Source: a virus
Lineage: Duplodnaviria > Caudoviricetes
Strand: one strand, 5' to 3'
Virus record (IMG/VR): IMGVR_UViG_3300033074_001347
Location: 1 to 64,000 of that record
DNA length: 64,000 bases
Part shown: in pieces, positions 1-64,000 of the stretch
Layout of the letters: every line of letters starts with the position of its first letter
How positions within the stretch are numbered: the first letter of the stretch is position 1
Notes under the pieces: model-generated
Told to the model about the DNA's origin: nothing
Seen by the model: the letters and a program-made list of their open reading frames with translations, nothing else
Databases searched by the model: none
Made by a program: the position numbers and the translations under genes

Positions 1-83
1 TGATAAATTCATTGTGTCTTCTTTCCAGCGAGACATTAAGGTCTCAAATTGTTTGTGTAGCAATATAGATGTCATAGCCTTTT

Positions 84-383
84 CTATTCTATTAATTCCG
101 AGAATCGTGAAGGGAATAAAGATTCTGGTATGCAAATAGTTCTACTTACTGCTGTATCAAAAGAGAAAGTTATAAGCAAGCCTTTAGTAAAAGGGATGGA
201 TCTATCACTATTAACTATAATTATATTATTTAGTTTAGGTACTTGAAAGGTTAATTTTTTAAAGTAATCCCTAACAATATTTTTATTAGGGTAAGCTGAT
301 AAGGAGCTCTTCATAGCGTTGATAAAGTCAATAAAATCAGCGTCGCCATCTATAAATTTAACCTTGGCTTTATTGTTGTCCAT
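84..383 (-). CDS. hypothetical protein (99 aa)
   Basis: ORF with GAGGA-type RBS, co-oriented directly downstream of topoisomerase A; no recognisable motif. Confidence 0.6.
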   Translation of the reverse strand: MDNNKAKVKFIDGDADFIDFINAMKSSLSAYPNKNIVRDYFKKLTFQVPKLNNIIIVNSDRSIPFTKGLLITFSFDTAVSRTICIPESLFPSRFSELIE

Positions 384-406
384 TTCCTATTATCCTCATG
401 ATGTCC

Positions 407-1963
407 TTATTCTATAAATTTTAGCTCTTTAATTAAACTCGTGATTGAGTCTAATACTGACTGCTTTGGTTGTTTTAGACTCTTTTCGTTTTGTTTAATT
501 TTTAGCAGGAGTTCCTTAATTTGTTTTTCTATGGCAGTTCCATTAAGTTTAGATAGTCTATATGTTTGAAGTTCCAATATAGTATTGGCCTGTTCTTCTT
601 TTATCTTTAATTTTTTAGACAAATCCAAAGCCATCTTAACTTTAGATTCATGCTTGGCTTTCAGCACTTTAAAAATAACATCAATCTTATCTACCGCTAA
701 CTTTAACAAATATTGATACGCTAAATCTTCCTTTAACTTACTAATACGGTGCTTTAGCATTTCAACTTCCAGTTGAACCCTCCATTTACACCACTCGTTA
801 AGTAAATCTTTTATGTTTGTATCAATAAAGGCTGCATCCTCTACAATGTCTCCTAGGGCATCTTCCTCAAGATACCTCGCGGTAACATTTGTTGCTAAAG
901 TCATGCTGGTATTAAATGCCTTGCCCGCAATAGACTTAGCAATATTTTCTATATGTTTTGTCGCAACAGAAGGCTTTAAAGTAATAACTATTCTAATCCC
1001 ATTTTTATCAGAGGATTGGTCAATAACAGAAGCAATTTCTGAAACATCAAATAGTTTATTATTCAGTCGTTCTTCATCGTAGTTAGGCCCTACTCCAGTT
1101 ATTATTATTTGTTTTTTAGTTGGGTCTACTTTATAATTATGTTGGACAATAAACCGGCCCCTGCCCGTTTTAACATAATTTTTAAAATCAGATTTAGGGG
1201 TTACATTAATCCCTCCCCATTTATAGTTTATCTTTAACTTTTTAAGTAAATGTTTTGTTTTTATTTCCTTACCTTCTAAATACATCTGTACCAGTTCGAT
1301 AAGCCCTTTTATATTAAAGGGCGGAAATCCACAAGTTGTACCTACAGCAATACCTTGCATACCTGCCATAAGAATATAAGGTACTTTACAAGGAAGATAG
1401 AGCGGCTCTTTTTTGGTTCCATCGTAATTAGATACCATTGGTGTTACTGCCAAGTATTCGGGATCTAAGAATAGGGTTTGTGCAAACTTTGATAGTCGAG
1501 CTTCTACGTATCGTTGTGCAGCAGCATCCTCACCAGCAAACCATCCCCAACTCCCAGAACCATCTACTAATGAATAAGGAGCTAGTACCATTGTTTGCAT
1601 AGCGGAGTGTAAAGAACTATCTCCATGAGGAGAATAATTACCCATAGTAACCCCATGCCACTTAGCTGCTTTTACATAAGGTTTGTTATAGTTAAATCCT
1701 TCTACATAACCTGCCCATAGAATCTTTCTATGCACGGGCTTAAGTCCATCCCTATAGTCAGGTAATGCCCTATTCTTAATCACTTCACCGGCATATTTTT
1801 TAAAATAGGAAGAGCTAACCCCTAGGATATCAACGTCAACGGTAGTTCCAGGTTTAGTATTCAAGGTAGAATTAAATTTTTTGGCTACTTTATGTATCTC
1901 GCTTTCATTTTTCTTTTCGGCACGCTTCCAAGATAACTTTGATAGTTCTACAAGTTTTGTCAT
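407..1963 (-). CDS. gyrA: type IIA DNA topoisomerase subunit A (GyrA/ParC-like), no C-terminal beta-pinwheel
   Basis: RALPDYRDGLKPVHRKIL, YSPHGDSS, GSGSWG and AAQRYVEARL (catalytic Tyr) motifs; only 518 aa. Confidence 0.93.
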   Translation of the reverse strand: MTKLVELSKLSWKRAEKKNESEIHKVAKKFNSTLNTKPGTTVDVDILGVSSSYFKKYAGEVIKNRALPDYRDGLKPVHRKILWAGYVEGFNYNKPYVKAAKWHGVTMGNYSPHGDSSLHSAMQTMVLAPYSLVDGSGSWGWFAGEDAAAQRYVEARLSKFAQTLFLDPEYLAVTPMVSNYDGTKKEPLYLPCKVPYILMAGMQGIAVGTTCGFPPFNIKGLIELVQMYLEGKEIKTKHLLKKLKINYKWGGINVTPKSDFKNYVKTGRGRFIVQHNYKVDPTKKQIIITGVGPNYDEERLNNKLFDVSEIASVIDQSSDKNGIRIVITLKPSVATKHIENIAKSIAGKAFNTSMTLATNVTARYLEEDALGDIVEDAAFIDTNIKDLLNEWCKWRVQLEVEMLKHRISKLKEDLAYQYLLKLAVDKIDVIFKVLKAKHESKVKMALDLSKKLKIKEEQANTILELQTYRLSKLNGTAIEKQIKELLLKIKQNEKSLKQPKQSVLDSITSLIKELKFIE

Positions 1964-1964
1964 G

Positions 1965-3833
1965 TTAAATACCCATCAGTTCCTTGCGCATTGTAATATC
2001 CTCTCCTACTAGTGAGATAAACTTTTTGCCATTTCCTTTTTCTATTATTTTAACTCGCATCAACCTTCTGGTTTTTTCGTCCATGGCTACCTCTCTAATT
2101 AACGAAGCCTCTGCTTCACCCCAGCCTTTCATTCTAGTAATAGGAGCGTTTGGAGAAATCATCTTTTTTAGATCTCTAAGCGTAGCAGCATAAACATTTT
2201 TTGACCCTATTTGAGATTTAAACAATGGGGCATCTACCAAATATACCATTCCTTTTTCAAACAGAGAGGGCATCAATCTATGAATTAAAGCTATTAACAA
2301 TACATTAATATGTAGCCCATCTTCGTCTGCATCTGCCAAGAAAATCAACCTACCAATTCTTAGGTGCTCAACAGGATTTTTATTAGCAGGGTTATAGCCA
2401 ATTGCTTTTAGAATGTCTATTACTGTTTGACTTTCTACTACATCCGAAACTTTCTTTACCTTATAAGCGTTTTGAATTTTACCTCTAATCGGAAGAATTT
2501 CCTGAAAGTTAGGGTCTCGTGCTTGCTTTGGTGTTCCTTTAGCTGAGTCCCCTTCTACAATAAACAATTCTCGTTTCGAGGGGTCTTTGGTGGTAGATCC
2601 GGCAAGTTTAGCTGGTAGTAAGGACCTACCTCCTTTATTAGTTTTTAATGCAGCGGCTAACTTTTTATTGGAGGCCCATTGCTGCTGGGCCTCCCTGATT
2701 GCAGCGGCTCTATCCACAATTCTTTTAGCCAAAGCTTTATTAGACGCAAAGTACTTTTTTATTTCCCCGGATAAATTGGCAATTACTATGTCTGCCGCTT
2801 CTGTAGAGGCCAGCTTCTCCTTAGTCTGTGAAGTAAACTTAGGGCTAGGTATCTTAACATTTAATAATCCTACTAACCCTACTTTTAGGTCGTCTATTCT
2901 ATACTCACGCTTACCTTTATACGGGGCCAAGGCCTCCTGTAAAACTTTGTAAAAGGCTTGTTCATGTGTACCACCATCCACGGTTTTTATGCCACAGGCA
3001 AAGCTACTAAACATATTCTCATCACTACTACAAAACTGCATCCCACAGCTAATATTTTTAGAGGAGAACACAAATGGTTGACCGTCCAGTTCATAGTCGG
3101 ACGCCTCTTTTTTAATAAAGGCTTTCACACCTTCCTTGTTATAATATACTTTTTGGTGTTTCGGTGTGTAAAGAACAAAGTAAGATCCCTCGTTAAGGTA
3201 CGATTGAAGTTCAAACCACTCGGGCATTTTAGATAAATCTAGTTTAGATTTTTTATCAAAAACCGAGAGATCAAACTTAAACCTAATTATGGTTCCCTCA
3301 CTAAATTTTGCCTTGCCCGCAAATTTGCGCACTTTGCTTGGTAATTCAATATTCGGTTTGCCAATCTTTTTCACACTACTGGTAGGCTTGCCTTTCTTAA
3401 AGGTTTGAGACCACCATTTACTATTAAAATAAGTGTTTACCTCAAAAAGTTCCGACGTAGCATTAGTAGCAGTGGCCCCAATTCCGTGAGTGCCCCCCGA
3501 CACGCTATAAGCTTTTCCACCACCTAACTTACCCCCTGCGTGTAACTTGGTAAACACTGCCGTTAGTGTGTTAATTTTATACTTAGGGTGAACACCCGTT
3601 GGAATACCTTTACCTCCATCCCATACAGTTATAACCCCTTGATCATCTATATACATACCAACTATATTATTTCTACCTGCTAGAATTTCGTCTACCGCAT
3701 TATCTACTATTTCTTTTGTAGCATGATACATAGCATCACTACCAGAGCTACCTAAGTACATAGAAAGCTTTTTCCTTACGGCCTCTGTACCTTCTAAGAT
3801 TTCAATATCGCTTACGTCATATCCCTTAGCCAT
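1965..3833 (-). CDS. gyrB: type IIA DNA topoisomerase subunit B (GyrB/ParE-like)
   Basis: GHKL motifs EIVDNAVDE, DGGKGIP, GGTHGIG; TOPRIM EGDSA, PIRGKI, ADADEDG; RMKGWGE. Confidence 0.95.
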   Translation of the reverse strand: MAKGYDVSDIEILEGTEAVRKKLSMYLGSSGSDAMYHATKEIVDNAVDEILAGRNNIVGMYIDDQGVITVWDGGKGIPTGVHPKYKINTLTAVFTKLHAGGKLGGGKAYSVSGGTHGIGATATNATSELFEVNTYFNSKWWSQTFKKGKPTSSVKKIGKPNIELPSKVRKFAGKAKFSEGTIIRFKFDLSVFDKKSKLDLSKMPEWFELQSYLNEGSYFVLYTPKHQKVYYNKEGVKAFIKKEASDYELDGQPFVFSSKNISCGMQFCSSDENMFSSFACGIKTVDGGTHEQAFYKVLQEALAPYKGKREYRIDDLKVGLVGLLNVKIPSPKFTSQTKEKLASTEAADIVIANLSGEIKKYFASNKALAKRIVDRAAAIREAQQQWASNKKLAAALKTNKGGRSLLPAKLAGSTTKDPSKRELFIVEGDSAKGTPKQARDPNFQEILPIRGKIQNAYKVKKVSDVVESQTVIDILKAIGYNPANKNPVEHLRIGRLIFLADADEDGLHINVLLIALIHRLMPSLFEKGMVYLVDAPLFKSQIGSKNVYAATLRDLKKMISPNAPITRMKGWGEAEASLIREVAMDEKTRRLMRVKIIEKGNGKKFISLVGEDITMRKELMGI

Positions 3834-3850
3834 AATTAGCTCCCTTTATC

Positions 3851-4186
3851 CTACAATGGTTTTTTTAGATCTTTTATTAGCATATCCACACATGCTTTTA
3901 AATTATTATTTTGCTCTACTATAGTTCTGGCCATTACCCTATTGAAAGAAATTTTACGATACGTCGTAAACACATCGTAAGCTACGAATAGTGCAAATTG
4001 CGCTACCAACCCTGATAGCAAAATTCCTAGTGGTAGTCTAATATTACATATCATTAGAAATATCCTATATATACTCCTGACTGATAATCTTATTTTCCTT
4101 TCAAAAGTTCTGGAATGGTGAAGGATTATTCTCCACCTTAAACTATATACTTCCGACAGCCCGTGTATATCCAGCAACCTAGTCAT
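3851..4186 (-). CDS. hypothetical, probably membrane protein
   Basis: ATG at 4186 lies next to the upstream stop (track start 4267 overlaps the upstream gene); hydrophobic segment LPLGILLSGLVAQFALFVAY. Confidence 0.55.
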   Translation of the reverse strand: MTRLLDIHGLSEVYSLRWRIILHHSRTFERKIRLSVRSIYRIFLMICNIRLPLGILLSGLVAQFALFVAYDVFTTYRKISFNRVMARTIVEQNNNLKACVDMLIKDLKKPL

Positions 4187-4187
4187 T

Positions 4188-4637
4188 TCAATTTTTCCTA
4201 GTAGATCTATTCTTTTTAGAACGGTCTCTATTATCAATTTCCTTGAGTGGTTTCTTAACCGCTTCAAATACTGTATAATCCTGTCTGTAGTGAATAATTA
4301 CTTCCCCCTCATCTACAGAGATAAAATTATCGTACTCTTTTGGGATGAGAGTACCACTGGCTTCTACTTTTTGTGTACCGGGAGTTAATACTCCAATATA
4401 GCTATATTCAGAGTCTACTCCCCCACCAAAATATGCTATGTTGTTCCAAGTAACAAACCTGCTAATTCTTGTTCGTGATCCAAATCGTCTATAGGAGAAA
4501 AGGATGCCTACTTTCGTTACTTCCTCTATCTCTAATTCCGTTCTATCCTCTGAACTATACTCCTCTACATAAAATCCCGAGGGTATGTTTAGTGTCACAT
4601 CAAATATAGTATCCTCATACTTCTTCAAAGTATCCAT
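4188..4637 (-). CDS. hypothetical protein (149 aa)
   Basis: ORF with GGAGG RBS, just downstream of a terminator. Confidence 0.65.
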   Translation of the reverse strand: MDTLKKYEDTIFDVTLNIPSGFYVEEYSSEDRTELEIEEVTKVGILFSYRRFGSRTRISRFVTWNNIAYFGGGVDSEYSYIGVLTPGTQKVEASGTLIPKEYDNFISVDEGEVIIHYRQDYTVFEAVKKPLKEIDNRDRSKKNRSTRKN

Positions 4638-4662
4638 CTTTAGATGTCCTTACCTCCAAATT

Positions 4663-4690
4663 AAAAAGGGCGGTATAGACCGCCCCTTTT
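4663..4690 (-). terminator. rho-independent terminator (possibly bidirectional)
   Basis: GGGCGGT-ATAG-ACCGCCC stem flanked by A-run and T-run, immediately after the stop of 4705..5298. Confidence 0.8.
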
Positions 4691-4704
4691 CACCGTACCA
4701 CTGA

Positions 4705-5298
4705 TTAGCGGCGACCGCGACCCTTGGCGGGACGGCCACGCTTAGCCTTTACAGGAGGCTTCTTTCCCTTAGCAGCGGGACGACCGGGTTTTGCCTTGGC
4801 GGGACGGCCACGCTTAGCCTTTACAGGAGGCTTCTTTCCCTTAGCAGCGGGACGGCCACGCTTAGCGGGCTTATCATCCTCATCGTCCTCATCATCCTCA
4901 TCTTCATCTTCATCGTCGTCAGACTCATCTTCATCCTCATCTTCATCTTCATCATCCTCTTCTTCATCATCATCTTCATCTTCATCATCCTCTTCTTCAT
5001 CATCATCTTCATCATCGGACTCATCATCTTCATCGTCGTCAGACTCATCTTCATCTTCATCCTCTTCTTCATCATCCTCTTCTTCATCTTCATCAGACTC
5101 ATCATCTTCATCCTCGTCATCGTCCGACTTCTTACCCTTGGCCTTCTTACCTTCTTCGGCAGAAGGTACTTCATCTAGTAGCCCATCAATGGCGGAAAGC
5201 ACTGCAAGTAGTGCTTGCTGTTGTGCCAGCGTTAGGCCCTCGGCGTTTTCTTTGAGGCTTTCCAATACTTCTTCAATCTTCTTTACTAGCTTACTCAT
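4705..5298 (-). CDS. acidic low-complexity protein with C-terminal AT-hook (RGRP) repeats; HMGA-like DNA-binding candidate
   Basis: N-terminal helix, ~85-aa D/E tract, then three KRGRP plus one PGRP in a Lys/Ala/Pro-rich tail; AAGGA RBS; followed by terminator. Confidence 0.75.
   Translation of the reverse strand: MSKLVKKIEEVLESLKENAEGLTLAQQQALLAVLSAIDGLLDEVPSAEEGKKAKGKKSDDDEDEDDESDEDEEEDDEEEDEDEDESDDDEDDESDDEDDDEEEDDEDEDDDEEEDDEDEDEDEDESDDDEDEDEDDEDDEDDKPAKRGRPAAKGKKPPVKAKRGRPAKAKPGRPAAKGKKPPVKAKRGRPAKGRGRR
4722..4854. repeat. ~61-bp direct repeat (4722-4782 and 4794-4854) encoding the AT-hook units
   Basis: ccttggcgggacggccacgcttagcctttacaggaggcttctttcccttagcagcgggacg occurs twice at 72-bp offset. 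Confidence 0.8.
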
Positions 5299-5544
5299 TG
5301 TATTTTGTCCTTTTGGTTTGATTTTGGTGATTAGGTTAGCTTAACGATTTGTTATTATGATCGCACTAATGTATCCTCCCATTTTTATGTCATTTAACTT
5401 TACCATTTTTACTTGGTAAGGTTAAAACTTTATAAATACTGCCCGCAATCAGTTTACTATATTTTTATATGGCAGTAAAGTTTTATTTTACAACTCTTAC
5501 AAATATAGTTTATTTGGCGGTTTTCAGCCACTTTTTATTGTATA

Positions 5545-6951
5545 CTATAAATCAGAGTCCTCTAAATCCCCAGACTCATCATTATTTCGTGCAAATGCAA
5601 ATAGCTGGGTAGCTAAACCCGACTTTAGCTGTTTAAAGCACGTTGCGCGTATATCACTCTTAAATTTTTCCTTGGTTTTTACCTCTAGTAGACCAGTCTC
5701 TGCAAGGATAGTGCGTTTAAATAATTCCCAAGAATATAGCTCTTTCCTATTTATTTTTGGATCATCATCTACCGAAGACTTAAAAACAATATTAAATCCC
5801 TTCTTTCTAGAACCTACCAACTGGCCTGTCATAACCAAATATGCGTAAGTATCAAATACTGGATCAATACCAAATCCTTTCCCTTTACCATTATCTACCC
5901 ATATCCTCATCCATCCTTCTAAATTGGAAGTACCACCCTTATTTTTAATATTTTTTATATGTTTATAATGATAGGTATCCTCACCTTTTATAATGCTTTT
6001 CTCATTCTCTGACCATGCTCCATCACCCACTTTTACGCCACTAACTGCACGCTTATTAACCCTACAACGATTGGTTGAATAAAATTTTAGGGCATTGCCG
6101 CAGGGCTCGTACTCAGGATTGCCAAATCTTTCCCCAGGGTTCAATCTAACCTGATTGATACCCCAAATAGTAGCAGCTTTGGCTTTTAAAAGCCCATTAA
6201 CCCTTTTCACCCATTTGGAATATGCCAAAGCGTCAACTGCCATACCATTCCCTTCGGATTCCTCTTCCATGATAGCACGAGTTACCAATGATGGATAGGA
6301 ATCAATCATAATTATAGCTTGCAGTTTATCATCAGGCGCTTCACAATAATACATACCAGTCTTAGTATATAATTTAGGATCGTAGTTCAGCCCCATAGAT
6401 TTCATTGCAGCTATGCCTACTTTGGTACGTTCAAATACTAAATACCAATTTTTACGTTCCTGACGATATACCTTATCTGGTAGCGCGTTAAGGGTGCGCT
6501 GTATTGTTTTATACACAGTTTCCAATACGTTTTCGGTATAGTATCTTATCTTTGGCTTTATTATCCAGTTACCGTTATTATCTCTTTCGCCTAATAGCCC
6601 AGCTAGGGACTTAACCCCAAATAACCTAGCGGTATAATCAGGATCAAGGGTACCCTCTGCATTAAAGTACATTATAACAGGTATTTTTGCTTTTACCGCA
6701 GAATTTAAAACACTAATACCTACAGTAGACTTTGCACTTTGTTCCGGCCCTGAGGTAGTATACATACCAGCACCAACCCCGCCCCCATTTATCAGATCAT
6801 ATACTAATATGCCTGTAGAGATTTTCAACTGGTCGCCTGTAGTGTTTACTAATTGTAAACTTTTTTCGGTGGCATCAACTGCATCAGACATAAACTGTGC
6901 TAATGGTGAAAGTGTATTTTTACTTGATTTTGATTTAGACTTTTTAGTCAT
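5545..6951 (-). CDS. recA: RecA/UvsX-family recombinase
   Basis: ISTGILVYDLINGGG, variant Walker A GPEQSAKST, Walker B IMIDS, INQVR, GNPEYEPCGNALKFYS; ~50-aa insertion before Walker B. Confidence 0.92.
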   Translation of the reverse strand: MTKKSKSKSSKNTLSPLAQFMSDAVDATEKSLQLVNTTGDQLKISTGILVYDLINGGGVGAGMYTTSGPEQSAKSTVGISVLNSAVKAKIPVIMYFNAEGTLDPDYTARLFGVKSLAGLLGERDNNGNWIIKPKIRYYTENVLETVYKTIQRTLNALPDKVYRQERKNWYLVFERTKVGIAAMKSMGLNYDPKLYTKTGMYYCEAPDDKLQAIIMIDSYPSLVTRAIMEEESEGNGMAVDALAYSKWVKRVNGLLKAKAATIWGINQVRLNPGERFGNPEYEPCGNALKFYSTNRCRVNKRAVSGVKVGDGAWSENEKSIIKGEDTYHYKHIKNIKNKGGTSNLEGWMRIWVDNGKGKGFGIDPVFDTYAYLVMTGQLVGSRKKGFNIVFKSSVDDDPKINRKELYSWELFKRTILAETGLLEVKTKEKFKSDIRATCFKQLKSGLATQLFAFARNNDESGDLEDSDL

Positions 6952-6967
6952 AGTATGCTCCTTATTA

Positions 6968-6994
6968 AAAGAAGGCCCTAATAGGGCCTTCTTT
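6968..6994 (-). terminator. rho-independent terminator
   Basis: AAAGAAGGCCCT-AAT-AGGGCCTTCTTT inverted repeat between 7007..8110 and recA. Confidence 0.8.
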
Positions 6995-7006
6995 GTTTAA
7001 ACGGTC

Positions 7007-8110
7007 TTAGAAATCGTCGTCCTCATCGTCCTCATAATCATCGTCCTTAGCGATCTTCTTTTTCTTTTTCTTCTTTGGTGGGAGATCGTCCTCATAATCA
7101 TCGTCCTCATCCTCATCTTCATCATCGTCAAATTCATCATCGTCCTCTACAATCTTCTTTTTCTTTTTCTTAGGGGGTTTTTCTTCGTCTAAATCATCAA
7201 AATCGTCATCTTCATCGTCTGTAATCTTCTTCTTTTTCTTCTTTGGTGATTCCTCTACGTCTAATTCCTCATCAAATTCATCATCATCCTCAACAACCTT
7301 CTTTTTCTTTTTCTTTGGGAGATCGTCCTCATCCTCATCGCCGTCAGAGGCAAATAGAGGTTCCCCATCATCATCTACAGCCATTTTAGCCAGTCTTGTG
7401 GCGTTTTGTGTAGCTTCCTCAAGAGTCTCATTAGGTTTAATCCCAGACAGAGAATAATATAGGTACTCTAGTTCATCCTCGGTTATAGGAGTACGTTCTG
7501 CCTTTTGTACGTTATACATTGCACCGCCCTTCTGATCGGGGTCAAATAATACGTTTACGTCAATTCCATACTTTGGGTGGTCAATATCGTAGTTTTTAAC
7601 TTCGCCAGTCTTTTTTGACTTGACTCTATTTAAGTCTTTTAAAGCTTGAAGCTGCTGCATCAATGATGCGGGTAGACGTACTACCCTAACAGGTGTCCAG
7701 CTACGGCTATCCTTTTCTTTGGGAAAGAACGAGAAGCCGTCCTCTGTGATTTTCTTAGATTCCTTCTTAGTATGCGGAGCCTTCTTACGGGGTTCGTCCT
7801 CTTGCAATTCCCTAATAATGGCATTAGCAAAATAATACCTGCGGAAAGTAAAACCTTTTTCTGTATAGGGGCATTTTTTATCTGTGAAGGAATCAGTATT
7901 GGGATCATAATTTTGTGCCAATACCATTGCGGCCCCTATGTTACCATCCTTCTTTTTTAGCTTTATAAAGTTGTAGGCTGCCCCTTTTACCGGGCCTACA
8001 AAACGTAGTTGTACGAACTGTTTTTTATGTTCTTGGAAATCAAATAGGTCAATTCCGTCATCAAGGCGAGTACGATCACCACCAACGCGGGGCTTAAACT
8101 TATTAAACAT
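7007..8110 (-). CDS. probable single-stranded DNA-binding protein (gp32-like) with long charge-blocked tail
   Basis: adjacent to recA; folded aromatic/basic N-domain; acidic tail ending DDDF; AAGGAG RBS. Function inferred from architecture and context. Confidence 0.65.
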   Translation of the reverse strand: MFNKFKPRVGGDRTRLDDGIDLFDFQEHKKQFVQLRFVGPVKGAAYNFIKLKKKDGNIGAAMVLAQNYDPNTDSFTDKKCPYTEKGFTFRRYYFANAIIRELQEDEPRKKAPHTKKESKKITEDGFSFFPKEKDSRSWTPVRVVRLPASLMQQLQALKDLNRVKSKKTGEVKNYDIDHPKYGIDVNVLFDPDQKGGAMYNVQKAERTPITEDELEYLYYSLSGIKPNETLEEATQNATRLAKMAVDDDGEPLFASDGDEDEDDLPKKKKKKVVEDDDEFDEELDVEESPKKKKKKITDDEDDDFDDLDEEKPPKKKKKKIVEDDDEFDDDEDEDEDDDYEDDLPPKKKKKKKIAKDDDYEDDEDDDF

Positions 8111-8130
8111 AATTTCACTCCTTTTATTTA

Positions 8131-9153
8131 CTATATTTTACCAATTTCAATTTCATTGGCTTTTATAAAGTCTTCCTTGGAAATATTAATAGGTATGTTA
8201 TAATATAACATGGCCAATTCTATTCCCGGTATTAGCATCAATCTTTTAATTATAAAGGACTCACTAAGTTTATCTATTATATGATCCTCTAGTACGTGTT
8301 CGTTTTCTTTATCCTCACTAATACTAGTTATTGGGTAGCCTAAGTTATTCAGCTTACCATTCTCTGATACTATTCTTTTCCTTTCAATAGGTGTTATCGT
8401 ATAGGCTTGCCCTATTTCATGACTAAACTCTGGACTGGTTCTAGCGTTTATTAACCATAGGTCTATATAGCTTGCCAGGGCACCATTATGGTGTGAGTAT
8501 CTATCAATGGTATTACTAATAGCACTAACATAGTTTTTAAACAAGTCACTCATATCTACGGGTACTTCCGTACCCCCACTATCCTTCCAGGCCCTCTTTG
8601 CAGCATACAATAAATATTTACCTATTATAAGCTGTTTAAACTTATTTGCATATTTGATATTATCCCTTACTATTCTGTAACTAGGTACCAAGTACAAGGC
8701 CGAAGTACCTAATGTGCTAGCTAAATAATCTAGTTCAGACTGAGCTATAGCATCACCTAATAGCACCCTGTTGTTTAATACCTCTACCCCGTCTGTCAGC
8801 CTCAAAAATTGATCTGCTATATAGAATTGAAAAGTACGTTCTAACTCTGTTCCTTCATATAAGGTGAATCTTTCCTCAGGTGCTAGAAAAAACAATGCGA
8901 ACAGATTTCTTAATGTGGTTGGCCTATCATATAGTAGAGAAAATTTCCTACGGGAATTTATTATCATATAAAGATATAGCTGTGCTAATTCGTCCAAGAA
9001 CCACTGAGTATATAGTATTGTAGGTTGTATAGCATTGAATAAAAAGGTGTCTAGAACATGGCTAATCTGATTTCCTGCCAGGTTATCGTGTAACTGGTTA
9101 GCCGATGCTAATAAATGACTTATACTGCCTATGTCTATATATGAATTGCTCAT
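8131..9153 (-). CDS. divergent sigma-70-family RNA polymerase sigma factor
   Basis: KYLLYAAKRAW...DMSDLFKNYVSAISNTIDRYSHHNGALASYIDLWLINA parallels sigma70 region 2 (NLRLV..IAKKY...DLIQEGNIGLMKAVDKF..RRGYKFSTYATWWIRQA). Confidence 0.6.
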   Translation of the reverse strand: MSNSYIDIGSISHLLASANQLHDNLAGNQISHVLDTFLFNAIQPTILYTQWFLDELAQLYLYMIINSRRKFSLLYDRPTTLRNLFALFFLAPEERFTLYEGTELERTFQFYIADQFLRLTDGVEVLNNRVLLGDAIAQSELDYLASTLGTSALYLVPSYRIVRDNIKYANKFKQLIIGKYLLYAAKRAWKDSGGTEVPVDMSDLFKNYVSAISNTIDRYSHHNGALASYIDLWLINARTSPEFSHEIGQAYTITPIERKRIVSENGKLNNLGYPITSISEDKENEHVLEDHIIDKLSESFIIKRLMLIPGIELAMLYYNIPINISKEDFIKANEIEIGKI

Positions 9154-9154
9154 A

Positions 9155-10138
9155 CTATTCTTTATCTTCCGGCAAGTCTTTCAATGTAGTTCTCATAGCC
9201 TTTTTCACTTCTATAGGTAGTTTCACAGAAGTCGCAGGGGCCATATAATAAGCAAAAGCCTCAGCAAAAAACTCGTACACACTAGTAGACGCATAATCTG
9301 TTATTACTGGCTTAGCGTCCCCCCATGCTAGTGTACCCATATATTTTTTCCATCTATCGGCCTTAAAGTTGCCTGTGTCTAGTAAGTCATTTATGTTGTC
9401 GGTTGTTAAACTACTTACTTCTAGTAAGTGGGATATGAAAAACTTAGCGTAATTATTTTCGTCGTTTTCCTCTGACAAAAAGTCTTTAATTGAAGAATAT
9501 TTTTCTAGCTTTTTAAGATAACGGTGTATATTATTCTTCTTTACCTTATTATGATCTACGTATTTAGTATACAGCTGTATCCATTCTGCCATTTTATCAA
9601 TACTTAAATGCCTATACCATATGTGGTGCCCAAATTCATGAGCAATTAGGTACATACCAGTGTCCATAAGGTTATCAGGGTGTAGTAACATATTGTCATA
9701 CTCATCAGCAGTGTAGTGGTACATACCATCCCATCTACCACCTGCGGGTAGAATCTCTATGTTTATAAGACCTATCTGAGAATCAATTCCTTCTTTGCTA
9801 GCAATACCAGCCCATCGCTTTAACAGACTATTAATATGCTCTTTTTCTTTATCTGTAGCTTTTCTCTTCCATGTAATGCCTCTATAAGGATTAAGGCTCT
9901 TTTGTGAATAAGTAGGTGCCACCTTTATACCATAAACATTTCCGTACTCTGGATTCTTACCTAAATTTGCAAGTACTTCACTATCCTCAAATGATAGTGA
10001 ATCAGGATTTTTTATAGTATTTTCATTTTCTATAATGCCTACGTTCTTTTTATTATTACTAACCCTTATTAGTTTTTTTGAGTACTTACCGTCAACATCC
10101 TGACCGATTATTAGATAATCACCTATCTTGAAGCCCAT
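9155..10138 (-). CDS. zinc metallopeptidase (gluzincin; anthrax lethal factor/M34-like motifs)
   Basis: HEFGH zinc motif plus downstream DYASTSVYEFFAEAF third-ligand motif. Confidence 0.75.
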   Translation of the reverse strand: MGFKIGDYLIIGQDVDGKYSKKLIRVSNNKKNVGIIENENTIKNPDSLSFEDSEVLANLGKNPEYGNVYGIKVAPTYSQKSLNPYRGITWKRKATDKEKEHINSLLKRWAGIASKEGIDSQIGLINIEILPAGGRWDGMYHYTADEYDNMLLHPDNLMDTGMYLIAHEFGHHIWYRHLSIDKMAEWIQLYTKYVDHNKVKKNNIHRYLKKLEKYSSIKDFLSEENDENNYAKFFISHLLEVSSLTTDNINDLLDTGNFKADRWKKYMGTLAWGDAKPVITDYASTSVYEFFAEAFAYYMAPATSVKLPIEVKKAMRTTLKDLPEDKE

Positions 10139-10177
10139 GATATACCTTTATTTATTGGTTTAAATAACTTTACCAAG

Positions 10178-10585
10178 TTATAAGCCTCTTCTTTTTATCA
10201 ATACCAGGGCCCTAAAAATGTGTTTACAACCACCAGGTATCATGAAGGGGTTTTTCTCAACGGGACGGTCACCATTACTTCTAAATATTCGTGCTAGCCC
10301 CGCCTTCTCCAATGCAACTTCCCACGTAAATTTAAAATCATCGCATGAACAATCCACAATTATATTTTTTGACCTAGATACTCTATCACCATCATATTCA
10401 ATAGTAACAATATGATTATGTGTAGCTCTGTTTTTAGCGTGAGAGCTAACGCTTATTATTAATTTTCTTATATTTCTGATTCTATCAAACTTCTTCTTTA
10501 TAGTGCCTATCCTAACTTCGGATTGGGCTTTTTTACGCCTATCAAATGGGGTTTTCCTAATGATTCTATCAAGCGGGCTTAGCAT
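10178..10585 (-). CDS. SWIM zinc-finger protein
   Basis: DCSCDDF...GGCKHI (CxC...CxH) signature. Confidence 0.75.
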   Translation of the reverse strand: MLSPLDRIIRKTPFDRRKKAQSEVRIGTIKKKFDRIRNIRKLIISVSSHAKNRATHNHIVTIEYDGDRVSRSKNIIVDCSCDDFKFTWEVALEKAGLARIFRSNGDRPVEKNPFMIPGGCKHIFRALVLIKRRGL

Positions 10586-12320
10586 CTTTGATCCTTCTCT
10601 TTAGTTTGGATTTCTTAATTCTATTAGAGGCCACCTTATTATACATAGAACCTCCTTTCTTCTTAGAAGCGTCTTTTGATTTTTTACCACTCAGGTGTTT
10701 GTTTCCCTCATGATCCTCGTAGGAAGTAATAATTTTATTTGCTACCTTTAATAGATTTGAACGTCTTTCCTGCGAGTCGTCCATATCCAAGGATCTATCA
10801 TTACCTTCAAGGTCAAAATACTTAACATCCTCCCCGTCTGTTTTATAGTGGGCACCTATTTGTTCTATACCTAGTTCTTCTGAAACATCGTCTATCAGTT
10901 CTCTTGAACCTATAAACTCTTTTTTCTTTAGAATGCTAAAGCTTGAGTTTTCTCCAGAATGATCTTTTGCTATTTTATATCGTTGTTCGTCAGACGCCTT
11001 ATCCTTTAGCCTGGATATAAAATCCATAATACCTTTTACAGATTTCTTTGCGTTGTGATTACCTAATTGACCTTCAATTTGAACAGAACCCCCATTAAAA
11101 CTCATAGGTACGGGAGCACTAGAAATCATCAACTCTGAGAATTGTGTGTCTGTTAGTGTATGTGCATAGTAATTCATCATACTAGCATAACGATTTATTT
11201 CGTACATATTATGTATCATTAACAAATAGGTTGTCACTGCCCCTGGCAATATAGAAAATATATCCATGTATTTAATAGTCTGACAAACGGGGCATGAACA
11301 AGGAAGGTGCTTAAATGGGTTTGGCCTACTACAGCTAGGATTTTCCATTCCTATAATCATACGTTCTGGAGGCCTATTAGGCATACGCTGATGGTGATAC
11401 ATGCGCGTTCTTGCACTTTGTATGTGAGTTGAACTATCAAAAGATAGTGCATTAGGAATAAGCCCATCAGCAGAGGCCTTTATAAGAAATGGCATAATAC
11501 CCAAGTTATATACCCCTAACATATGGTATAGTTTATAGGGCCGGTCAATACCCCAAATAATACCTAGTACTCTAGCCAAAGTGGATAATATATCTCCGTG
11601 ATATACGTCTGCTACACATAGCAAATCAATATCGGGATGTTCTACTTTCTTATGGAAGTCTACCTGCTGGTCTATTGTTGACCCGTGTATTACATTTAGT
11701 AATTGTACATGCGGAGCTTTAACTTCAAGCATACGCCGTAGATTATCTTTTTGTATAAGAGCCGTTCTATCCAAAAGTTCCTTGTTATCAACTAGGATAG
11801 GCAGGTCAAGGGCTACACCATAATCAGTATTTGTATTATACCATTCTGTTAGTTTAACGGGATCAATATAGTCTATTCGCCCACTCATCAGTTGGAACCC
11901 ACCAGAGTCGGCCATATATCTAACTCCGTTTGGTCTAAATCCCTCTTTACGGTGATGTAGACAAAGATCCTTTCTTTGTAAATGCTGAGGATAATTCGTC
12001 ATCACGTTTTCTATACCCATGTCCCTCATACATTCATGAAAGGGGCTTAGTATAATTGCCTCATCATAATTTTCGTCTAATGGTCTGTAGGATCCAACGG
12101 TATGCGCTCCGTTAACAAATACTAGTTCCCTATCAGGGGTGTCAATCCATACATAGGAATTACTATTAGTCCTTATGGTAATCCTAGGATTATCCATCAT
12201 AGCATGGTACCTAACGTATATAGTTATGCCTCCATGTGTAGGCGCGTAGGCTGCTGATGGTATCCAAGTAGACTTGGTGTGACCCTTATCTAAGTCATAG
12301 ATGTGACCATTATTTCTCAT
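10569..12320 (-). CDS. tRNA-guanine transglycosylase-superfamily enzyme (DpdA-like 7-deazaguanine inserter)
   Basis: MADSGGFQ, VALDLP, NVIHG, YHMLGV, SFDSS and Zn site CSCPVC...IHN; adjacent to folE. Confidence 0.85.
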   Translation of the reverse strand: MRNNGHIYDLDKGHTKSTWIPSAAYAPTHGGITIYVRYHAMMDNPRITIRTNSNSYVWIDTPDRELVFVNGAHTVGSYRPLDENYDEAIILSPFHECMRDMGIENVMTNYPQHLQRKDLCLHHRKEGFRPNGVRYMADSGGFQLMSGRIDYIDPVKLTEWYNTNTDYGVALDLPILVDNKELLDRTALIQKDNLRRMLEVKAPHVQLLNVIHGSTIDQQVDFHKKVEHPDIDLLCVADVYHGDILSTLARVLGIIWGIDRPYKLYHMLGVYNLGIMPFLIKASADGLIPNALSFDSSTHIQSARTRMYHHQRMPNRPPERMIIGMENPSCSRPNPFKHLPCSCPVCQTIKYMDIFSILPGAVTTYLLMIHNMYEINRYASMMNYYAHTLTDTQFSELMISSAPVPMSFNGGSVQIEGQLGNHNAKKSVKGIMDFISRLKDKASDEQRYKIAKDHSGENSSFSILKKKEFIGSRELIDDVSEELGIEQIGAHYKTDGEDVKYFDLEGNDRSLDMDDSQERRSNLLKVANKIITSYEDHEGNKHLSGKKSKDASKKKGGSMYNKVASNRIKKSKLKRRIKDAKPA

Positions 12321-12338
12321 TATGTACCTATCTTATTA

Positions 12339-13130
12339 TTAGTATCTATAAAGCTTTTCCAACTCTGACGACCTATTAAGAAATTCATTCCTAACACTCA
12401 TATCATCCCTAAATATACCTAATAGTGAGCTAGTAGTTGTGTAGCAATTAGGCTCTTGTACACCCCTATGAGACATACAATGGTGTTTAGCATTAATAAT
12501 AACCCCGATTCCTATAGGGTTAAGTATTTCAAATAACTTTGAAGATAGTTGTTGTGTTAGTTCCTCTTGTATTTGCCCTCTTCTAGAGTAATGTTTTATT
12601 ATCCTGCTAAATTTAGATAATCCTATCAGATTAGAATCCTTACCATACAAAACACCAACGATAGCATAACCTGTTATTTCTCTATGGTGATGGCTGCACA
12701 TAGATTTTATATCTATGGGGCCTTGTACAAGCATCTGGTCGTACTTTTTATCGTTTGGGAATTTTGTTAGCTTATCAAAATCAAATTTGGTATACCTACC
12801 AGACCACATATCCCTTAAATATGACTTCGCAACACGATAGGGTGTATCGTTACTGTTCGGGTCATTTCTCCAATCTACTCCTAAAGCCTCTAGAAATTTT
12901 GAGTAATAGTAAGTTGCCTGCCTCTCCATCTCGTCTAGCTGGTCAGCTGTTACATCAACATCCTCATTTGCCGCAGTATTTTTCTTACGTATTAGAGGTA
13001 ATTTGTGTCCTAAAATAGGTCCACAAAATCTCTTTTCTATAGAATCAACTATTTTTACAGAGTGCGAATCCTCTATGGGAAGTTTATCATGGTCAAAACT
13101 GTCCTCATGTGTACTACAATCTTTGCACAT
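12339..13130 (-). CDS. folE: GTP cyclohydrolase I
   Basis: DTPYRVAK, SMCSHH, GLSKFSRI, QIQEELT, HHCMSHRGV, TSSLLGIF. Confidence 0.95.
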   Translation of the reverse strand: MCKDCSTHEDSFDHDKLPIEDSHSVKIVDSIEKRFCGPILGHKLPLIRKKNTAANEDVDVTADQLDEMERQATYYYSKFLEALGVDWRNDPNSNDTPYRVAKSYLRDMWSGRYTKFDFDKLTKFPNDKKYDQMLVQGPIDIKSMCSHHHREITGYAIVGVLYGKDSNLIGLSKFSRIIKHYSRRGQIQEELTQQLSSKLFEILNPIGIGVIINAKHHCMSHRGVQEPNCYTTTSSLLGIFRDDMSVRNEFLNRSSELEKLYRY

Positions 13131-13141
13131 TTGCGGTCTCC

Positions 13142-14152
13142 TTACTTTATTACCACTTTTATTAATTTATCAACTTCTTTATATATTTTACCACAAAAAC
13201 ATTTTTTATCCTTAGCAAAAGGGCACATTACCTCTTTACCGTCCTCAGACCATGCGCCTATATAGGGGTCATGCTGGCCATTATTGTAGTAGTCCTCTAT
13301 AGAAGAGCAAGGCTTATACCCTATCATATTTTTTATATGGCCACCCTTTATAGCACTCTCTAGGGCCCTTCTTCCCCTTAAAGCTAATAGCAGCTGCTTT
13401 TTTCTTATTGCTGCCATAGATTTTGTCCATTCATAAGCACATATCTTGTGCTGTAATACCTTACCAGAACCTATTTTATAAAAATAGGGTCCATCTCTTC
13501 CAATATAAATAATGCCATATCCTAGTACTTTTCTATCAGACCCTATCTTTTTTAAATGTTTTTGCATCATCCATGAGTAGGTTTGAGCCTGATGGTGGTG
13601 TTTAGCGTCTGGTAAATATAGACCTGTCTCCACCTTTTTGGAACCCTTAGACTTAAATTCAAATAGTATATATCCTTTTAGGCTTGGTATATATACAATA
13701 TAGTCACAATGCCCGGTTAATCCTTTCCAGTTAAATTGCGCTTCTACATATGAAAAGGATCTACTACCACATTTGCATACTTTAGGGCAAGGCTCTAACT
13801 CACCGATTATTTTTTTACACTTAGTGCATTCCCAACTACCTATTGGTATCCACTTTGTATCACCTTTGCTGTCCAAAGAGCTAAGGGCTTCTTGTATCAA
13901 TTCATGGATTGCAGTGCCTACCCTAAAGTAGAATGAACTTGGATAATCATCAAAAGGGCGTGCCTCCTTTTCCTTTGCTCTATTATATAGGTCCATGATG
14001 GGGCAATATGGCAGTGATGATACTCTGAAAGAGTTGTGTAGGTCTTCCCTAGGTAATTTTACGGTATCTAAACCCTTCATAATAGAACTAAACACCTTTA
14101 GTAAGGTGGCGTTCTCATAATGATTGGTAATGATTGATTTTTGTTTTTTCAT
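13142..14152 (-). CDS. Cas4/AddB-like PD-(D/E)XK exonuclease with Zn-ribbon insertion
   Basis: SSLPYCP, GTAIHE, GHCD...EFKS, QAQTY, C-terminal Cys cluster; inserted CTKC...CPKVCKC. Confidence 0.75.
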   Translation of the reverse strand: MKKQKSIITNHYENATLLKVFSSIMKGLDTVKLPREDLHNSFRVSSLPYCPIMDLYNRAKEKEARPFDDYPSSFYFRVGTAIHELIQEALSSLDSKGDTKWIPIGSWECTKCKKIIGELEPCPKVCKCGSRSFSYVEAQFNWKGLTGHCDYIVYIPSLKGYILFEFKSKGSKKVETGLYLPDAKHHHQAQTYSWMMQKHLKKIGSDRKVLGYGIIYIGRDGPYFYKIGSGKVLQHKICAYEWTKSMAAIRKKQLLLALRGRRALESAIKGGHIKNMIGYKPCSSIEDYYNNGQHDPYIGAWSEDGKEVMCPFAKDKKCFCGKIYKEVDKLIKVVIK

Positions 14153-14826
14153 AATATTTCTTCAAGAATGTGTTTTTGAACTGCCTTCCTCAGACCTTCT
14201 GCTCCTTCTACAGAGTGAAAATCTGTACCTTCGCCATTAGTGTAGTTTGAAGGCTTTGTATATACCCATTCCCTACTATCACCATCAAAGCTGAATTTTA
14301 GTCCATCCTTTATTCTGTGCAATCTAAATAGATATTTTTGCGCGTCATATAATTTACAATTAGGATCACATAGCCAATCTACTTCTACTTTAAATCCACT
14401 ATCACTTATTATAAAGTATATGGTATCAGGATTCTTGCTGATAGAACTAGAATCATCCCTGCTTGTTATACTCTCAATAACTTTTAGTGCCCTTCTAACG
14501 AATAGTTCAGCAAATATATGCTTTCCAAATATAAGCTTAGCAAACTTCTCTGAGATAGCTATCAAGGAATCTCTGCTTGTGAGACCGAAAAACTTGCCGT
14601 CAATTACACCTTTGCCTTCTTCTGTTTCAAAGTAATAGTCGTATTCTTGATCGTTCAAGTCAAATAAAGCAGCCAATGACCTCTTCATCGGCCCACTAAA
14701 TTTTTCCAACACAACTGCACAACCTTCTTTTAACAACAGGTTTTGTAAAATTTTAGCTACCGAATCCTTACCACTACTTTTAGGGCCGTTTAATAAAATT
14801 ATTTTGATCTTTGGCTTTTCAGACAT
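14149..14826 (-). CDS. deoxynucleoside monophosphate kinase (T4 gp1-like)
   Basis: P-loop LNGPKSSGKD, FSGPMK, RDSLIAISE, ISDSGF. Confidence 0.75.
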   Translation of the reverse strand: MSEKPKIKIILLNGPKSSGKDSVAKILQNLLLKEGCAVVLEKFSGPMKRSLAALFDLNDQEYDYYFETEEGKGVIDGKFFGLTSRDSLIAISEKFAKLIFGKHIFAELFVRRALKVIESITSRDDSSSISKNPDTIYFIISDSGFKVEVDWLCDPNCKLYDAQKYLFRLHRIKDGLKFSFDGDSREWVYTKPSNYTNGEGTDFHSVEGAEGLRKAVQKHILEEIL

Positions 14827-15055
14827 TAATATGCTCCTCTTTTTGAGGCTGATCTAAAGAATTAAACAACTTCCTAATTTGTTCTTCCCTACTTGTAATA
14901 TCATTTTTAAACCTAAATTCGGATTCGGGATAATAGTGCCTTGTTATAGCATCTAAGTTTATTAGATGTTCTACTTGGCTTAGCGTTACAAAATCACCCT
15001 TAAACATATATTTTTCGTTGTAATCAGCATCTACAATTTTGTAATACATTTTCAT
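14819..15055 (-). CDS. hypothetical protein (78 aa)
   Basis: ORF tiling the operon with RBS. Confidence 0.55.
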   Translation of the reverse strand: MKMYYKIVDADYNEKYMFKGDFVTLSQVEHLINLDAITRHYYPESEFRFKNDITSREEQIRKLFNSLDQPQKEEHINV

Positions 15056-15056
15056 C

Positions 15057-15287
15057 CTACTTATCCTCTACTTCCTCAGCAATAGAATTCTCTTCCTCAT
15101 TTGTTAGGTCAGACGGTTCATCTTCAAAGATGCTTCTGGTATCGTCAACTTGTACTTCTTCTAATTGGTTTTCATCAGGAGCAGCCGTGCCGTAATCATT
15201 AGCTGTCTCCTTCTCCAAGGTTTTTTCAGTAGGTGTACTAACTATTCCTACGTTAGCATCGCCTGTGATAATAATTTTTTTATCCAT
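15057..15287 (-). CDS. small acidic hypothetical protein (76 aa)
   Basis: AAGGA RBS; first gene of the leftward block. Confidence 0.6.
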   Translation of the reverse strand: MDKKIIITGDANVGIVSTPTEKTLEKETANDYGTAAPDENQLEEVQVDDTRSIFEDEPSDLTNEEENSIAEEVEDK

Positions 15288-15339
15288 AATTTTTTCCTTT
15301 CTACATTTAAGTTACTTTACTAAGTTTAGTATAAGACTG

Positions 15340-15760
15340 TAGAGCTACGATTGCCCGATTTTTATTTAATCAAAAAGTGTATACAATCGGGTCGCGGAAC
15401 CGAGCTCTAGCTCCGCTACGCTCTGCCATATTAAGATTATATATTCTATTGGGGAAGGATTTCCTTTTTATGACGCCAATGGCGTCATAAAAAGGTCGGC
15501 GGAGCCGACACTTTAATGTACGATAGCCTGTCTTATAAACCTGTATCTGATTTCCTATTTGACTCACTCCGCCTCTGGCTTCGTGAGTCTAGACTTCTAC
15601 CTTTGTTTTTTAACTGTTCTTCTAATTTGTTTCTAAATTAGTATATCAAGTTTAAAATGTCGGCTTCGCCGACTGTTTTATTTGGTTACTCATAACACTC
15701 AAAATGACTTCCGCTCTGCTCCAGTCATTTTTTCGGTTATTCGCTAACCAAATAAAACTT
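15340..15760. repeat. cluster of GC-rich inverted repeats/mini-hairpins in the divergent intergenic region
   Basis: 15-bp perfect stem 15463-15495; GTCGGC-GGA-GCCGAC 15495-15509; GACTCAC..GTGAGTC 15561-15589; GTCGGC-TTC-GCCGAC 15659-15673; nested stems 15675-15758. Confidence 0.85.
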
Positions 15761-16303
15761 TTAATTCCAATCACCGTTTCTGGTTTGCTTTAATGTGTTC
15801 TTCAAATAACGGCAAAACCATATCGTTCTAGTCTAACTTTTCAAAACCTCAAATAGCTAAAAGTTTTTCATCCTGACTTCGTAGCCAAACTAAATTAACC
15901 AAAATTAAATTTTTCTGGCCACTTTTTGGTAGTTTTTTAATCTAATGAAAATAAGCGTTTACTTACCACGATTTTTTGGCGGTTTTCCGCCACATTAACG
16001 GGATTAAATAGTGGAATTATATTTAACCCAACTTTTGCTTTCCCTTATATTCCAGGAGTTTACGTTAAAAAGTTAAAGTTGCTAAACCATTGATTTTGGC
16101 TATACATTTATTTTCATTGGCCGAAAAAACATCAAAAAACATCAGAAATGGACTTTCCTGTGCAGATTCAACAACTTAAATGGACTTTTGGCCATTTTCA
16201 AACCTTACAGGCACCTTACAACCCGTGTATACAATTCAAGAGTCGGTTTAAAATCCGTGGTCTAGGAATCTGGTAAAGTGCTATTTAACAGAAAGGTCAA
16301 AAT

Positions 16304-17425
16304 ATGGAAAATAATATTAAATCCAATACGTGGAGTGTAACTTACAGAGTACAAACCTTAGAGGATATAGTAGGCGCAGATAAGGCTGTAGCTACTTTAA
16401 GGGGTTACATTAAGAGTGGAAATATACCAAGCGCCATACTGTTAAGTGGGCCGAGTGGTTGTGGAAAAACTTCTATCGCAAGAATTTTTGCGCAAATGAT
16501 ACAGCAAGAAACCGATAGTATTGACTTATCAGTAAAGCCCGCAGACATTTACGAAAAGAATATGAGTGATGAGAGGGGAATTGACGACGCTCGTAGTCTT
16601 ATAGAAAAAATAAAAATGAAACCTATGAGTGGTAAGTATAAAGTATTTATATTAGACGAGGTACATGCCCTATTAAAGCAAACCGCTTCTGCTATGCTAA
16701 AGCCTCTAGAGGACGCTCCCGACCACGTATTTTGGATACTATGCACAGACCAGCCGGGATCCTTGTTAACAACAATCAGAAATCGCTGTCAGCAAATACA
16801 ATTAGACCCCCCCGGCGCTGAAGATATTTACAAATTACTTCGCAGGGTGGTTAAGCTGGAAAAAGTGAGACTTAATAAAGACCCAGAAGAGAATAAAGAG
16901 ATTCTAAAAAAACTATGTAAAATGGTTGCAGACAATAGCATAGGGCAACCCAGAGAGGCCATTCAAACCTTGCAGCAAAGCGTCAGCGCCATAATTGGTT
17001 CTGGTGAAAAGGTATCTGTAGACGGCTTAAAAGACCTTGTGTTAAAAACTAACTCAAGACTATTCTCAGATAACCCTATAATGCTACCAACAGATTTATC
17101 AATAGCGTTGTATAATGGAGACGTTGAGGGGCTCATAAAGAGAGCCGCAGGGGCAGAAACACTCAACGATGTTTTGAGAATGATGATTCTAAACGCACAC
17201 TTGTACTTGTGTGATACTAATGGAGGGAAGATCCAATATAATTGGTTCTATGGCAAATTTAAGTCTGGTGTGAAATCTCCTAGCATGGTGAAGGCTATCA
17301 TGATCTCCCTAGGATTAAACGACATACAGGTAAAACTCATGACGCTATACCAATCCAATCCCAACCCATTAATACTTGCAGAGTTGGCAAAGCTGGCCTA
17401 CAGAGTTAGGGAGCTGAAAAAGTAG
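16304..17425 (+). CDS. dnaX: DNA polymerase III gamma/tau-like clamp loader ATPase (gamma length)
   Basis: YRVQTLEDIVG, GPSGCGKTSIARI, KVFILDEVHAL, LLKPLE-like MLKPLEDAP, TIRNRC, GQPREA. Confidence 0.85.
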   Translation: MENNIKSNTWSVTYRVQTLEDIVGADKAVATLRGYIKSGNIPSAILLSGPSGCGKTSIARIFAQMIQQETDSIDLSVKPADIYEKNMSDERGIDDARSLIEKIKMKPMSGKYKVFILDEVHALLKQTASAMLKPLEDAPDHVFWILCTDQPGSLLTTIRNRCQQIQLDPPGAEDIYKLLRRVVKLEKVRLNKDPEENKEILKKLCKMVADNSIGQPREAIQTLQQSVSAIIGSGEKVSVDGLKDLVLKTNSRLFSDNPIMLPTDLSIALYNGDVEGLIKRAAGAETLNDVLRMMILNAHLYLCDTNGGKIQYNWFYGKFKSGVKSPSMVKAIMISLGLNDIQVKLMTLYQSNPNPLILAELAKLAYRVRELKK

Positions 17426-17451
17426 CACAACAAATTTCGTAAATAACGCTT

Positions 17452-19668
17452 ATGATTGAACTGAAAAGTATAAGCCTGCAAAATATAGTGACTTATAAGA
17501 AAGCTAAGCTTATTCTAAGTCAGTCTGGAATAACTATTATTAGAGGTAATAACTTAGATACCTCTAGTAAGAACAGTGCTAACAGAGTTGGAAAAAGTCT
17601 ACTATTCACTGCGTTATCAAGCCTATTATATGACACAACCCCACTTGACTCTCGAAGTAATGCAAAAGCTATCCACACTAAGGATAGCTTTATTAGTCTG
17701 GAGCTACTTAATAAACACTCCTTTGAAATTACTCAAAAGTTTAAGGGACCATCAGTAGGGTATGACATTATCAGAAACGGCGTTAACCTAGATTATCGTA
17801 CTAAGTCGGACGCCGCATCCTACATCAAAAAAATATTCCCCGTTATTGAACCACAATTTTTTTCCACGGTATACGTATCTGCATTTAGGGAGCACCCGTT
17901 ACTCAGAGGCTATGCTCCCGTGCGCCGACAGTTCTTTGAAGAAATATTCCAGTTAGGAATATGTGATAGTATCAGATCACACTTCAATGATAAGTATAAT
18001 GCAATAAAGGATAAGGTGGTCCTACTAGACGATCTTAATAAACAAGCATCTCAGTTTACCATAGAGGAATACAAGCCAAAAAATACTTCTAAATTAGAAT
18101 CACGCATCTCTACGTTAAAATCACTATTAAAAAAATACGAGGGTCTCTCCCTACAGCAAAGAAGAGCCGACCTTGTAAAACAAAATATTGATACTTCATT
18201 AAAGTGTACCCCAGCTATAATAGCGCAATTAAAAGAGAACCTAAGAAAGGCTATAGAAGATGAATCTAGTTATAACCATAAACTGACAAACTACACCAAA
18301 TATTGTGAGTGGCGGTCCCGTTATAAAAATCTTAAAAACAGATTGGACAAACTAGAATCAATAAAAGAACCTGATGTAAGTATAAACTATGACGTGGAAA
18401 TAAGTAAACTAGAGGATAGGTTGGACTTAGCCTTAAAGAGAGAAACTTTAGAAAAAGAGCTAGGCTCACGCTGTGTAAAACACTCTCTTAATAAGATATT
18501 AGAACTCAAGTCTAAATACAAGTATAAGTGTGACGATACCGTACATAATCTTAAGGCTATAAACAGTATAGATGACGACGCACTGTGTCCTACATGCTTA
18601 CAGAGGGTAAACAAACAATACAAGGATAGTATTGTTTCTACCCTAAAGTCAAATCATAATACCTATAGTTATAGGTTAAAATCTCTTATAGAGATGGAGG
18701 ACGTTGCTACCATAATAGAGAAGATAAAGGCTCTACCAAATTATGGGTCATCCAAATCTATAAAGGTCAAACTACAGAACCTAGCTATGCTGAGAGCACG
18801 GCATCTAGCCAATAGGGAGGCCTTTATAACTAAGAAAAAACTTACCGCCCTTTTAACTCAGCTAAAAGATGGGAGGCCTAGTAAGGAGATCAAACCAGAC
18901 TTGCCGAAGGTAAGCTCGGTCAATTTACAAAGCACCATAGAAAAGTTAGAGTCACAAATGGTATATAGAGAACAGTATGCAGAATATAATACTGAGTTTT
19001 CACTAAAATTCTTAGAGGAAAAATGCAAAAGGCTGGAGGAAAAGGTATTGAAGCTGAGTAATATACTACAAGATAGTAATACAAAAGCAGCTATACACGC
19101 TCAGCAGCTTACCCAGAAATCTAAAATACAAGCCAGAATAGTAGATCTAAAGCATAAAACCAGGAACTTACCTATATACAAAGCCTTAGTAGACGCTTAC
19201 GGACCTAGAGGTATAAAGGTAGAACAATTGAGTGGCTTGGTAAAAGCCTTTGAGAAAAACCTTAATTTGTATGCCAGCCTGATTTTTGCAGAACCCATCA
19301 AGTTTGAGGTATTAGTAGACACTAATAAATTCGATATTATTGCCCATAGAAATAATAGTACCTCTGACGTTAGACTACTTTCCGGGTCTGAAAGCAGATG
19401 TTTTATATTACTATGTTTAATATCATTATTACCCTTTATTCCCGAGTCTAAAAGAACAAACATAGTAGTACTAGATGAACTTGAAAGCGGTATGGATGAA
19501 GTAAACCTTAACTTATATTTAAACGAGTTTTTACCAAGATTACAATCAGTAGTCCCATCGGTATTTATAATAAGTCCTCTTAGTCCTTCTATGGTTAGTA
19601 TAAGCGGGGCAAGGGAACTATTAGTAGTTAAAAAGAATAATATTTCTTCAATTCAAATCACAAACTAG
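17452..19668 (+). CDS. sbcC: SbcC/Rad50/gp46-like ABC ATPase
   Basis: Walker A ANRVGKS, coiled coil with CPTC zinc hook, signature LSGSE, Walker B VVLDE. Confidence 0.9.
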   Translation: MIELKSISLQNIVTYKKAKLILSQSGITIIRGNNLDTSSKNSANRVGKSLLFTALSSLLYDTTPLDSRSNAKAIHTKDSFISLELLNKHSFEITQKFKGPSVGYDIIRNGVNLDYRTKSDAASYIKKIFPVIEPQFFSTVYVSAFREHPLLRGYAPVRRQFFEEIFQLGICDSIRSHFNDKYNAIKDKVVLLDDLNKQASQFTIEEYKPKNTSKLESRISTLKSLLKKYEGLSLQQRRADLVKQNIDTSLKCTPAIIAQLKENLRKAIEDESSYNHKLTNYTKYCEWRSRYKNLKNRLDKLESIKEPDVSINYDVEISKLEDRLDLALKRETLEKELGSRCVKHSLNKILELKSKYKYKCDDTVHNLKAINSIDDDALCPTCLQRVNKQYKDSIVSTLKSNHNTYSYRLKSLIEMEDVATIIEKIKALPNYGSSKSIKVKLQNLAMLRARHLANREAFITKKKLTALLTQLKDGRPSKEIKPDLPKVSSVNLQSTIEKLESQMVYREQYAEYNTEFSLKFLEEKCKRLEEKVLKLSNILQDSNTKAAIHAQQLTQKSKIQARIVDLKHKTRNLPIYKALVDAYGPRGIKVEQLSGLVKAFEKNLNLYASLIFAEPIKFEVLVDTNKFDIIAHRNNSTSDVRLLSGSESRCFILLCLISLLPFIPESKRTNIVVLDELESGMDEVNLNLYLNEFLPRLQSVVPSVFIISPLSPSMVSISGARELLVVKKNNISSIQITN

Positions 19669-19678
19669 AGGTATAAAA

Positions 19679-21445
19679 ATGCGATACAGCATAAGTATTG
19701 ATTATTCTCGCAATGACCTGCTAACCGATTTTGGAAAGGCCACCTTACAGGATAGGTATTTATTACCGGGAGAGGACTTCCAGGATGCTTTCGCTAGAGT
19801 AGCAAGCGCTTATGCTGATGATAATAGTCATGCTCAGCGCTTATATGACTATATGAGTAGACTATGGTTTGTTCCTTCTACCCCTGTGTTAGCTAATGGA
19901 GGAGCAACCCGAGCTTTACCAATCTCTTGTTACCTTTCAGAGGTACAAGACGACATGCATAGTATTGTTGAAAAGTGGAATGAAAGTGTATGGATTGCTG
20001 CAAATACGGGAGGAACAGGTACTTATTGGGGTAATATCCGTAGTATAGGGGAGCAAATAGGAATTAAAGGCAAGGCTAGTGGAGTAATACCTTTTATAGT
20101 CGTTCAAAATAGTTTGTCAGCTGCTATTGATAGAGGAGCACAGCGTAGGGGAGCTGCCGCTGTATATATGCCTGTATGGCACCCCGAGATAGAGGAGTTT
20201 ATTGAGATTCGTAAACCTACAGGCGGAGATCCAATTAGAAAAGCCCTATTTTTGCACAATGCTGTTGTAATAGATGACGATTTTATGAAAGCGGTTGAAA
20301 CGGACTCCACATACCAGTTAAGAAGTCCCAGCACAGGTAAGGTGATTAGAGAAGTTAAAGCACGCGATATTTGGATCAGAATACTGACTTGTCGTATTGA
20401 AACAGGTGAACCATATATGCTTTTTATTGATAGTGTTAATAAATCAATACCTCAACATCAAAAGGACCTAGGATTAAAGATAAAGATGTCCAATTTATGT
20501 TGTGAGATTGTATTGCCAACAGGCATAGACCACTTAGGTAAAGATAGAACAGCGGTATGCTGTTTATCCTCAGTTAATCTGGAATACTTTGAAGAGTGGT
20601 CACAAAATCCAACATTTATTGATGATTTAATGAGATACTTAGATAATATCTTACAAGACTTCATTGATAGGGCACCATCAGAGTTTGAGTCTGCTAGGTA
20701 CAGTGCTATGAGAGAAAGAAGCGTAGGTTTAGGTGCTATGGGCTTTCACAGCTTCCTTCAAATGAAATCAATACCTTTTGAGAGTGTTATGGCAAAGGTG
20801 TGGAACAAAAAGATGTTTAAGTATATCAGGGAATGCGCCGATCAGTCTAGTATTAAACTAGGTAAGGAAAGAGGGGCTTGTCCCGATGCTGCTGAGACCT
20901 TATCTATGGAAAGATTCTCAAATAAAATCGCTATAGCACCTAACGCTAGCAGCTCCATATATTGTGGTAATGCAAGTCCCGGTATTGAGCCATACCCTTC
21001 TAATTCTTATAGTCATAAGACTTTGGGCGGAACATTTAATGTAAGGAACAAGTTTCTAAAAAAGGTATTATACAAATATGGTAAGGATACAGAGGACGTA
21101 TGGACTGATATTACTGTTAACGGAGGGTCTGTACAACAATTAGATTTTCTTTCTGATGAAGAAAAGGAGGTTTACAAAACCGCCTTCGAGCTAGATCAAA
21201 GGTGGATAATAGAACATGCGGCAGATAGAACCCCATTCGTATGCCAATCTCAAAGTATAAATCTATTTTTGCCTGCTGATGTGCATAAGAGAGACTTGCA
21301 CATGCTACATTATATGGCTTGGAAAAGAGGAGTAAAAAGTTTATATTATTGTAGAAGTAAATCTTTGCAAAGAGCCGAAGTTGTCAGTAAAACTGTGACC
21401 TCACAAGAGCCCACAAAATATGCCGAATGCCTTTCTTGTCAATAA
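19679..21445 (+). CDS. nrdA: class Ia ribonucleotide reductase alpha subunit, no ATP cone
   Basis: STPVLANGG, PISCY, SNLCCEI (N-C-E), IAPNASSS, KSLYYCR, C-terminal CLSCQ. Confidence 0.96.
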   Translation: MRYSISIDYSRNDLLTDFGKATLQDRYLLPGEDFQDAFARVASAYADDNSHAQRLYDYMSRLWFVPSTPVLANGGATRALPISCYLSEVQDDMHSIVEKWNESVWIAANTGGTGTYWGNIRSIGEQIGIKGKASGVIPFIVVQNSLSAAIDRGAQRRGAAAVYMPVWHPEIEEFIEIRKPTGGDPIRKALFLHNAVVIDDDFMKAVETDSTYQLRSPSTGKVIREVKARDIWIRILTCRIETGEPYMLFIDSVNKSIPQHQKDLGLKIKMSNLCCEIVLPTGIDHLGKDRTAVCCLSSVNLEYFEEWSQNPTFIDDLMRYLDNILQDFIDRAPSEFESARYSAMRERSVGLGAMGFHSFLQMKSIPFESVMAKVWNKKMFKYIRECADQSSIKLGKERGACPDAAETLSMERFSNKIAIAPNASSSIYCGNASPGIEPYPSNSYSHKTLGGTFNVRNKFLKKVLYKYGKDTEDVWTDITVNGGSVQQLDFLSDEEKEVYKTAFELDQRWIIEHAADRTPFVCQSQSINLFLPADVHKRDLHMLHYMAWKRGVKSLYYCRSKSLQRAEVVSKTVTSQEPTKYAECLSCQ

Positions 21446-21467
21446 ATAACTTATTAGGATTAATCAA

Positions 21468-23963
21468 ATGAACCAACCACTTACCCCATCCACTAAGATT
21501 GATTGTAATTCAACCATTGATGAATATATAAGTCAAAGTGACTGGAGAGTTAATGCGAATGCTAACATTGGATACTGTAATGCAGGATTAGTGACACACG
21601 CAGCAGGTAAAGCTATAGCTAACTATTGGTTAGATAAGGTTTACACTAAAGAAGAAGGGGACGCCCATAGACAGGCTGACTACCATATCCATGATTTGGA
21701 TTGCTTAACTGGCTATTGCGCAGGATGGTCATTGCGCCAAGTTTTAAACGAAGGTTTTAATATTGGTCATGGTCGGGTCGGTTCAAAGCCACCACGACAT
21801 TTTAGAGAGGCTCTTGGCCAAATGGCTAACTATTTGGGCGTCCTACAAATGGAATGGGCGGGAGCTCAGGCTTTCAGCTCTTTTGATACCTATCTAGCAC
21901 CTTATGTATTTAGGGATAAGCTAGACTACGAGCAAATCAAAAAAGCTATAACCCAGTTTATATTCAACGTAAATGTTCCCGCTAGATGGGGCCAAAGCCC
22001 ATTTACGAACATAACATTAGATATTGATGTGCCTGATGACCTAAAGGAAACTTTCCCTACGGCCAAGGACATACACCTATTTAGAGGTATCCAGGATCAA
22101 GACCTTTTAGACTTAGCCAAACTACGTGATCCTAGTATAAATACTTTAGAAGATATGAAGTATAAGCATTTTGAAAGTGAGATGGAACAAATAACATTGG
22201 CGTATTATGAGGTAATGACTACTGGAGATGCTAATGGGCAGCCATTTACATTTCCTATCCCTACCGTTAATATAACAGAAGCTTTTGACTGGAACAGTAA
22301 AGTGGCTGATGCTATCTTTACAAATAGTGCGAAGATGGGCTGCTCTTATTTCCAAAACTTTGTGGGTTCACAGTATAAGAGGGATGAGCAAGGTAACAGG
22401 GTAGAGAATCCAGAAGCTTATAAACCCGGTGCTGTCAGGTCAATGTGCCCCCTACCCGGATATACATTAGTACCCATTCTATTTACTATAGACGGTATTG
22501 AACACTTTGATACCAGAAGTATTGAAGATATCCATTCTGATCATGCTAATGGTTTGGAATTTAAGGTTAAATACGGTGATGATTGGTACGAAGCATCTAC
22601 AAATAAAACTAGGGGTACCACTATAACATTGACACTGGACAGCGTTTCTAGTGTAAGCAGATACCAAGGGGAAGTATCGTCTGAAAAAACTATTGTGATG
22701 TTGTCTCCCTCAGAATACGAGCTAGGTAATAATCATTTACAACCAGTACTCAGAACTAATAGTGATGGAAGTGAGAGGGTTATTACAGTCAAGGGAGCAG
22801 ATATACTAATAGGGGACTCTATACCTTATATGGTAGCTAATAGATATAGGTGGGTTAAGGTAATTAATATTAGGACTAACACAGAGGAAAAAGATTTATA
22901 TTGCTTTGAGGTAAAAAGTGAAAAGCACCTATTTGAATTAAGTTCGGGTATTGTAACACATAATTGTCGTCTCCAGTTAGACCTTAGAGAACTATTAAAG
23001 CGTGGAAACGGTTTGTTCGGATCGGCCGAAATGACTGGAAGTATTGGAGTAGTGACCATTAATATGGCTAGATTAGGTTTCTTAAATAAGGGAGATGAGG
23101 AAAAATTGTTTAATAGTTTAGACAAGCTTATGGATCTTGCTAAGAATACTCTAGAAAAGAAAAGACTATTTATACAGGATATGTATAATAGAGGACTGTA
23201 TCCCTACACAAAAAGGTATCTAAGAGGTTTCATGAACCACTTCTCTACTATTGGTATAAATGGTATGAATGAAATGGTGCGTAATTTTTCCAACGATAAA
23301 TCAGATTTAACATCAAGAGAGGGTATAGAACTGTCTATAAGGATACTAGAATATATGAGATCAAAACTAAAAGTTTATCAAGAGGAAACAGGGCATCTAT
23401 ATAATTTAGAGGCTACACCCGCAGAAGGCACTACTTACAGATTTGCTAAGGAAGACCATAAGAAGTTTGGTGAGTCCATTATTCAGGCCGGAGTATACCC
23501 CAATATATATTATACCAACAGCAGCCAAACTCCGGTAGATTTTTCTGATGATCCATTTGAAGTGCTTGACTTGCAGGATGACCTACAGTGTAAATATACA
23601 GGCGGCACTGTACAACATTTGTATATGAGCGAACAAATCAGTAGTGGAGAAGCCTGCAAAAACTTAGTAAAAAATGTCATAGAAAATTACAGACTTCCAT
23701 ACATTACTATAACACCTGTGTTTAGTGTTTGTGATGAACACGGTTATCTAAAGGGAGAGCAGCACGAATGTCCTTACTGTGGTGCAGAAACAAAAGTATG
23801 GACTAGAGTGATGGGGTATTTTAGGCCTGTTGCGAACTTTAATATTGGTAAAAAAGGCGAGTTTTACGCACGTAAATGGTTTAAGGAGCCTGAACATAAA
23901 TCGGAAGTTGTAAACTTTAGAACACGAATCCCTACCGACAAGGACATTGACATTGCTGTATGA
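21468..23963 (+). CDS. nrdD: class III anaerobic ribonucleoside-triphosphate reductase with intein
   Basis: HIHDL, RSMC..CRL, EATPAEG, YTGGTV, CDEHG..CPYC, glycyl-radical RVMGYFRPV. Confidence 0.95.
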   Translation: MNQPLTPSTKIDCNSTIDEYISQSDWRVNANANIGYCNAGLVTHAAGKAIANYWLDKVYTKEEGDAHRQADYHIHDLDCLTGYCAGWSLRQVLNEGFNIGHGRVGSKPPRHFREALGQMANYLGVLQMEWAGAQAFSSFDTYLAPYVFRDKLDYEQIKKAITQFIFNVNVPARWGQSPFTNITLDIDVPDDLKETFPTAKDIHLFRGIQDQDLLDLAKLRDPSINTLEDMKYKHFESEMEQITLAYYEVMTTGDANGQPFTFPIPTVNITEAFDWNSKVADAIFTNSAKMGCSYFQNFVGSQYKRDEQGNRVENPEAYKPGAVRSMCPLPGYTLVPILFTIDGIEHFDTRSIEDIHSDHANGLEFKVKYGDDWYEASTNKTRGTTITLTLDSVSSVSRYQGEVSSEKTIVMLSPSEYELGNNHLQPVLRTNSDGSERVITVKGADILIGDSIPYMVANRYRWVKVINIRTNTEEKDLYCFEVKSEKHLFELSSGIVTHNCRLQLDLRELLKRGNGLFGSAEMTGSIGVVTINMARLGFLNKGDEEKLFNSLDKLMDLAKNTLEKKRLFIQDMYNRGLYPYTKRYLRGFMNHFSTIGINGMNEMVRNFSNDKSDLTSREGIELSIRILEYMRSKLKVYQEETGHLYNLEATPAEGTTYRFAKEDHKKFGESIIQAGVYPNIYYTNSSQTPVDFSDDPFEVLDLQDDLQCKYTGGTVQHLYMSEQISSGEACKNLVKNVIENYRLPYITITPVFSVCDEHGYLKGEQHECPYCGAETKVWTRVMGYFRPVANFNIGKKGEFYARKWFKEPEHKSEVVNFRTRIPTDKDIDIAV
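22449..22964 (+). mobile_element. mini-intein (172 aa, no homing endonuclease) in NrdD
   Basis: block A-like PLPGYTLV, block B GNNHLQ, block F LYCFEV, block G SGIVTHN followed by Cys; removal restores RSMC-CRLQLD. Confidence 0.88.
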
Positions 23964-24565
23964 TATACTCTATAACTCCATTTACCTTATTAGACTACCC
24001 TAATAAGGTTGCTTGCATTATATGGATAGCTGGATGTAACCTAAGATGTAAATATTGTTACAACCCGCAGATAGTATATGGTAAAAACCGGATGCCTTGG
24101 AAACAAGCATCCGGTTTTCTTAATTCAAGAGTCAACAAACTGCAAGGAGTAGTATTTCTAGGCGGAGAACCTACCACCCACCCCGATTTATTCAGTATGA
24201 TAAAGGATACTAAGGACAAAGGGTTTTTAGTAAAACTAGATACTAATGGTCTAAGGCCAGATGTTTTGGAGAAACTTATTGGGCACAAATTACTAGATAT
24301 GGTGGCACTAGACTACAAGTCTACTCCTAATAAATTTAGAGAGATAACAGGAGCGAATAAATACGAAAAGTTTGAGAAATCATTGAAATTATTAATAGAT
24401 TCTGGTGTAAATCTATCAATAAGAACTACCGTACATCCTGACTTACTAAATATAAATGATGTAAAGTATATTGAACAACATATACAGTCACTAGGTTACA
24501 ATAAGGATCTAGTGATACAAAAGGCAATAACAAACGTACCAATGTTAGGGTTTGGAAATGATTAA
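23960..24565 (+). CDS. nrdG: anaerobic RNR activase (radical SAM)
   Basis: CNLRCKYCYN, GGEPT, KLDTNG; ATGA overlap with the nrdD stop. Confidence 0.93.
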   Translation: MIYSITPFTLLDYPNKVACIIWIAGCNLRCKYCYNPQIVYGKNRMPWKQASGFLNSRVNKLQGVVFLGGEPTTHPDLFSMIKDTKDKGFLVKLDTNGLRPDVLEKLIGHKLLDMVALDYKSTPNKFREITGANKYEKFEKSLKLLIDSGVNLSIRTTVHPDLLNINDVKYIEQHIQSLGYNKDLVIQKAITNVPMLGFGND

Positions 24566-24785
24566 TATCATCGGGCCTAATTATGAAGAGGCTTTAATAG
24601 TAACGGCAAAAGTAGGTATGTTTACCCTTTCTATAAACATACTATTATACCTATATGTATTATTGTCCATATACGTGACAAAAACTCTACGGTGGGGAAC
24701 GGCAATAATGTATATTGTGACTATGACAATTATCCTAACTGCACTATTCGTAGTTTTCAGCTGGTCAGACTATACTAGCATATAA
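24552..24785 (+). CDS. small two-TM membrane protein
   Basis: two hydrophobic segments; fills the gap between nrdG and nrdB. Confidence 0.55.
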   Translation: MEMINIIGPNYEEALIVTAKVGMFTLSINILLYLYVLLSIYVTKTLRWGTAIMYIVTMTIILTALFVVFSWSDYTSI

Positions 24786-24805
24786 ATTTATTAAGGAGAT
24801 ATAAT

Positions 24806-25789
24806 ATGAGTTTATTAACAGAGCAAGTCGGGTATAAACCTCATCGCTACCCTTGGGCGTATGAAGGGTGGTTACTACAGTCTAGGCTACACTGGCTTCC
24901 TGAGGAAGTTCCTATGGCCGATGATGTTAAAGACTGGCAAACTAAGATTACTGATGGAGAAAGAAATCTATTAACTCAAATATTCAGATTTTTTACACAG
25001 TCTGATGTAGAGGTTAATGGGGCCTATAACCGACTTTTTATACCCTACTTTAAGCCCGTGGAAATATCCATGATGATGGGTTCTTTCGCCTATATGGAGA
25101 CCGTTCATATAGCGGCCTACTCCCATCTTATAGATACCCTAGGTATACCTGAGGTTGAGTATAGTGCTTTCATGGAATATAAAGAAATGAAAGATAAGCA
25201 CGACTTCCTTCAAGGTATATCTGTAGAGGATGAGCGCAGTGTAGCTAGAGCCATTGCTGTTTTCGCAGGATTTACGGAGGGCCTATCTTTATTTGCCAGT
25301 TTCGCTATGTTAATGAACTTCCCAAGGTTTAATAAGATGAAGGGGATGGGACAAATTGTGACGTGGAGTGTTAGGGACGAAACACTGCACGTACAGTGCA
25401 TGACAAAACTATTTAACACTTTCATATCCGAGAACCCCCATATTTGGAATGATAGTCTAAAATTAGAAATCTACACTGCCTGTGAGAAGATGGTGGGAAT
25501 GGAGGATAAGTTCATTGACCTAGCCTTTGAGATGGGGCCTGTAGAAGGTTTAGCTTCATCAGAGGTAAAGCAGTACATACGGTTTATTGCAGACCGGCGT
25601 TTGGTGGGATTAGGTTTGAATCCCCTATTTAATATAGGATCTAACCCACTGCCTTGGATGGATCTGATTTTAAATGGGGACGAACATACAAATTTCTTTG
25701 AAAATAGATCAACAGAGTACTCTAAGGCCGCTACCTCTGGCACTTGGGATGAAGCTTTTGCGGCCATGTTAGAACTAAACAAGGAATAA
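24806..25789 (+). CDS. nrdB: class Ia ribonucleotide reductase beta subunit
   Basis: HWLPEEVPM, FFTQSD, ETVHIAAY, EGLSLFASF, DETLH; AAGGAG RBS. Confidence 0.96.
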   Translation: MSLLTEQVGYKPHRYPWAYEGWLLQSRLHWLPEEVPMADDVKDWQTKITDGERNLLTQIFRFFTQSDVEVNGAYNRLFIPYFKPVEISMMMGSFAYMETVHIAAYSHLIDTLGIPEVEYSAFMEYKEMKDKHDFLQGISVEDERSVARAIAVFAGFTEGLSLFASFAMLMNFPRFNKMKGMGQIVTWSVRDETLHVQCMTKLFNTFISENPHIWNDSLKLEIYTACEKMVGMEDKFIDLAFEMGPVEGLASSEVKQYIRFIADRRLVGLGLNPLFNIGSNPLPWMDLILNGDEHTNFFENRSTEYSKAATSGTWDEAFAAMLELNKE

Positions 25790-25793
25790 TAAA

Positions 25794-26408
25794 ATGGTAT
25801 TGAACGATACACAGTTAAGGGCACTAATAGAAGAAGGTATGATTGAAGGTATTGAGTCAGGTCAACTAAGAGAGACAAATGTTGTATCCTCAGGTATATC
25901 CTCCTTTGGAGTAGATGCAAGGTTGGGAAGTACCAATTACGAAATTAAGGATCATAGTGGTATATCCTATTCCAAGGAAGGAATATGTAGAATCCCCATA
26001 GTAGATCCAAAAGATTTTGATAAGGATACTCTGGCTAAAACTACGATGGACGTTCACCAATCAGACAATGGTAAATATATATTAGTGCCCCCTCACGGAT
26101 TTGTGTTAGGCCATACCATAGAATACTTTAAAATTCCTAGAGATGTGCTGGTATTCTGTATAGGAAAATCTACATACGCCCGCTGTGGACTACTAGTAAA
26201 TACAACCCCACTAGAACCAGAATGGGAAGGTCAGGTTACGCTAGAACTACATAATACTACTAATTTGTACATTAAAGTTTACGTTGAAGAGGGTATATGC
26301 CAGTTTATTTATTTAAAGGGTGAACCCTGTGAAACCTCATATAGGGATAGAAAAGGTAAGTATATGGGTCAGAGAGGCGTTGTATTCCCTAGGATTAAGA
26401 GGGCATAA
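25794..26408 (+). CDS. dcd: dCTP deaminase
   Basis: SSFGVD, GKSTYARCG, TPLEPEWEGQVTLE, GICQF, KYMGQRGV. Confidence 0.93.
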   Translation: MVLNDTQLRALIEEGMIEGIESGQLRETNVVSSGISSFGVDARLGSTNYEIKDHSGISYSKEGICRIPIVDPKDFDKDTLAKTTMDVHQSDNGKYILVPPHGFVLGHTIEYFKIPRDVLVFCIGKSTYARCGLLVNTTPLEPEWEGQVTLELHNTTNLYIKVYVEEGICQFIYLKGEPCETSYRDRKGKYMGQRGVVFPRIKRA

Positions 26409-26409
26409 G

Positions 26410-26802
26410 ATGGAAAATATCAGGTTTGTGTACGCAACAGGTCAAACGCCAAAGGCTCTTCTTCACTCAGCTTATGATTATTCTATATTGACAGGTTGTA
26501 ACATAAGCCTCAGATGCTATGCCAGTGCCATGAAGTTGTTGGATTATACAAGTTGGCTACCAAATCCTAACATATCAATAAATATTGATACTAAAAATGA
26601 GTTTGAGTTTAAGTGGAACTTAAATAGAGCACCCTCTGCCATACTGTCGGTATTAGACAATGGTGCAGTAGAGGGGGTAGTACACACTATAGAGCGCACT
26701 TACTTTTTTGACAAACCTTTTTACATAGTAAAAAAAGGACTTCCTCAAGAACTAATCCATAGTCTTGAGATAATGAATATTGATTATAAATTTGGGGAGT
26801 AG
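26410..26802 (+). CDS. hypothetical protein
   Basis: ATG at 26410 directly after the dcd stop (track start 26320 overlaps dcd). Confidence 0.6.
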   Translation: MENIRFVYATGQTPKALLHSAYDYSILTGCNISLRCYASAMKLLDYTSWLPNPNISINIDTKNEFEFKWNLNRAPSAILSVLDNGAVEGVVHTIERTYFFDKPFYIVKKGLPQELIHSLEIMNIDYKFGE

Positions 26803-26806
26803 AATA

Positions 26807-27673
26807 ATGTCAGACCATAGAACCCGAGTATTTGGCATATGTAGTTTATCTCTGCCCTCTTTTTATGATAGACTATTTGCACTTGCTCCTGATAGTAATA
26901 TAAATATTTTAAAGCATACTACGGAACCTCAGGATTTAACGGGAATTGTTTTGGTTCCGTCATTTTCCTTATTTGTGTCAAGAGTGAAGGAACTAAAGGC
27001 AGCCAGTGCCGTGGTAATATTTGATACCCCCTTGCTACTACAACAAGCTATAGGAATTGATATTTTAGACGCTAAGAGGGGCCAATTTCAGCATAGTTGG
27101 AGACTAACGTATGTACCCTTAGACAGATCACTACTATTAAAGGTGGTGAGAGCTTCAACTAAAAAAACCAAATATGTAGATATAAAGGCAATAGATTTAT
27201 TACCCAGAGTGATAGAACAAGTAAAACATAGCTCTATGATGGATAAGCTGTTGGCTGCTTTGTACTCTGTTACACACCACAAGAGGATAATCTTTACCAA
27301 ACTGGTAACAGAATATCTATTAGGGTTTACCTCTAAAAAATACTTCCTGAACCAATATAAGAAAATTGTTCCCACCAGAGGTAAGGGAAAGGAAACTGCC
27401 TTCCTGTTTTTAGATTATTTACATAAACCAGAAAATAATAGGTATTTCCAAGCTTTTGGTAAGGTCGGAGAAATTTTGCAAAACAATCAGAAATTCACTA
27501 AAAAATTAGAAGGTGTTAAGAAGAAACCCCTGTCTTATGAGAAAATAGCACGAAAGTATGGTGTAGATACTTACGAGCTTAGATATATGCTAAAGACATA
27601 TAGAAAGGTGGAAAGAACCAAAATTAGTACTACCGTAATAGACGAATACTACAAAGTAATTGGAGGGAGATAA
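26807..27673 (+). CDS. hypothetical basic protein
   Basis: GGGGAG RBS before ATG 26807; no motif recognised. Confidence 0.7.
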   Translation: MSDHRTRVFGICSLSLPSFYDRLFALAPDSNINILKHTTEPQDLTGIVLVPSFSLFVSRVKELKAASAVVIFDTPLLLQQAIGIDILDAKRGQFQHSWRLTYVPLDRSLLLKVVRASTKKTKYVDIKAIDLLPRVIEQVKHSSMMDKLLAALYSVTHHKRIIFTKLVTEYLLGFTSKKYFLNQYKKIVPTRGKGKETAFLFLDYLHKPENNRYFQAFGKVGEILQNNQKFTKKLEGVKKKPLSYEKIARKYGVDTYELRYMLKTYRKVERTKISTTVIDEYYKVIGGR

Positions 27674-27723
27674 AATGGCGAAAAACCGCCATTTTTTTTT
27701 GAGTAAAAATTTATTGGTTTTGG

Positions 27724-27752
27724 TTGACTACACTTGGTAAATAAGTTATAAT
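27724..27752 (+). promoter_or_regulatory. sigma70-type promoter TTGACT-N17-TATAAT
   Basis: near-consensus -35 and perfect -10 with 17-bp spacer, 31 nt before ATG 27784. Confidence 0.8.
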
Positions 27753-27783
27753 TAATTGTGTTAATTAACCAGAGGTAAATTAT

Positions 27784-28614
27784 ATGAACAGGGTTGCCAA
27801 GGCTATTAAGAGTATAGAATCATCTAGCACCCTAGAGACGTTACTCAAAAGTAATGCTATACTAGGTAGTACAGTTAAGGGCAAGGATTCAGGTGAATTG
27901 GAATTTGACATACCCATATTGGCCGAGGATATAAAATTATGGTCTAAGAGGGACATAAAGAATTTTATAAAAAATAATAAGGTAATTCTCGGTCTTAAGT
28001 ATAGAACCTATAAAGGTTTGGGCACAAAGTCTTGTAGAAAAAAATTGTTGTATGATTTAGGATGTGTTGATATTACTAATGATAAATATGGTAAAGTAAC
28101 ATATAGAGAATTACCAGATAAGGAAATCAAAGTTTTGATGAAAGAATATTTTTCTAGAGGTATAAATTCTCTCAAATCCGAAATTAAAGATTGGGGAGGC
28201 AATCCCAAGGATATTGTAAAAACCATTCATAAAAGGTCAACCCCTAATAATGAAGAGGTAAAACGAGTTTTAGTTGGTTGGTTGATAGAGTGTGATGTAG
28301 CTCTTTACGCACTAGACGCTTTAAATCTAACTCAACTAAAAAAGCTTGCCACCGATGTAGGTGTCAAGTTTAAAAACAAGGAACAAGTTATTGAGGCTCT
28401 CGTCACAAAAGGTTGGAGAGTACCCAATAGCAAGCACAAGGAGAAAATAGAAATGGCAACGAAGAAGGCTGCAAAGCCCGTAGTTGAGGCTAAGCCCACC
28501 AAAACTGTAAAGGGTAAGCCCGCTAAGGCTGCTCCTAAGACCGCTGCAAAGGCTACCACAAAAGGTAAGCCGGTAGCTAAGGTAGCCAAGAAGCCTGCTA
28601 AGGCTAAGAAGTAG
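27784..28614 (+). CDS. putative nucleic-acid-binding protein with Rho-N/HeH-like motif and histone H1-like tail
   Basis: LNLTQLKKLATDVGV..KNKEQVIEAL; last 53 aa almost entirely K/A/P/T/V. Confidence 0.65.
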   Translation: MNRVAKAIKSIESSSTLETLLKSNAILGSTVKGKDSGELEFDIPILAEDIKLWSKRDIKNFIKNNKVILGLKYRTYKGLGTKSCRKKLLYDLGCVDITNDKYGKVTYRELPDKEIKVLMKEYFSRGINSLKSEIKDWGGNPKDIVKTIHKRSTPNNEEVKRVLVGWLIECDVALYALDALNLTQLKKLATDVGVKFKNKEQVIEALVTKGWRVPNSKHKEKIEMATKKAAKPVVEAKPTKTVKGKPAKAAPKTAAKATTKGKPVAKVAKKPAKAKK

Positions 28615-28649
28615 TAAGCACCTTTAAGCATTTAGGGTGAGTACTCATA

Positions 28650-28672
28650 GGGGGGATTAGTCCCCCCTTTTT
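28650..28672 (+). terminator. rho-independent terminator
   Basis: GGGGGGA-TTAG-TCCCCCC followed by TTTTT. Confidence 0.85.
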
Positions 28673-28689
28673 ATTTGGGAGGATAGGTT

Positions 28690-29025
28690 ATGAAACGGGT
28701 AAAGACGTGGAATATATTAACTAGTATTAGAGCTACCCCCATACGAAAATGGCCCAGCCATAATAGTAAAATTTATGTGTTGGCGGCACATAATTCTACT
28801 TATACCTTATTTAAGGGTATAGTGAGAAAAGGCTTAGGGGATGAGACTACTATAGCTATCGCTACCAAGCTAAAATTTAGTAATGGGTATAGTTATCCAA
28901 TGATAGTGATTCCAAAGAAAGATGTATATTTTTGGATAGATGCTAAGAGTGATGAAACTTCTTTGGAACATTGTATGCCAAAGATATTTTACAATCATTT
29001 ATTGCGGCACATAGGCTGTGATTAA
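28690..29025 (+). CDS. hypothetical protein (111 aa)
   Basis: GGAGG RBS. Confidence 0.65.
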   Translation: MKRVKTWNILTSIRATPIRKWPSHNSKIYVLAAHNSTYTLFKGIVRKGLGDETTIAIATKLKFSNGYSYPMIVIPKKDVYFWIDAKSDETSLEHCMPKIFYNHLLRHIGCD

Positions 29026-29039
29026 TTAATGTATAAAGG

Positions 29040-29879
29040 ATGTCAGAAATGACTATTATGGTAGAGGACAGAAAAACCGCATTTGGTATAAATGAGAGGT
29101 TTACAAAAAATGATTTTAAAGATCAACCACTAGGTACCATAAGGGTAAATAGTATTTTTTCTAGCATACAGGGGGAGGGACCTCTCGCAGGCATCCCCGC
29201 GTATTTTGTCAGATTTAGTGGTTGTCATAGGCTTTGTACTTTTTGTGATGCTCCGTGGCTAGGCGGAGATATACTAACGTATGAACAAATACTTGAGAAA
29301 ATGAGGACCTCCGTAAAGGAGGGGTTTTCTAGCCCTTCCTTAGTCATAGTAACGGGGGGCGAACCCACATTACAGCCCAATTTTTATTCATTTTGTAATT
29401 TTCTAATTGATTGCGGATATAAAGTACAGGTAGAAACTTCTGGTGATCTACCTATAGACATTAGACTAAATGAAAAAGTAATAATAGTATGTAGTCCCAA
29501 GGTCAACGAGAAAACTGGAAAGTATGTCAAGTTACCACAACATTCAAACTGGCGTGTAAATTACTTTAAGTTTGTGGTTAGTGCCGATCCTAATTCACCT
29601 AACTACGTGCTTCCCGAATACATATTTGATAAAGACTTTTTGAGGGATCGTGAGGTATTTATAAGCCCTTGCAATGAGTACTTGAGAGTTCCAACTCAAT
29701 ACGACGCTAATGGTAATATTGACAAGCGTTCCCAGATAAATGAGGTAGTTTCCTTTTGGGAGGAAGGCTTACTAGATAGAGTGGCAAATCAAAAAAATCA
29801 TGAATACGCGGGACAACTATGTTTGCGCCATGGATTTAGGTTAAATCTTCAACAACATATATATGTATCACAGGCTTAG
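29040..29879 (+). CDS. queE: 7-carboxy-7-deazaguanine synthase (radical SAM)
   Basis: IFSSIQGEG..AGIPAYFVRFSGCHRLCTFCD, VTGGEPTLQ, QVETSG, IVCSPK, LNLQQH. Confidence 0.92.
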   Translation: MSEMTIMVEDRKTAFGINERFTKNDFKDQPLGTIRVNSIFSSIQGEGPLAGIPAYFVRFSGCHRLCTFCDAPWLGGDILTYEQILEKMRTSVKEGFSSPSLVIVTGGEPTLQPNFYSFCNFLIDCGYKVQVETSGDLPIDIRLNEKVIIVCSPKVNEKTGKYVKLPQHSNWRVNYFKFVVSADPNSPNYVLPEYIFDKDFLRDREVFISPCNEYLRVPTQYDANGNIDKRSQINEVVSFWEEGLLDRVANQKNHEYAGQLCLRHGFRLNLQQHIYVSQA

Positions 29880-29882
29880 TAC

Positions 29883-30152
29883 ATGGGTGATAAGTATATT
29901 GTCAGAGTTGATGCCGATGGGGAACCAATCTCAAAATCTGAGGTAAAAGTACATGCTGGCAGGGACTATGAGGGAGACGGGTTTTTATGTGGCTTTAAGG
30001 ATGACTTCCTATATGACGTACACCATAAATTAGTGTGTGTCAGAGGTAAACCTGCTATAGAAAAAACAGACAAACCTGTTACTTGTCCAACCTGCTTATT
30101 CACCTTGAATAAGGCTGCGTCCTATACTAGGAAAAAGGGAAAGTGGTATTAA
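29883..30152 (+). CDS. hypothetical protein with possible Zn site
   Basis: H..LCG and VTCPTC. Confidence 0.55.
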   Translation: MGDKYIVRVDADGEPISKSEVKVHAGRDYEGDGFLCGFKDDFLYDVHHKLVCVRGKPAIEKTDKPVTCPTCLFTLNKAASYTRKKGKWY

Positions 30153-30493
30153 TGAGATTGCTTGTATGCGGAGGAAGGGACTTTAACGATGAGCTTATAG
30201 CTTATAAAGTCCTTGATGACCTAAGGGAATCAATTACAGTTATAGCTCACGGAGGGGCTACAGGGGCCGATAGTTTAGCAAATCTATGGGCCATAAAAAA
30301 TAAAATACCTTGTAAAGTGTACAAAGCTGATTGGAATAAATATGGCAAGTGCGCTGGCATATTAAGAAATATAGAAATGCTAGATAAATTTAAACCCACT
30401 CATTTGTTGGCCTTTCCCGGAAATAGGGGTACTGCGGATATGGTAGAAAGGGCTACTAAAGCAAATGTAAAGATTCTTGAGCTTAAATGGTAA
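30152..30493 (+). CDS. SLOG-family protein (DUF2493/YspA-like)
   Basis: MRLLVCGGRDF, IAHGGATGAD..A..W, AGILRN..M, AFPGNRGT..MV. Confidence 0.85.
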   Translation: MRLLVCGGRDFNDELIAYKVLDDLRESITVIAHGGATGADSLANLWAIKNKIPCKVYKADWNKYGKCAGILRNIEMLDKFKPTHLLAFPGNRGTADMVERATKANVKILELKW

Positions 30494-30505
30494 TCGGGTG
30501 TTATT

Positions 30506-31513
30506 ATGAGTCAGGTATGGATGCCTAAGCCTAAATTTAGAATAGGATTTGCATGTTTATACTATGGGGACGATGCATCTACCTTTGGGTTTGACCTAAA
30601 AAGTACAACTATTTCACACCTTAAAACCCTAACTTACGCTCAAAGAAACACTAAACTAATAAATATTTTGACACATAACTGTGTTAGTCTATATACGCAA
30701 ATTGCATTTCTTGCAAACCTTCCATCATGCCTACGCATGCTACGTATTAGTTCTGGACTGCTGCCATATTACACTCATCCCTACCTAAAGAAATTTTATG
30801 ACAGACCAGATGTCAAACACATTATAGAATCTTGGCTGTACCTTGCGGGTGCCTATGCAAAGGCCGCTAATATTAGGCTATCTATGCATCCTGGTCAATA
30901 CACTGTATTAAATAGTACTAGCCCCTCTACCGTGGCTAATTCTATAGCAGATATAGAAATGCATTCTATGATAGGTAAGTTGTTAGGCTATAGCAGGCGT
31001 GGTGAATTTATAGTGAACATACATGGCGGGTCTAAAGCAGGGGGCATAAAGGGGTTCAGAGCTAATTTTAGGCACCTTAGTAAAATTGCCCAACAGTTTC
31101 TAACGGTAGAAAATGATGAAAACTCATTCGGTGTAGAGGATTTACTACGACTAGGTGACCTATGTCCTATAGTACTAGACGTACATCACCATTGGTGTTA
31201 TACAAATGGTGAATGGATAAAACCTAATGACCCAATATACGCCGATGTGTTATCCTCTTGGGGAGGACTGCGTCCTAAACTGCATTTATCTATGGCTAAA
31301 GAAGAATATGTTACCGGCCTACCAAAATTTAGTAAATGTATTGAGTTAGCAGGTAATAAATCTAAGCTCAGAGCACACTCTGATAAATATAATGATAAGG
31401 TAGTTGACTACATAATAAAATTCCTACCATATAGTGACATTATGTGTGAGTGTAAATGGAAGCAGGAAGGAGCCATACAAATCTATAATAGGATTAGGAA
31501 TAGGGGAATATGA
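30506..31513 (+). CDS. uvsE: UV damage endonuclease (UvsE/UVDE)
   Basis: RISSGLLP, RLSMHPGQYTVLNS, NIHGG, LTVENDE, VLDVHHH, KLHLS, DIMCECK. Confidence 0.92.
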   Translation: MSQVWMPKPKFRIGFACLYYGDDASTFGFDLKSTTISHLKTLTYAQRNTKLINILTHNCVSLYTQIAFLANLPSCLRMLRISSGLLPYYTHPYLKKFYDRPDVKHIIESWLYLAGAYAKAANIRLSMHPGQYTVLNSTSPSTVANSIADIEMHSMIGKLLGYSRRGEFIVNIHGGSKAGGIKGFRANFRHLSKIAQQFLTVENDENSFGVEDLLRLGDLCPIVLDVHHHWCYTNGEWIKPNDPIYADVLSSWGGLRPKLHLSMAKEEYVTGLPKFSKCIELAGNKSKLRAHSDKYNDKVVDYIIKFLPYSDIMCECKWKQEGAIQIYNRIRNRGI

Positions 31514-31902
31514 AGAATTTTGATGGTAAACTCTGCGCTCGTTGCAGGGGGATCAACACAGAAACCTATGATCGTAGTGGTATACTCCGATTAATGTCCC
31601 GCGTCCATAATGGGGTACATAGTACTATAGAGGGTCAGCAAGAGAGTTACGAGGATATGAAGCGTGATTCTGATCATATGCACGATTACATGATGAGACA
31701 AATATATTGTATATGTAAATTAGATCCCAATTTGCCAGAGGCGGTTAGAGTGGCTAAAGTGAAGAAAGACTGGGCTCAACACCTTAAGATGCGTGCATAC
31801 AGAGAGAGGGAAAAACGCAGGTATTATGCCTATAGGTATAAGTGGTGGCAACGACCTTTAGTTATTTGGTTTGACATGAAATTTAAGTGGAGTAGAGTAT
31901 AG
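31510..31902 (+). CDS. hypothetical protein (130 aa)
   Basis: ORF overlapping the uvsE stop. Confidence 0.55.
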   Translation: MKNFDGKLCARCRGINTETYDRSGILRLMSRVHNGVHSTIEGQQESYEDMKRDSDHMHDYMMRQIYCICKLDPNLPEAVRVAKVKKDWAQHLKMRAYREREKRRYYAYRYKWWQRPLVIWFDMKFKWSRV

Positions 31903-31953
31903 TGAATAGACAAAAATACCCAATTCATTCTTTTAGTGTTGTTAGGGCGCACA

Positions 31954-32973
31954 ATGAGCTTTAATTTTATATGCCTACCGGATTTACACCTAGAGAAATT
32001 AGAGAACTTATTTCCAAATAAGGATACGGTTTCTATGCAATTAGACGCTTGCTCAAAAGTTCTTGATCAAGCTCGTGAAAGAAATATACGTACTATAGTA
32101 CAGTTAGGCGACATATTTGAGAACCCAAAACCTAAACAAAATACTATTTTAAAACTTATACAATGGTTGCATATAAACAAGGACTTTGAATTCCACATAA
32201 TACTAGGCAATCATGATTGGGAAAGTTCTGATAACCATAGTTTTGAGCTTTTAGATTTTGTATCTAAATCTAAAATATTGAGGCATGTAAATGTATATAC
32301 TAAACCAACAGTGGTAAATTTTGGACCAGTACATTGCGGTTTTGTACCCTATCCTTTTGTAAAAGCTCCCAAATGTACGAAACCATTATTATGTTTTGGT
32401 CATTTTGAGATTAAGGGAGCCAAAAGGGATAATGGTCAAGTTATAGCCAAGGGCCTAGAGCTTAAAACATCCAAGAAGTTGGATTGGATAATAGGGCATT
32501 TACACTGTAAGCAACCTCCCTATTATCCAGGTACCTTATATCAATTATCGTTTGGCGAACCATTACCGAAGGGATATTTTGTATGTGAAGCGGATACTGT
32601 AAATGGGAAATTACTTATATCTCGCAGATGGGTGGAATTCAACCCTCCGTATAAACTAATTAATAGAGTAATTAACAAATCAAAAGACCTACGTAATTTT
32701 GATGAACCAAACACCTATTATAAACTGTTTATAAAGTCTTCCATATCACTACCCGGGTCATTTTTACTGGAAAATCCTCAAGTACTAAAGATTGAACATT
32801 TTAGAGAGGATGTAAAAGTACAGGAAAAAGGAGGTCTATTAATAGAGGATCAGTCTAACCTATATTATGATCCTGTAGATGGACTACAAAATTTTCTAGT
32901 GGGAAGAGGCTTGACTAAAAAGCAGATTAATAAAGCCATTACTATGGTAAAGGCTGTTATAGGTCAAAATTAA
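31954..32973 (+). CDS. sbcD: SbcD/Mre11/gp47-like metallophosphoesterase nuclease
   Basis: DLHL, LGDIF, GNHD, FGH, GHLH motifs. Confidence 0.88.
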   Translation: MSFNFICLPDLHLEKLENLFPNKDTVSMQLDACSKVLDQARERNIRTIVQLGDIFENPKPKQNTILKLIQWLHINKDFEFHIILGNHDWESSDNHSFELLDFVSKSKILRHVNVYTKPTVVNFGPVHCGFVPYPFVKAPKCTKPLLCFGHFEIKGAKRDNGQVIAKGLELKTSKKLDWIIGHLHCKQPPYYPGTLYQLSFGEPLPKGYFVCEADTVNGKLLISRRWVEFNPPYKLINRVINKSKDLRNFDEPNTYYKLFIKSSISLPGSFLLENPQVLKIEHFREDVKVQEKGGLLIEDQSNLYYDPVDGLQNFLVGRGLTKKQINKAITMVKAVIGQN

Positions 32974-32994
32974 AAAACGTAAAGTTAACATAAT

Positions 32995-33019
32995 AGGGAA
33001 GCATGGTCTTCCCTTTTTT
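32995..33019 (+). terminator. probable rho-independent terminator
   Basis: AGGGAAG-CATGGT-CTTCCCT followed by a T-run. Confidence 0.65.
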
Positions 33020-33039
33020 ATTAAAAAGGAGTATACCAT

Positions 33040-33570
33040 ATGTGTATTAGTGTCACCAGACCAGATCTACTACGAAAACTGTATAATGATGTAGAGTTGC
33101 CCCAATATCAGACTAGGTATAGTGCGGGAGCAGATATAAGAGCATATTTACCAGATGTAGGTAGTGTATATATTGCACCAGGTAGATATGCACTAATAAG
33201 TACGGGTTTGGCTCTAAATATGACACAAATAAAGGAGATCAAACCAGTATTAAGTCCCGTATCTGATTTAAATAGGTCTGCGACGGTGAATTTTACCTCC
33301 TATGACCAATTATATGAAGTACAAATAAGAAGCCGTAGTGGCCTGGCTCTAAAGAGAGGGTTGGTAGTTGCTCAAGGTGTTGGCACCATAGACATGGATT
33401 ATACCGGAGAGATAAAAGTTATACTACATAACATAAGTGGTGGTGAACAATATGTAGAGCATGGTGAAAGAATAGCACAGCTGGTATTACTACCAATAAT
33501 GCACATGAACTTAGAGGTAATTAGTAAGGATAGGGGCGACGGCGGCTTCGGATCAACAGGGGGTAATTAG
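33040..33570 (+). CDS. dut: trimeric dUTPase
   Basis: AGADI, RSGLA, GTIDMDYTGE, RIAQL, RGDGGFGSTG (all five motifs). Confidence 0.95.
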   Translation: MCISVTRPDLLRKLYNDVELPQYQTRYSAGADIRAYLPDVGSVYIAPGRYALISTGLALNMTQIKEIKPVLSPVSDLNRSATVNFTSYDQLYEVQIRSRSGLALKRGLVVAQGVGTIDMDYTGEIKVILHNISGGEQYVEHGERIAQLVLLPIMHMNLEVISKDRGDGGFGSTGGN

Positions 33571-33571
33571 T

Positions 33572-33958
33572 ATGAAACAACTATACATTAGCTTAGCTTC
33601 TCCATACTACATTGCACAGGAGGACACAGATAAATTCAATATTTTGTTCAAGGAACTTTATAGTAAAATATCTGAACATATGCTAGAGGATATACGGCCA
33701 ATAGATAAGTCTCCAATCCTTGAATTTGATGACTCTAGAACCTATAATTATGGGTATGGCATGTATGGTAAAATACATGCCCGTCGTGCCGTAGAAAAAT
33801 TAATGTCGTTAATGGATATACCCGTGTTGTCTATCCTACGTCCATCAATCCAACTTATTAGTATAGATGTAGATAACACTGGGGAGCCCAAGACTAAATT
33901 CGCAATAAAGTTTAATTGGCACTCTAACAAGTTTAGACTAGACTGCAAATTACAATAA
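33572..33958 (+). CDS. hypothetical protein (128 aa)
   Basis: ORF tiling the operon. Confidence 0.6.
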   Translation: MKQLYISLASPYYIAQEDTDKFNILFKELYSKISEHMLEDIRPIDKSPILEFDDSRTYNYGYGMYGKIHARRAVEKLMSLMDIPVLSILRPSIQLISIDVDNTGEPKTKFAIKFNWHSNKFRLDCKLQ

Positions 33959-33969
33959 GGAGGTATACA

Positions 33970-34416
33970 GTGGGTATATTTAGTAGGATCAAAGAACTTA
34001 TAATTGATTTTTGTGAGCCGCCTGTGCCTTATAATTGGCACAGACTACCTTGGATGTCTAAGCACCTTAATGCTATATTAGTTGCGTATATGAATAAAAA
34101 GTATAGATTTACATTTAGGACAGTCTATAAATCCTCTTTTGTAATAAAAAGATCCATACTTTTGCCTTTTATACGCTATAGGTATTTAATCCTTAATAAT
34201 AGGTTATTTAAGGGTAAGGATTGTACCGTCCTTTATGATGTTCCCAATTTTATAGGTCTTAATGGTAAGGAGTTGAGTCTTAGAGAATCCTCCAGAATTA
34301 TTGAAAAACATATTAAGCTAATGCTGCTTGATAAACAACCCGCATGGTACAGTCCAAAGGGTTTAAACATTAACTTAAGATTAAATCTACGCCAATGCAA
34401 AAGGAAACCGCGCTAG
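33970..34416 (+). CDS. hypothetical basic protein (148 aa)
   Basis: GGAGG RBS before GTG start. Confidence 0.6.
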   Translation: MGIFSRIKELIIDFCEPPVPYNWHRLPWMSKHLNAILVAYMNKKYRFTFRTVYKSSFVIKRSILLPFIRYRYLILNNRLFKGKDCTVLYDVPNFIGLNGKELSLRESSRIIEKHIKLMLLDKQPAWYSPKGLNINLRLNLRQCKRKPR

Positions 34417-35351
34417 CATGGCTAGCTAAAATACCGTCTGATAGAAAAAGAGTAGAGGATAAAGGAGTATGGATTTGTTGCCCTTTTCATAAAGACGGAA
34501 AAGAGCGCACTCCTTCATTGAAACTAAACTTAGATCCTAGTACAGGGGTCCCTGTCGGTGCATTCTTCTGCTTCGCTTGTGGAGAACATGGCTCGTGGAA
34601 TAAAATAGCGGCTAAATTAGGACTACCTCAAGTAGGTAATAATAACCCAGAAAATGGGTTATATGCTTATGGAGTAGATGGGGCATTGGTGAATGAGGCT
34701 ATGGGGAATGCGGAGGTGGCCACCGCCACACACCATATACTTCCTAATGAAACTCTAACTGGTATTTGGGAAGATGATTGGAGAGGAATAAGTGGAAAAT
34801 TACTTAAAAGGCTAGGAGCACAACATTTACTCAATGACACCTACGGCACAGAGAGGGTATATATACCTGTGCATATTATGGGTGAAGAAGTAGGAGCCGT
34901 AAAAGCCTGTCCGACGGGGGAATCAAAACTAAAGTACATAAATACTCCCGGGGAGTGGAGAAAAAACAGTTTATTTCCTTATGACTATACTGCACGCCTA
35001 ATACATAAGTATAAATACAACTACACAATATTATGTGAAGGTCCTAGGGACGCTTTAAATTTGGTGCAGTATAAAGTCCCTGCATTAGCCACTCTTGGTG
35101 CCGGTATAAAGCCAGATGAGAAATGGACTTCAAAAATCAGTACGTTGCTGAATTTTTTGGGCGTAGAAAAAATAGTGCTGGCATTTGACCCTGATGAAGC
35201 TGGCAACAAAGCCACAAAAGTGTATAAGGAAGTACTAACCACCGTAGGCTTTAAGGTAAGCCGCATAAAATTTCAATCAAAGCCAGAAAAGCAGGACCCC
35301 GGCGCTCTTAGCAAATCCGCTATATTATCCCTAAAGAAAAGGTTAGACTAA
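34395..35351 (+). CDS. dnaG: DNA primase (Zn finger + TOPRIM)
   Basis: CPFH..ERTPS..FFCFACG, LCEGPRDAL, AFDPDEAG. Confidence 0.88.
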   Translation: MQKETALAWLAKIPSDRKRVEDKGVWICCPFHKDGKERTPSLKLNLDPSTGVPVGAFFCFACGEHGSWNKIAAKLGLPQVGNNNPENGLYAYGVDGALVNEAMGNAEVATATHHILPNETLTGIWEDDWRGISGKLLKRLGAQHLLNDTYGTERVYIPVHIMGEEVGAVKACPTGESKLKYINTPGEWRKNSLFPYDYTARLIHKYKYNYTILCEGPRDALNLVQYKVPALATLGAGIKPDEKWTSKISTLLNFLGVEKIVLAFDPDEAGNKATKVYKEVLTTVGFKVSRIKFQSKPEKQDPGALSKSAILSLKKRLD

Positions 35352-35371
35352 AAAGGCCCCTAACAGGGGCC
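35350..35371 (-). terminator. terminator at the convergent junction
   Basis: GGCCCCT-AAC-AGGGGCC with a T-run on the minus strand. Confidence 0.7.
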
Positions 35372-35413
35372 AAGTGGGCCGGCACAGTCAGCCCTCTATT
35401 TATTCTTCTTATA

Positions 35414-35704
35414 TTATAACGGAAGCGAACCTTGTTCGGGGGACGGCTTGATGCCTACTGCATACGGGTTTATCCCTCCCCCGAAAACGATACGCACGTT
35501 GGGATTGTGCTTTCTGGCGTAAGCCACCCAGTCGTGCATGACGGTGATTTGCTCTTCCGTCAGATCACCCTTTCCGGTGAAAGACGCTTTCACCGTGCTG
35601 AGCGACCCCAGAGGAAGGGATGCCGAGACCCTCCCGCTGGAATCCACCACATGGGTGATGTCGGTCCCAGCGCGATTGCGCTCAAACTCCATCCTTTGTA
35701 TCAT
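35414..35704 (-). CDS. hypothetical protein (96 aa) in GC-rich patch
   Basis: GGGAGG RBS; locally ~58% GC. Confidence 0.65.
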   Translation of the reverse strand: MIQRMEFERNRAGTDITHVVDSSGRVSASLPLGSLSTVKASFTGKGDLTEEQITVMHDWVAYARKHNPNVRIVFGGGINPYAVGIKPSPEQGSLPL

Positions 35705-35714
35705 GAATTCCTCC

Positions 35715-35867
35715 CTAGTTTTTGATTGGTTTCATGTCTGTGTCAGCACCTACGATGATGATGCTGTCACGCGATCTTGGGCTGAGCATTGCCACGGCTA
35801 GTATCAGTACCAGTACCGATCCTACGCTGGCCAGCATGGCCCAGCCATAGAATTTAGATATTTCCAT
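35715..35867 (-). CDS. 50-aa single-TM protein (not in the ORF track)
   Basis: hand translation MEISKFYGWAMLASVGSVLVLILAVAMLSPRSRDSIIIVGADTDMKPIKN; AGGGA RBS; stop abuts the next gene's RBS. Confidence 0.55.
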   Translation of the reverse strand: MEISKFYGWAMLASVGSVLVLILAVAMLSPRSRDSIIIVGADTDMKPIKN

Positions 35868-35959
35868 GGCTCATTTCCCTTTTGAAAGTTCTGATGATTC
35901 GGTGGACACACATACCACATTTTAGTCATATTAAATTAACATAATTAAGACATAGTATG

Positions 35960-36574
35960 CTAACCTATAATATATACAAAGGATAACAGAGCTGTTTGCT
36001 TATACTTTTCTGTTAATGTATATGTTTTATCCTTAAATTCGTCCCATTGTGATGGGGGAATCGTAAAGCACCCTAGTGAATTATTTGAAGTAAAGCCACC
36101 TTTATGGATGTCTATCCAAAATCGTTGCCCTAAGCTATCTCTGTCTGGTATAGACTGACCTCCTTGTATTTCAGGGTCTCTTAGTACTTGCACAGTACTA
36201 TATTGTCTCCATGCCATGTGGGGGAATAAACCAGTTATGCCATGCTTACCTTTGGTGTGTAATAATACCTGCGGGGATTGAACCGTAGCAACACCCTTTC
36301 TAAATAAGGGCTGGGGATTTGTATTTGCATTAAATATCTTTAAGGAACACCCATTTTCAAATAATATTAACACATCGTTGTATGACCCACGATCTGGCTG
36401 ATCCTTAAAAAAATTTCTTAAAAATAGGCATGTAATAGGATAATCTTTTAGCGCGCCACTATATAGTCCCTTGTCATCAGCGGCTTTCTTTTTAAGCATT
36501 TTCTCGTCTAATAGTTCTGTAAAATCAAGCAAATCGGCAGGTGTTAGCTTAATCTGTGCTAGCGTCAGCGCCAT
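35960..36574 (-). CDS. YkuD/L,D-transpeptidase-fold peptidoglycan enzyme; endolysin candidate
   Basis: IDIHKGG..SNNSLGCFTI (H..G...S.GC catalytic signature); directly downstream of spanin pair. Confidence 0.65.
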   Translation of the reverse strand: MALTLAQIKLTPADLLDFTELLDEKMLKKKAADDKGLYSGALKDYPITCLFLRNFFKDQPDRGSYNDVLILFENGCSLKIFNANTNPQPLFRKGVATVQSPQVLLHTKGKHGITGLFPHMAWRQYSTVQVLRDPEIQGGQSIPDRDSLGQRFWIDIHKGGFTSNNSLGCFTIPPSQWDEFKDKTYTLTEKYKQTALLSFVYIIG

Positions 36575-36575
36575 T

Positions 36576-36854
36576 TTATTTTCCCTCGCATGAATTGGTT
36601 GATTCTAATATACTCAGCCTATCCTCTAACCCCGCTATATACACGTTTAATTTTGTTAAATTAAGTAATATTTTCTGATGCTCATCCGCAGGCATACAAA
36701 TAAGACCTCCTTGCGCATTCGCATATTCCCAATATTCTAGCGTGGGTTTATCTAGTTTAATGGTATTTTTAGTGCCTATATCTGTTGTAGCACAGCCTAT
36801 TAATATATGTGCATAAATAAACAAAAACATGCTTGTAAATACTAGTCTATTCAT
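36576..36854 (-). CDS. outer-membrane lipoprotein (o-spanin candidate)
   Basis: GGAGG RBS before MNRLV (36854); signal peptide with lipobox LIGC. Confidence 0.75.
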   Translation of the reverse strand: MNRLVFTSMFLFIYAHILIGCATTDIGTKNTIKLDKPTLEYWEYANAQGGLICMPADEHQKILLNLTKLNVYIAGLEDRLSILESTNSCEGK

Positions 36855-36865
36855 ACTAAGACCTC

Positions 36866-37354
36866 CTATATTTTTATCCACCTACCCGCAACACACTTAC
36901 CATCGGTTTTACCAAAGTTATCTACAATACACTTGGCATTACTATTAAGGTCTTTGGTAACTTTATTAGGGTTAGCTTTTTGTTGAGCTGATAGCTTTTT
37001 ACAGTCGGGAGTAGAAGCCGCGATGGCTTCTACTTGCTTTAATCTCTTGGCATCTCTAGCCGCTAGGTCTTTTATTTGCTGTATATTTTTCTTATAAGTT
37101 GACTCATTTAGGGCGATTTGGGTATTCAATTTTTCTATGGTCTTTAGGTTTAAATCAATCTGTGTTTCTAATGACGCGGATTTGTCATGGTAGTACTTTG
37201 TAGAATAAAGTAAGCCCATGACAATAATTATGTTTATAGTTAATATAATCTCACGAGGATTCTCCCGTATCAAATCTAGTAAGCCGGTAGCCCAAGTTAA
37301 CAATAAGTTCACCATGGATTTAATAAAGTTAATTATAACTAATAGTGTGTTCAT
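36866..37354 (-). CDS. inner-membrane spanin (i-spanin candidate)
   Basis: N-terminal TM, periplasmic coiled coil, C-terminal Cys residues; upstream of the lipoprotein. Confidence 0.7.
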   Translation of the reverse strand: MNTLLVIINFIKSMVNLLLTWATGLLDLIRENPREIILTINIIIVMGLLYSTKYYHDKSASLETQIDLNLKTIEKLNTQIALNESTYKKNIQQIKDLAARDAKRLKQVEAIAASTPDCKKLSAQQKANPNKVTKDLNSNAKCIVDNFGKTDGKCVAGRWIKI

Positions 37355-37602
37355 TCAATGCCCCACCTATATTTAGTTTGTCTTAGTACTTTAATGACCT
37401 TTTTACCATTATCCCAAAAAGTAATAGAATTATTATCTAGTACTAAGGAATAACAGTGGTATTCATTATACACCGTAAATTCTCTCTCACCGTTATTGTG
37501 TAGACATGATTCTATTTCAAGCATAGTCTCACTCAAATCACCAAATTCTAACTTGGAACCTAGCCCGGTCAATACCGCACCAAACATAGAGTATAAGTTC
37601 AT
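37351..37602 (-). CDS. hypothetical protein (83 aa)
   Basis: ORF tiling the operon. Confidence 0.55.
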   Translation of the reverse strand: MNLYSMFGAVLTGLGSKLEFGDLSETMLEIESCLHNNGEREFTVYNEYHCYSLVLDNNSITFWDNGKKVIKVLRQTKYRWGIE

Positions 37603-37611
37603 AACAAGTCC

Positions 37612-37896
37612 TTAATTAACAGATACATTAGGTGACCCCTGTGCCACGGTATCCCCGCAGGAAATAGGGTCCCCTATTCTACCAACGGCCAACCCGTTTG
37701 CTGTTACATTTGGGCTACCGCCGCTTAGCGAACCTCCATGACAACTAGGGCCACAACAATGTGTTGCATAGCTATCACCTACTCTTACCACGCCGATACC
37801 ATTAACCTTTACGTCGGAAGACGCACTAGTAGAAGGTCTTGCAGGAAAGCACCCGTGGCCGCTTGATAAATCACCTAACCTCGTTATAGCAGGCAT
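37612..37896 (-). CDS. PAAR-repeat spike-tip protein (T4 gp5.4-like)
   Basis: MPAITRLGD..GHGCFP, VRVGD..THCC, GRIGDPISCG..GSPNV; TAATG coupling. Confidence 0.92.
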   Translation of the reverse strand: MPAITRLGDLSSGHGCFPARPSTSASSDVKVNGIGVVRVGDSYATHCCGPSCHGGSLSGGSPNVTANGLAVGRIGDPISCGDTVAQGSPNVSVN

Positions 37897-38447
37897 TAGA
37901 CCAAACCCCAATGACCTTCCCTATAAAGGAACTTAGCTATTAGTTGATCGTCTATATGAAATTCTACAGAATTTTTACCTGATATGGTAAGAGAGTAATC
38001 TTCATCATTCTCCTGATATTTAATCGTGTAGTATGTAATCCCCCCATGCTCTATTGTAGAAACCTTTACCTTGTCTGTATCTACCGCTATGTCTAGTGAT
38101 TCTACTATTTTATCTGTGTGATGGTTAATATCGCTGGCTGTAAAGGACTTGCATGTCACTATCTCTAGTATCTTTATTATTTCGGCATATACATCAATAG
38201 GCTTACCGTTTTTTCTTAATGGCGGGTTTAACCAAATTTGTGAACCTGCCTGAGTTTTTAGCACAATGTCATTCTTGGTAAAGATATTGATATCCTTAGC
38301 AATAATATTAAGGGAACTGTTTATCCCATCAATATAAATGTTACCCTTATCATCTTTATAGAATGCAACGCTATTTAGCAAGTCTTGGAGGGAGATAGGT
38401 TCTATCTCCCTCTTATCCCCATTGGGTAAAGTTAGTTCCATAGGCAT
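37896..38447 (-). CDS. hypothetical (possibly baseplate-associated) protein
   Basis: AAGGA RBS; coupled to PAAR. Confidence 0.65.
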   Translation of the reverse strand: MPMELTLPNGDKREIEPISLQDLLNSVAFYKDDKGNIYIDGINSSLNIIAKDINIFTKNDIVLKTQAGSQIWLNPPLRKNGKPIDVYAEIIKILEIVTCKSFTASDINHHTDKIVESLDIAVDTDKVKVSTIEHGGITYYTIKYQENDEDYSLTISGKNSVEFHIDDQLIAKFLYREGHWGLV

Positions 38448-38481
38448 AATGTTTTTCCTTATTTAATAACTAAACTTTACG

Positions 38482-38823
38482 CTATTTTCGTATTACCCGT
38501 GATACTAGGCTAGTTTTATTTGTATCCTCCGATTCGCTATTACCCTCTGACTGTATAGTGGTAGCCACAGGACTAGAATATATAGTGGCTAAACCCATAT
38601 AAGCCCCTACTAAACTAAATAAACTTATTATAACGGTAGTAGTTATTGACTCAAATGTACCTACCTTAGATAGTATATCAGTACCAAAAATAACGTCTAC
38701 TATAGCCAGTACAAATAAAACTATAAGTATCCCTACAGCCATTCGTAGAGAAAACATGGCTATGAACCTACGGTATTTCCACCGGGCGTTATCCAACGCC
38801 ACGTCCTCGTTTTGAGTGCTCAT
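38482..38823 (-). CDS. two-TM membrane protein; holin candidate
   Basis: two hydrophobic helices; close to the spanin/endolysin cluster. Confidence 0.5.
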   Translation of the reverse strand: MSTQNEDVALDNARWKYRRFIAMFSLRMAVGILIVLFVLAIVDVIFGTDILSKVGTFESITTTVIISLFSLVGAYMGLATIYSSPVATTIQSEGNSESEDTNKTSLVSRVIRK

Positions 38824-38832
38824 TTCAATATC

Positions 38833-41800
38833 CTATGTATTTAATTCATAACTGAAAGTCAAATCTGCCCCCGGATTAACATCCGCCGTTATAGTGTAGT
38901 TTCTTGTTGAGCTATTATAGGATGAATATACCTGTTTAGCAGCACCATAACTAGTTGTTGGTATTAATCTTAGGTTCATCGGTGTTGGGTCTGATTGGTT
39001 ATATCCCCTAGTCCATCCCATACCTGCAATAGTAGCTCCTGTTGGTGAAGTATAGTGGTTAGGTATGTTTATAGTCACAGAAGTACTACCATTAGGTATA
39101 GTTATCGTGCCTCTTATTCTATCGCTATTACTTCCTTCGTTGTCCCTATAAGTACTAGTGGTTTTGCTAAAGGAGAAGCTGGTTTTAGTCATAGATGACC
39201 CATATTCTCTATTTGAGAAGAAGTAATTATTGCCTGATGTACCAGACCCTTCTGTAATAAATGACGTAGCACTATTATTACAAGCAGTATTATTATCAAC
39301 GTATATGTATTGTCCATTTTGTAAAAATACTATAGGCGAACCTATGAATCCCGTAAAATGATTAGACGTTATTTTATGATTAACAGGCACTTGTGATGTT
39401 GAACTATTTGTCTTTAATAGGATGGCATTAAGTGCACAAATAAGTCTACCGTCTGATCCATTATAAGATCCTATGAACTCGTTACCCTTAATTATGTGAC
39501 TATCCCCACCAACGACAGATATCATTTCACCTGCTTGCTTTCTAACATAAGCACTGGCCGATAACCCTGATTCATTATATGACGCACTAGCATATTTTTG
39601 AGCAACTGTATAACTTATTATCTTGTTAGTGTTGTCTATAGCGGTTACTAGAAATGTGCCATTGTTTGAGGCGTTAGCCGCACCTGAAATAGTTATAGTG
39701 GTATATGTGGTGCCTAATGATGATAAGTCTGGGCTACCAGAGAAGGTTGCCCTCATAGTGACACCAGAAGCATAACTTATGTCGGCAACAGTTAAGCCTG
39801 TAACATTAGAGACAGATGTTTGTGCTGCCGGATTACTAATTTTATTATTTTCTATAGACACATTTTTACTACCATTTATTATTATGGCATTTCTTACTGT
39901 GCGACCGATCATGCAATCTGATAATCTACATCTAGCAACATAATCAAACCTAACGCTTGTGCTCTCAAGGAATGCCACACCCCCAGCATCATTATTCATA
40001 GTGCAGCCTACTATATTTACATCACTCACATTTTCTTCATATCCAGATACAGACGTAACACGAACAAGAGTTCCTTTACCTATATTCGTATGCGTACCAA
40101 AGTGACATCCCACAGCATTTACGTTCCTTATTTTAGAACCTAGCGATGCACTACTACTAATAATAAGTACTTTGAAAGAGCTATTGTTAGTTGAATTTAG
40201 GCAGCAGTTGGATATTTGTATGCGTTCCATTAAATACGGGCCGCTAGAGTCCTCTTGAGTTAAACTAATTGAATCGTCACCAGAGTTAATATTCATATCT
40301 GAAATATTAATATCCGTGCAGCTTTGAGTCAAGTGCCAGCCGTCCTCCCCTGTATCATTACCGCTAAACATACCCGCACCTGTCACCACTCCATATCTAG
40401 AGTTACGACATTGGCCGGTAAAGCTACCAGCGTCATTACCTTTTGTTTTATACCCGTGAACACTAAATTCTTCGGTATTGGTGATACCAAGGCCCTTACG
40501 GCTTTGAGTGATAGTTCTAGCAGGGAATTCTATATATCCACCATCCCAATAAAAATGTACATTCTTAGTTACATACCCGTTTGCTTTATCAGGATTTATA
40601 GAACAAATACAGAAGTTATATCCGGTATTAATATAGTTGATAAGGCGTGCCTTAACTATTATGGTGCAATTATCGGGGTAATATAGTGGCTCTTGTCCTG
40701 CCACCTTACACCCTGATATTGTCCCTGATTCATCAAGAGTATTATCAGTTCTAGAGGTTGTAACTGTTATTTGTTTTATACCAGTGCTATCATCAAGGTT
40801 TGTTATCTCAAAGATACCATTATTATCGTCTTTGGTTGCGTTGCGTACAGTAAGAAATACCCTACCTGCACTCACTAAAGTAGGGGTAAAGGCTGGCAGA
40901 GTGGGTTCATTTCCTATTTGTGTCCACGATACTGCCCCGTCTGAAACAGTGCCACTTGTATGTGTGGGCGCAGTAGAGCCTGATGTACCGCCTGCCGTTG
41001 TTCTATAGACTCTAGCGCAAGCTCCCGCGTATGTCCACGATACTGCCCCGTCTGAAACAGTGCCACTTGTATGTGTGGGCGCAGTAGAGCCTGATGTACC
41101 GCCTGCTGTCGTGGTGTATAAATAATTACCATTTGTGGTTTGCGCACCCGCAGCATAAACAGTGCCAGTTTGCCACTGTGGAGCTTTTAAACTACTGACA
41201 ATTGCACCCGCAGCATAAACAGTGCCAGTTTGCCATCTGGCACCAGAGAATGTAAATTTTACAGAATTAGTAGACACATACTCCACCTTTAGAGCGTTAA
41301 GACTGCCAACTTCCTGTGTTACCGTAGCAACATCTGTTCCCAATCTAATCCCGTTTCCATCATCCGCATCAATTATGAAAGTAGTGTGCGGACCTGTTGG
41401 GCTTGCCTTTAGAAACATTTTAAATAGTCCTGACAAGCTATTTGTCGCTCCCGTGTGGTCAATACCCTTAAAGTCCCTAGAATGAAACACCGTACCAGAT
41501 GTGGAAAGGTGATCTGATATTTTATGAGAAACAGTGGTTCCCGTGGCTAAAATAACAGAATCACCAGTTATACCTGATACTGATTCTGCTGCGGCCACGG
41601 CAGTTGCTGCACTAGCCGCCGCTGCAATAGCATTTTCTTCTGCGTTCTGTATATCTGTAATATTTGCAGCAACAGTCTGTATCTCACTAGATATACCTGC
41701 CACGGCATTTATATTTTTGGATATAATGGTAGTTAACGAATTAATTGGACCTGTTAAATACTGATTAATGAAATCTGGTAAACTAGATTCTTTCCTATAG

Positions 41801-44304
41801 CCATAAGCCTCTGATTCAGTAGAAAGAACCAGATTACCACCGCTAATACTTATTGCCTTTATATTATTATTAGTTATTAAGCTAGTGTTTGAGGTATTTA
41901 TAGAGCCTACATTTATCAGATTACTAAACACTACCGCCCCAGTATCAGTACCTATGTAGGATATTGCATTTATTTTTTCAAATCCTACACTGTTTATAGT
42001 ATTACTAGTCCCTGGTAATAAACATTTGGTATTATCTTTCCAATATTGCTTTTCTTCATAATACATGCGTCTTATATTTTTTGGTTGTATGCTGTGCCCT
42101 TTAGTAAATCTTACAAGGGCTAATTTAGCATTAGTGGCAGGATATAGATTATCTAGTCCATGCCCTAATCTAACCTTGGAGTTTATGCTTGAATTACTAA
42201 GATTATTTACATTAGATAAACTAATCTTGCTATCAAACTCTCCATTAACATATATTTTTAGCTCTGAGGCTTCCCTTTGTACTACTATAAATGAAGGTTC
42301 AAAACTATCAATTATCGTATTTGATGTGATTGTGTCTTCAGAAGAATAGTTATCTGATGTAAGAACAACCACTATCTTACCAGTAGCATCCAACCTTATT
42401 TTTATGCCTCCATAACCAGAGTAAGATGATGATGAGTATGCACCATATTCTAATATATTTTGTATGACGGAATTATTTCTGTTATTTATCCACAAGCTTA
42501 TAGCCCAGTTATTAGACCCGGCAGCAATATCAGGATTACCTTGCATCTCCACATAATTATTTAATCCAAACCCCTCAATGACCTGCATTTCACTGTTGTT
42601 ATAGTAGGAATATTGATCAAGTACCCCTACCAAGGTCAGATTGTTACCTCTACCCGTTCTATCATCAGTTTTACTATTAGACAGCCAACAAGCAGTAGTA
42701 CCATTAGGCATCCACCCTGTATTATAGTTTTTCGTTATATGAACACTCATTGGTTGACCACCAACATCATCTACAAGTCTACCGAATACATTATTAAATG
42801 CATAGGATAAATACCCCAGGTTGCCTTTTATAGGGTGGTTACCAGATACATCTGTAGGTGATATTATTGTGGAAGTAGACGTACTATATGACCTATCTAC
42901 AGAAAACCCGGTGAGTAGAGGCAGTTGGTCTACTATATTAATAGTAGAGGAACCCTGTAGCGTGTAATAAACAGAGTTTATATCTACGTATACCTTGCTT
43001 GCTGCACTAGTATTTGAAGTAGAGACCGCATTAGTAGAGTTTACTAGTATCGTCAGCCCTCCATCATGAGCTACAGCTACAAGCGGCCTTTTACGACCTG
43101 AAAAAGTCTCTTCATAATTTAGCCAACTACTAGCATTGGCATGTATACCCCTAATCTGTCCATTTGACAAGGCACCACCCGACTCCCTCTGCCATTCTAC
43201 TAATTCTGCGTTTCTCTCTGATATATTTATGTCGGTTATAGCGCTAGATACAGAGTCATTTATCCTTATAGTGTCAGTGAGGAAATCCACAGTTATTAGG
43301 TAGCCCTGCCCACTACTATCCTTAGTAAGGCCTATAAATAGCTGCCCCTCCGACATGTGTACACAGGAAATGGTATATCCGGATTTAATTAGTCCCGTAC
43401 CAGACACATGTTTACCAAATGACATCCACGGTATTATATTGGGTTTGCTAATATCATATATAATAACAGATGTTGTAGTGGCAATTACGGCCACTACAGG
43501 AGGAAATCCTTGGGATATACCTCTAGATATTATACCTTGAAAGGTAGTGCTAAGAGGCTCATTGTACCAGCTGGTCTCAAGGCATGATAGATACCATCTG
43601 CCTGAGTATGTGTCTTCACTTATATTATATACACAGCTATCCACTATATTGGTATTCATTAATATGTTACTGTCAACCTTATTGAGCCATAACTGCTCTG
43701 TAGAACCAATATCTGTTATGTCACGTAAGGACGTATAATACCATGTGTTATTATACCATCTTGCTATAGCCGGTGTTCCCAATTGTGTGTGGTTATTTAC
43801 AATGTATGTCTGCTGTATTGGAGTGGCGAGAGAAGATGGTAGTTCACTTTCATAATTTACAGACGGTAAACCTGCATAAGTAGATACAACCATATTAAAA
43901 TTAGTAAGATTAACTTGGTTATCAAACTTTAATGAGAAAACATACGTTTTTATATTGCCTAGTACACTACCCTGAGTTTTTATCTTAGTGTCTAGTACGG
44001 GTAAGGACATTAACGCAAATAGCGTGTCATCTTCTAGATATAAGCCTATATTACCTATATTAAAATTACCAATAGACTCATTTACTGTTACCGTATACTG
44101 TACAGTAGATGAATTAACTACTTGATAGCTGACCTTGTTACTAGTATTTTTAGAACTGAATACTTCCCCACTAACACTTGTCATAGCAACTGTTGGTGTA
44201 ATGATCTGGGAGCCTATTTTGAAGTATGCTACACCTATTTTTAGGCCAGTAGACCCTGCATTAGCGGCGGCCAATATACCTGCATTTGTAATAACTGTTG
44301 TCAT
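38833..44304 (-). CDS. tail fibre/tailspike 1 (~1823 aa): baseplate-anchor N-domain, LamG-like domain, CBM-like repeats, beta-helix
   Basis: start MTTVITNAG at 44304 with AAGGA RBS; N-terminus paralogous to the three upstream genes; GDDSISL-type beta-helix repeats. Confidence 0.85.
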   Translation of the reverse strand: MTTVITNAGILAAANAGSTGLKIGVAYFKIGSQIITPTVAMTSVSGEVFSSKNTSNKVSYQVVNSSTVQYTVTVNESIGNFNIGNIGLYLEDDTLFALMSLPVLDTKIKTQGSVLGNIKTYVFSLKFDNQVNLTNFNMVVSTYAGLPSVNYESELPSSLATPIQQTYIVNNHTQLGTPAIARWYNNTWYYTSLRDITDIGSTEQLWLNKVDSNILMNTNIVDSCVYNISEDTYSGRWYLSCLETSWYNEPLSTTFQGIISRGISQGFPPVVAVIATTTSVIIYDISKPNIIPWMSFGKHVSGTGLIKSGYTISCVHMSEGQLFIGLTKDSSGQGYLITVDFLTDTIRINDSVSSAITDINISERNAELVEWQRESGGALSNGQIRGIHANASSWLNYEETFSGRKRPLVAVAHDGGLTILVNSTNAVSTSNTSAASKVYVDINSVYYTLQGSSTINIVDQLPLLTGFSVDRSYSTSTSTIISPTDVSGNHPIKGNLGYLSYAFNNVFGRLVDDVGGQPMSVHITKNYNTGWMPNGTTACWLSNSKTDDRTGRGNNLTLVGVLDQYSYYNNSEMQVIEGFGLNNYVEMQGNPDIAAGSNNWAISLWINNRNNSVIQNILEYGAYSSSSYSGYGGIKIRLDATGKIVVVLTSDNYSSEDTITSNTIIDSFEPSFIVVQREASELKIYVNGEFDSKISLSNVNNLSNSSINSKVRLGHGLDNLYPATNAKLALVRFTKGHSIQPKNIRRMYYEEKQYWKDNTKCLLPGTSNTINSVGFEKINAISYIGTDTGAVVFSNLINVGSINTSNTSLITNNNIKAISISGGNLVLSTESEAYGYRKESSLPDFINQYLTGPINSLTTIISKNINAVAGISSEIQTVAANITDIQNAEENAIAAAASAATAVAAAESVSGITGDSVILATGTTVSHKISDHLSTSGTVFHSRDFKGIDHTGATNSLSGLFKMFLKASPTGPHTTFIIDADDGNGIRLGTDVATVTQEVGSLNALKVEYVSTNSVKFTFSGARWQTGTVYAAGAIVSSLKAPQWQTGTVYAAGAQTTNGNYLYTTTAGGTSGSTAPTHTSGTVSDGAVSWTYAGACARVYRTTAGGTSGSTAPTHTSGTVSDGAVSWTQIGNEPTLPAFTPTLVSAGRVFLTVRNATKDDNNGIFEITNLDDSTGIKQITVTTSRTDNTLDESGTISGCKVAGQEPLYYPDNCTIIVKARLINYINTGYNFCICSINPDKANGYVTKNVHFYWDGGYIEFPARTITQSRKGLGITNTEEFSVHGYKTKGNDAGSFTGQCRNSRYGVVTGAGMFSGNDTGEDGWHLTQSCTDINISDMNINSGDDSISLTQEDSSGPYLMERIQISNCCLNSTNNSSFKVLIISSSASLGSKIRNVNAVGCHFGTHTNIGKGTLVRVTSVSGYEENVSDVNIVGCTMNNDAGGVAFLESTSVRFDYVARCRLSDCMIGRTVRNAIIINGSKNVSIENNKISNPAAQTSVSNVTGLTVADISYASGVTMRATFSGSPDLSSLGTTYTTITISGAANASNNGTFLVTAIDNTNKIISYTVAQKYASASYNESGLSASAYVRKQAGEMISVVGGDSHIIKGNEFIGSYNGSDGRLICALNAILLKTNSSTSQVPVNHKITSNHFTGFIGSPIVFLQNGQYIYVDNNTACNNSATSFITEGSGTSGNNYFFSNREYGSSMTKTSFSFSKTTSTYRDNEGSNSDRIRGTITIPNGSTSVTINIPNHYTSPTGATIAGMGWTRGYNQSDPTPMNLRLIPTTSYGAAKQVYSSYNSSTRNYTITADVNPGADLTFSYELNT

Positions 44305-44332
44305 TAAAATATCTTCCTTATGTATTAAATTA

Positions 44333-47300
44333 TTATTGTTTATTTGGGGACACTGCATAGTTAAATGCCATGCCATTAATTCCTAAGTATACCCAAGTGA
44401 CACCACCGTCTGACGCAGACCCACTTGTATGAGTGGGGGCAGTAGAACCTGATGTACCACCTGCTGTCGTGGTGTATAGATAATTGCCGTTTGCCACGAT
44501 AGAATCACCAGAATATACTGTAGTTGCTTGCCATGTATTTATTACTCCCCATCCCGGATCCTTATTAGTATTTATAGTAACTGTAGTACCAGAGATATTA
44601 TGCCACCAACCAATACAGTTAGTAGGTGCTATACCCGCATATGCCCAAGTAACACCACCGTCTGACGCAGACCCACTTGTATGTGTGGGCGCAGTAGAGC
44701 CTGATGTACCGCCTGCTGTAGTGGTGTATAATAAGCACCCATGCGTTATGCGGGCTCCCGCTGCATAAACAGTGCCAGTTTCCCATAGGTTGTTACCACC
44801 CCAGCCAGTAGTTGGCCTGAATTCTATATCCCCGCTTGTTAAGGCTGAACTTGATGCCATTGCATACACAGACGCTGGTAAGTTAATTGTGGATGAAGTT
44901 GACCCTGATGCTACTACTATTGAACCTGATATAAAATCCGAGTTTGATCCTATATTGTGTTCTGTTCTATTAGTTGGTGATATAAACTTGTAGCTATGCT
45001 TGCACGTAGTAATACCGCAGTCTGTGTTATTATGAATATTATTATTTGTATTGTCCGAGGATCCAGAGTCATTTACGAAGTATATTGCATTACAGTCCTC
45101 TGCTGTATTATTGCATACCCTAGAGTTTTTCATAGATGATATATTTATAATACTGTCCTGTAGGCAGCCTGCAAATTTATTACCAGATATTTCTATGAAA
45201 TTAGGCACTACGCCGTCTGTACCTTGCTGTATATTTATAGAATGGGCACCGGGATTGGTGATATAACTATCCTTAATAATTACACCAACAGACCCTTTAA
45301 TGTCTATTGCATGGTTACTATCACCTCTTCTAACTATTGATGCTGTAACAGACATCGTCGTTTCATCCTGCGCTGATGTACGAGATATAGGAGAAACAAC
45401 CCTTATAGTTTTGGCTGTATTATCCGCGCTAGTGATATTAAACCTGCCATTGTTTATACCATTTGCGAACCCACTAGTCACAACATAATCGGTAGAAGCA
45501 TTAATACTTGACAAGTTAGGAGTTCCTGTAAAGGTGAATTCCATAATACCAGCACTTATGTATGCGGCAGAGCTTATGGTTAGTGTGTTCAATACAGAAG
45601 ATTGCCCAGAGTATCCACCAATAGTGGCGTTCGGACCTACATTTATTTTGTTACATGACTGTATGAATATACCTTTATTAGTTGTATTAACTACAGGCAT
45701 ATCCCCTAAGTCTATGTTAGTTGCACCATATATATCTATCCCAGGCTCAGTAGTACTTCCACCCAACATATCTCCGCCAGTAGTACATCTAAATTTTATA
45801 TCACTTATAGTAGATCCGGTACTTACACTATTATTTATAGTTAGTAATTGACCCCCATTAGCCCTACTAATATTATTGTTTGTAAAGGATATATCTTTTA
45901 TAACTGAATTTGTCGCGGAAGAATTAGTTAGCAACTTAATAGTTGGAAAGCCTCCCGTTGACTTCAGTATATTGTTAGATATTAAAATGTTAGATATTGT
46001 ACAACTAGAAAATGCAGAGCTATCTTGAGCTATACATAGTGCACTGTCTCCTGAGGTAATAATGTTTCTATCAATAATAACACTAGATATGTTACCAGAT
46101 AGCCTTACTCCTTCTTCACTATCCCCATTACCAGACCTTATATTCATACCTGTTATAATGCCTCTGCTGGCATTGAATATAATAGTGTTAAAGCTACCTA
46201 TATCATTACCCTCGGTTTGTACTCCCTGCACACTAAAATTCAGAACATTCCCTAAACTTATACCTTTTCTGTTATTCGTTAAAGTTCTAGGCATGTATGT
46301 TATTTTACTGGCACCCTGTAGTATTACATGTATGTTGCTACTTGTAGCACCCCCCGGTGTCTCAGTTTGATTAGGTGTGACTATCAAGGCTCCATGACTC
46401 GGATTAATATTGTGTTTTAATTCCCCCTGTATAATTAGGGTGGTTCCACTATAAATTGTCAGGGCTTGCTCCGTGTCTACACCACCGTTAGAACCTATTA
46501 GGTAACTACCCGAGGGTATAATAACCGTTACAGGTTTGGTTATACCTTTATTTAAGGCAGCCTGAATAGCAGTTCTGCAATCATTTACACCTGTTGGATC
46601 TATACCTTCAAAGTCAAGTACATTAAATGTACTTTGACCATCGGAAAATCTATCTGAAAGAGACCTTGCAAATGTGGTGCCTGTGGCTAAAATAGGGCTG
46701 TTACCTGATATGCTTAAACTAGCGTTTGCTTGAGCAAATGCCAAACTATTTAGTGGCCCGGTTAAGGCCAAGTTGATAAAGTCAGATAGGTTATTTTCCT
46801 GCTTATATGATGATGCTTCACTGGAAGAGGCTATTAATTGTACCCCACCATTTATACTGGCAGATATGTGCATGTCACTGGTTATAGTAGTTCTGGTAGT
46901 ACTATTAATACTGGCAATTCTACTTAACCCTTCATAACATAAGGTGCCCTTGCTGGTAGCTATATATTGCCTATTATCACAGGGATCAAAACTGACCTCA
47001 TTTATAACGGTGTTTGGTTCTAATAGGTATTTAGTATATGGATAGAATAGTATTTTTTCGTCATTGTACATTTTTCTTATATTGTCTAATGTTATATACG
47101 CACCCTTTACTACCCTGACCAACGCCATACTCATATCTGTGGCAGGGTTAAGGCCATCCTGCTGTACGCCTAGTCTTATAATAGAATTATTATTTGTAAG
47201 AGAGCCTGTAGCGGTAGTAATGGTAGCACTGGCAGATAATTCACCATTAATATATATCATCATTTTTGACCCCTCTCTTTGCACGACAAGGGCCACCAAC

Positions 47301-49300
47301 TCATTTAAAACTAATCCCCTATTAGCCACCAGTGTAAAAGAACTACTAAATCCATTATTAGTTAGGGTTACTTTTGGAACCATATTTGAATCAGTGTATA
47401 TTCTTATAGCACTGCCCCCATACACACTAGTATAGTAGGACTGTTCAAACAGAGTTTTTTGTGATGCGGTGCCGTTCAATCTAACCCACATAGATATGGC
47501 CCAACTCTCAGTGCCAAAGTCAAAACTCGTACTGTGGGGAGCTGCTAAATATATATTTGTATTAAATGAGCTTACCATTTGCATATCAGATCCTGCTATA
47601 GCAGGCGATATACTTAATGACCCCGTTTGTACAAACGCATTATTATTATAATGTCTATCTTGTGTTATACCATTTGCTAACCAGCAAGCCACCGTATTAT
47701 TTGGCATCCACCCAGTAGTATGCGTAGACGTGGTTATGTTACTCATATTTTGAGTTTCATTTAAGTATATACGGGATAACAAGTTAGGTTTACTAAATAG
47801 AATAATATTCTTATTTATTTTTGTGGAACTATTACCTGATATACTAGATGGCGCTATGCTCGTAGCTGATGTTTCACTAAATGCCACATCGGCAGAAAAA
47901 TCGGTTGATGCGGGTATGCTATTTAGCATTAGCAATGAGGAACTATTAAACCTAGAATATATAACTTTAGATTCTACAATATTGATAGCACTAATCTTGG
48001 CGTTATCTGTAGAATTTAAAACGCTAGTTGTAGACTTTATTAGGGATATTCCCAGGTCATGTGCTACACCAATTATTACAGATGGCCTGGAATATAGGTT
48101 GTATGTACCTGTTATACCAGTATAACTGATAGTTACGTCATTTATCTGACTATTGGGTAATGCACCTCCGGTAATACGCTGCCATATAAGAGTACTGCTG
48201 TGACGATCAGCGATATTAACATTTGTTATTGAGCAACTGATATTGTCGTGCGCCCTAATAACATCTGTAACAAAATCTATCACCAGCACATAACCCTGTT
48301 GACCAGAAGTATTGTTTGTCAGACCTACCGTTAGGACACCCTCAGACATGTCTATAGAGGTTATGGTATGCCCCTCTTTTATAACGCCGTTTCCGTTATT
48401 GTCCTTAGTAATAGCCATCCATAGAGGTACGGCAGGTGTAGTAAGGTCATACAAGTATATAGATGTAGAAGTAGCAACTATTCCTACTAGGTACGGAAAC
48501 CCTTTTTGTGAACCTCTTACCCTTACAGATTGAAAGGTAGAGGACAATGATTCACTATACCAACTAAGGTTAGATAATGAATCCTTCCACTTTCCGTTTC
48601 CATAGTCTAACTTAGTGTCGTACACACATACTTTTTTAATATCAGAACTAGCCAGTGTAATGTTATTTATGCGATCTAACCATGTATATTCCCCTGACCC
48701 ATTATAATCTGTGAACAGCTTTGTGAATTTCCAAGTATTATCCACAAATTGTGCTAATACAGGGCTCATATACCTAGAATGGTTTCTTACATAATAGGTT
48801 TTTTGTAAAGGCACGGGGCTTACCGCAGGTAGTAGATTTTCTGATTCTACAGTTGGTAAATTAGTATAATTAGTGGTTAGCAGGTTAAAGTCAGATAAAC
48901 CAACTTGGTTTGATAAGGTTATAGAGATTTTATACGTTTTCTTATTACCTGTCTGATACCCCAATGTTCTATTTTTTTGTTCTTGGCTAGGTAGACTCAT
49001 TATGGCGAATAGCGTATCATTTTCTAGGTAGATACCTATATTACCCACCAAAAAGTCACCTACCGTTTCATCAAGTGTGCAAAAATAAGTTACTTGATCG
49101 TTGCCATAAACTTCATAGTTTATAGTATTAGAAGTATTCTTGCTAGAATAAACCTCTCCCGCCACGCCAGTAAGGGTAGGTTGTGGATTTATTATTTGTG
49201 AACCTACTTTAAAGTAGGAAATCTTTATTTTATTACCTCCACCAAACGAATCAATAGCAGCTTGCCTGCCTAAGTTAGTTAATATGACTTGTGCCATCAA
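44333..49300 (-). CDS. tail fibre/tailspike 2 (1655 aa) with pectate-lyase-like beta-helix
   Basis: VILTNLG..YFKVGS N-terminus; FNVLDFEGIDPTGVNDCRTAIQAAL..IPSGSY depolymerase start; two C-terminal CBM-like repeats. Confidence 0.85.
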   Translation of the reverse strand: MMAQVILTNLGRQAAIDSFGGGNKIKISYFKVGSQIINPQPTLTGVAGEVYSSKNTSNTINYEVYGNDQVTYFCTLDETVGDFLVGNIGIYLENDTLFAIMSLPSQEQKNRTLGYQTGNKKTYKISITLSNQVGLSDFNLLTTNYTNLPTVESENLLPAVSPVPLQKTYYVRNHSRYMSPVLAQFVDNTWKFTKLFTDYNGSGEYTWLDRINNITLASSDIKKVCVYDTKLDYGNGKWKDSLSNLSWYSESLSSTFQSVRVRGSQKGFPYLVGIVATSTSIYLYDLTTPAVPLWMAITKDNNGNGVIKEGHTITSIDMSEGVLTVGLTNNTSGQQGYVLVIDFVTDVIRAHDNISCSITNVNIADRHSSTLIWQRITGGALPNSQINDVTISYTGITGTYNLYSRPSVIIGVAHDLGISLIKSTTSVLNSTDNAKISAINIVESKVIYSRFNSSSLLMLNSIPASTDFSADVAFSETSATSIAPSSISGNSSTKINKNIILFSKPNLLSRIYLNETQNMSNITTSTHTTGWMPNNTVACWLANGITQDRHYNNNAFVQTGSLSISPAIAGSDMQMVSSFNTNIYLAAPHSTSFDFGTESWAISMWVRLNGTASQKTLFEQSYYTSVYGGSAIRIYTDSNMVPKVTLTNNGFSSSFTLVANRGLVLNELVALVVQREGSKMMIYINGELSASATITTATGSLTNNNSIIRLGVQQDGLNPATDMSMALVRVVKGAYITLDNIRKMYNDEKILFYPYTKYLLEPNTVINEVSFDPCDNRQYIATSKGTLCYEGLSRIASINSTTRTTITSDMHISASINGGVQLIASSSEASSYKQENNLSDFINLALTGPLNSLAFAQANASLSISGNSPILATGTTFARSLSDRFSDGQSTFNVLDFEGIDPTGVNDCRTAIQAALNKGITKPVTVIIPSGSYLIGSNGGVDTEQALTIYSGTTLIIQGELKHNINPSHGALIVTPNQTETPGGATSSNIHVILQGASKITYMPRTLTNNRKGISLGNVLNFSVQGVQTEGNDIGSFNTIIFNASRGIITGMNIRSGNGDSEEGVRLSGNISSVIIDRNIITSGDSALCIAQDSSAFSSCTISNILISNNILKSTGGFPTIKLLTNSSATNSVIKDISFTNNNISRANGGQLLTINNSVSTGSTISDIKFRCTTGGDMLGGSTTEPGIDIYGATNIDLGDMPVVNTTNKGIFIQSCNKINVGPNATIGGYSGQSSVLNTLTISSAAYISAGIMEFTFTGTPNLSSINASTDYVVTSGFANGINNGRFNITSADNTAKTIRVVSPISRTSAQDETTMSVTASIVRRGDSNHAIDIKGSVGVIIKDSYITNPGAHSINIQQGTDGVVPNFIEISGNKFAGCLQDSIINISSMKNSRVCNNTAEDCNAIYFVNDSGSSDNTNNNIHNNTDCGITTCKHSYKFISPTNRTEHNIGSNSDFISGSIVVASGSTSSTINLPASVYAMASSSALTSGDIEFRPTTGWGGNNLWETGTVYAAGARITHGCLLYTTTAGGTSGSTAPTHTSGSASDGGVTWAYAGIAPTNCIGWWHNISGTTVTINTNKDPGWGVINTWQATTVYSGDSIVANGNYLYTTTAGGTSGSTAPTHTSGSASDGGVTWVYLGINGMAFNYAVSPNKQ

Positions 49301-49307
49301 CTTTTTC

Positions 49308-52300
49308 CTATAGTATTCTGATTATGAAGTTTACAATGTATGCTGGAGGCATATTCTGACTAGAACCTACACCTGTATTATTTACTGTGATACCTGTCGT
49401 AGAAGATGCAGTTGTACCAGAACCAAGAATTGTGGTAGACCCTGTAAAATATGAGATTAGTTCACCACCAGATGTTTGTCTAACCCATGCTCCGTGACTA
49501 TGACCTGGATCTGTAATGGTGTGGGAGTGTTGTTGCATAGCTTCTGAACCACCAGAAGCACCAAGTTGTGTGCCGTTTATGCCTGAAATACCGCTCGTAA
49601 TTCTATTAGCAGCAGTACCTCCCATATTGTCCTTTCCAAATGGAGCTCTCCCCCGCATATCAGGCAAACCGAAGGTATTTACCCCATCACCTGCTCCGTT
49701 AGCCGTACCATACCTATCAAAGAGTACCGGGAAATCCACTCTACTGAGATTTTGTCCATATGCTAACACATAGTTCTCGTTAGGTGGGATAGCAGCAGGC
49801 CATATTAACACCGCACCAATAGGTACGTTTCCTATTTCTGTGGTTATATTATTTTCATTGGTGGTGTTACTAGAATTTTGGCTATATTGTATCATTGCGG
49901 CTGTAAAGTCATTTAGAGTGGTGGCCGGTCTGGCAAAGTATAACTCATTAGCCGTAGCAATTATACACGCGAATCCTGCCGCGCTCACGGAAGTATGATT
50001 GTCTGATGACAGGAGTATAACAGAGCTATCGTTTAGTATATTTGTTCTTCTTAGTCCCTGAAATACTACTGTGCCAGAATCCGATGCAATCATCAGGTCA
50101 TTATTAAATTCATCTTTGGTTATACCTCTTATATCTGTTAGGGCCGATGGTAATAGGCACTTGGCAGATGTCTCAAATAAATGTTTTTCATCTTCAAACA
50201 TTCTCATATGATTAGAGGCATCTATCTCCTTTTTGGATACCCTTAATAATGCTAAGCTACAATACAATGCGGGAGTTGCCGCCGCAAAATCATTACCTAT
50301 TCTTAGGGCTGCACTACTATTGGTAAGTGTAGAAGAAGCCGCTGTTACGTTACCTGATGCTGACTTAATACCATCAATCCACATCTCAAGTTTAGAGCCT
50401 ACTCTTTGACATGTTACCAGAGTGGCCTTATTATTAGGTATAATCCTATTGGATGTTACTGAATCTGTTGTACTAAAGCCATTATTAGTAATGGTAAAGG
50501 TGACAAAATTGGACGAATCTAATTTTATTCTTATCCCGCTGCCTATATAAGCACTAGTATACTGCGCATATTCATAGAGTGTTTGTGCAGCAGAAGCTGA
50601 CGTTTTTACCCAGAAACTTATAGAAAAGTTTGTTGTACCGAACCCAAAGTCAGCATGATTAGTATGGCTAACATACGTTACTGCGTTAAAGCCTTGTACC
50701 ATATTCAGTTCAGCACCTGTAGCAGCCGCACTTAGGCTAAGAGTATTAGCAGCCGTTAATGTGTGCTTTTTTGCACTGCGATCCTCTGTTCTATGGTTTG
50801 CAAACCAACATGCAACGGTTTTTGGATTAAGCCACCCTGTAGTATATAGGGAAGTCGTATTTAAACTCATAGGTGCTGCCGTATCCTGCACTAACGATAA
50901 TATATTGGCAATGCCTACGTAATTAATCCCATTGGCCGTTAATAGACGATGAGATCCTGTATAAGATGAGTCTGCCAACATTACGTCAGTAGTGTCAGAG
51001 TACGACCGTGATGGGGTAAAAGGATTTTCGGATGGAATACCGTCTTGCACTAGTAATAAACTTGAATTTTTTCTCACATACGAAATTTGATTTTTAGATA
51101 CTCTAACCTCTCCTATACGCCCATTATCGTTTGAATTATAGGAGGTATCAGGCCCCACTAGTACTGTAAGCCCGGTATCGTGACCTACAGCAACCACTGG
51201 CTCAGTACGTCCTATGATAGGGTCAACACCGAAACCACTCATAGCATGTGCCCCTACAGTTCTTACCTGACCATTACCTAGAGCCCCGCCACTAAAAAAT
51301 TTAGATGCTGAAATTGTAGCTTGGTGGCGTTGAGCTATATTTATATTTAATTTATAGCCCCCCGTACTATCGTGCAGTCTTACCATATCTAATACAAAAT
51401 CTAATACAAGCATATAACCTTGTAATGAATTATTATCATTGGTAAATCCAATGTACACACAGCCTTCTGCTGCATGTACGCAACTTACTGAATAACCTGT
51501 TTTTATAAGACCCGCTCCACCAGCTTCTTTTCTTATACCCATCCAAAGTGGTAGAGTGTTATTTGACAAATCAAATATTTGTACTTCATTAGGGTATGCA
51601 ACAATAGCTACCTGTGATGGGAACATAGCTTTAGATCCCCTGACAACCACACTATTTGGGCCAAGAGTTTGTAGGGGCTCATTATACCATGATGTATGCT
51701 TGGTGGCATATCTCCATCTGCCATTGTAACTATCAGTATTAGTGAAATATAAGAAGGAGTGTACGATGTCATTACGTACCACCGCCCTATTCTCAAGTTT
51801 ATTTAACCACAGAGTTTCACCATCATCTGTAATAGACCTTAGCGGTGCAAAGGTCCATGTACTGTTAACCCAGTGTGCTATTGCGGGACTACCATACTGT
51901 GTGTGGTTATTAACCATATAAGTATGAATGGTAGGGGGGATTGACGCAACAGGTAATCCGGCCTCTGTAGCTACTTCTGGAAGATTGGTATAGTTGTTTA
52001 CCACCAAAGAAAAATCGGTTATGGTTGCCTGATTACCAAGCTTTAATGTAAAGGTAAACTGCTTTCTATTTCCTGCTGTTTCTCCAACTGTGGCAGTCTT
52101 TGTTTCAGCAGACACCAATCCCATTATAGCAAATAATGTATTATCATCTAGGTATAAACCTATATTACCTACTAAAAATGGACCTACACTCTCATCTAAT
52201 ATAATTTCATACTGTACAGTATCTACATCTACTATAGAATAAGATATTTTATTAGAGGTATTTTTACTAGAATAAACTTCTCCGACTACGTCTGTTATAG

Positions 52301-52421
52301 AAGCGTCTAGGGATATAATTTGTGATCCTATTTTAAAATAGGAAACTCTTATTTGTGGGCCTGTTGTGCTGGCGTTTATTGAGGCAGTAATACCTGCATT
52401 TGTGATAATAGAATTTGACAT
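49308..52421 (-). CDS. tail fibre 3 (1037 aa) with C-terminal tail-collar domain
   Basis: IITNAG..YFKIGS; LamG-like region; PIGAVLIW..YGQNLSRVDFPVLF..TFGLPDMRGR collar motif. Confidence 0.85.
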   Translation of the reverse strand: MSNSIITNAGITASINASTTGPQIRVSYFKIGSQIISLDASITDVVGEVYSSKNTSNKISYSIVDVDTVQYEIILDESVGPFLVGNIGLYLDDNTLFAIMGLVSAETKTATVGETAGNRKQFTFTLKLGNQATITDFSLVVNNYTNLPEVATEAGLPVASIPPTIHTYMVNNHTQYGSPAIAHWVNSTWTFAPLRSITDDGETLWLNKLENRAVVRNDIVHSFLYFTNTDSYNGRWRYATKHTSWYNEPLQTLGPNSVVVRGSKAMFPSQVAIVAYPNEVQIFDLSNNTLPLWMGIRKEAGGAGLIKTGYSVSCVHAAEGCVYIGFTNDNNSLQGYMLVLDFVLDMVRLHDSTGGYKLNINIAQRHQATISASKFFSGGALGNGQVRTVGAHAMSGFGVDPIIGRTEPVVAVGHDTGLTVLVGPDTSYNSNDNGRIGEVRVSKNQISYVRKNSSLLLVQDGIPSENPFTPSRSYSDTTDVMLADSSYTGSHRLLTANGINYVGIANILSLVQDTAAPMSLNTTSLYTTGWLNPKTVACWFANHRTEDRSAKKHTLTAANTLSLSAAATGAELNMVQGFNAVTYVSHTNHADFGFGTTNFSISFWVKTSASAAQTLYEYAQYTSAYIGSGIRIKLDSSNFVTFTITNNGFSTTDSVTSNRIIPNNKATLVTCQRVGSKLEMWIDGIKSASGNVTAASSTLTNSSAALRIGNDFAAATPALYCSLALLRVSKKEIDASNHMRMFEDEKHLFETSAKCLLPSALTDIRGITKDEFNNDLMIASDSGTVVFQGLRRTNILNDSSVILLSSDNHTSVSAAGFACIIATANELYFARPATTLNDFTAAMIQYSQNSSNTTNENNITTEIGNVPIGAVLIWPAAIPPNENYVLAYGQNLSRVDFPVLFDRYGTANGAGDGVNTFGLPDMRGRAPFGKDNMGGTAANRITSGISGINGTQLGASGGSEAMQQHSHTITDPGHSHGAWVRQTSGGELISYFTGSTTILGSGTTASSTTGITVNNTGVGSSQNMPPAYIVNFIIRIL

Positions 52422-52456
52422 CTGCTTTTCCTTTACAATAAATTGAATTTTAAATC

Positions 52457-55400
52457 TTAAGCCTTTGCCATTATACCCGCCCCTACATATACTGAATCCC
52501 CATCATTTAGACCGGCAATTTCTATAATTAGCCTTACATGAGTAACACCAGGGTCAAATTGAGGCACTGTACTCGCCGCAGGATATGTATCTCTTGCCTT
52601 TGCCCACACGTCTCTGTTTCCAGTATAATAGGGATCGGTCGTATCATTATAGTAAGTAGAGAAGGTATTAAACTGGCCAGCTAATAGGCTTGTAGGAATA
52701 AGATCTTCTACGGTATAGCTTAGAGTACCAGTAGCGGTGGATGCCGTGGTAGAGGGTGCATAATACCTAAACTGAGTGGTACTATCTACGTTTGTAACAA
52801 TCTTTCTACCATTGTACTCTGCTTGATTAGCCCCTACCATTGTAACAATATGGCCAACCTGCAAGTTGTGTGGCGTTCCGGTAACAACTCTAACTGTACT
52901 ACCAGAGAATGTAGCGCCAGTAACCGTTGCAGGCAAGGTTCTACCCTTTCTATATCCTCTGAATAACATAGTAGTAGATAGGGTACCAGTAGTGCTAGGG
53001 GCACGTATTACCAACTGAGAGGCTAACCTATCTAAAGCAGTAATAGGAGTTGCCTCTTCACTTATTATTCTATACCAACCAGAAGAACTACCAGTCCTAC
53101 TCACCTTTAAGCTTAATGTAGATCCATCAAATCCATAAGTATTACTTATAGTACCACTGAAATTAGCAGCCCCATTATCATATATCCATCCCGGTACAGA
53201 TCCGAAGTCCAACGTAGCCCCATTAGACACAGTAGTATCACTAAATTTCCAATTGTGGTTTAAAATAGAAGACCTGCTTATTATTTGCTTGTACCCCGAA
53301 AATCTTACCCCTGATGCACTTATTACATTCACGGACGCATCGCACAGAAATAATCCATTAGTAGTAATTGTATGGTTTTCATAACCTGCTATAGCTACAT
53401 TATTTAATGTCAGATTCATGGGGCCCTGAAACAGAGGTATCCTTGCTAAGGCTCCACCATCAGATCTGGTTCCGCTTATACCTCTCCATCCGTTATTAGC
53501 AACAACCATACGACAGTTATTTAAACCCACTGACACGGTAGGTGAGGATATAGTACTTATAAAACCTCCTACGTCATAACAGTTTTCTATGTGACAGTCA
53601 TCAAATACTATTCTATTTCTATTTATCCCTGTGTTTATCTTTAAACAAAAGTCTCTAAGATAATCTAGCGAACAACCATTAAATACAAGATCATACCCAG
53701 AGGCATCTAGGACAATGCCCTGATCGCAGCTACCAAAAGTACAATTAAAGAACTTCATGTTCTCCCCTGAATTAGAGGATGTACCTGCTGGCTGTTGAAA
53801 CATAACGCATACAGTACCCCCACTAAACACACAGTCGTTAAAGCAGGATAGATAAGTATCATATTTATTAAATCTAAGGATGTTATAAAAATCGCTCACA
53901 TTAATATTACTAAACATAATATCACGAGCGTCATACTGTATTCCACTTCCTATGTCTGATTCATTTCCCACAGATACCCCTATAGATGACCCGCTAGTTC
54001 CCGGGCCTATTATGGATAGTACTCCGTCTACCCCGTTCAAAACGGCACTAGGAAATGGGCCAATCTTTCTGCCGTTAGACCATGTACCTGGCAAGGTAGG
54101 GGCACCTGCTACGCTAACTTTAATAGCATTAGCGCTATTAGACATACCAGTGAAATCTAGTTCAACAGGGGATAGTGTTTTGAGTTTTATCCATGGGTCT
54201 ATTCTAAAGTTAGAATCCATTTTATACCTACCGAAGGGTACTCTAATTATATTAGCCGGGATATAGGTACCCATGCTAGTGGCAGTGTTGTATATAGTCT
54301 GTCTGTTGGCCTCAAAAGCGTCTCTAGAATTAACTGTACCTGTAGTATCCGCACCAAAAAATGTAACATCAGTATCAGGCACCTTTATGTTAGACACGGG
54401 TCCACCGGCAGTATCAATACCAATTAATTGTCTGGCATTACCTTTTTTACCTATGTGACTGTTTATTACTATGTTTGTGGCATTGGTTATTCTAAGTGGC
54501 GTTAGAATGGTGGTGGGGCTTTGGTCATCTATTGAAACTATAGAGCCTATGGTCAAGTTAGAAGCTCCATTTATGAAGATATTGTCATATGAGTTTGTAG
54601 AGGATTGACCGTTATTCTTTGAGAATATGGAATTTACTACCATATTGGTGCCTTCTGCAAATACAATACCTTGATTTCCACAGCCTTCTGTTACTATGTA
54701 GCTACTAGTAACCCCTTCATACCCTCTAAATTTAATACCCATACCACCAGATTTATGTAATCTAGTATTTAATACGTTCCTTCTAGGAAATGTAGACGAG
54801 TCATCAGGTGAATCAGATCCATATAGTAAGCCTAGGCCTGATGCGTTTTCTACATCAATATTGAATGTGGAGTCAAATGTTTCACTGCCTACTGTAAAAC
54901 CAACAGACCCTACAGGATCAATTATATTAGCTTGAACATTGCAGGAATAGTTGCCTAATGTATTGTACGCATAATCCTTTTGCACCCTAGCCCCGTGAAA
55001 CCCTGCCGGCGACTTTATAACGCCTGTATAGTTTACACCCTTACCTCCCGATATTGTTAATCCAGAGGCACTACTATTCTCGGATATAGCCCCAGTAATT
55101 GTAATATTCTCACAAAGGTCAAGGTTAATAGAACCCGCATACGCCCAAGTAACACCACCGTCTGATGCAGATCCACTTGTATGTGTGGGCGCAGTAGAGC
55201 CTGATGTTCCACCTGCTGTTGTGGTGTATAAATAGTTACCGTTACTAACCTTAGCTCCCGCCGCATAAGTAGTGGTAGATGCCCACGAGGCCGCTTTATA
55301 TGAAACTACAGCAATACTATCATCTCCTGTATTTATACATATAGGGGCTACTACAGTAATTTTTTTGCTAGGGCCAGTACTGCCGTTTGTTATATGGACG

Positions 55401-56650
55401 CCATCAGCCAGCGTATTCTTAATATAGGGGTATAATATACGGATATCCGAGCTATTCTCACATAGAATGCCTCCTCCTGCTACATTATTAATGCGCGCGC
55501 CTATAATGCTGATATTATTACATCCATTAAATACATAAATGGCGGCATTATTACTTCTTGTAGAAGGAGTACCTCCATTAATTTTTGGGAATTGTATTAT
55601 TGAATTTTTTACATTTGATAGCCTTAAATATGTTGCGTTCTCATTATCAAACTTTATAGTTGCATTAGGATCACATATTAAATTTATATTTTTAGATATT
55701 GTTAAACCTACTACCCCTGACATTAAGTATACCGCTTCCCCGTCTTTACTTCCTGGAATGTAAAGAGTTCCACCTTCTGGTGTATCGTTATATGCATTTG
55801 TCCAAGCAGTAAAGCAGTTTGTTTCCCCGTCTGCGACCGCTCCGTAATCTAATATATTTATATTAGATACTGTTACCTTGCTACTATCAAATATGGTCCA
55901 TGAATTTGTTGCTGCATTTTTTAGTGCTAATAAAGGTACGGGTAAACTAGGATGCGTGTTTACTAAATAAGCCGTATTGTCTGTGGATGACGCAAGTGGC
56001 AGGTTACTTAGTGAGGATACCGATGGTATTGAGTTATTTCCTCCAATATAATCCCATTTATTCTCCGCAATATTTTTTATCGCCAGAATAGGCCCGCCTA
56101 ACTTAGGATAACTAGACACATGATAAATACTGTTTATAGAGGAACTAATTGCAGGTAAATCGGTTACTAACTGTACAGATGGTATTATAGGAGTATATTC
56201 AGTTATTACCGTAAAGTCCGTATTGTTTTGCTGATTTGTCCACTTTATTAATAATCTAAATTCAAGCCTATTACCAATTACCCCTGAAACAGGATTAGTT
56301 TTAAATTTAGTGCTTAGGTTAGCCAGAGCACAAATAGCAAAAAGCGTACCGTCCTCTAAGAAGAGCCCAATATTACCAATCGTAAAATTGCCGATGGTTT
56401 CAGCCAAAACTATTCTATACTCAAAAGTATTTGAGTCTACTGCATTATACTCCAAATCCCCACCAATGCCCTGATATACTTGACTAGCTACGTTAACTCG
56501 CTCTATCAGGTCATTGGTTGAACTATTTATTAGCGATTCCTGACCGATTTTAAAATTGGTTATATTTATCTTTGGTCCATTGCTTTGTGCACTTAATACT
56601 GCTGCCAGACCTGCATTTGTAATAACTGTTGTGTCTATGGTTAACGCCAT
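52457..56650 (-). CDS. tailspike 4 (1397 aa) with two beta-helix depolymerase-like domains
   Basis: VITNAG N-terminus; NILDYGAVADGETNCFTAW and VTFFGADTTGTVNSRDAF pectate-lyase-like starts. Confidence 0.85.
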   Translation of the reverse strand: MALTIDTTVITNAGLAAVLSAQSNGPKINITNFKIGQESLINSSTNDLIERVNVASQVYQGIGGDLEYNAVDSNTFEYRIVLAETIGNFTIGNIGLFLEDGTLFAICALANLSTKFKTNPVSGVIGNRLEFRLLIKWTNQQNNTDFTVITEYTPIIPSVQLVTDLPAISSSINSIYHVSSYPKLGGPILAIKNIAENKWDYIGGNNSIPSVSSLSNLPLASSTDNTAYLVNTHPSLPVPLLALKNAATNSWTIFDSSKVTVSNINILDYGAVADGETNCFTAWTNAYNDTPEGGTLYIPGSKDGEAVYLMSGVVGLTISKNINLICDPNATIKFDNENATYLRLSNVKNSIIQFPKINGGTPSTRSNNAAIYVFNGCNNISIIGARINNVAGGGILCENSSDIRILYPYIKNTLADGVHITNGSTGPSKKITVVAPICINTGDDSIAVVSYKAASWASTTTYAAGAKVSNGNYLYTTTAGGTSGSTAPTHTSGSASDGGVTWAYAGSINLDLCENITITGAISENSSASGLTISGGKGVNYTGVIKSPAGFHGARVQKDYAYNTLGNYSCNVQANIIDPVGSVGFTVGSETFDSTFNIDVENASGLGLLYGSDSPDDSSTFPRRNVLNTRLHKSGGMGIKFRGYEGVTSSYIVTEGCGNQGIVFAEGTNMVVNSIFSKNNGQSSTNSYDNIFINGASNLTIGSIVSIDDQSPTTILTPLRITNATNIVINSHIGKKGNARQLIGIDTAGGPVSNIKVPDTDVTFFGADTTGTVNSRDAFEANRQTIYNTATSMGTYIPANIIRVPFGRYKMDSNFRIDPWIKLKTLSPVELDFTGMSNSANAIKVSVAGAPTLPGTWSNGRKIGPFPSAVLNGVDGVLSIIGPGTSGSSIGVSVGNESDIGSGIQYDARDIMFSNINVSDFYNILRFNKYDTYLSCFNDCVFSGGTVCVMFQQPAGTSSNSGENMKFFNCTFGSCDQGIVLDASGYDLVFNGCSLDYLRDFCLKINTGINRNRIVFDDCHIENCYDVGGFISTISSPTVSVGLNNCRMVVANNGWRGISGTRSDGGALARIPLFQGPMNLTLNNVAIAGYENHTITTNGLFLCDASVNVISASGVRFSGYKQIISRSSILNHNWKFSDTTVSNGATLDFGSVPGWIYDNGAANFSGTISNTYGFDGSTLSLKVSRTGSSSGWYRIISEEATPITALDRLASQLVIRAPSTTGTLSTTMLFRGYRKGRTLPATVTGATFSGSTVRVVTGTPHNLQVGHIVTMVGANQAEYNGRKIVTNVDSTTQFRYYAPSTTASTATGTLSYTVEDLIPTSLLAGQFNTFSTYYNDTTDPYYTGNRDVWAKARDTYPAASTVPQFDPGVTHVRLIIEIAGLNDGDSVYVGAGIMAKA

Positions 56651-56661
56651 TTATGTATTCC

Positions 56662-57627
56662 TTAGTTTCCTGAAATTAATTCTTTTCCCGTCCACATACC
56701 AAATACAGGATTTATGACCCCCGTGACTTGTGTGGAGTATATATCTGGGAACTCAGCCTCAGCATAATCATAATAGGTACTTGTAGATAATCCGATGCTA
56801 CCTATACCTGTCATACTACTCTCTATATCACCCAGATTAATACTATTATAATACTCATCTAGGCTTGTACTCATACAATATAGGGTATTAATTGCTTTAC
56901 CTTCACCTATAGTCTCTGCAAAGGTATTTAGTCCTGAATGTATATGTGTTAATATGGCTAAGAGCAACCCTAGATTATCAGGTGGTATAACGAGGTATCC
57001 ATTATCATAAGTATGTTCATACAGAAGGTTGTTTAAATATATGTTACTAGCATCGGGAAAGAATCCTCTAGTAATGTATTTTAATACTAGGTGTATGGGG
57101 CTGAATTGATAAAATAAATCCCCTAAGTCTGTTTCATCAATAGGATACCTTTCGGCGTCATAAACAAGCTCAAAGTGGGAAGTAGGATACCATAATGCTA
57201 TATTCTCATTCCCTAAAGTAGGAACAGATAGAATTGTGCTGCCCCCTGCGTTGCGCTGAAAACCTCCAGAGTAATCCTCTCCGCTAGACCATAATTGATA
57301 TGATAAAAACTTTGAGTTCTTGATAAACCCTAGGAAGTCAATTGTAGCCTTTGTACCGCTAGAAGGATCATACAGCCTTTTATATTGCATGAACCTTTGA
57401 TAGTCTTTATCTGATAGCAGGTCATTTCTATAGTTAAATCCGAAAGAAGAAAGGGCCCGTATCAAATATTCCCTAGTAAGATTATAAGGATTTCTGACGT
57501 TTCTTAGGTCATTTAATGGGGAATATACTGTAGTATTTAGAACTTTATCCATGGCATCAGTTAGTGATGCCCATTCTGCCTTTGTTAGATACTCCTGAGG
57601 TAGGAAATTGGCGTGCTTAATTACCAT
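56662..57627 (-). CDS. baseplate wedge protein (tail I/gp7-like)
   Basis: lies between baseplate J-like gene and fibres; GTKATIDFL..P.HL pattern. Confidence 0.6.
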   Translation of the reverse strand: MVIKHANFLPQEYLTKAEWASLTDAMDKVLNTTVYSPLNDLRNVRNPYNLTREYLIRALSSFGFNYRNDLLSDKDYQRFMQYKRLYDPSSGTKATIDFLGFIKNSKFLSYQLWSSGEDYSGGFQRNAGGSTILSVPTLGNENIALWYPTSHFELVYDAERYPIDETDLGDLFYQFSPIHLVLKYITRGFFPDASNIYLNNLLYEHTYDNGYLVIPPDNLGLLLAILTHIHSGLNTFAETIGEGKAINTLYCMSTSLDEYYNSINLGDIESSMTGIGSIGLSTSTYYDYAEAEFPDIYSTQVTGVINPVFGMWTGKELISGN

Positions 57628-59180
57628 TATACACCTTGAATAGTTCCTCTATTACTCCAATGAGTAGTAATAGATAAAGTTCCCAATGCCGCGTAAGCCA
57701 AACTTCCTATAGACGTATCAGTGGTTGGAGCATTTATTTGAACATAATCTATAGAATCAGACGAGCTTATTATAGCATTATGTAAATCACTTAAATAAAC
57801 AGGATACCCTATTAAACCCAGCCTAGGGCTAAAGAACTTACTAACAGCTAATTCTACTCCCCTTTCAACCGCCGCCAAATCACTTTGAGGTTTACACCAT
57901 ATATTTAAAGTAACATTTATTGTGGTAGGGGTAGGATCTACCTTAACATAATTGAGCGCCAGTACGCCATACCTAGAATCTAGCCATGCTGTAAATGCTG
58001 ACCAGTCTGTATCACTCCATTCTTGTGATGTTAAAAGTGTTATCTCTACCCTATTTAGGGCATAAGTCTGATCGGCATCAATATCCTTTTGACCCCTAAC
58101 TACTGCATCAAGTACCGTAGGATATTTTAGTATGGTGGCTTTATAATCCTGTTTTGTTACTGCTCTATCAGCTGAGCTATACAATGAAGGACTTAATATC
58201 CTATAGAACTCAACATCCCTTTCATTGTCACCATATCTAGACCCAACAGTAACAGTGCCTGTAAGTTCTGGAAAGGCTGTGCAAATTATATTATCATCTT
58301 GGCTTGCAAATGGGCCTGAATTACCAGTTGTAACGGCCCATGTAACATTTATGATTGAGTTTATTGAAGGTCTAACACCGTTAATGTTATTACCAAATAC
58401 AAGTTCTACATCCCCTGTAGGCAGGGTGTTTTCATAGAAAACCGTAGAGGTAGGACCATATTCCCACAGTCCCTTTGTAACTTTAGTAAATGATTCGCCT
58501 CCTATAGTAACCCATATATCGTCGTCACTAGTAGACCAATCCTGTGGGCCAATAGAATATTTTTGGAAGTCATCACCTGTACTGTTAAAAGTGGTACTTT
58601 GTAGTGAACCCTGATAAAGATTAACATTTATCGTAGATACGTTGTTTGAAAATGCATAAGCGGTTCTGTTAAAATGGGGAATGCCATTAACAGAAAACTG
58701 TGTTAACGCAGGTATTATTAGACTTCCTGTAGTATCAGACCTTGTTAATGTGGCTTCTATTATAGGAGGCCTTTTCCTTATAAGGTGCACTCCTTCTGTA
58801 CGCGCCAATGTATATATAGAAGTTTCATTTGTGGCGCTATCAAAGAAAGCCTCTTGTACACCTCTTTCTATACCAAACTGCGCAAAGGCTCCCATAGCTG
58901 CAATAAATTCTAATATGGTTTGGCCAATACCTGCGGTTAAAATGTCTGACCACCCATCAGCATTACTAAGAGCATCCATAAGTCTTAGTCTTATTTGCTC
59001 AAAGTCAGGCTGAGTTGTTGATAGTGTTAAGGGAGCATCCTCGTTTAAGGATCTCCAACTGTCAAGTATTGCCTCTACCTGTGAATTTGTGGTGGTTATA
59101 CCTAGCGCTGATAATTGTGTTTTTATATATTCAGCAAATTCTGGTATAGCCCCTCCACTAAATTTATACTTATTGCTCAT
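57627..59180 (-). CDS. baseplate wedge subunit (gp6/baseplate J-like)
   Basis: EAFFDSA...LA, VELVFGNN..G..P, RAVTKQDYK. Confidence 0.88.
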   Translation of the reverse strand: MSNKYKFSGGAIPEFAEYIKTQLSALGITTTNSQVEAILDSWRSLNEDAPLTLSTTQPDFEQIRLRLMDALSNADGWSDILTAGIGQTILEFIAAMGAFAQFGIERGVQEAFFDSATNETSIYTLARTEGVHLIRKRPPIIEATLTRSDTTGSLIIPALTQFSVNGIPHFNRTAYAFSNNVSTINVNLYQGSLQSTTFNSTGDDFQKYSIGPQDWSTSDDDIWVTIGGESFTKVTKGLWEYGPTSTVFYENTLPTGDVELVFGNNINGVRPSINSIINVTWAVTTGNSGPFASQDDNIICTAFPELTGTVTVGSRYGDNERDVEFYRILSPSLYSSADRAVTKQDYKATILKYPTVLDAVVRGQKDIDADQTYALNRVEITLLTSQEWSDTDWSAFTAWLDSRYGVLALNYVKVDPTPTTINVTLNIWCKPQSDLAAVERGVELAVSKFFSPRLGLIGYPVYLSDLHNAIISSSDSIDYVQINAPTTDTSIGSLAYAALGTLSITTHWSNRGTIQGV

Positions 59181-59182
59181 TA

Positions 59183-59554
59183 TTATGCCTTCATTTCTAA
59201 TGTAACCGTGTCTGTAATGTTAGTGCCAATAATATTGTATCTTATGTTTACTATAAAAATACCTCTATCGTAATTATAATAAACATTGGTATTTTGCATA
59301 TCTACTGTAAGATATGTGACCCATCGTGTTACATCTCTAAGTACAGACGTTCTAATACTTTGTAAGGTTATATCATCGGCAGGTTCTTGAAGTAGTCTAG
59401 GAATATCAGACCCGAAGTCAGGTTCAAACTGTCTCTCTCCACGTAGGGTAGTTAGTACACTGGCAATATGACCCTTTATAGCATTAGTGTCCGTAGCTAC
59501 CAGCTCTCTGGTACGTAGCGCACCTGAGAATCCAATATCTTTTAAAAATGCCAT
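59183..59554 (-). CDS. baseplate gp25/GpW-like protein
   Basis: VLTTLRGERQFEPDFGSDIPRLLQEP. Confidence 0.9.
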   Translation of the reverse strand: MAFLKDIGFSGALRTRELVATDTNAIKGHIASVLTTLRGERQFEPDFGSDIPRLLQEPADDITLQSIRTSVLRDVTRWVTYLTVDMQNTNVYYNYDRGIFIVNIRYNIIGTNITDTVTLEMKA

Positions 59555-59556
59555 TT

Positions 59557-60282
59557 TTACAACTTCTGATTAGCTACATTAGGTATAGATGGAGTTGCCC
59601 TAGCGGTTCTAGTTGTAGGGGCAGTGGGACTACCTCCACTACCACTATTCAAATTTATATCCCCGCCATTTATATTAACCCCACCACTGCCATGTATATT
59701 TAGTGTAGAACTGCCATTTATATCAATAGCACCACCTGCGTGTAAATTAACATTACCAGAGGCCTTAATGCTAGCATTCCCTGTTACATTTATGTCAGCT
59801 ACACCACTTAATATAGTTAGATTACCCGAATTATTTATTTGTATTGTTGTACCAGATCTATGTATCAGTTTTATTTCACCAGTAGAGAAATCTATTTTCC
59901 ATAAGTTATTATAGCGGTCTATCCATCCATGAACATTGGGATAATTTGCTTTTAACTCATTTGGTATTGTTGAAGGAAACTGTGCGCCTGCTATGTATGC
60001 CAAACTGTATCCCTCGTCATCAAGAAACGAAACCCACACCCAACTTCCCTTTTCAGGAACTTCTACTTTCCCGGTTATACCGTTACCCGTGTAATTTGAA
60101 TATTGAATAGCCCATGGTAAATCCCCATCAGCATATTCTCTATGTAATTCTGGTATGCGTACACGTATTCTACATTGCTTCTGAGGATCATTATTAAAGA
60201 CAACTAATGCGGCAAAAAGCTTGCCGCGAAAGGAGCCATCATTATTTGTAGAATCGTTAACATTTTGTATAGCCATTAACAA
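59557..60282 (-). CDS. baseplate central spike (gp5/gpV-like: OB-fold + beta-helix, no lysozyme)
   Basis: DPQKQCRIRVRIP..LPWA..VPEKGSWVWVSF; Gly/Asn-rich beta repeats. Confidence 0.88.
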   Translation of the reverse strand: MLMAIQNVNDSTNNDGSFRGKLFAALVVFNNDPQKQCRIRVRIPELHREYADGDLPWAIQYSNYTGNGITGKVEVPEKGSWVWVSFLDDEGYSLAYIAGAQFPSTIPNELKANYPNVHGWIDRYNNLWKIDFSTGEIKLIHRSGTTIQINNSGNLTILSGVADINVTGNASIKASGNVNLHAGGAIDINGSSTLNIHGSGGVNINGGDINLNSGSGGSPTAPTTRTARATPSIPNVANQKL

Positions 60283-60316
60283 GCCTCATTCATTCATTAT
60301 TAAATTGAATAGGACT

Positions 60317-60344
60317 AAAAAAGGGGGCATATGCCCCCTTTTTT
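60317..60344 (-). terminator. perfect 28-bp palindrome; probable bidirectional terminator
   Basis: AAAAAAGGGGGCATATGCCCCCTTTTTT. Confidence 0.8.
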
Positions 60345-60355
60345 ACCAATTACCC

Positions 60356-60928
60356 TTAAAACTTAAACATGCTTAGGAATCCACCCCTACCTATTCGCTT
60401 ATTTAGGTCCTTGGTAATACCCTCTAATAATGAGTTATCTTTATTCATGAAGGATAGAAGTTTTCTCATGTCCTTACCATCAAAGGCTATGTTACTAAAA
60501 CCACGTTTTTTGATCTTTTGTCCTATGTTATTGATACTATCAGTTTGTATATCATTAAATAATACGTCACTACCTTCCTTCATTTCCCACTCAGGAATCT
60601 TCAATTCATCCTTACTCACGCTGTTATTTGCACCTAATATCTTATTATTAGACTCTATATATTTTTTGGCCTGGTATCTATTATATTTACCATCCCTAAA
60701 CTCTTCGGGATCTAGGTCTATATAGTAATACATAACTTTCCTAGTATCATTTATTTTGCCTGTATCCTCTACATACGATAGAAATAAAATTATTCTACCT
60801 GATATAGAAGTGTTGCTAATGAAATACGAAACTCTAAAATCCGGTTCGGTTCTGAGAGTTTTAGTTTCTCTGCCAATAATTAACCTACCGCTTTTATCCT
60901 TAGTAGGGTTATCAAAGTTAAATCTCAT
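60356..60928 (-). CDS. hypothetical protein (190 aa)
   Basis: AAGGGA RBS; no motif recognised. Confidence 0.65.
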   Translation of the reverse strand: MRFNFDNPTKDKSGRLIIGRETKTLRTEPDFRVSYFISNTSISGRIILFLSYVEDTGKINDTRKVMYYYIDLDPEEFRDGKYNRYQAKKYIESNNKILGANNSVSKDELKIPEWEMKEGSDVLFNDIQTDSINNIGQKIKKRGFSNIAFDGKDMRKLLSFMNKDNSLLEGITKDLNKRIGRGGFLSMFKF

Positions 60929-60960
60929 GTTATATATCCCTTTAGTTACAACTAAATTGA

Positions 60961-61491
60961 TTATTTATATGGTTTCCATGATCTAAAATCATAAACATAT
61001 CCTATGTCTTTTTCTTTTATTTTAAACTCCTTATTCAGAACTAGTATTTCATGTTCTTTAACCAGATTTTCTAGGGTCATCATAACATTAACTCCTATCA
61101 TATTCCTTATTTGTTGTTCGGTATAGTGGTCTACTATGAATTTTAGGAACTCTTCTATATTTAGAAATATGTCTTTGTCACTTACTTTTCTCTCTAAAAT
61201 AATATGGGTTGTGAACATCATTGCAACTTTTAGATTTGTAGTCCAGCTGCTAAACACATGGTCCTTGAGTTTTACCTTACCGTTAACAATCTTATTAATG
61301 ATGTCGTCCCTACTACCCTTTATAGTAAAGCCTCTATAAACTACACCAGAATATTTTGTAAATTCTGGTGGTATTTTTCCCTTAAATTTCTCTAGAGTTT
61401 TTCTAGCTTTGTTCCTTTGCGTCATAGAGCCCGGACCAATTTTTTCGGTTGACAACACCCAGTCAATAACTGCTTTCACTAAGTTGTCCAT
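60961..61491 (-). CDS. ADP-ribosyltransferase-like protein (R-S-E clade)
   Basis: VVYRG, FSSWTT...A..F, KEHEILV (ExE). Confidence 0.75.
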   Translation of the reverse strand: MDNLVKAVIDWVLSTEKIGPGSMTQRNKARKTLEKFKGKIPPEFTKYSGVVYRGFTIKGSRDDIINKIVNGKVKLKDHVFSSWTTNLKVAMMFTTHIILERKVSDKDIFLNIEEFLKFIVDHYTEQQIRNMIGVNVMMTLENLVKEHEILVLNKEFKIKEKDIGYVYDFRSWKPYK

Positions 61492-62633
61492 CAGCTTAAT
61501 ACCTCCCCTGTTTGTGGCCCTTGACTAACCAACTCAAATTTTTCACCATACCTACCCGCGCGTAGATAGCGCACACGCGCACCAACAATATAACGTCCAC
61601 TAAACCTATCATAATCACCTCTATATTGTGGTAAGTAAATATCCACAGGGTCAAACAATCGTAAGTCTGTTTGTTCATCAACAATAACATGAATATCAGT
61701 TGACCACGTAGATCTTATGCGTTTATTTTGATATTCGGCTAGCTCATATTTACTATGAATATTGCCAGTATTAGGAGCTGTGTAAGGGGTACGAGTAAAG
61801 CCTATCTTTTTTGAGTCCTCACTGTTAATAGTAGTACGGGATACCCTTTTTACACTTAGTTGGTCTTGCTCACTGATTACGCCATCAACACCTATTCTAT
61901 GGTGTTTTACCTGATACCCTGCTGTGTGATTATATAGGGTTGAGCCACTAATAACTTGGTAATCTCTTATTATGTGTCTTTTTACAGTTGAATTATTATC
62001 GGTAGACCCCTCATTAAATCGTGCTTTGGGACTACCAAACGCATACGTAGATAAATTCCTATAATATACCAAGCCTTCCGCATCTACCCCTAGTACCATA
62101 CAGCTCAAGTTGTCGGCCCATCCGTGTAAACTTATTTTGTCGGCCCATTTATTATAGTTTAACCTATTTGGATACCATACTTGACTATCGGCTGTGGGGT
62201 CACACAACGCTTTTAACCCACATTGACTAGCAATATAACTTATGGCTGCACTTGACGTACCTGTAAAAGGTTTTGTAGCCATAGAGTGTAACCAAAGAGG
62301 AGCATTTAAGATAGCATTTATTCGGTATATAATACCTCCATTTGCATACCTGTGTTGTGGCTGACCGAGTATTCGGAACTTTAAGTTTGGTATTTCCTGC
62401 TTTTCTTTATCCTTACCAAACTGAATTTCTATTATTGCTCCATCAACAAGGAGATCTAAATTGGAACTTGTTTCCGATCTATCTTGATATTGTAAGGTCA
62501 GTGTGGGAAGAGCCTGTAAATTATTTTCTATAATCAATAAATCCTGTATAGAGCTAGGCGACAAGTTTAGTTCAACACCGTTGATGACCACCCTTAAATA
62601 ATAAACACCTTGAAGCTCAAGAGCCATATTCAC
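61491..62633 (-). CDS. baseplate hub (gp27/late control D-like)
   Basis: size and position between gp53-like and spike genes; RLFDPVDI...SGRYIVG OB-like C-terminus. Confidence 0.7.
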   Translation of the reverse strand: MNMALELQGVYYLRVVINGVELNLSPSSIQDLLIIENNLQALPTLTLQYQDRSETSSNLDLLVDGAIIEIQFGKDKEKQEIPNLKFRILGQPQHRYANGGIIYRINAILNAPLWLHSMATKPFTGTSSAAISYIASQCGLKALCDPTADSQVWYPNRLNYNKWADKISLHGWADNLSCMVLGVDAEGLVYYRNLSTYAFGSPKARFNEGSTDNNSTVKRHIIRDYQVISGSTLYNHTAGYQVKHHRIGVDGVISEQDQLSVKRVSRTTINSEDSKKIGFTRTPYTAPNTGNIHSKYELAEYQNKRIRSTWSTDIHVIVDEQTDLRLFDPVDIYLPQYRGDYDRFSGRYIVGARVRYLRAGRYGEKFELVSQGPQTGEVLS

Positions 62634-63012
62634 TACTTTTGTTAAAAAATCCTATTGCCTGCCTTTGACCTTTAAAATGTTCATTGGCAAAACTTTGTGG
62701 TTGTATTTGGAAATCTACAGGTAGATCTGTAAATTTTTGTAACCACATAGAAGTGGAAGAGCACACCAAGCTCCATTTAGCATTATGTTGAAAACTACGT
62801 AAGTCTGATTCAGTAAACTCTTTTTTAAATAAGTCATCGCCCATAATCATACGTATATCCACGTCCCTCCAATCAGGTTTTACTAAAGAGGATCCAACTA
62901 AGAAACAACCATAATTATCTGGGTCATTAAACGCACCATATGCCAGGTTTATAATATGGCATGCTTGATTTAATAAGAATACTTTAGGAGCACCTATATA
63001 ATCACACTTCAT
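62617..63012 (-). CDS. minimal nucleotidyltransferase (Pol-beta superfamily)
   Basis: FLVGSS...DWRDVDIR (GS + DxD), later DFQ. Confidence 0.7.
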   Translation of the reverse strand: MKCDYIGAPKVFLLNQACHIINLAYGAFNDPDNYGCFLVGSSLVKPDWRDVDIRMIMGDDLFKKEFTESDLRSFQHNAKWSLVCSSTSMWLQKFTDLPVDFQIQPQSFANEHFKGQRQAIGFFNKSSEYGS

Positions 63013-63439
63013 TAGATATACACCTTAACACTTTTGATATGATGCTAGCTTTTATTACAGCGGTGGGAGAAGGACTAAAAACCAAATAATTTTTAATTCC
63101 TCCTTCATAAATAATCACACTATCATACCCCATGGCTTTTATATCATTTTTTAGTGGTTCTAGTGCTTCCCATGTGTCAGACGCCAATTTATTTAAAATT
63201 TGAGAGGAGCTCCTATATATTTTACCATCGTAAGGGTCCTCAATTTCTATAACGGCCTTAAATAACTTATCTAAGTGTGATCTTTTTAAGCTATCAAATG
63301 GATTGTATAAATGTAGTATATATCTATACAAATTTTTCCCATAATTCTTTGCAAAGTCCTTGCTACTAGAAAAGAAGGTGTCCTCTTTGGGCCTATCAAA
63401 GATTTTATCAGTTCCATGCCACACATTAACAGTTATCAA
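63002..63439 (-). CDS. ADP-ribosyltransferase-like protein (ART-PolyVal-type, His clade)
   Basis: WHGT..F...FFSSSKDFAKNYG..Y...L..YNPFD...GYDSVI; TTG start with AGAGGA RBS. Confidence 0.7.
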   Translation of the reverse strand: MITVNVWHGTDKIFDRPKEDTFFSSSKDFAKNYGKNLYRYILHLYNPFDSLKRSHLDKLFKAVIEIEDPYDGKIYRSSSQILNKLASDTWEALEPLKNDIKAMGYDSVIIYEGGIKNYLVFSPSPTAVIKASIISKVLRCISNEV

Positions 63440-63451
63440 GGTACTAATCCT

Positions 63452-63793
63452 CTATATTGTTGCTATTGTTCCAAATACAGATCTATTTCTACCTAAATAT
63501 GCACTTATTTGGTCACGATTAGGTAATTTTAGTAGTGAGCCTACCTTTATTTCTGACGGATGAATATATCCATTATACATAAGTACAATCCACCAAATTG
63601 TAGTTGTATTATACTCGTTACGACAAATTGTAGTTATAGGTTCTCCCCTATACGTTATCGTACTGTATTTTGTAACGGCTTTTCTCAACCCTATAACAGC
63701 AGGGCTAAGAGGGTCCTGCCACAGCCCGTTAGACCCTACTTTATGGTGTTCTGTTTGTAAATATTTGGGACTATAATTAGTACTGGTTTTCAT
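63452..63793 (-). CDS. baseplate wedge gp53/tail X (LysM-like) protein
   Basis: GEPITTIC..EY....WWIVLMYNG...P..IKVGSLLKLP. Confidence 0.8.
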   Translation of the reverse strand: MKTSTNYSPKYLQTEHHKVGSNGLWQDPLSPAVIGLRKAVTKYSTITYRGEPITTICRNEYNTTTIWWIVLMYNGYIHPSEIKVGSLLKLPNRDQISAYLGRNRSVFGTIATI

Positions 63794-64000
63794 TAAAAGC
63801 CTCTTATTCTAAGTTGGCTTGCAACTGCACTTGCATCTGCCTGCGTTACATTACCTGAGGAAGACTGCCCTAATGTGACATTACGTTGTCTTAATGCTGC
63901 GGCTATAGCTTTCGCATCTGCATCAGTTATTTGTGATGCATCTCCAATTGTACCTCCAATATTACCTAGAGGTGGACCGCTCAGCATATTTATTATTTGT
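63793..64000 (-). CDS. C-terminal part of a probably truncated ORF
   Basis: frame stays open to the window edge; internal duplication TDADAKAIAAALR / TQADASAVASQLR. Confidence 0.5.
   Translation of the reverse strand, partial: QIINMLSGPPLGNIGGTIGDASQITDADAKAIAAALRQRNVTLGQSSSGNVTQADASAVASQLRIRGF

What the first reader, a model, noticed from the sequence alone, without database searches (positions are those of the whole stretch)
22449..22964. Mini-intein apparently starting with Pro, inserted between the two adjacent active-site cysteines of NrdD
Seen: ...GAVRSMC-PLPGYTLVP...LYCFEVKSEKHLFELSSGIVTHN-CRLQLD. Known: this NrdD subtype (redoxin-dependent, e.g. Thermotoga/Neisseria enzymes) carries an adjacent Cys pair (SMCCRL), and intein block A is normally C-L-x-x-x-T-x-V. 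PLPGYTLV aligns to block A with Pro in place of Cys1, and only that boundary restores CC. Block F has Cys at F4 and block G has Thr at G5, as in class 3 inteins, but block B reads NNHLQ where class 3 inteins have Trp (the WCT triad). Inference: a non-canonical, endonuclease-free intein that may use an incomplete class 3 route or the extein Cys-1. It would gate an oxygen-sensitive radical enzyme at its catalytic finger loop, so splicing could be redox-conditional.
Basis: partly seen in the sequence, partly recalled or inferred. Interest (0 to 1): 0.82.

Follow-up and report, generated by a model that had tools for sequence, protein, structure and literature searches.

The report
Proline-first intein splitting NrdD's cysteine pair
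A T4-like phage's anaerobic ribonucleotide reductase gene carries a 172-residue self-splicing intein that starts with proline and sits exactly between the enzyme's two adjacent essential cysteines; it belongs to a large, undescribed branch of "class 3" inteins in which the supposedly essential tryptophan is always glutamine.

Summary
nrdD (21468..23963, 831 aa) carries a 172-aa insert (22449..22964) read RSMC|PLPGYTLV...IVTHN|CRLQLD. All 116 intein-free top homologues read RSMCCRLQLD, so only a Pro1 boundary restores the Cys pair.

The insert folds as a HINT domain (AF2 pLDDT 87.6; Z 18.3 to a solved intein). Pro aligns with residue 1 of solved inteins and Asn with the last residue.

It is one of at least 133 distinct inteins at this NrdD site, in phages, bacteria and archaea:
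- Invariant: Cys F4, Thr G5, His-Asn, Cys+1 and His B10.
- Residue 1: Pro in 128, Cys in 5.
- B12: Gln in 118, Asn in 14, Phe in 1, never Trp.

Pro1 is not new, because the class 3 prototype (MP-Be DnaB) begins with Pro. The new points are:
- the invariant Gln/Asn in place of the "WCT" Trp; QCT is absent from a 2020 census of 1702 class 3 inteins;
- Cys+1, which is rare in class 3;
- a Cys1-to-Pro1 series within one intein allele.

The most likely mechanism is the class 3 route through Cys F4. Redox-gated splicing is plausible but untested. The scan has already noted this intein type in at least 14 other genomes. Verdict: real, a new variant of a known kind, of moderate interest.

The parts
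21468..23963 (+). nrdD gene (831-aa precursor: N-extein, intein, C-extein) including the stop codon
   Evidence: ORF list and translation. Pfam NRDD E 2.6e-165, split in two stretches. 69-76% identical to intein-free NrdDs over each aligned extein segment.
21468..22448 (+). N-extein (aa 1-327), ending ...GAVRSMC; Cys327 is the -1 residue and the first Cys of the CC pair
   Evidence: 116 of 116 intein-free homologues read RSMCCRL. It corresponds to Cys329 of T. maritima SCCR, which is essential (PMC4493059).
22449..22964 (+). Mini-intein, 172 aa (aa 328-499), Pro1 to Asn172, with no homing endonuclease domain
   Evidence: AF2 model pLDDT 87.6, pTM 0.81. Foldseek top hits are all inteins. VIA Z 18.3, rmsd 2.0 over 142 residues to 6vgv; Pro aligns with residue 1 and Asn with the last residue of solved inteins. 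Relatives of 317-340 aa carry a LAGLIDADG-type insert between blocks B and F.
22449..22472 (+). Block A, PLPGYTLV; Pro328 is intein residue 1
   Evidence: 128 of 133 family members have Pro here and 5 have Cys (RSMC|CFTGNT...), at the same alignment column.
22662..22700 (+). Lineage-specific loop (intein residues about 72-84), low model confidence
   Evidence: pLDDT below 50 for model residues 77-89. Absent from the other mini-inteins in the alignments.
22707..22748 (+). Block B, ...YELGNNHLQPVL; Gly420 (B7), His423 (B10), Gln425 (B12), Pro426 (B13)
   Evidence: His B10 is invariant. B12 is Gln in 118 of 133, Asn in 14, Phe in 1 and never Trp. The profile alignment to the class 1 TFIIB intein places His on the TxxH His.
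22893..22940 (+). Block F, DLYCFEVKSEKHLFEL; Cys479 (codon 22902..22904) is F4, the predicted first nucleophile
   Evidence: Cys F4 in 133 of 133. It aligns with the Asp F4 of class 1 inteins (YAYDLTV against LYCFEV).
22941..22964 (+). Block G, SSGIVTHN; Thr497 (G5), His498 (G6), Asn499 (G7, the cyclising residue)
   Evidence: THN is invariant in 133 of 133.
22965..23960 (+). C-extein (aa 500-831), beginning with Cys500, which is the +1 nucleophile and the second Cys of the CC pair; it aligns with the Cys of T4 NrdD's 288-MGCR-291 finger-loop motif
   Evidence: CRLQLD follows the junction in all homologues. Alignment of SCCR with T4 MGCR is from PMC4493059. The Gly-radical motif RVMGY and the Cys-rich Zn site are present in the translation.
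23960..24565 (+). nrdG (activase, radical SAM), overlapping the nrdD stop by 4 nt
   Evidence: Pfam Radical_SAM 1.3e-21 and Fer4_12. An intact partner gene argues that nrdD is still in use.

Best explanation
The insert is a functional mini-intein that begins at Pro328 and ends at Asn499. Splicing joins Cys327 to Cys500 and regenerates the RSMCCRL finger-loop motif of a redoxin-type class III ribonucleotide reductase.

Residue 1 has no nucleophile, so splicing most likely follows the class 3 route (steps inferred, not shown):
1. Cys479 (block F4), helped by His423 (B10), attacks the Cys327-Pro328 peptide bond and forms a block-F branched thioester.
2. The N-extein is passed to Cys500 (+1), giving the standard block-G branched intermediate.
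3. Asn499 cyclises, assisted by His498, and releases the intein.
4. An S-to-N acyl shift makes the Cys-Cys peptide bond.

Gln425 at B12 (Gln or Asn across the whole family) stands where typical class 3 inteins have the structural Trp. The endonuclease domain has been lost, so this copy is no longer mobile on its own. Until splicing occurs the enzyme cannot work, because the intein separates the two essential cysteines.
For: Shown:
- Boundaries. 116 of 116 intein-free homologues read RSMCCRL. Cys1 relatives at the same site read RSMC|C..., which keeps the -1 Cys and puts Cys in the Pro column.
- Structural alignment. Pro falls on residue 1 and Asn on the last residue of solved inteins, including class 3 Msm DnaBi1 6bs8.
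- Fold. HINT fold at high confidence.
- Catalytic set. In 133 distinct family members, His B10, Cys F4, Thr G5, His G6, Asn G7 and Cys+1 are invariant and Pro1 occurs in 128.
- F4 position. Cys F4 occupies the column of the class 1 Asp F4.
- Gene state. The ORF is intact and has an intact nrdG partner.

From the literature:
- Pro1 plus Cys F4 plus Thr G5 defines the class 3 prototype, which splices through a block-F branched intermediate (PMC2807308).
- A class 3 intein with Met at B12 still uses the class 3 route (PMC7891396).
Against: - No biochemical evidence exists for any member of this NrdD family.
- The Trp of the WCT signature is missing. In MP-Be DnaB a W67Q mutant was inactive at 30 C, though rescued at 15 C (PMC2807308).
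- Cys+1 is atypical for class 3 and is the nucleophile that class 2 inteins use directly.
- Five homologous inteins at the same site have Cys1 together with Cys F4. Cys F4 therefore does not by itself prove the class 3 route.
- I could not read model coordinates, so no distances between Cys479 and the scissile bond were measured.
Confidence: 0.78

Rival explanations
1. Class 2 (KlbA-like) route: Cys500 (+1) attacks the Cys327-Pro328 amide directly and forms the block-G branched intermediate in one step. Cys479 would have only a coordinating role, like the class 1/2 Asp at F4.
For: There is no nucleophile at residue 1, and Cys+1 is invariant in the family, as in class 2 inteins. The class 3 Trp is absent.
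Against: Cys F4 and Thr G5 are invariant in 133 of 133, whereas class 2 inteins keep Asp at F4. [quoted passage not shown]
Confidence: 0.1
2. Ordinary class 1 intein starting at Cys327 with a one-residue insertion in block A (CPLPGYTLV); the spliced product would be RSMCRL with a single Cys.
For: Cys immediately precedes the Pro, and most inteins begin with Cys.
Against: 116 of 116 intein-free homologues have CC, and both Cys of the T. maritima SCCR motif are essential (PMC4493059). Cys1 relatives read RSMC|CF..., which shows that the -1 Cys belongs to the extein. Structural alignment puts Pro, not Cys, on residue 1 of solved inteins. Block B lacks the class 1 Thr at B7 (Gly instead).
Confidence: 0.02
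3. Decayed, non-splicing insertion: nrdD is a pseudogene in this phage, which relies on its class I NrdAB.
For: The endonuclease domain is lost. The intein is only 26-44% identical to its nearest relatives and has an extra disordered loop. The phage also encodes NrdA and NrdB.
Against: The 831-codon frame is open. All ten catalytic or signature positions match the family consensus. nrdG is intact and translationally coupled. The extein segments are about 75% identical to working-type NrdDs.
Confidence: 0.05

Closest known systems
Class 3 inteins, prototype mycobacteriophage Bethlehem DnaB intein (PMC2807308)
   Same: Pro at residue 1, His B10, Cys at F4, Thr at G5, C-terminal His-Asn, phage context, HINT fold.
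   Different: B12 is Gln (Asn in a sister group) instead of the Trp of the WCT triplet. +1 is Cys instead of Ser/Thr. B7 is Gly. The host protein is NrdD rather than DnaB. No biochemistry exists.
Bvi IcmO class 3 mini-intein (PMC5222942)
   Same: Class 3 signature combined with Cys at +1; mini-intein.
   Different: Bvi IcmO keeps Trp B12. [quoted passage not shown]
AceL NrdHF split class 3 intein (PDB 6ZGQ; PMC7891396)
   Same: A class 3 intein lacking the B12 Trp (MCT triplet), from a phage-like RNR gene. It shows that the class 3 route can run without Trp. Structural match Z 15.2.
   Different: It has hydrophobic Met at B12 where this family has polar Gln/Asn. It is naturally split, has Ala1, lacks both assisting histidines, and sits in a class Ib beta subunit.
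Clostridium phage c-st NrdD intein (NC_007581 CST076)
   Same: Same insertion point between the two cysteines (ASC|C...THN|CRL), Cys F4, Thr G5, Asn at B12.
   Different: It begins with Cys1 and keeps Thr at B7 (TxxH), so it has a class 1-type N-terminus. It also carries an endonuclease-sized insert (330 aa).
Class 2 KlbA inteins
   Same: No nucleophile at residue 1; Cys at +1.
   Different: KlbA inteins have Ala1 and Asp at F4 and lack the Cys F4/Thr G5 pair.
Msm DnaBi1 class 3 intein as oxidative-stress sensor (PDB 6BS8; PMC6195587)
   Same: Class 3 catalytic Cys F4 that can be locked in a disulfide, giving a precedent for redox control. Structural match Z 14.4 over residues 1..139.
   Different: Its disulfide partner is an internal Cys48. 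Here the only other thiols are the flanking extein cysteines. No redox data exist for the NrdD intein.

Membership tests
Intein (HINT-fold protein-splicing element) | HINT fold | tested here: met
   AF2 model pLDDT 87.6. The top 50 VIA matches are all inteins, BIL or Hedgehog domains; best is 6vgv with Z 18.3, rmsd 2.0, 142 residues aligned.
Intein (HINT-fold protein-splicing element) | In-frame insertion at a conserved site of a host protein that also exists without the insert | tested here: met
   116 intein-free homologues read RSMCCRLQLD across the junction.
Intein (HINT-fold protein-splicing element) | Blocks A, B, F and G with His B10, a C-terminal His-Asn and a Cys/Ser/Thr at +1 | tested here: met
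   Pfam Intein_splicing scores only 15.7-18.9 bits, below its 35.8-bit cutoff, so the sequence is divergent.
Intein (HINT-fold protein-splicing element) | Demonstrated protein splicing | not testable with these tools
   Needs expression and mass spectrometry.
Class 3 inteins | No Cys/Ser/Thr nucleophile at residue 1 | tested here: met
   Pro328; Pro in 128 of 133 family members. The prototype also has Pro1 (PMC2807308).
Class 3 inteins | Cys at block F position 4 | tested here: met
   Cys479; 133 of 133; aligned with the class 1 Asp F4.
Class 3 inteins | Thr at block G position 5 | tested here: met
   Thr497; 133 of 133.
Class 3 inteins | Trp at block B position 12 (the W of WCT) | tested here: not met
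   Gln425. The family has Gln 118, Asn 14, Phe 1 and Trp 0. The 2020 census lists WCT 1685 of 1702, NCT 3, MCT 1 and no QCT (PMC7891396 Table S1). By that paper's operational definition (no Cys at position 1, Cys at F4) the intein does qualify.
Class 3 inteins | Ser or Thr at +1 | tested here: not met
   Cys500, invariant in the family. The known exception is Bvi IcmO (PMC5222942).
Class 3 inteins | Block-F branched thioester intermediate | not testable with these tools
   Requires mutants and thiol-lability assays.
Class 2 (KlbA-type) inteins | Non-nucleophilic residue 1 with Cys+1 attacking directly, and Asp kept at F4 | tested here: not met
   F4 is Cys, not Asp. Residue 1 and +1 are compatible with class 2.
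Class 1 inteins | Cys/Ser/Thr at residue 1 with the TxxH block B | tested here: not met
   Pro1 and GNNH (Gly at B7). Five homologous inteins at the same site do have Cys1 plus TxxH.
Redoxin-type NrdD (adjacent-Cys subtype, as in T. maritima SCCR) | Adjacent Cys pair in the finger-loop motif after splicing | tested here: met
   Predicted product RSMCCRL, as in 116 of 116 homologues. Both Cys are essential in tmNrdD (PMC4493059). Some NrdDs with the same intein carry fused glutaredoxin/thioredoxin domains.
Redoxin-type NrdD (adjacent-Cys subtype, as in T. maritima SCCR) | Use of thioredoxin/glutaredoxin instead of formate as reductant | not testable with these tools
   Enzymology is needed.

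The most novel reading that the evidence does not exclude
The Pro1/Gln-B12 NrdD inteins may form a mechanistically distinct sub-class. A polar amide at B12 would take an active role, positioning or polarising the Cys-Pro scissile bond or Cys F4, where other class 3 inteins use a structural Trp. The three thiols that meet at the active site (extein Cys-1, Cys F4, extein Cys+1) would form a reversible disulfide trap. The oxygen-sensitive reductase would then mature only under reducing, anoxic conditions. The coexistence of Cys1 and Pro1 forms in one allele would also record a class 1-to-class 3 transition by ordinary divergence.
Probability: 0.2. Interest if true: 0.75.

Novelty: new variant of a known kind. 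Interest (0 to 1): 0.45.

Why it matters
Class 3 inteins are defined by a Trp-Cys-Thr triplet, and the Trp has been treated as nearly essential. This is a large natural family, in phages, bacteria and archaea, that keeps Cys and Thr but always has Gln or Asn in place of Trp and always has Cys at +1. It offers ready-made material for three questions:
- What the B12 residue really does.
- Whether Cys+1 and Cys F4 compete.
- How class 3 chemistry arose. Homologous Cys1 and Pro1 forms sit at the same insertion site, which bears on the published argument that class 3 inteins could not have diverged from class 1 (PMC7664689).

The intein also splits the two essential cysteines of an oxygen-sensitive radical enzyme. 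That makes it a reasonable candidate for redox-conditional protein maturation and a possible Cys-flanked, traceless ligation tool. For genome annotation, these inteins score below Pfam's cutoff and their Pro1 boundary is easy to misplace by one residue.

Tried and rejected
- The Pfam Intein_splicing model gives only sub-threshold hits (15.7-18.9 bits against a 35.8 cutoff).
- phmmer of the single intein against PDB sequences found nothing meaningful. A 13-sequence profile was needed.
- tblastn of the intein against 50,697 GenBank phage records gave no hit at E <= 1e-3. The c-st relative appeared only when the whole NrdD was used.
- Tori & Perler 2011 (PMC3133030) is not held, so what I say about class 3 inteins with Ser1/Cys1 is from memory. 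The supplement of PMC2807308 is not held either.
- No held paper contains both 'class 3 intein' and NrdD terms. This is absence in that library only.
- Model coordinates are not exposed, so I could not measure distances from Cys479 or Gln425 to the scissile bond, or between the three thiols.
- Considered and rejected: Cys-1 as the nucleophile on its own carbonyl (it would need a four-membered ring); a Cys-Pro N-to-S shift at the Met-Cys bond (it would not regenerate CC); a group I intron or a frameshift (the frame is continuous).
- My first regex tallies of block B and F4 mis-picked some motifs, such as HHLQ. The column-based tally is the one to trust. The one search counts for cellular genomes are approximate.
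Full report
**What is in the sequence**

The window encodes an 831-aa NrdD at 21468..23963 (+). Pfam's NRDD model matches in two pieces that flank residues about 328-499. The intein model matches only weakly, at 15.7 bits against a cutoff of 35.8. The insert spans nt 22449..22964. Its base composition does not differ from the rest of the gene.

The surrounding genes place the window in a T4-like myovirus. They are topoisomerase II subunits, a UvsX-like recombinase, a clamp loader, an SbcC-like protein, NrdA, NrdG, NrdB, a dCTP deaminase-like protein, a baseplate wedge protein and tail fibres.

**Where the intein starts**

A search with the whole protein returned 120 listed NrdDs. All 116 without an insert read RSMCCRLQLD. 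The window and three others, which carry 323-337-aa inserts, read RSMC|PLxGxTxV...THN|CRLQLD. Only a Pro1/Asn172 intein therefore restores the host motif.

Three further results agree:
- Homologous inteins that begin with Cys read RSMC|CFTGNT..., AVSMC|CLRGDT... or, in Clostridium phage c-st, ASC|CFDGQQ... They keep the extein Cys at -1 and put their Cys1 in the column of the window's Pro.
- An AlphaFold2 model built on 40 family sequences is confident (pLDDT 87.6, pTM 0.81; one lineage-specific loop is disordered).
- Structural alignment puts model residue 6 (Pro) on residue 1 and residue 177 (Asn) on the last residue of many solved inteins. Examples are 6bs8 1..139, 4e2t 1..172 and 1zd7 1..159. 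The best match is the VidaL intein at Z 18.3, rmsd 2.0 over 142 residues (Foldseek).

The published alignment of T. maritima 328-SCCR-331 with T4 288-MGCR-291 makes the +1 Cys the counterpart of the Cys in T4's MGCR finger-loop motif. C329A and C330A each abolish T. maritima NrdD activity (PMC4493059). The intein therefore separates two essential cysteines.

**The family**

HMMER of the intein alone against 1.84 billion representative proteins gave only 22 hits. All of them are NrdDs, and all have ...YC[FL]xV...THN|CRL. A region-restricted search gave 110 more clustered proteins, including a Parasutterella muris NrdD and an archaeal MAG. A scan of IMG/VR gave 38 loci, and a scan of species-representative genomes gave 69 loci across many bacterial and archaeal phyla.

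In a column-based tally of 133 distinct inteins:
- His B10, Cys F4, Thr G5, His G6 and Asn G7 are invariant. Cys +1 follows every junction examined.
- Residue 1 is Pro in 128 and Cys in 5.
- B12 is Gln in 118. All of these have Pro1, and all but one have Gly, Asp or Glu at B7.
- B12 is Asn in 14. Ten of these have Pro1 with Thr or Ser at B7, and four have Cys1 with Thr at B7.
- B12 is Phe in 1 (Cys1) and is never Trp.

A profile of the family aligns its His with the TxxH His of class 1 inteins and its Cys with their Asp F4, which confirms the block numbering.

A FastTree of the splicing domains separates the Pro1/Gln group, which includes the window, with support 0.993. It separates the Cys1 group with support 0.952. 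The Pro1/Asn sequences lie between the two. The root is unknown, so the order of events is only suggested.

Cys1 and Pro1 forms are homologous over their whole length, endonuclease included. For example, L018 and L037 are 30% identical over 314 aa with E 2e-31.

The window's copy is a divergent mini-intein, at most 44% identical to any relative over partial length. Its extein segments are about 75% identical to alphaproteobacterial NrdDs.

**Mechanism**

Pro1 cannot make the N-S acyl shift. The co-occurrence of a non-nucleophilic residue 1 with Cys F4 and Thr G5 is the class 3 signature. Its prototype, the MP-Be DnaB intein, itself begins with Pro1 and splices efficiently through a block-F branched thioester (PMC2807308).

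I therefore infer this sequence of steps. Cys479 attacks the Cys327-Pro328 bond. The acyl group moves to Cys500. Asn499 cyclises, and an S-to-N shift forms Cys-Cys.

Direct attack by Cys+1 (class 2) is the main rival. It is disfavoured by the invariance of Cys F4 and by the Bvi IcmO experiments, in which Cys+1 could not replace Cys F4 (PMC5222942). None of these steps is shown for this family.

**Comparison with what is known**

Three things do depart from the textbook class 3 intein:
- Gln or Asn stands in place of Trp B12. A census of 1702 class 3 inteins found WCT in 1685, NCT in 3, MCT in 1 and no QCT (PMC7891396). W67Q inactivated MP-Be DnaB at 30 C.
- Cys+1 was known in only one class 3 intein in 2016.
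- Gly stands at B7.

The AceL NrdHF intein shows that the class 3 route can work without Trp, but it has a hydrophobic Met at that position. An invariant amide side chain is a different solution and is unexplained.

The insertion site itself is already represented by the annotated c-st phage NrdD, in a Cys1 form.

Beyer et al. argued that class 3 inteins are unlikely to have diverged from class 1, because grafting WCT onto gp41-1 fails (PMC7664689). The Cys1/Pro1 series within one allele bears on that question.

**Redox idea**

The intein contains a single Cys (F4). In the precursor it meets the two extein cysteines. Disulfide locking of a class 3 catalytic Cys has been shown for Msm DnaBi1 (PMC6195587). 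Some NrdDs with this intein have fused glutaredoxin or thioredoxin domains. Redox-gated maturation of an anaerobic enzyme is thus reasonable but entirely untested.

**Earlier notes of the scan**

A word search found 17 notes in at least 14 other genomes describing the same Pro-initiated NrdD intein. One follow-up reached the same reading. My results were obtained independently of these notes and agree with them.

**Verdict**

The intein works like a class 3 intein but fails two of the sequence-signature criteria (Trp B12 and Ser/Thr +1). It is best described as a new, widespread QCT/NCT variant of class 3 inteins specific to the NrdD Cys-Cys site.

Noticed in passing
L011:2152-5134 (IMGVR_UViG_3300001525_000077): An nrdD carrying a Pro1/HLQP intein is broken just after block F: ORF 2152..3387 ends ...DDLYCVEVL. 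A second, overlapping ORF in another frame (3356..5134) starts with about 275 aa of unrelated sequence (CxxC pairs and a GIY-YIG-like motif), then continues ...LFELHDGLITHN|CRLRLD and the C-extein. This is either a fractured (naturally split) class-3-like intein with an inserted endonuclease gene, or a frameshift error.
   Followed up: partly
L034 and L035 (IMG/VR contigs), frame 0 around nt 2800-3240: A Cys1-type NrdD intein lies in a gene with 62 in-frame TGA codons. TGA aligns with Gly of relatives (CFS*NT against CFTGNT), which suggests a phage using a code-25-like TGA=Gly reassignment.
   Followed up: partly
L040-L108 (genome-contig scan): In cellular MAGs (CPR bacteria, DPANN and Thermoplasmatota archaea, Treponema and others) the dominant form at this site is a roughly 330-aa Pro1 intein with [ST]xxHLN (Asn at B12) and a LAGLIDADG domain. 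It is nearly identical across distant phyla (PLAGDEKVLIKS...TTGILTHN), which suggests recent horizontal spread.
   Followed up: partly
proteins P0123, P0126, P0144, P0173, P0212, P0237 and others: Many NrdDs with this intein are 1100-1450 aa long and carry further Pfam intein, Hint or LAGLIDADG hits (PF07591, PF14890, PF14528). They hold two or three inteins in one nrdD.
   Followed up: no
proteins P0168, P0177, P0182, P0185, P0222, P0225, P0227: NrdDs with this intein have fused glutaredoxin or thioredoxin domains (PF00462, PF00085, PF13192). This is consistent with a redoxin-dependent NrdD subtype.
   Followed up: partly
window 19679-25789: The phage carries both an aerobic class I RNR (NrdA, 588 aa without an ATP cone, and NrdB) and the anaerobic NrdD/NrdG, in one co-oriented block with nrdD-nrdG placed between nrdA and nrdB.
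   Followed up: no
alignment A1, column of window intein residue 46 (Trp in DDWYEAS): A Trp between blocks A and B is conserved in at least 90% of the Gln-B12 mini-inteins but is absent from several Asn-B12 members. Whether it compensates for the missing B12 Trp is unknown.
   Followed up: no

Follow-up and report, generated by a model that had tools for sequence, protein, structure and literature searches.

Two different predicted ADP-ribosyltransferase genes, a small predicted nucleotidyltransferase gene and an unknown gene inserted around the baseplate hub gene of a giant-phage fragment

Among the closest described systems to the locus reported here are ADP-ribosyltransferases (ARTs) that phages encode beside their baseplate genes. 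T4 Alt is packaged and injected, and targets Arg265 of RNA polymerase α (PMC5512222). Its gene adjoins the hub cluster 51-27-28-29-48-54 on the T4 map. Genes for the Alt/VIP2 ARTs have remained associated with baseplate genes in genomes, their products being packaged, and the ART of polyvalent proteins is a virion-delivered effector domain (Iyer 2017, PMC5512222). Packaging is not a rule for phage ARTs, as T4 ModA and ModB demonstrate (PMC5512222). ARTs occur in 30% of myoviruses, with about 44% of phage ARTs in packaging contexts (Iyer 2022, PMC9503650), and it is among myoviruses and jumbo phages that the baseplate- or morphogenesis-linked, virion-packaged ARTs are over-represented (PMC5512222, PMC9503650). 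The concept of a capsid targeting sequence (CTS) also comes from T4 (PMC3012670). The first-pass annotation had not recognised the arrangement described below; as a kind it is on record, since Iyer et al. describe ARTs with baseplate and morphogenesis genes (PMC5512222, PMC9503650).

We analysed a window of 64,000 nucleotides (positions 1 to 64,000 of the Caudoviricetes record IMGVR_UViG_3300033074_001347). Two different ARTs, a small nucleotidyltransferase (NTase) and an unknown gene are inserted around the hub gene of this fragment from an uncultured giant phage (Table 1). The minus-strand gene order given in the first-pass annotation was confirmed, as was its run of overlapping starts and stops from ART145 through the NTase and hub to ART176. 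Read from the sequence, a 12 nt gap separates the wedge gene from ART145, which overlaps NT131 by 11 nt. NT131 in turn overlaps the hub gene by 17 nt with a GTG start or 11 nt with an ATG start, the hub and ART176 genes overlap by 1 nt (TGATG), and ART176 is separated from the orphan ORF by 32 nt.

Table 1 Features of the hub locus in window coordinates.
Feature	Position	Strand	Remark
LysM/gp53-like small baseplate wedge protein, 113 aa	63452..63793	-	conserved hub neighbour
ART145: stand-alone ART-PolyVal-type ADP-ribosyltransferase (putative), 145 aa	63002..63439	-	insertion 1, gene 1
NT131: minimal Pol-β-fold nucleotidyltransferase (predicted), 131 aa	62617..63012	-	insertion 1, gene 2
Baseplate hub protein, 380 aa, gp27 position	61491..62633	-	
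ART176: R-S-E clade (C3/iota/VIP2/Alt-like) mono-ADP-ribosyltransferase (predicted), 176 aa	60961..61491	-	insertion 2, gene 1
Orphan ORF, 190 aa, coding-like	60356..60928	-	insertion 2, gene 2
Intrinsic terminator before spike gene	60317..60338	-	closes transcription unit
Central spike (gp5/gpV OB domain + β-helix), 241 aa	59557..60282	-	downstream boundary

All four small ORFs show phage-like codon usage in the named frame only (+0.21 to +0.26 bits per codon), and their remaining frames score negative throughout. For the orphan ORF the score is +0.26 in frame and negative in the other five frames; it matched nothing in Pfam, PHROGs, NCBIfam, the phage tblastn or the viral-contig scan, and gave a best Atlas score of 0.77 and an ESM pLDDT of 0.36. 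Its sole PADLOC row was ThsB at E 0.01, and this defence identity was discarded as a chance-level match. The intergenic region upstream of the orphan holds a motif common to other late-gene upstream regions, and TCAATTTA may be a late-promoter mark. Behind the orphan, the hairpin GGGGGCAT/ATGCCCCC is followed by T6 (60338-60317). A consensus terminator scan missed it and folding confirmed it as a terminator (ΔG −21.6 kcal/mol, z −4.45); it is the sole such hairpin within the window, and the same type has four further copies in the rest of the genome.

Comparison of the surrounding baseplate genes with those of other phages indicates where the additional genes lie. The wedge protein matches phrog_15542 (6e-9) and phrog_7145, ‘baseplate wedge subunit’, and is homologous to the ‘putative baseplate wedge subunit’ of RHph_N46 and to Lu11 gp54. 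The hub matches phrog_25710 (4e-47) and aligns at 25–28% identity, across more than 93% of its length, with proteins from RHph_N46, Lu11, phiRSL1 and PaBG (‘putative baseplate hub subunit’). The spike matches Pfam Phage_base_V (3.5e-9) and phrog_430 (7e-21), and shares 36% identity with its RHph_N46 counterpart, which comes directly after the RHph_N46 hub. In RHph_N46 and phiRSL1 the order wedge-hub-spike-gp25-gp6 is uninterrupted, with gaps of 3–12 nt, and the four small genes are thus two lineage-specific two-gene insertions. This hub synteny comparison rests on relatives of at most 28% identity; close hub relatives were absent from viral contigs, metagenome contigs and, by DNA, GenBank phages. 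We propose that the accessory genes entered as two pairs, one at each end of the hub gene, and that the recipient was a jumbo-myovirus baseplate module whose other parts are conserved (PmgG-like, LysM/gp53-like, hub, spike, gp25, gp6). The GC content of the four genes is 32–35%, against 39.0 ± 2.8% in large genes. A recent foreign origin for them was rejected as unproven; their GC3 and codon scores match the phage.

Structure prediction and structural searches returned an ART fold for ART176 and an NTase fold for NT131, as the first-pass annotation had expected. In the AF2 model (pLDDT 76.6), ART176 has the split β-sheet fold of ARTs. VIA ranks 1–25 were all R-S-E ARTs (Z 4.9–7.2, 98–143 residues aligned), with C3bot2 at Z 7.2 over 139 residues; these Z-scores are modest, and the fold is assigned because the list is uniform and the motifs are present. 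Foldseek placed Vis, cholera and pertussis toxins at the top with weak E-values, and the Atlas leads were DRAT and ART. The R-S-E motifs from which the clade had been proposed, Y52-R53-G, S81-S82-W-T-T and E146-x-E148, are present and conserved, and bear out the assignment. R53 is within strand 50–55 of the model (strand 1), S82/W83 are within strand 80–84, followed by a helix (strand 2 Ser/Thr motif), and E148 opens strand 148–152 (the catalytic Q/E-x-E position, strand 5). The best structural matches are C3, iota, C2-I, VIP2, Certhrax, Vis and Tre1 (about 130–140 residues, Z 6.3–7.2), and these enzymes have their site residues in the same order as ART176, with R in strand 1, S-x-W/T in strand 2 and ExE ahead of strand 5. 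ART176 differs from them in being a phage protein of 10–20% identity, with no Pfam match, no secretion or binding component and no recognisable conserved immunity gene. That an ExE motif predicts arginine-specific mono-ADP-ribosylation is an established rule for the C3/VIP2 group. On this motif ART176 is predicted to mono-ADP-ribosylate proteins on arginine, as do iota, C2, VIP2 and Alt.

ART176 has five distant homologues among 1.84 billion representatives, all of them singletons on 1–5 kb contigs. Across the six family sequences (27–35% identical) R53, S82, E146 and E148 are invariant together with only a few other positions, among them Y52 and W83. ART176 matched no Pfam or NCBIfam profile at E up to 0.1 (PF01129, PF03496 and PF07357 included) and no solved structure in PDB sequence searches, alone or as a profile. 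Against T4 Alt, tblastn gave no match and hhalign a probability of 0.1. Since neither curated profiles nor the Alt family match, we regard ART176 as a new family within the R-S-E clade. Pattern scans for further contexts with the relatives P0020 and P0017 found nothing, and the family alignment (A2) has no stretch conserved enough for scanning. One weak relative (E 0.07, not significant alone) lies in a tRNA and homing-endonuclease region.

ART145 is a solo, putative and intact-looking enzyme of the ART-PolyVal type. It scores 32.0 bits for Pfam PF18760 (ART-PolyVal; Tox-ART-HYD2-related), whose gathering threshold is 31.2 (E 2.4e-7, profile positions 9–128 of 140), is of phage origin as are the ART-PolyVal proteins, and has a relative (P0016) that also matches the profile (E 3e-4). 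A six-frame search with PF18760 gave 30.6 bits, rising to 31.4 when neighbouring stretches were included. Nothing useful came from comparing ART145, alone or as a profile, with the sequences of solved structures. The H8-G-T, F22-F-S and Y33-G motifs for which it had been called a His-clade ART are present, and the site residues are H8, F22, Y33 and E112. The published ART-PolyVal active site is H (strand 1), Y (strand 2) and D (strand 5) (Iyer 2017, PMC5512222), whereas that of ART145 reads H-F-E. Two observations weigh against the assignment, the PF18760 margin of just 0.8 bits and the replacement of Y by F and of D by E. Twenty relatives were found; across 21 sequences H, R or N occupies the first position and an aromatic residue (F, Y or W) position 22, and the E is nearly invariant. 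The ART145-like domain also occurs within large proteins (L107, 1665 aa; L110, 1513 aa; L099, 577 aa), a polyvalent-protein context that belongs to the relatives only, ART145 itself being stand-alone and in a baseplate operon, not a head or portal context. Its relatives lie near terminase, transposase or helicase genes. The TTG start of ART145, with GAGGA 8 nt upstream, is required to retain strand 1, and the core starts at residue 3.

The third protein, NT131, is in its AF2 model (pLDDT 86.7) a minimal Pol-β NTase, intact-looking and of a phage-wide family. VIA ranks 1–5 were all MNTs (2rff, Z 7.2; 1no5, 6.6; 1wot, 6.6; 8xeh, 6.4; 5yep, 6.1), modest scores over 83–103 aligned residues, and lower matches included ANT(4'), CCA-adding enzyme, Pol β, Pol μ, OAS2 and CdnE. 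As for ART176, the structural Z-scores do not exceed 7.2, which weighs against the enzyme calls. The MNT-type call made from G40-S41 and D50-x-D52 holds: these residues and D100 are invariant in 13 family sequences (41–52% identical), in which VGS, PDWRDxDxR, LPxDFQxQP and AN vary little or not at all, and the catalytic motif positions match model strands 33–39, 51–57 and 99–105. NT131 shares its size, an αβαβ core and GS...DxD...D with the MNTs (MntA/HEPN-MNT antitoxins, HI0073 and the solo Pol-β NTases of mobile elements; Iyer 2017). It differs in its own signature (PDWRDxDxR ... LPxDFQxQP), in having no HEPN partner, its neighbours here being ART145 and the hub, and in belonging to a stand-alone family from many unrelated phage contexts. 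None of the 13 members matched Pfam at E up to 1; NT131 had no NCBIfam, PHROG or PADLOC match, and neither its sequence nor its profile retrieved anything useful from among solved structures. The family occurs on at least 237 viral contigs, and its actinophage homologues are annotated as nucleotidyltransferases. In phiRSL1, where the copy adjoins DnaX- and SbcC-like genes, and in actinophages it lies among early or replication genes, so it is not a typical virion protein, which weighs against delivery. NT131 may catalyse protein AMPylation or RNA 3' addition.

It is very improbable that one or more of these proteins is a catalytically dead fold recruited as a minor structural or assembly part of the baseplate. 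The genes do lie inside a structural operon, and ART145 has F22 where the canonical triad has Tyr, in a family with H, R or N at the first catalytic position. However, the catalytic residues of ART176 and the NTase are precisely those that stay invariant in families of 27–52% identity, E112-G-G is kept in nearly all ART145 relatives, and related phages make the same baseplate without these genes.

The first-pass annotation had read the genes as one coordinated set of modifiers, with the NTase or the orphan as a regulator or antitoxin. Synteny counts against this reading: elsewhere, homologues of the enzymes are unlinked to one another and variably placed, the outcome that the annotation had itself named as telling against its proposal. 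Relatives of the two ARTs, the orphan and the hub are all missing from the neighbourhoods of the NTase loci (0 of 80), and 145 of 155 flanking proteins in the 79 other loci were singletons, none of which recurs. Because the enzyme homologues show no linkage elsewhere, a coordinated set with a regulator or antitoxin is not supported. Gene neighbourhoods show the three putative enzymes to be independent modules, not one system.

MntA AMPylates HepT, and Tri1 is the immunity protein for the ART Tre1. Two analogous toxin-regulator pairs here, ART145 under the MNT-type NTase and ART176 under the orphan as its immunity protein, are most unlikely. The 11 nt overlap couples ART145 to the NTase, MNTs are antitoxins of HEPN-MNT pairs (the best structural matches of NT131 include 8xeh and 5yep), and ART176 matched the ART toxin-immunity pairs 6drh and 8za7. 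Against this, the NTase family has no recurrent neighbour, HEPN partner or ART across its contigs, an adjacent NTase was found in none of the ART145 relatives examined, and an orphan without homologues leaves no conserved pairing to show. A complex prediction for ART145 and NT131 scored 0.00, which weighs neither for nor against binding.

From the earlier proposal, late co-expression is a fair inference, given the position in the baseplate operon and the coupled starts and stops, whereas the single set is unsupported. ART145, NT131 and ART176 are on the same strand as the wedge and hub genes and have overlapping junctions; Alt-type expression together with late morphogenesis genes may fit this. 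The enzyme genes appear to have no upstream promoter of their own and to be translationally coupled to structural genes, from which we infer that the enzymes are made late with the baseplate proteins; the transcription unit would stop at the strong terminator behind the orphan. The inserted genes probably encode enzymes that modify the host and are produced late in infection, and phage cargo of this kind is on record.

Our best explanation, to which we give an even chance, is that these are independent, late-made accessory enzymes, with the ARTs plausibly virion-delivered like T4 Alt. By analogy with T4 Alt and the polyvalent-protein ARTs, the two ARTs would exit in the virion and act on host proteins as the next infection begins, a step for which the case is about evenly balanced. 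T4 Alt resembles ART176 as a phage R-S-E ART with an Arg/Ser/ExE site whose gene adjoins hub genes, and ART176 would be expressed late. However, Alt has 682 residues against 176 and no detectable sequence similarity, and alt is on the opposite strand, whereas the ART176 gene is within the hub operon and translationally coupled to the hub. ART176 also has no CTS-like leader. Short N-terminal leaders resembling the T4 CTS occur on relatives of both ARTs (MKYIKLFENF, MKTKFKMFES, MKSFIEYLLEA), and a shared or CTS-like leader is absent from all four proteins here. This absence and the start of the ART145 core at residue 3 weigh against delivery, and the ART145 relatives that are domains of 1513- and 1665-aa proteins weigh for it.

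The missing leader is consistent with a different reading, that the genes are morons using the late operon for expression only, whose enzymes act late in the producing cell and are not packaged; roles could include, for example, host shut-off, blocking of abortive-infection or NAD-based defences, or superinfection exclusion. We consider this possible, though somewhat doubtful. T4 ModA and ModB are such non-packaged ARTs (PMC5512222), homologues of all three enzymes lie at variable, non-structural positions (early or replication regions for the NTase), and the orphan, with its own intergenic region, late-gene-shared motif and terminator, has a moron-like layout. Yet a hitch-hiker needs neither tight coupling to the hub and wedge genes nor a position among four cargo genes grouped precisely at the hub, ART-PolyVal is a family characteristic of delivered proteins, and ART relatives bear the CTS-like leaders.

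Returning to delivery with the virion, the ARTs could, instead of being packaged in the head, be loaded on or in the hub-spike complex flanked by their genes and leave the tail tip when the phage penetrates, or ART145 could arrive at the baseplate as an extension of the wedge protein made by read-through; we regard this as unlikely. Tail-tip-loaded ARTs would be a phage counterpart of the T6SS VgrG/PAAR cargo effectors, which include the ART Tre1. The TAG stop of the wedge gene is in frame with ART145 and only four codons upstream. Amber suppression fusing the two was rejected: the 87 kb hold no tRNA genes, and 26 of 88 ORFs terminate in TAG.

ARTs serve phages in the front line of host takeover and counter-defence, and few of these enzymes have known targets. 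This locus yields three compact candidate enzymes, including a very rare R-S-E ART family (ART176) and an NTase family (NT131) found in hundreds of phages and yet absent from Pfam and PHROGs. This kind of arrangement has already been described computationally, and only a demonstration of tail-tip delivery would make the gain more than incremental. The coupling to the hub poses a testable question: whether a jumbo-phage virion carries small untagged enzymes, and which part of it does so.

The minus-strand baseplate genes are interrupted by four small genes: the ADP-ribosyltransferase (ART) gene ART145 and the nucleotidyltransferase (NTase) gene NT131 between wedge and hub, and a second ART gene, ART176, with an orphan between hub and spike. 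Gene order, junctions, terminator and coding scores show the first-pass annotation of this locus to be accurate. Read from the sequence, wedge and ART145 are separated by 12 nt, ART145 and NT131 overlap by 11 nt, NT131 and hub by 17 or 11 nt, hub and ART176 by 1 nt (TGATG), and a 32-nt gap precedes the orphan. Coding scores are positive in the named frame alone for all four small ORFs. The TAG of the wedge gene is in frame with ART145, four codons (R-I-S-T) away, and read-through would yield a wedge-ART145 fusion; a shared frame occurs by chance one time in three, TAG ends 26 of 88 ORFs, and no tRNA genes were found in the 87 kb. Next to the lysis region, at a distance of 22 kb from the spike, is a PAAR-domain gene whose GC (0.50) is unusually high.

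Features of the baseplate locus, with genes in minus-strand order, and related sites. Positions refer to the window unless marked G000 (full record), L085 or L092 (contigs bearing relatives).
Feature	Position	Strand	Length	Evidence
PmgG-like		minus	258 aa	phrog_1114
LysM/gp53-like wedge	63452-63793	minus	113 aa	phrog_15542, phrog_7145
Wedge TAG to ART145	63440-63454	minus
ART145	63002-63439	minus	145 aa	PF18760 match, conserved positions
NT131	62617-63012	minus	131 aa	conserved motifs, model
Hub	61491-62633	minus	380 aa	phrog_25710
ART176	60961-61491	minus	176 aa	R-S-E residues, model
Orphan	60356-60928	minus	190 aa	none for identity
Terminator	between orphan and spike	minus		hairpin folding
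Spike	59557-60282	minus	241 aa	Phage_base_V, phrog_430
gp25-like		minus	123 aa	Pfam GPW_gp25, phrog_261
gp6/J-like		minus	517 aa	phrog_219; Pfam Baseplate_J below cut-off
PAAR-domain spike tip	37612-37911	minus		phrog_281, E 1.7e-33
AAAAAGGGGGCC-loop-GGCCCCCTTTTTTAGTC terminators	60317-60340; G000 74339-74393, 79005-79095, 85705-85851, 86110-86164
TCAATTTA copies	60953-60960, 60301-60308, 52439-52446 (minus); G000 73805-73888
Vibrio phage phiKT1024 gene	L085 4944-5408
Four-gene leader run	L092 2714-6339

The hairpin between orphan and spike (-21.6 kcal/mol, z -4.45 on folding) is the sole example of its kind in the window. Near-identical terminators form a family repeated across the genome. 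A candidate late promoter element, TCAATTTA, precedes four genes (orphan, spike, a fibre gene and another late gene), in each case 17-30 nt ahead of the start codon. Three of its four window copies fall within ~140 nt of late-operon intergenic DNA, against a chance expectation of 5.9 copies window-wide.

A word-index search returned no relatives of ART176 beyond itself; exhaustive search of 1.84 billion representatives gave five (E 7e-5 to 1e-3, 27-35% identity). Their alignment has 12 invariant columns, including Y52, R53, S82, W83, E146 and E148, six columns that contain the R-S-E triad. In the AF2 model (pLDDT 76.6), R53 lies in strand 1, S82 in strand 2 followed by a helix, and E148 opens a later strand downstream of a helical segment. 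In a search of 48,161 PDB representatives, R-S-E ARTs fill the first 25 ranks; C3bot2 (Z 7.2, 139 residues aligned), CPILE-a (6.9), Certhrax (6.6), Tre1 (6.5), Vis (6.4) and VIP2 (6.3) score best, and more distant ARTs continue to rank 39. An independent Foldseek search placed Vis, cholera and pertussis toxins on top with weak E-values, and the Atlas leads were DRAT, ART and a portal fusion. The triad is invariant and the structural list is all ARTs, yet no match came from Pfam, NCBIfam or an hhalign comparison with T4 Alt; thus, ART176 stays in the R-S-E clade to which it had first been assigned, as a member of a rare and new family. In the C3/VIP2 group the ExE motif denotes arginine specificity, and by this rule ART176 is predicted to be arginine-specific. 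GenBank phages gave one weak match (E 0.07; 26.5% identity, 79% query coverage), a hypothetical gene of phiKT1024 within a tRNA/homing-endonuclease array.

The ART fold of ART145 is predicted from a narrow match to Pfam ART-PolyVal (PF18760; 32.0 bits, cut-off 31.2, 120 of 140 profile positions), which a six-frame search also yields. Its single homologue in a 5.8-billion-cluster database, P0016, likewise matches PF18760, and scans with degenerate patterns brought in 18 relatives from metagenomes and one viral relative. Two relatives are domains within 1513-aa and 1665-aa proteins, as expected of a polyvalent-protein domain. Conserved positions comprise H8-G, an aromatic at 22, Y33-G, S-D-T-W-E and E112-G-G, giving an H-F-E site in contrast to the published H-Y-D of the polyvalent-protein ART (PMC5512222). 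Across 21 aligned relatives (L092-L110 and P0016), the first catalytic position is H, R or N (YHG, YRG, FNG), while almost every sequence keeps the Glu of E-G-G; the family appears to straddle the His-type and Arg-type configurations. On contig L092, four consecutive genes, the ART145 homologue last, begin with a shared leader (M-x-x-x-F-K-x-F-E-N/S) similar to the T4 capsid targeting sequence, with two NUDIX-type genes just downstream; other family members start similarly (MKYIKLFENF, MKHIKLFENF, MKYIMSFENY).

NT131 has 12 homologues (41-52% identity) with invariant VGS, PDWRDxDxR, LPxDFQxQP and AN. Its AF2 model (pLDDT 86.7) has an alpha-beta-alpha-beta NTase core, in which GS follows strand 1, DxD lies within strand 2 and D100 within strand 3. 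The five top structural matches are all minimal NTases (Z 6.1-7.2), with larger NTases at lower ranks, bearing out the earlier call of an MNT-type enzyme. Pfam, NCBIfam and PHROG gave no curated profile match. NT131, like ART176, represents a new sequence family of a well-known superfamily. The NT131 pattern has 279 matches in IMG/VR, 237 of which encode a relative, and the PDWRDxDxR ... LPxDFQxQP family is common among phages whatever their genome size; GenBank copies include phiRSL1 ORF162 and actinophage genes annotated nucleotidyltransferase.

The window covers the opening 64 kb of an IMG/VR virus record 87,188 bp long, and the record's CheckV completeness of 36% points to a jumbo phage with a genome of ~240 kb. 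Phage, viral-contig and metagenome collections held no close relative. The closest GenBank relatives of the hub protein are only 25-28% identical and all jumbo myoviruses: Rhizobium phage RHph_N46, Pseudomonas phages HRDY3, Lu11 and PaBG, Ralstonia phage phiRSL1 and the Erwinia Y3 group. Because wedge, hub, spike, gp25-like and gp6-like genes are contiguous in RHph_N46 and phiRSL1 (gaps of 3-12 nt), the four genes are two lineage-specific two-gene insertions, one per hub junction. Lu11, PaBG, HRDY3 and Y3 carry different small genes downstream of the hub, and this junction therefore tolerates cargo. GC is 32-35% in the inserted genes against 39.0 +/- 2.8% in large genes. Recent import was rejected as unproven, since their GC3 and codon scores are phage-like and the terminator after the orphan belongs to the type that recurs in this phage's genome.

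We compared NT131 neighbourhoods on 80 of the 237 viral contigs (L005-L084). None encoded a relative of ART145, ART176, the hub or the orphan, and hardly any of the flanking genes are related to one another. The phiRSL1 copy adjoins genes resembling DnaX and SbcC; that of RadFad is surrounded by early small genes. Genes near solo ART145 relatives code for terminase, transposase, endolysin or helicase, and other such relatives adjoin NUDIX genes. This lack of linkage indicates independent insertions and not the single coordinated system first proposed, an outcome that the first-pass annotation itself had taken to speak for separate insertions. Two of the five top NT131 structural matches are HEPN-MNT antitoxins, and the family has no conserved neighbour at the 80 loci; a pairing of toxin and regulator is very improbable.

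The catalytic signatures look intact, and the genes are inserted, coupled to structural genes, closed as a unit by a terminator and without conserved partners. We propose that the four genes would be made late, along with the baseplate, and that the ARTs would leave with the virion for delivery to the host. A published generalisation on phage ARTs speaks for delivery: those of the Alt/VIP2 type are associated with baseplate genes and packaged, delivery is also described for the ART domain of polyvalent proteins, and myoviruses and jumbo phages are enriched for ARTs, while ~44% of phage ARTs occupy packaging contexts (PMC5512222, PMC9503650). We also counted for delivery that T4 alt abuts the hub cluster and that relatives of ART145 and ART176 bear short leaders like the T4 capsid targeting sequence (PMC3012670). 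The N-terminus of one ART176 relative, P0019 (MKSFIEYLLEA), closely resembles the targeting sequence of T4 internal proteins and suggests that at least one relative is head-packaged. Such a leader is found in none of the four proteins here, and the NTase family usually lies among early genes; both were counted against delivery. Late action of the enzymes within the producing cell is a possible but less probable course, and virion delivery of the ARTs is about evenly balanced between true and false. By analogy, the locus would work like T4 Alt, although its ARTs are small and untagged, come from two clades and share an operon with the hub.
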